Source: a virus (taxonomy: Monodnaviria; Loebvirae; Hofneiviricota; Faserviricetes; Tubulavirales; Inoviridae). From it: 13,148 nt of DNA. The stretch lies in IMG/VR virus record IMGVR_UViG_638341089_000007; one strand, given 5' to 3'. Position numbers and translations under genes: made by a program. Below are positions 1 to 13,148 of this stretch, piece after piece. Positions within the stretch are counted from its first letter, which is position 1, and every line of letters begins with the position of its first letter. The notes beneath the pieces are model-generated. The model saw nothing but the letters and a program-made list of their open reading frames with translations, was not told the origin of the DNA and searched no databases.

Positions 1-6904: not shown

Positions 6905-7147
6905 ATGAAAATTCTGTCTACTGTTAAATATAAAGTTGCTCTGGCTTCAACTGCGCTTTTTGTTTCTGCAAGTTCTTTTGCGGCTGAAGGCGCTACAGGT
7001 GGTACTGATTATGCAGGTCAGGCAATGGATGCTTTGTTGACTCAGGCAAATGATCTCATTGGTAAAGTATGGCCTGTTGTTGTGGCTGTGGTTGGCGCTG
7101 GGCTTGCCATTCGTATTTTCAAAAAATTCTCTTCAAAAGCGGTTTGA
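6905..7147 (+). CDS. gVIII: Major coat protein pVIII precursor, 80 aa (signal peptide plus ~54-aa mature protein)
   Basis: GGAG Shine-Dalgarno 8 nt before ATG 6905; signal peptide [26 protein letters not shown], mature AEGATGG...[25 protein letters not shown]; the C-terminus matches M13 (KLFKKFTSKAS) and the IKe coat protein as I recall it. Confidence 0.85.
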
Positions 7148-7155
7148 ATTTCACT

Positions 7156-7180
7156 CAGGGGCACTCGTTGCCCCTTTATT
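7156..7180 (+). terminator. Rho-independent terminator immediately after gVIII
   Basis: Stem GGGGCA (7157-7162) / TGCCCC (7168-7173), 5-nt loop, followed by TTTATT; Ff phages have a strong terminator at this position. Confidence 0.6.
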
Positions 7181-7193
7181 AAAGCGGGTTACT

Positions 7194-8474
7194 ATGAAAA
7201 GGAAAATATTAATTCTTTCCGCTGTCCTCATTTCTCCTTTTTCACATGCTGAGTCATGGGAAAGCATTACTAAATCCACTTATCAAAGCTCTGCCTACGC
7301 TGAAAGTAAGCAAATAACCAATCAGGATGGCTCTAAGTCAACGGTTTACTATATTGATGCTGCTATGCAGGCCTCCGCTTGTCAGGGTGCTAAATCCAGT
7401 GCTCAGAGTGTATTTACTCAGGTTAAACCAACTTATGAGGGTATCTGGCCTGATTCTGAATTCCGTCTTGTTTTTACTGGTGATTGTACTTACAGCGATT
7501 CACCAGGGCAGAAGGATAAATATTGGTCTTTAACGGCTTATATTGTTGGTGATATTCAGCGTTCTGTTCCTGATGAAAAACCTACTGACCCGACACCAGA
7601 AGAAATTTGTGAAGCGAAGCCGCCAGAAGAAGGTGTATTTAATAATGTTGATTCATATGATGGTGGTCGTTATATCTACTATAACGGCTGTGAATATGAG
7701 GCTACTGGTGTCATTGTTTGTCAGGGTGATGGTACTGTTTGCGCTGCAACATGGAAGCCTACAGGTACTGTAGCTGACCCCTCTGATAAACCCTCAACCC
7801 CCCAAAATGGTGGTGGTGAGTCTGGCGGTGGTGAGTCTGGCGGTGGTGAGTCCGGTGGCGGTAGTTCTGGCGGTGGTGAGTCCGGTGGCGGTAGTTCTGG
7901 CGGTGGTGAGTCCGGTGGCGGTAGTTCTGGCGGTGGCTTTAGTGGTTCCAGTCTTTCTAAAGGTGATATTCAGTCTGCTATCGAAGGTGCTTCACCCAAA
8001 ATAGCCAGCGATATTCATGATAAATTAACGGAGAAAGACACTTCATCAGATGATAAAAAAAATGCCGATGAACAAACTAGGAATAATATAAATCGTCTTG
8101 ACGATTCCATTAACAATCTTACGCGGGGGGCTGGCCGTTTTGCTGACCCTTCAGGTGGTGATTCTCGTTATGGAAAGGGCGACTCTGAATTAGATGGCGC
8201 TTCTACTTTGGCTGATTCTGAATTGGGAATTGAAAAGGATTCTCACGGTGCTTTATGGGAAGCATTTTTAAATAAAGGTGCTATGCTGCCTAATTTACCC
8301 AATGGTAACGGCTGCTCTGATTTTATTATTTTTCCCGGAGAGGTTTATCAGATTGATATTGGTTGCGATAAATTACTGACTATTAAAGATGTTCTTTCAT
8401 GGGTTTTTTATTGCCTTACGTTCTGGTATGTCTTTACTTCTTTAACTTCATTGCTTCGCAAAGGGGGTGAGTGA
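7194..8474 (+). CDS. gIII: Minor coat / adsorption protein pIII, 426 aa, with Gly-rich ([10 protein letters not shown]) linker
   Basis: ATG 7194 gives signal peptide [19 protein letters not shown]; Cys-rich N-terminal domains; linker [30 protein letters not shown]...; hydrophobic C-terminal anchor; the ORF-track start at 7050 is an extension overlapping gVIII. Confidence 0.85.
7808..7937 (+). repeat. Tandem 15-bp and 30-bp repeats within gIII encoding the Gly-rich linker
   Basis: Two copies of (c/t)ggtggtgagtctgg (7811-7840) then three perfect copies of cggtggtgagtccggtggcggtagttctgg (7841-7930). Confidence 0.8.
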
Positions 8475-8815
8475 TGCCTTTATTATTAGGTATTCCTGCA
8501 TTGTTGCGTTTTCTTATTGGTCTTGTTCCTTTGTTTATTGGCTATGTGGCGAGTTTTTTAGCTCGACTTGCTACCAGAACAGGATTAATCGCCTTTGCAT
8601 TGGTCGCATTAATTACAACAACTGTTACGCTTTTAATGCAGTACCTTGCTGAGGTCATGTATAACGGTTTACCTGCTGATTTCTCCCATTTAATGGCGTC
8701 TGTATTGCCTGACCATTTTCAGGCGTGTGTTAACGTTATTATGGTTACTCGTATCAGTGTTTTTGTTTTCGATTTAAAACAAAAATTTCTTGATTATGCA
8801 AACAGGGTGATTTAA
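8474..8815 (+). CDS. gVI: Minor coat protein pVI, 113 aa
   Basis: ATG 8474 overlaps the gIII stop (TGATG); [16 protein letters not shown]... aligns with M13 pVI (MPVLLGIPLLLRFLGF...) and ends ...FVFDLKQK like M13 ...FIFDVKQK. Confidence 0.85.
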   Translation: MPLLLGIPALLRFLIGLVPLFIGYVASFLARLATRTGLIAFALVALITTTVTLLMQYLAEVMYNGLPADFSHLMASVLPDHFQACVNVIMVTRISVFVFDLKQKFLDYANRVI

Positions 8816-9910
8816 ATGGCGGTTCATGTAGTAACAGGCAAATTAGGCTCAGGCAAGACACTTGTTAGTGTTTCCAGAATACAGGAAAGACTTGCTAAGG
8901 GTTGTCCTGTTGCCACTAATCTTGATCTTAAATTGCATAATATGCCTATGGTTGGGCGTTATGCGAAAAAAACGCGCGTTATTCGCATTCCTGACAAGCC
9001 TTCATTAAATGATTTACTTGCTATTGGTATTGGGAATACATCTTACGATGAATCCCGTAATGGCCTCCTTGTACTTGATGAATGTGGTACTTGGTTTAAT
9101 TCCCGCTCATGGGGTGATAAAGACAGACAACCTGTTATTGACTGGTTTTTACATGCCAGAAAATTAGGCTGGGATATTATATTTTTGATTCAGGATATTT
9201 CGATAATGGATAAGCAAGCTCGTCTGGCGCTTGCTGAGCATGTTGTTTATTGTCGCCGTTCAGATAAATTAAACATTCCTTTTGTTGGCTCCATTATGAA
9301 TTTGGTTTCAGGGGCGCGATTTTCTTTACCAAAGGTACACTTTGGCATTGTCAAATATGGTGATAACGTTAATTCAATTACTGTTGATAAATGGATATAC
9401 ACCGGAAAATCATTATATTCCGCCTACAATACAAAACAGGTTTTTACTGATAACTATCCGCATGGTGCTTATTCGCTTTTGCCACCATTTATCACGCACG
9501 GTCAATTTTCTGTTCACAGAGGATTTAATTATTATATGCGCCTCACGAAAATTTATTTTCGCAAATCGAACCGTCTTATATTAATGCTTTCTTTTTTGGC
9601 GCTGGGGCTTGCGCTTGGTTTCTGGCTCCAGTCTGGAAAGAATGTTGATGAAATCTCCGCTATTAAATCTGCTTATGCTGAACAGGCGAGGGCGGTAACG
9701 CCTGATTCGTCCAGTGACTTACCCCGACTTTCTATTAATTCTTTTTCACAACTTGGCTTTGACGTTTCCGTTACGTTTGTTGATGCAAAAGGTACGAAAT
9801 ATCAGTATTTTGATTTGATTAAAGATGGTTATTCCGTTGATATTAAAGATGCCTGTCGTGTTGTTATTAGAAAAGGCCGTTATTTACAGACTGTTATCTG
9901 TCAGGAGTAA
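8816..9910 (+). CDS. gI: Assembly ATPase pI (Zot-like), 364 aa
   Basis: Walker A GKLGSGKT; long stretches match M13 pI as recalled (MAVxxVTGKLGSGKTLVSV..., LLVLDECGTWFN, QPxIDWFLHARKLGWDIIFL, LAEHVVYCRR); single C-terminal TM helix. Confidence 0.9.
   Translation: MAVHVVTGKLGSGKTLVSVSRIQERLAKGCPVATNLDLKLHNMPMVGRYAKKTRVIRIPDKPSLNDLLAIGIGNTSYDESRNGLLVLDECGTWFNSRSWGDKDRQPVIDWFLHARKLGWDIIFLIQDISIMDKQARLALAEHVVYCRRSDKLNIPFVGSIMNLVSGARFSLPKVHFGIVKYGDNVNSITVDKWIYTGKSLYSAYNTKQVFTDNYPHGAYSLLPPFITHGQFSVHRGFNYYMRLTKIYFRKSNRLILMLSFLALGLALGFWLQSGKNVDEISAIKSAYAEQARAVTPDSSSDLPRLSINSFSQLGFDVSVTFVDAKGTKYQYFDLIKDGYSVDIKDACRVVIRKGRYLQTVICQE
9536..9910 (+). CDS. gXI: Putative pXI, in-frame internal start within gI at Met241, 124 aa
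   Basis: Internal ATG at 9536 (MRLTKIYFRKSNRLILMLSFLALG...) corresponds to the M13 pXI start (MKLTKIYLKKFSRVLCLAIGF...) at the same residue number; inferred by homology. Confidence 0.45.
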   Translation: MRLTKIYFRKSNRLILMLSFLALGLALGFWLQSGKNVDEISAIKSAYAEQARAVTPDSSSDLPRLSINSFSQLGFDVSVTFVDAKGTKYQYFDLIKDGYSVDIKDACRVVIRKGRYLQTVICQE

Positions 9911-9917
9911 TATTATT

Positions 9918-11183
9918 ATGCGCTCTGTTATTGTTGCTTTTTTATTTGCCTGTTCATTCTGCGTTTCTGCTGAAACTGTTAATTTAAACAATTCATCTGT
10001 TCGCTCATTTGTTCAGTGGTATTCTTCAAAAACTGGCAAGCCTGTTATTGTTAATCCTGATATTAAAGGAAACGTAACCGTATTTAATGCTGATGTTAAT
10101 CCAACAAATATTGATGATTTCTTTAAGTCTGTTCTGAATGCTAACGGTTTTGTCATGCTTTCTGGCAATCCTGCGGTAGTCTCTTTGCCGTCTAAATTAC
10201 CTTCACAGATGGTTTCGGATTCCGATGATTCTGATAACCAGTCTTATGATACTTTTCCTTCTGAGCCATCTTACCAGCCAGTACCTGTGGCGCTTACGGT
10301 CAGAAATTTTAAGCTGACAAAAGTTAGATCGTCCGATGTTCAGCAACTGATTAAAATTTATCTTGATTCTAATGGTGGTGGTAATGTCGTGGATTATCCA
10401 GGCAATAACTCGCTGATTGTTTCTGCGCCTGACGAGCTGCTGCCGGTTCTGTCCGATTTTATCAATTCTGTGGATGTTGCCCGCGATCAGGTTCTCATTC
10501 AGTCGCTGATGTTTGAAACCAGCTTGTCTGATGGCGTTGATTTATCGTTTGCGGCAGGTTCTGCATCCGGTCATAAGGTTGCGGGGGGCTTTAATACTTC
10601 TGCACTGGGTAGCGCTCTTTCTACGGCGGGCGGTTCTTTTGGTATTTTTGATGGTAACGTGTTGGCGCTGTCTCTGCGTGCTGTCCAGAGTAATTCACGC
10701 TCTAAGGTGATTTCAACGCCGCGTATTCTTACTCAGTCTGGTCAGACTGGTTACATTTCCGTAGGTAAGAATGTGCCGTTTATCACCGGAAAGGTAACGG
10801 GCGAATCTGCCGGGGTAAATAATCCGTTTCAGACTATCGAGCGTCATGATGTTGGCGTTTCTCTCAAGGTAACGCCTGTTGTCATGGGTAACGGGCAACT
10901 AGTTCTGACTATCGACACTCGCGCTGATTCAATCAGCAATGATGATCAGGCATCCGATATTATTACTAATCAGCGCCAGATTCAGACGACAGTCCAGATT
11001 AAGGATGGTCAGACGTTGTTATTGGGGGGGCTTATCGATTCATCGTTTAGCAATGCTGAGCGTTCAGTTCCAGTTATAAGTAAAATTCCTCTTATAGGCT
11101 GGATTTTCAGTAGCAAGGCAGACAGCAATGAACAGCGTATTATGTATATTTTGCTTACAGCACATATCATTCGTCCACTTTGA
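9918..11183 (+). CDS. gIV: Secretin pIV (outer-membrane export channel), 421 aa
   Basis: AGGAG Shine-Dalgarno before ATG 9918; signal peptide MRSVIVAFLFACSFCVSA; motifs shared with M13 pIV as recalled (VPFITGxVTGESAxVNNPFQTIER, DGQTLLLGGL, SKIPLIGxxFSS); the ORF-track start at 9825 is an extension overlapping gI. Confidence 0.9.
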   Translation: MRSVIVAFLFACSFCVSAETVNLNNSSVRSFVQWYSSKTGKPVIVNPDIKGNVTVFNADVNPTNIDDFFKSVLNANGFVMLSGNPAVVSLPSKLPSQMVSDSDDSDNQSYDTFPSEPSYQPVPVALTVRNFKLTKVRSSDVQQLIKIYLDSNGGGNVVDYPGNNSLIVSAPDELLPVLSDFINSVDVARDQVLIQSLMFETSLSDGVDLSFAAGSASGHKVAGGFNTSALGSALSTAGGSFGIFDGNVLALSLRAVQSNSRSKVISTPRILTQSGQTGYISVGKNVPFITGKVTGESAGVNNPFQTIERHDVGVSLKVTPVVMGNGQLVLTIDTRADSISNDDQASDIITNQRQIQTTVQIKDGQTLLLGGLIDSSFSNAERSVPVISKIPLIGWIFSSKADSNEQRIMYILLTAHIIRPL

Positions 11184-11224
11184 TGGATAGCGGGTAGGTG
11201 CGTGAGCCCTGCTCGCTATCCATC
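11182..11224 (+). other. Long hairpin immediately after gIV; candidate packaging signal and/or gIV terminator
   Basis: GATGGATAGCG (11182-11192) / CGCTATCCATC (11214-11224), 11-bp perfect stem with further pairing inside the 21-nt loop; no T-tract follows. In Ff phages the packaging-signal hairpin sits right after gIV. Confidence 0.4.
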
Positions 11225-11252
11225 AAATGGACATTATTGATTGGGGTAACTA

Positions 11253-11561
11253 ATGGATTCTTATGGGATTTTATCTGCTCTGGCAGAACGAACGATTACA
11301 GCGGAAGAAGCAAAAACAATGACACTTGCAGCCAGAAGTTCTTCGGCTCAGGTAAATGAAGCATCACTTGCTCTGTTACTGATTGATAATACTCTGGATG
11401 CGATCAAAGCAGCTGCCAGTGAAGGGAAAGGATACACTTTACTTCCTTCTTATGAGATTTCTTTAAAAGCCATTGATTTAGCAGAAGAATTTTTAAGGAA
11501 ACAATGCGGCTATGTTATTGATAACCAGAATGGCGTAAGGACGGTCTATTGGTTTATATGA
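11253..11561 (+). CDS. Hypothetical 102-aa protein (predicted helical), non-core prophage gene
   Basis: ORF-track ORF between gIV and the dif-like site; no family recognised. Confidence 0.5.
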   Translation: MDSYGILSALAERTITAEEAKTMTLAARSSSAQVNEASLALLLIDNTLDAIKAAASEGKGYTLLPSYEISLKAIDLAEEFLRKQCGYVIDNQNGVRTVYWFI

Positions 11562-11562
11562 T

Positions 11563-11607
11563 AACCCCGGACAGTGACAAAACTTGCTTTTGTTAGTGTC
11601 CGGGGTT
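11563..11607 (+). other. Imperfect long hairpin after the 102-aa ORF; candidate terminator or ssDNA origin-like structure
   Basis: AACCCCGGACA (11563-11573) / TGTCCGGGGTT (11597-11607) with inner pairing ACAAAA/TTTTGT; a T7 run follows only about 20 nt downstream (11628-11634). Confidence 0.35.
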
Positions 11608-11678
11608 GGCCAAGCCGAACAATTCTGTTTTTTTAGCGTTATTGCTGATTCGGCGCGGCAGCATTACGAGGAGATAAA

Positions 11679-11912
11679 ATGCAATTTTTCACATCCAGCG
11701 ATACTGTAATGTTATGTGCGAAGACCTGCGATCGCTGTGGTCGCCATGCGAAGACGGTGGTAGATGACATTGAGTTCAATGAGTTTCTGTCTGTTAATCA
11801 CTTAGCTGGATACGGTTCAATTTTTGGTGACAGTAATCGCTTAAAACTGGATTTATGCCAACATTGCCTGAAAGACGTCCTGGGCCAGTGGATTACGGTC
11901 TGTGACCAATGA
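11679..11912 (+). CDS. Hypothetical 77-aa protein with two Cys pairs (Zn-ribbon-like), non-core prophage gene
   Basis: Strong Shine-Dalgarno GAGGAG 5 nt before ATG 11679; CDRC (aa 17-20) and CQHC (aa 60-63) suggest a zinc ribbon; no family recognised. Confidence 0.55.
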   Translation: MQFFTSSDTVMLCAKTCDRCGRHAKTVVDDIEFNEFLSVNHLAGYGSIFGDSNRLKLDLCQHCLKDVLGQWITVCDQ

Positions 11913-11950
11913 CGGCACCGGTAACGCCAGTTCCCACCATCCTTACCATT

Positions 11951-11983
11951 GGTGCGCATAATGTACGACTCGTTATGTTGAAA
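11951..11983 (+). other. Second dif-like site (attP-type junction between tandem units)
   Basis: Same 33-bp GGTGCGCATAATGTACGACTCGTTATGTTGAAA as at 3652-3684, but with phage sequence rather than host sequence upstream. Confidence 0.75.
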
Positions 11984-12021
11984 AGGCCGCTGCGAAAATA
12001 GAATCCCGCAGCGGCCTCTTT
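11984..12021 (-). terminator. Second copy of the GC-rich hairpin terminator
   Basis: Same AGGCCGCTGCG...CGCAGCGGCCT sequence as 3685-3722, shifted by 8299 bp. Confidence 0.45.
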
Positions 12022-12047
12022 AGCATAACGTCATTGTGCGAACCAAT

Positions 12048-12752
12048 TCATAATGCTGCGGGAGCCACGTAATAGACAATCACAAATACAGCTAATGCTC
12101 CACCTGCTCTTACCCAGTTTGATATTTTGACTTCTATAAACCCGGGTATAAATGAGACTACCCCAGCAACTGCTGCTGAAAGAATTATTCGAAAGAAAGT
12201 GTATTGAAAGTTCGTTGGATTAGGTATAAATATTGCGATTATTATAAAAAGAATAACAAGTAAAATGCCAAAGCTAAATGCCGCTATTCTCTCGTGTGCT
12301 TTTGTCAATTTTTCTTTTCCTTTATTGTCAAATCCATATACTGGCATATCTTCATTAACGAAAAGATTCCTTATTTCTTTTGCAGAACGTTTGTCATGGG
12401 CTTTTACTATCCTTTGCATTGAAGCAAAAGCAGTGGAGCTTGGTTTAATACTATTATCATTCATTACCTCTCTATATTTTTTGTAATGAGCTAAGATAAG
12501 GTGAAGAACATCAATGCATGTTTCTGCAAGCCATTGATTCCATTGAGTATTATTTAATTCATCTACTGTTCTGTTATGTGCAGCGCAGTGTTCTAAATAG
12601 CCGAAAAAACTGTCTCCACATGAATTCACGGTATCAAAATCACATTTACCAGATAGGTAACACTCTAATGACTCAGTATATTTTTCATATAAACGCTCAA
12701 TTTCTTTTTTTTGATTATCAATGATACCGTGAACATCCATATCTGATTTCAC
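12048..12752 (-). CDS. Second copy of the hypothetical 234-aa membrane-anchored protein
   Basis: ORF-track protein identical to 3749-4453. Confidence 0.65.
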   Translation of the reverse strand: MKSDMDVHGIIDNQKKEIERLYEKYTESLECYLSGKCDFDTVNSCGDSFFGYLEHCAAHNRTVDELNNTQWNQWLAETCIDVLHLILAHYKKYREVMNDNSIKPSSTAFASMQRIVKAHDKRSAKEIRNLFVNEDMPVYGFDNKGKEKLTKAHERIAAFSFGILLVILFIIIAIFIPNPTNFQYTFFRIILSAAVAGVVSFIPGFIEVKISNWVRAGGALAVFVIVYYVAPAAL

Positions 12753-13027
12753 TATCTTTTTTGTTGAGTGTTATTTGACTGGGATTGAATTTTTGCCAAT
12801 AGCGAACTTGCTTTCGATGTATTCAATCCATTACAAATCATTCTTGTAATCGGTTTTTTGTAAATTCGATGAACGATATTTTCAACTTCAGTGATGCTTT
12901 CATTGCCACTGAGTTTTTTTATCTCATTGAACATCTCCTCCAATTGTTCATTTGTTGGATGCCATTTGATTATATCTAATTCTTCCTCTAATGCTTTTTT
13001 AAAAAGGAAAACCTGAAAAGATAACAT
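12752..13027 (-). CDS. Second copy of the hypothetical 91-aa protein
   Basis: ORF-track protein identical to 4453-4728. Confidence 0.6.
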   Translation of the reverse strand: MLSFQVFLFKKALEEELDIIKWHPTNEQLEEMFNEIKKLSGNESITEVENIVHRIYKKPITRMICNGLNTSKASSLLAKIQSQSNNTQQKR

Positions 13028-13028
13028 A

Positions 13029-13148
13029 TTACTTTCCTTGTGTTGGTTTAGTAGTGGATTGTTGAGCTTTTTCTAAAAGCCTTTTTGCTTTAGATGTGTC
13101 CAAACCATCTTGGGCAAAGCCTTGTTGCTTATCATTCTGTTTTTGTTC
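13029..13148 (-). CDS. Second copy of the small ORF (3' part only; start lies beyond the window)
   Basis: Corresponds to 4730-4849 of copy 1; truncated by the window edge. Confidence 0.4.
   Translation of the reverse strand, partial: EQKQNDKQQGFAQDGLDTSKAKRLLEKAQQSTTKPTQGK

Follow-up and report, generated by a model that had tools for sequence, protein, structure and literature searches.

The right end of the filamentous prophage analysed here carries two small genes, denoted orfA and orfB, which are probably (we estimate about 60%) two independent, exchangeable accessory genes of the moron type. This end is organised as gIV - H1 - slot 1 - H2 (plus ~55 nt) - slot 2 - attP, where H1 and H2 are hairpins and the contents of the slots are exchangeable. 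In the window, by which we mean the whole 13,148-nt stretch of DNA analysed, slot 1 is occupied by orfA (102 aa; + strand, 11253-11561) and slot 2 by orfB (77 aa; + strand, 11679-11912). The original prediction had placed ORFs of 102 and 77 aa 3' of gIV and described them as non-core cargo between gIV and att. Both ORFs are present, and the description as cargo held, as sister phages with a 93%-identical gIV or with the same H2-attP backbone lack one or other of the genes or carry something else in its place.

The window (record IMGVR_UViG_638341089_000007) consists of the E. coli yneE-tam-hipBA region followed by a tandem filamentous prophage of the CUS-1/YpfPhi type at dif. Positions 1-3573 are E. 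coli chromosome, with yneE, tam, hipB and hipA, and the gene order of the prophage is a left-end block of minus-strand ORFs followed by gII, gV, gVII, gVIII, gIII, gVI, gI (Zot-like) and gIV (secretin). A direct repeat with a period of 8299 nt (3650-3949 = 11949-12248) indicates that a second tandem copy of the prophage begins at 11949. The element was assigned to the CUS-1/YpfPhi group because its hipBA-adjacent dif position, its tandem copies and its gene order match the published description (PMC4266046). It is 99.5-99.8% identical to prophages in ~46 of 5,426 complete E. coli genomes, and DNA and protein searches of a phage record collection gave no match. The last core gene of the prophage, gIV, encoding the pIV secretin (9918-11183, + strand), was recognised from its ORF, from homologs carrying the Pfam domains Secretin and Secretin_N, and from the RefSeq annotation of strain F11, which has a 'secretin N-terminal domain-containing protein' at this position. 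RefSeq annotates the same two CDS, orfA and orfB, in strain F11 as hypothetical proteins.

The junction of the two tandem copies is of the attP type (11951-11983, + strand) and comprises a XerC arm that matches dif perfectly (GGTGCGCATAA), an 11-nt spacer (TGTACGACTCG) and a XerD-like arm (TTATGTTGAAA). The left junction (attL, at 3652) is the same, GGTGCGCATAA-TGTACGACTCG-TTATGTTGAAA. A conserved tract adjoins attP (11913-11950, + strand; …ACGCCAG.TCC.CCATCCTTACCATT) and is kept directly 5' of the XerC arm in the related elements L003, L026 and L108. Intact dif, with a 6-nt spacer, was found at attR of L003, L039 and L108. The 11-nt length of the attP spacer in the window is unusual.

Contents of the two slots in related phages

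Comparison of related prophages showed that each ORF occurs without the other in several lineages. orfA was found without orfB in L003, L004, L005 and L113. L003 and L004 are Salmonella prophages at dif, and L005 is a 7.9-kb contig with overlapping ends; in these three, gIV and gI are 93% identical to their counterparts in the window, the orfA homolog has 60% identity, H1 and H2 are both present, and an unrelated segment of ~300 nt, denoted 'X', takes the place of orfB. orfB was found without orfA, directly 3' of H2, in L026 (an 8.7-kb contig with overlapping ends), L036/37, L038/39 and L111, whose secretins are 28-55% identical to that of the window and whose orfB homologs have 54-82% identity. 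L005, which has no orfB, and L026, which has no orfA, look like complete circular genomes, hence each gene appears dispensable. A role of the two ORFs in morphogenesis was rejected.

Different occupants of both slots were seen in L108 (E. coli ERP001), whose secretin is 93% identical to that of the window in protein and 87% in DNA, and which carries variants of H1 and H2. Its slot 1 holds an unrelated basic protein of 82 aa (pI 11.7), and its slot 2, extending from H2 to dif, holds a minus-strand ORF of 81 aa. The 82-aa basic protein occupies slot 1 in ~17 IMG/VR inovirus contigs, on two secretin backbones (the window type and the L026 type). In L039, an inserted gene lies between two non-identical copies of H2.

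Within E. coli the pair is invariant, with both ORFs (≥99% identity) carried by 49 of the 49 genomes that have a window-type gIV (≥95%). As the pair is fixed among close E. coli relatives, its status as cargo rests on the comparison with sister lineages. orfA and orfB have the GC content of the phage core and are long-standing passengers of this E. coli lineage. Between the window and L003, dS of orfA is 1.88, above the value of 0.40 obtained for the flanking gIV and gI, indicating that the orfA allele was exchanged and did not merely diverge in place. The conserved hairpins would serve as recombination anchors between which different genes are swapped in and out, a role suggested by their conservation. 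The exchange can be put down to ordinary homologous recombination between conserved parts of the backbone.

Hairpins H1 and H2

The 27-bp hairpin H1 (60 nt; 11173-11232, + strand) overlaps the gIV stop codon and belongs to the backbone of lineages with a window-type pIV, and the 20-bp hairpin H2 (11563-11607, + strand) starts 2 nt 3' of the orfA stop and is common to at least five enterobacterial inovirus lineages. H1 forms 27 pairs with -24.5 kcal/mol as single-stranded DNA (z = -9.2), and H2 forms 20 pairs with -21.7 kcal/mol (z = -7.2); 0 of 200 shuffles folded as well as H1 or H2. The comparison of H1 covered the window, L003, L025 and L108, representing three sublineages (L029 and L002 equal the window over the hairpin), and showed 98.7% of cells paired, with seven pairs changed on both sides and an invariant apical GGTGCGT..AGCC. 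A further variant of H1 is present in L110 and L120. In a model of H2 built on nine sequences, 93.9% of the cells pair, and both partners have changed in six pairs. In slid controls, at most 51% of cells were paired. The covariance model of H2, denoted R1, scored 67-86 bits on the + strand as against 27-44 bits on the - strand, and its matches were confined to inovirus-related loci. The higher + strand score and the conserved G-T wobbles in H1 and H2 indicate that it is the + strand that folds; this strand is the one packaged and is also of mRNA sense.

Alignments revealed a conserved tract 3' of H2 (11608-11660, + strand; GGCCAAGCCG ... T-run ... GCGGCGCGGCAG) that accompanies H2 even where no orfB lies downstream. 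The T-run begins ~20 nt past the stem. A scan of positions 10900-12100 for intrinsic terminators found no site, and neither hairpin is directly followed by a U-tract. Promoter prediction in the same region gave none, and Rfam returned only chance miRNA-like matches on the hairpins over 10900-12100.

The original prediction had assigned a long hairpin to each ORF. Both hairpins are real by the folding scores above, but their reading as gene-specific elements did not survive, since H1 and H2 persist whichever genes flank them. The view of H2 as part of an orfB gene unit was likewise rejected, as L003 and L108 have H2 but no orfB. Because they are retained whatever gene adjoins, we regard the hairpins as backbone elements and not as gene-specific regulators; they would act as cis-acting genome elements of the phage backbone.

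In Ff phages, gIV is directly followed by the packaging signal (hairpin A), and hairpins B and C of the minus-strand origin come next. The packaging-signal hairpin measures ~54 nt in f1 (nt 5511-5564) and 57 nt in IKe, and for integrative filamentous phages other than those of Xanthomonas the packaging signal is mostly unknown (bioRxiv 10.1101/2023.12.30.573655). In YpfPhi, the name 'intergenic region' was given to the stretch between the repressor-like gene and gII (PMC4266046). The right end of the window resembles the Ff intergenic region in its long, imperfect + strand hairpins starting from the end of gIV, the 60 nt of H1 being close to the 54-57 nt of the f1 and IKe signals. It differs in that protein-coding cargo is interleaved between the hairpins, and the likeness, with no similarity in sequence, comes from position and size. 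By analogy, H1, which is lineage-specific and abuts gIV, would be the better candidate for a packaging signal; alternatively, it is a candidate transcript 3' structure. H2 may also be listed among the packaging-signal candidates by this analogy. It would be the better candidate for an element recognised by the host, for example a minus-strand (complementary-strand) origin, because it is common to lineages with very different morphogenesis proteins in the same host family.

The orfA and orfB proteins

A strong Shine-Dalgarno sequence had been predicted for orfB and is found 5 nt 5' of its ATG (GAGGAG; 11668-11673, + strand), as read from the sequence. That of orfA, read in the same way and likewise located 5 nt 5' of the ATG, is weak (GGGGT; 11243-11247, + strand). 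Judged by their substitution patterns, both ORFs are real genes under purifying selection: against diverged homologs omega is 0.13-0.24 for orfA and 0.05-0.19 for orfB, with saturated synonymous sites and conserved proteins. Profile searches, which had been proposed as a check, matched each protein end to end with a PHROG family of unknown function (E = 3e-68 for orfA and E = 4.5e-46 for orfB). Neither protein reached the threshold of any model in Pfam, NCBIfam or PADLOC, PADLOC returning only chance-level matches, and PDB sequence profiles gave nothing for orfA or orfB.

orfA is acidic (pI 4.7) and unevenly conserved, its C-terminal 67 residues showing 76% identity with an omega of 0.07 and its first 35 residues 31% identity with an omega of 0.28. 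The purely helical protein that had been predicted is contradicted by the structure model, which is alpha/beta with four helices and three strands. When compared with the winged-helix DNA-binding fold, the modelled structure is weakly winged-helix-like. The family is narrow: an exhaustive HMMER profile search of 1.84 billion representative proteins yielded seven matches, namely close relatives or fragments and one odd tandem-repeat protein (P0135), and a scan across 185,579 species, each represented by one genome, gave one contig, which is probably mis-binned. orfA may, tentatively, be pictured as a lineage-restricted acidic protein with a conserved C-terminal scaffold, winged-helix-like in the model, whose highly divergent N-terminal 35 residues probably set specificity.

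The two Cys pairs predicted for orfB, CDRC (C17/C20) and CQHC (C60/C63), are present. C20, C60 and C63 do not vary across 61 sequences, of which at least 90% also have C17; the homolog P0018 has Ser in place of the first Cys. The earlier label of a Zn-ribbon-like protein was correct in its four conserved Cys, the putative zinc ligands of the family, but not in its fold. In the confident structure model the second CxxC caps a helix, a predicted treble-clef-like arrangement; a classical two-knuckle zinc ribbon was rejected, as the CxxC motifs of the model are not both in beta-hairpin knuckles. orfB could be a small zinc-binding treble-clef module that acts through binding to a nucleic acid or to a partner protein. 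It too is acidic, and the acidity of both proteins argues against simple DNA binding.

With a profile of six homologs we recovered 1,655 proteins of the orfB family, a domain without a Pfam family, with the motif CDRCG…EF.EF.S…GYGS.FGDG…DLCQHC.K..LG.W. Relatives are found in inoviruses, plasmids, defence islands, chromosomal islands and many tailed-phage contigs. They include proteins encoded by small Proteus/Providencia plasmids, by IncF plasmids of Klebsiella and by a metagenomic contig that has partition genes and looks like a plasmid, as well as proteins in Pectobacterium islands beside Gabija-like genes. No recurrent neighbour of orfB was detected, the upstream and downstream ORFs of 46 viral loci sharing no family. 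In a few relatives (3 + 1 among the 120 listed) the orfB-type domain is fused to a C-terminal Xre_MbcA_ParS_C (PF09722) or DUF4926, and in the 102-aa orfB variants of L036/L012 the tail is weakly similar to CcdA (Pfam E = 0.008, below threshold; BLASTP E = 0.019).

These relatives recall the modular type II antitoxins (CcdA, Xre/MbcA/ParS, MqsA) in that some orfB-type domains lie N-terminal to a toxin-binding module (PF09722, or the weak CcdA-like tail), and MqsA, as orfB, has a four-Cys domain. The modular use in fused relatives suggests a self-contained binding module able to head antitoxin-like proteins. Since the same module is the N-terminal head of antitoxin-like proteins elsewhere, stand-alone orfB could, tentatively, be a small regulator or decoy in the conflicts of mobile elements with host toxin or defence systems. 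The original prediction had also raised anti-defence and regulatory roles for the two genes, either of which may hold.

Alternative roles and relation to known elements

Both genes have been described before, as has their position, and filamentous-phage cargo beside att is a well-known class. YPO2280a and YPO2281 of the Y. pestis phage YpfPhi adjoin attR and have no predictable function (Derbise & Carniel 2014, PMC4266046), and CUS-1 of E. coli K1 is 99% identical to YpfPhi over 7.1 kb that include the homologs of both genes (PMC4266046). By position and description, orfA corresponds to YPO2280a and orfB to YPO2281: they lie in the same place after the secretin and by attR/dif, in the same type of prophage with tandem copies. 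Judging from the description and from cluster names, orfA and orfB seem to be these two genes as carried by another E. coli strain. The exact orfA and orfB proteins are each present on at least 1000 public contigs, always as hypothetical proteins, in clusters named MULTISPECIES/Enterobacterales. A search of the literature found no functional study of YPO2281 or YPO2280a; Gonzalez 2002 and Derbise 2007 are reportedly also sources for YpfPhi/CUS-1.

We consider it unlikely that one or both proteins are life-cycle factors of the neighbouring att, be it directionality or Xer-activating factors like XafT of TLCphi, or regulators of replication or lysogeny. The genes do adjoin attP, whose 11-nt spacer is unusual; both proteins are small, like XafT, which is also encoded near the att of a Xer-dependent integrative element; and the orfA model is winged-helix-like. 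In other proteins the orfB-type zinc finger takes the place of an antitoxin DNA-binding head, and one plasmid remnant carries orfB with an att-like site 1.1 kb away. The order H2 - orfB - attP is, moreover, kept in at least five inovirus lineages, which could point to a phage-related role. However, phages without orfB (L003/4/5, L108) or without orfA (L026, L036-39) are still at dif, have an intact dif at attR or are apparently circular, and members of the orfB family are common in tailed-phage contigs and in chromosomal islands. Neither protein shows family-level similarity to XafT or matches an HTH, DUF3653 or Xis-type family, and the acidity of both also counts against such a role. On two Proteus/Providencia plasmids the nearest Xer-type (cer/dif-like) site is ~4 kb from orfB and not adjacent to it, and a Xer link of orfB on plasmids was dropped.

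Beyond independent accessory genes exchanged by ordinary recombination, a more far-reaching reading would make the right end of dif-integrating enterobacterial inoviruses a true cassette system. H1 and H2 would be single-stranded DNA recombination sites akin to integron attC, single genes would be captured and exchanged between phages and plasmids, and the orfB family would be a new class of stand-alone zinc fingers directed at toxin-antitoxin and defence modules, which they neutralise or regulate in the host or in competing elements. We regard this as quite unlikely. The slots resemble integron cassettes in that single genes lie between conserved, imperfect, strand-specific hairpins, but there is no integron integrase and there are no R''/R' core sites here. 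H2 was rejected as an attC site, as it has no R'/R'' cores and only AAC...GTT at the base of its stem.

The cholera phage CTXphi offers another parallel, namely that the two genes are cargo for host fitness or virulence and explain the modest in vivo advantage reported for YpfPhi and CUS-1; this we find doubtful. ctxAB encodes a secreted AB5 toxin. It resembles orfA and orfB as an accessory locus between the core morphogenesis genes and att of a phage that integrates at dif through XerCD, and has no relation to them in sequence or fold. Carriage of YpfPhi or CUS-1 reportedly makes the bacteria fitter in mice and infant rats, CTXphi carries ctxAB at the corresponding position, and the end-of-genome ORFs of YpfPhi have been named as obvious unexplored candidates (PMC4266046). 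Among the genomes listed, most E. coli carriers are from human sources. Unlike ctxAB, however, orfA and orfB encode small acidic proteins in which inspection by eye found no obvious secretion signal, whether signal peptide or membrane segment, and relatives of orfB occur in environmental phages and in plasmids without a link to pathogens. The phenotype reported for CUS-1, furthermore, was that of an insertion mutant in puvA, which encodes a virion protein (PMC4266046).

A toxin-antitoxin pair, which the original prediction had raised, was rejected on the distribution of the genes, and any other obligate two-gene module is likewise very improbable. orfA and orfB lie side by side on a mobile element, are small and point the same way, as would suit such a module, and orfB-like domains are occasionally fused to antitoxin modules, but each gene is inherited independently and occurs alone in several lineages. 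The 117-nt gap between orfA and orfB includes the conserved H2 and does not make a tight operon. Searches of Pfam, NCBIfam and PADLOC linked neither product to a toxin or antitoxin family, the neighbours of orfB do not recur in the 46 viral loci compared, and the seven matches of the orfA family stand against 1,655 relatives of orfB. That the ORFs are chance frames in a non-coding, Ff-like hairpin intergenic region is hardly credible: nothing in the region is more conserved than the hairpins and no promoter was predicted, yet the saturated synonymous changes with conserved amino acids (omega 0.05-0.25) and the full-length PHROG matches contradict it, as does the confident structure model of orfB.

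New in the analysis are the arrangement of slots and hairpins, the evidence from covariation that supports H1 and H2, and the finding of how large and how widely distributed the orfB family is. Current understanding is not overturned, and the results are useful leads that will not surprise a specialist. As separate exchangeable units, and not a pair, the right-end ORFs narrow the question of how YpfPhi and CUS-1 affect fitness, the advantage being reported as modest, in animals, for the plague bacillus and for invasive E. coli K1 (PMC4266046). The orfB family, large, unnamed and distributed across phages, plasmids and defence islands, merits a functional screen, and H1 and H2 are testable candidates for the packaging signal and the complementary-strand origin of this phage group.

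Tandem prophage copies and their left ends

The window carries at least two prophage copies in tandem with a period of 8299 nt, as seen from the repeat at 3650-3949 and 11949-12248, with junctions at 3652 and 11951; the second copy is cut by the window end. At the junction site a perfect XerC arm is separated from a XerD-like one by a spacer of 11 nt, compared with 6 nt in dif. The Salmonella prophage L003, L036 and the plasmid-like locus L006 share this form of attP, and the attP spacer of L038 is 12 nt long. Within the core gene gIII, a tandem repeat of eight copies of a 15-nt unit (7793-7957) codes for a linker; the homologous gIII of strain F11 is annotated as frameshifted.

The left-end block (3749-5168, minus strand) has a GC content of only 0.34 and encodes a 234-aa membrane-like protein and proteins of 91, 104 and 60 aa, every one of which falls in a PHROG family of unknown function. 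In strain F11 (L001, 12565-13983) different genes take its place in the second of the tandem copies, and in strain KFu015 (L002, 3255-3989) a Doc-family toxin gene does so. The block is the known variable left end, the content of which differs even between tandem copies within one genome. Just inside the left end lies a GC-rich hairpin, GGCCGCTGCG…CGCAGCGGCC (3686-3719 and 11985-12018), which is kept in L003, in the 8.7-kb contig L026 and in L005. It has a T-rich tail (TTTTC) on the minus strand and, read by eye, is consistent with a terminator for the minus-strand left-end genes; it is not among the sites listed by the terminator scan.

Cargo between the secretin gene and attP

The commonest occupant between the secretin gene gIV and the conserved hairpin H2 is a very basic protein of 82 aa (pI 11.7), seen in E. 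coli ERP001 (L108, 4381-4629) and in about 17 IMG/VR loci (L109, L110, L115-L119, L121-L123, L126-L130). It sits on two different secretin backbones and matches PHROG 12343 weakly, and a Pfam search with it gave no match. In L039 we found two non-identical H2 copies (6329-6399 and 6883-6953) flanking an insert of ~480 nt, which has a minus-strand ORF of 136 aa. The N-terminus of its product is membrane-like, and Cys residues cluster towards the C-terminus; this gene appears to have come with its own copy of H2.

Just upstream of attP, several lineages carry the conserved segment X, of ~300 nt (L003, 10386-10683; L026, 8353-8622; L036, 5312-5559; L012, 6330-6577), which is 82-100% identical between lineages, occurs with or without orfB and is missing from the window. 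Segment X has no family match and could be non-coding.

orfB outside complete prophages

Inovirus fragments are also present on large plasmids. The Klebsiella IncF plasmid NZ_CP132652.1 (L012, 5520-6577) holds the 3' end of gIV together with H2, X and an orfB homolog. In L006 (2851-4458), H2 and orfB occur alongside an attP-like site and a pair of ORFs on the minus strand, with the core phage genes absent. These fragments suggest inovirus integration at plasmid Xer sites followed by decay.

Pectobacterium loci L021-L024 (6001-6748) encode an orfB homolog of 110 aa, convergent with a stand-alone Xre_MbcA_ParS_C gene; its immediate upstream neighbours are genes for an OLD-family ATPase and a UvrD helicase, which make up a Gabija-like pair, and an unannotated gene of 438 aa. 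L021 has another inovirus at a distance of 3 kb.

Deletion derivatives

In L131 (2807-3142) and L132 (386-703) the N-terminus of the core gene gII forms an in-frame fusion with the C-terminal portion of either orfA or orfB, and all structural genes are lost. The 3.5-kb contig L131 comprises left-end cargo, a repressor-like gene, the gII fusion and orfB. Fusions of this type were also found in proteins P0005 and P0024 and in many cluster members named 'G2P, partial'. Such deletion forms recur in public data and look like miniphage or defective-prophage forms.

What the first reader, a model, noticed from the sequence alone, without database searches (positions are those of the whole stretch)
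11949..13148. Perfect direct repeat of at least 1.2 kb with 8299-bp period: tandem prophage array
3650-4849 is repeated at 11949-13148 at a constant offset, including the dif-like site, the hairpin and the accessory-operon genes. Tandem arrays are typical of Xer-integrated filamentous phages. Alternatively the second element could be a truncated satellite carrying only the regulatory/accessory module, as RS1 is to CTX. The window ends before this can be resolved.
Basis: seen in the sequence. Interest (0 to 1): 0.55.

Follow-up and report, generated by a model that had tools for sequence, protein, structure and literature searches.

The report
Tandem UPφ filamentous prophage at dif
The 1.2-kb perfect repeat is the start of a second filamentous prophage lying head-to-tail behind a first one at the E. 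coli chromosome-dimer resolution site (dif), an arrangement already published for this phage group (UPφ) and its relatives (CTXφ, Ypfφ), so it is real but ordinary.

Summary
Window 3650-4849 equals 11949-13148 with 0 mismatches (period 8299). The repeat starts 2 nt before the XerC arm of a dif-like site and is cut only by the window end.

The window is the E. coli terminus (yneE, tam, hipBA) followed by an 8.3-kb inovirus prophage. This phage is not CUS-1/Ypfφ. It belongs to the published UPφ group (Shapiro & Putonti 2020), which has:
- an IKe/I2-2-like backbone;
- a Ypfφ-like gII/gV;
- a 100-bp att module 99% identical to that of Ypfφ.

That paper already reports UPφ tandem repeats at dif. 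Twelve complete E. coli genomes carry the identical phage-phage junction. Eleven continue as a full second UPφ copy, and in the arrays read to their end canonical dif follows the last copy. One genome (F11) continues as a CUS-1/Ypfφ-type phage with the same cargo cassette, identical for 1322 bp. The window's 1200 bp therefore cannot say which phage follows. No RS1-like satellite was seen.

The att region folds in the (+) strand into a CTX-type forked hairpin. By analogy the prophage cannot excise, and new phage DNA comes from rolling-circle replication across the array. Verdict: real, already known, low interest.

The parts
1..3573 (.). Chromosomal flank of the E. coli terminus region: yneE (1-915 +), tam (919-1677 -), hipB (1985-2251 +), hipA (2251-3573 +)
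   Evidence: Pfam Bestrophin_2, methyltransferase and HipA domains. RefSeq annotation of the 99.9%-identical locus in NZ_CP134718. ORF integrity confirmed.
3650..11948 (+). First complete prophage copy (8299 bp as written; 8317 bp in relatives), a UPφ-type inovirus
   Evidence: Delimited by the repeat period and by the att sites. Gene content. 67.7% nt identity to Lineavirus I2-2 over 52% of the 7999-bp query, window 3950-11948. 99.7% identical over 92% of the window to E. coli ECONIH2, which PMC7307601 names as a UPφ host.
3652..3684 (+). attL, a hybrid dif-like site: XerC arm GGTGCGCATAA (3652-3662), 11-nt spacer TGTACGACTCG (3663-3673), XerD-like arm TTATGTTGAAA (3674-3684)
   Evidence: Read directly. 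Shares its first 15 nt with canonical dif GGTGCGCATAATGTATATTATGTTAAAT, which is found at the right end of arrays in relatives.
3686..3717 (.). GC-rich hairpin (10-bp stem, 12-nt loop) between the two inverted Xer sites. It caps the attP(+) fold and may also terminate the minus-strand cargo operon.
   Evidence: Fold; coordinates. The terminator role is inferred: the scan does not list it because its loop exceeds 8 nt.
3719..3745 (-). Inverted second Xer site. The minus strand reads GGTTCGCACAA-TGACG-TTATGCTAAAG (5-nt spacer).
   Evidence: Sequence. In the (+) strand it pairs arm-for-arm with 3652-3684 (-32.1 kcal/mol, z -7.1). Divergent relatives keep the same architecture with unrelated intervening sequence.
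3749..4870 (-). Cargo cassette 'A': ORFs of 230 aa (3749-4441), 91 aa (4453-4728) and 46 aa (4730-4870). Function unknown. The 230-aa and 91-aa ORFs are probably h5/h4 of UPφ901.
   Evidence: Only PHROG families of unknown function match (there the third ORF was scanned as its longer 104-aa reading, 4730-5044). No credible Pfam, PADLOC or NCBIfam match. Other UPφ copies carry unrelated cassettes here.
4929..4985 (+). Conserved block with hairpin 1 (4940-4968) and backbone-specific hairpin 2 (4970-4985). Putative ori(+), and the pivot between swappable cargo and phage backbone.
   Evidence: Alignment of six cargo/backbone combinations. Fold z -5.5. Identity between the window and the F11 CUS-type copies ends at 4971. 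The ori role is inferred by analogy with CTXφ (PMC4439123).
4986..5168 (-). 60-aa ORF divergent from gII, at the position of the CTXφ repressor rstR. Candidate repressor, probably h3 of UPφ901.
   Evidence: ORF. PHROG 2503, unknown function. Conserved across cargo variants of UPφ. The repressor role is inferred from position only.
5338..11183 (+). Replication and morphogenesis genes: gII 5338-6390, gV 6402-6719, g7/g9 region 6722-6900 (frameshifted as written), g8 6905-7147, g3 7194-8474, g6 8474-8815, gI/Zot 8816-9910, gIV secretin 9918-11183
   Evidence: Pfam Phage_CRI + G2P_X_C, Putative_G5P, Phage_coatGP8, G3P_pilus-bind, DUF5455, Zot, Secretin. Coordinates and reading-frame integrity.
11253..11912 (+). 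Two small ORFs of unknown function (102 aa at 11253-11561; 77 aa at 11679-11912), at the position of h1/h2 of UPφ viruses
   Evidence: Description in PMC7307601.
11949..13148 (+). Start of the second element of the array: junction att site (11951-11983), hairpin (11985-12016), inverted site (12018-12044), cargo ORFs (12048-12740, 12752-13027, start of 13029-). Cut by the window end.
   Evidence: 0 mismatches vs 3650-4849. The junction is identical to phage-phage junctions in 12 complete genomes. Its att module (XerC arm to inverted site) matches the attP of a circular Salmonella episome except for three single-base differences in the hairpin.

Best explanation
The window shows the left part of a head-to-tail array of filamentous (inovirus) prophages integrated at the E. 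coli dif site just downstream of hipA. It holds one complete UPφ-type prophage (3650-11948) and the first 1200 bp of the next element, most likely a second full UPφ copy.

Shown: the phage encodes no integrase. It carries a CTX-type attachment region made of two inverted XerC/XerD-binding sites, with an 11-nt spacer on one and a 5-nt spacer on the other. In the packaged (+) single strand these fold into a forked hairpin that mimics dif.

Inferred from CTXφ/Ypfφ: XerC exchanges one strand pair between this hairpin and dif, and replication resolves the intermediate. Each integration regenerates a canonical dif on the right, so a further phage genome can integrate there and build an array. The left and junction sites are poor double-stranded Xer substrates because of the 11-nt spacer, so the prophage cannot excise. 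New (+) strands are instead made by gII-initiated rolling-circle replication from the ori of one copy to the ori of the next. The array is therefore what allows the lysogen to keep producing phage.
For: - The repeat is exact and starts 2 nt before the XerC arm.
- Host flank and phage genes are identified. No recombinase domain was found in any ORF scanned.
- L001 (99.9% identical) has att sites at 21652 and 29969 and canonical dif at 38286, i.e. two full copies. 85.0412 also has two; FDAARGOS_1257 has two UPφ copies plus at least two CUS-type copies.
- 12 of 5426 complete genomes hold the identical 501-bp junction. 11 of those 12 continue 100% identical through the repressor candidate and the gII start.
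- Of the 49 best junction-probe records, at least 35 have a phage-phage junction.
- The (+) strand fold pairs the XerC and XerD arms (z -7.1). Brenneria and Klebsiella relatives and a third contig (L011, binned in an Aerococcus MAG) conserve this architecture.
- A circular 7938-bp Salmonella episome has the junction architecture as its attP.
- Literature: UPφ is integrated as tandem repeats at dif, with 3x read depth in UMB0901 and a triple in ECONIH2 (PMC7307601). Ypfφ forms tandem arrays of 2-4 copies with inverted Xer sites (PMC4266046). CTX-type IMEX integrate irreversibly and produce phage by rolling-circle replication from tandem copies (PMC4246890 and PMC3442271; PMC4439123).
- Y. pestis NCTC5923 shows an Ypfφ tandem with period 8742 and a near-identical junction (1 mismatch in the first 100 bp of the att module).
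Against: - The window stops 1200 bp into the second element, before its repressor, ori and gII. Neither the completeness nor the identity of copy 2, nor the regenerated dif, can be seen here.
- F11 shows that a different phage can follow the same junction with 1322 bp of identity.
- The phage-phage junction has the same architecture as the circular replicative form, so junction reads alone do not prove an array.
- The source assembly has a local cluster of homopolymer errors, so its quality at this locus is imperfect.
- Xer dependence, irreversibility and array-templated replication have not been tested experimentally for UPφ. They are transferred from CTXφ/Ypfφ.
Confidence: 0.77

Rival explanations
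1. The array is real, but the second element is a different inovirus: a CUS-1/Ypfφ-type phage that carries the same att+cargo 'A' cassette. The locus would then be a mixed array, as in E. coli F11.
For: In F11 (L003) the elements after the identical junction match the window perfectly for 1322 bp from the att site and then switch to another repressor and backbone. That backbone is 99.45% identical to Y. pestis Ypfφ over 7.8 kb. The window shows only 1200 bp, less than the shared 1322 bp. FDAARGOS_1257 also mixes both phages at dif.
Against: 11 of the 12 complete genomes with this junction continue as UPφ. In F11 the UPφ copy next to hipA is followed by a copy with a different cargo cassette, not by cassette A as in the window.
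Confidence: 0.1
2. Assembly artefact. The strain has a single integrated copy plus circular replicative-form DNA, or the assembler over-extended or mis-joined a contig, so the 1.2-kb repeat is not contiguous on the chromosome.
For: The junction has the same architecture as the attP of the circular form. UPφ is shed and its copy number is uncertain in many assemblies (PMC7307601). The window contains a 150-bp cluster of homopolymer deletions typical of poorly polished sequence. The window ends inside the repeat.
Against: Independent complete genomes from several laboratories resolve 2-4 copies with dif at the end. Read depth of 3x was reported for UMB0901. A contig running hipA-phage-junction-cargo is what a true array gives. 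13 of the 49 probe records show single copies assembled without such an extension.
Confidence: 0.07
3. The second element is a truncated or satellite element (RS1-like, or an internally deleted copy) that carries the att/cargo/regulatory end but not a full set of morphogenesis genes.
For: The window cannot exclude it. Deleted copies occur: in Rb-3 one array member lacks most of gIV, h1 and part of h2. RS1 plays this role for CTXφ.
Against: No element limited to the regulatory/accessory module was seen in the six arrays inspected. All 11 homotypic junctions continue at least into gII. The deleted copy in Rb-3 is the upstream one and keeps gII through gI.
Confidence: 0.05

Closest known systems
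UPφ viruses (UPφ901; Shapiro & Putonti, Virus Evol 2020, PMC7307601)
   Same: IKe/I2-2-like core genes in the same order. gII/gV about 86% aa identical to Ypfφ. Dif-like site at the genome start. Reverse-oriented ORFs next to it. Two unknown ORFs after gIV. Variable glycine-rich g3p. Integrated at dif as tandem repeats in urinary and ExPEC E. coli. ECONIH2, named in the paper, matches the window at 99.7%.
   Different: Nothing essential; this is a member. The paper calls the att site 'a copy of dif'. Here it is shown to be a CTX-type pair of inverted sites with 11- and 5-nt spacers. The window copy has a frameshifted g7/g9 region, probably a sequencing error.
CTXφ (and its satellite RS1) of Vibrio cholerae, the CTX-type IMEX
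   Same: No integrase. Two inverted XerCD sites fold in the (+) ssDNA into attP(+). dif is regenerated on the right. Tandem arrays form. The layout is att - cargo - hairpin ori - divergent small regulator - replication gene. Hybrid phages arise from arrays.
   Different: No detectable nucleotide similarity to CTXφ was seen, and the replication protein here belongs to Pfam Phage_CRI. The sequence between the two sites is a tight 32-nt hairpin, shorter than I recall for CTXφ (not checked here). Cargo lies on the left (att side), whereas ctxAB lies on the right. No RS1-like satellite was found. None of the mechanism has been tested for UPφ.
Ypfφ (Y. pestis) / CUS-1φ (E. coli O18:K1:H7)
   Same: The 100-bp att module is 99% identical. 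gII-gV is 80% nt / 86% aa identical. Both integrate at dif and form tandem arrays of 2-4 copies. Both have variable cargo next to attL. They co-reside with UPφ in the same arrays and share cargo cassette A.
   Different: The structural and assembly genes (g7-gIV) and the repressor are unrelated at the nucleotide level. UPφ has a 60-aa regulator where the CUS type has a 148-aa HTH protein. The window phage is therefore not CUS-1.
IKe / I2-2 (Lineavirus), non-integrating Ff-like coliphages
   Same: Closest named phages for the morphogenesis genes (67.7-68.5% nt identity over 41-52% of the query). The g3p has a pilus-binding domain.
   Different: [quoted passage not shown]

Membership tests
UPφ viruses (Lineavirus-like, dif-integrating) | Core inovirus genes gII-gV-g7-g9-g8-g3-g6-gI-gIV, collinear with and most similar to IKe/I2-2 | tested here: met
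   Pfam domains and gene order. Best named phage hits are I2-2, IKe and PEar at about 68% nt identity.
UPφ viruses (Lineavirus-like, dif-integrating) | gII/gV more than 85% aa identical to Ypfφ while the other genes are not | tested here: met
   gII is 86% identical to the Y. pestis locus. By blastn only gII-gV (80%), 100 bp of att and 106 bp near the right end align.
UPφ viruses (Lineavirus-like, dif-integrating) | Two unknown ORFs (h1, h2) between gIV and att; near-identity to published UPφ hosts | tested here: met
   ORFs at 11253-11561 and 11679-11912 have no Pfam family. The window is 99.7% identical over 92% to ECONIH2 CP014667, named in PMC7307601. The UPφ901 sequence itself was not available for direct alignment.
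CTX-type IMEX | Two inverted XerC/XerD-binding sites that form a forked hairpin in the (+) ssDNA, while the double-stranded sites have non-canonical spacers | tested here: met
   Sites 3652-3684 (11-nt spacer) and 3719-3745 (5-nt spacer). Fold z -7.1. Architecture conserved in divergent relatives.
CTX-type IMEX | Integration regenerates canonical dif at the right end; no phage integrase | tested here: inconclusive
   The right end lies outside the window. In relatives canonical dif follows the last copy. No integrase domain was found in any scanned window ORF.
CTX-type IMEX | XerC-only strand exchange on ssDNA, irreversible integration, phage production by rolling-circle replication between tandem copies | not testable with these tools
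   Known for CTXφ and proposed for Ypfφ/CUS-1φ (PMC4246890, PMC3442271, PMC4266046). Needs genetics and biochemistry in UPφ.
CUS-1φ / Ypfφ | About 99% nucleotide identity to Ypfφ over the roughly 7-kb core | tested here: not met
   The window phage aligns to Y. pestis Ypfφ only at att (100 bp), gII-gV (80%) and 106 bp. The F11 copies 3/4 do meet the criterion (99.45% over 7822 bp).
RS1-like satellite (for the second element) | Element with att, regulator and replication genes but no morphogenesis genes, placed next to a full prophage | not testable with these tools
   The window ends at 13148, before the regulator. No such element was seen in six related arrays.

The most novel reading that the evidence does not exclude
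The 1.2-kb repeat is part of a portable 'att-to-ori' cassette (window 3650 to about 4971). Unrelated inovirus backbones (UPφ and CUS-1/Ypfφ) exchange this cassette when they sit in mixed tandem arrays at dif. Rolling-circle replication from the ori hairpin of one prophage to that of the next would package the upstream backbone with the downstream att+cargo. Mixed arrays would then act as a built-in cargo-shuffling device, and the element following the window's first copy need not be the same phage.
Probability: 0.35. Interest if true: 0.45.

Novelty: already known. Interest (0 to 1): 0.18.

Why it matters
Tandem arrays matter for CTX-type phages because, in that model, a single prophage cannot excise and only an array lets the lysogen keep making phage. 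Arrays also complicate assembly and copy-number calls near dif. For this locus the result is mainly a correct annotation: a UPφ prophage array, not CUS-1 and not a new kind of element.

The one point beyond the literature is the side observation of mixed arrays. UPφ and CUS-1/Ypfφ-type phages share arrays at the same dif, and they share identical att+cargo cassettes that break at a conserved hairpin. If confirmed, this would extend the 'hybrid phage from tandem prophages' mechanism of CTXφ to enterobacterial pathogens. It would also explain how unknown cargo genes move between phage backbones.

Tried and rejected
- **CUS-1 label rejected.** I first took the phage for CUS-1/Ypfφ because of its position, att site and gII. 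Direct comparison with Y. pestis Ypfφ shows that only att and gII-gV are shared.
- **Source assembly not found.** I tried to read past the window end by looking up window-specific ORFs (6722-6862 and 6881-7147). Neither is on record. The best complete-genome hits are 99.9%, not 100%.
- **Papers not held or not found.** Gonzalez 2002 (CUS-1) and Davis & Waldor 2000 are not held. One paper search had an invalid term and one found nothing.
- **Ff-type nick sequence.** A search for the f1-type motif TTCTTTAATAG near the regulatory region found nothing relevant.
- **Cargo function.** Pfam, PHROGs, PADLOC and NCBIfam gave only unknown-function families or sub-threshold noise.
- **Hairpin as terminator.** The consensus terminator scan does not list the att hairpin because its loop is too long. 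Its terminator role stays an inference.
- **Megablast against phage genomes.** It found only a 190-bp gIV fragment. The 'distant' mode was needed.

Full report
**1. Observation**

Window 3650-4849 and 11949-13148 are identical at all 1200 positions, with a period of 8299. The last mismatch at this offset is 3649/11948, and upstream of it the two sequences are unrelated. The repeat starts with TT followed by GGTGCGCATAA, the XerC-binding arm of E. coli dif. On the right it is limited only by the end of the window. The repeat is real, non-random, and a lower bound on the duplicated length.

**2. What the locus is**

Positions 1-3573 are chromosomal: yneE, tam, hipB and hipA (Pfam; RefSeq annotation of a 99.9%-identical locus). 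These are the genes that flank dif on one side in the related complete genomes.

Positions 3650-11948 are a complete inovirus genome:
- three minus-strand ORFs of unknown function (230, 91 and 46 aa);
- a divergent 60-aa ORF;
- gII (Phage_CRI + G2P_X_C) and gV;
- a g7/g9 region;
- g8, g3 (pilus-binding domain), g6, gI (Zot) and gIV (secretin);
- two small unknown ORFs.

No recombinase is encoded.

**3. Which phage it is**

I first assumed CUS-1/Ypfφ. That is wrong. Against the Ypfφ tandem in Y. pestis NCTC5923, only three parts align: the first 100 bp (att module, 99%), gII-gV (80% nt; gII 86% aa) and 106 bp near the right end. The morphogenesis genes are closest to the non-integrating lineaviruses I2-2 and IKe, at about 68% nt over 41-52% of the query.

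This matches the published UPφ group (UPφ901; Shapiro & Putonti 2020, PMC7307601):
- an IKe/I2-2-like backbone;
- gII/gV more than 85% identical to Ypfφ;
- a dif-like site at the genome start;
- reverse ORFs next to that site;
- two unknown ORFs, h1 and h2;
- a variable glycine-rich g3p.

E. coli ECONIH2, cited in that paper as carrying a UPφ triple, matches the window at 99.7%. [quoted passage not shown] It infers a triple in UMB0901 from 3x read depth. The finding is therefore already described for this phage group.

**4. Is the array real, and what is the second element?**

*Evidence from complete genomes.* The window cannot answer this itself, so I used complete E. coli genomes.
- NZ_CP134718 (L001) has att sites at 21652 and 29969 and canonical dif (GGTGCGCATAATGTATATTATGTTAAAT) at 38286. 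That is two full copies with dif regenerated on the right.
- A 501-bp probe across the window's junction is fully matched in 12 of 5426 genomes.
- A 2061-bp probe extended through the 60-aa ORF into gII is 100% matched in 11 of those 12.
- Of the 49 best junction-probe records, 12 have this homotypic junction. One has it with a deletion. 22 have the phage end joined to the att module followed by a different cargo. 13 end at dif only. One further record matches only partially and was not classified. Arrays are thus the common state.
- Arrays inspected: 2x UPφ(A) in RIVM_C029670 and 85.0412; UPφ(A)+UPφ(B) in Combat2C1; 2x UPφ(A) plus at least 2x CUS-type(B) in FDAARGOS_1257; UPφ(A), UPφ(C) and 2x CUS-type(A) in F11; an internally deleted UPφ(A) followed by a full copy in Rb-3.
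- No RS1-like satellite was seen.

*The caveat from F11.* The CUS-type copies in F11 are 99.45% identical to Ypfφ over 7.8 kb. They are preceded by the same junction and match the window perfectly for 1322 bp from the att site. This is longer than the 1200 bp visible in the window. The window therefore cannot distinguish a second UPφ copy from a CUS-1/Ypfφ-type phage with the same cassette. The genome survey favours a UPφ copy 11:1.

*The artefact reading.* It cannot be excluded from sequence alone, because the junction has the same architecture as the attP of the circular form. A 7938-bp circular Salmonella 'plasmid' is an episomal UPφ with this architecture. Independent closed genomes and published depth data make the artefact reading unlikely.

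**5. Mechanism**

*Shown in the sequence.*
- The att region is not a copy of dif. Site 1 (3652-3684) has the dif XerC arm, an 11-nt spacer and a XerD-like arm.
- Site 2 (3719-3745, inverted) has a 5-nt spacer.
- A 10-bp GC hairpin lies between the two sites.
- The (+) strand, which is the coding strand of gII-gIV, folds so that the XerC arms pair with each other and the XerD arms pair with each other around an asymmetric central bubble (-32.1 kcal/mol, z -7.1).
- The same architecture recurs in relatives from Brenneria and Klebsiella and in a third contig (L011, binned in an Aerococcus MAG); the intervening sequence is unrelated in the Klebsiella and L011 copies.
- Ypfφ has a 99% identical att module.

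*Transferred from the literature.* This is the CTX-type attP(+) proposed for Ypfφ (PMC4266046). Reviews list Ypfφ and CUS-1φ as CTX-type IMEX. [quoted passage not shown] Tandem copies are 'crucial for subsequent virion production' (PMC3442271; PMC4439123). With XerC cleavage after GGTGCGCATAA on the (+) strand, the predicted prophage has chromosome-XerC arm-phage spacer on the left and phage-XerC arm-dif core on the right. That is exactly what is observed. The Xer chemistry, the irreversibility and the array-templated replication are inferred, not tested, for UPφ.

**6. A side observation: a pivot between cargo and backbone**

- *The conserved block.* I aligned six combinations of cargo (A, B, C, Doc) and backbone (UPφ, CUS-type). 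One block is conserved in all of them: window 4929-4971, containing hairpin 4940-4968 (AACGTGCAG-loop-CTGCACGTT). Everything to its left, as far as site 2, is cargo-specific. Everything to its right is backbone-specific. A second hairpin (4970-4985) differs between the backbones by compensatory changes: GTACCA..TGGTAC versus GTCTCA..TGAGAC.
- *A linked SNP.* A SNP in the att hairpin loop (AAAATAGAATCC vs AAAATCGAATCC) travels with the cargo, not with the backbone.
- *Comparison with CTXφ.* In CTXφ the replication nick is in the apical loop of a hairpin of ori(+), and the scheme of that ori(+) region shows the repressor gene rstR (PMC4439123). Virions made from arrays can be hybrids (Davis & Waldor 2000, as cited in PMC7307601 and PMC4246890).
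- *My inference, probability about 0.35.* The 4929-4985 region is the UPφ/CUS ori(+), and mixed arrays exchange att-to-ori cassettes between backbones. Ordinary homologous recombination at the only conserved block would give the same pattern.
- *Consequence for the window.* The ori of the second copy would lie at about 13239-13267, beyond the window end.

**7. Verdict**

- The tandem-array reading is supported and is already published for this phage group.
- The identity of the second element cannot be decided from the window: full UPφ copy about 0.77, heterologous CUS-type phage about 0.10, assembly artefact about 0.07, truncated element about 0.05.
- Novelty: already known.
- Interest: low, 0.18.

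Noticed in passing
window 6731-6884: A cluster of 18 single-base deletions relative to all related copies, nearly all shortening a homopolymer or doublet by one base. Only one other difference was found across the 13 kb (a T/G substitution at 1757). As written it frameshifts g7 and g9. This is most likely a local sequencing or polishing error in the source assembly. It also explains the period of 8299 here versus 8317 in relatives.
   Followed up: yes
L003 (E. coli F11, NZ_CP076123) 3350-38428; L005 (FDAARGOS_1257) 11900-40501: Mixed arrays of four or more filamentous prophages at one dif. UPφ copies are followed by CUS-1/Ypfφ-type copies (99.45% identical to Y. pestis Ypfφ). The UPφ paper found only one co-infection and placed the Ypfφ-like phage at another locus, so co-residence in one array appears not to have been reported.
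   Followed up: partly
window 4929-4985 (and L003, L002, L005, L006 equivalents): A conserved 43-bp block with a hairpin marks the exact boundary between swappable cargo cassettes and the phage backbone. An adjacent second hairpin shows compensatory changes between the UPφ and CUS-type backbones. Candidate ori(+).
   Followed up: partly
L006 (Salmonella enterica NZ_CP140410, 7938 bp, circular): Annotated as an unnamed plasmid, but it is an episomal UPφ genome. Its gIV protein is identical to that of the E. coli arrays, and it carries a Doc-family toxin as cargo.
   Followed up: partly
window 11974-12045; L016 (IncF plasmid NZ_CP091654) 3001-3071: About 72 bp of the att module (the end of the XerD arm, the GC hairpin and inverted site 2) occur at about 91% identity on 441 plasmids, mostly conjugative ones from E. 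coli. In the one plasmid inspected (IncFIB/IncFIC) the segment lies directly next to an STM4504/CBY_0614-family gene, which is also a cargo gene in some UPφ copies. It looks like a fossil left end of such a phage on the plasmid, or a shared source of cargo.
   Followed up: partly
L015 (E. coli Rb-3) 7350-22400: A two-copy array in which the upstream copy has an internal deletion removing most of gIV, h1 and part of h2. The downstream copy is intact.
   Followed up: partly
L007 (contig binned as Candidatus Nanosynbacter MAG) 4811-16569: An enterobacterial contig, evidently mis-binned. It has an extra dif-like site (AGTGCGCATAATGTGTTGAACATGTTAAAT) 3.4 kb upstream of the UPφ attL, with the same 12-nt left flank. 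This may be another Xer-exploiting element stacked at dif.
   Followed up: no
L008 (Brenneria alni contig, 9278 bp) 13 and 9051: The same att site occurs at both ends of the contig (period 9038). This is either a circular or a tandem relative of the phage in a plant-associated enterobacterium.
   Followed up: no
(various genomes): The att-proximal cargo slot of UPφ is highly variable. It holds cassette A (this window), an ECs_2282 zinc-binding cassette, a Doc toxin, an STM4504/CBY_0614-family protein, a CxxCx11CxxC 'mobilome' protein, and others. None has a known function in the phage.
   Followed up: no
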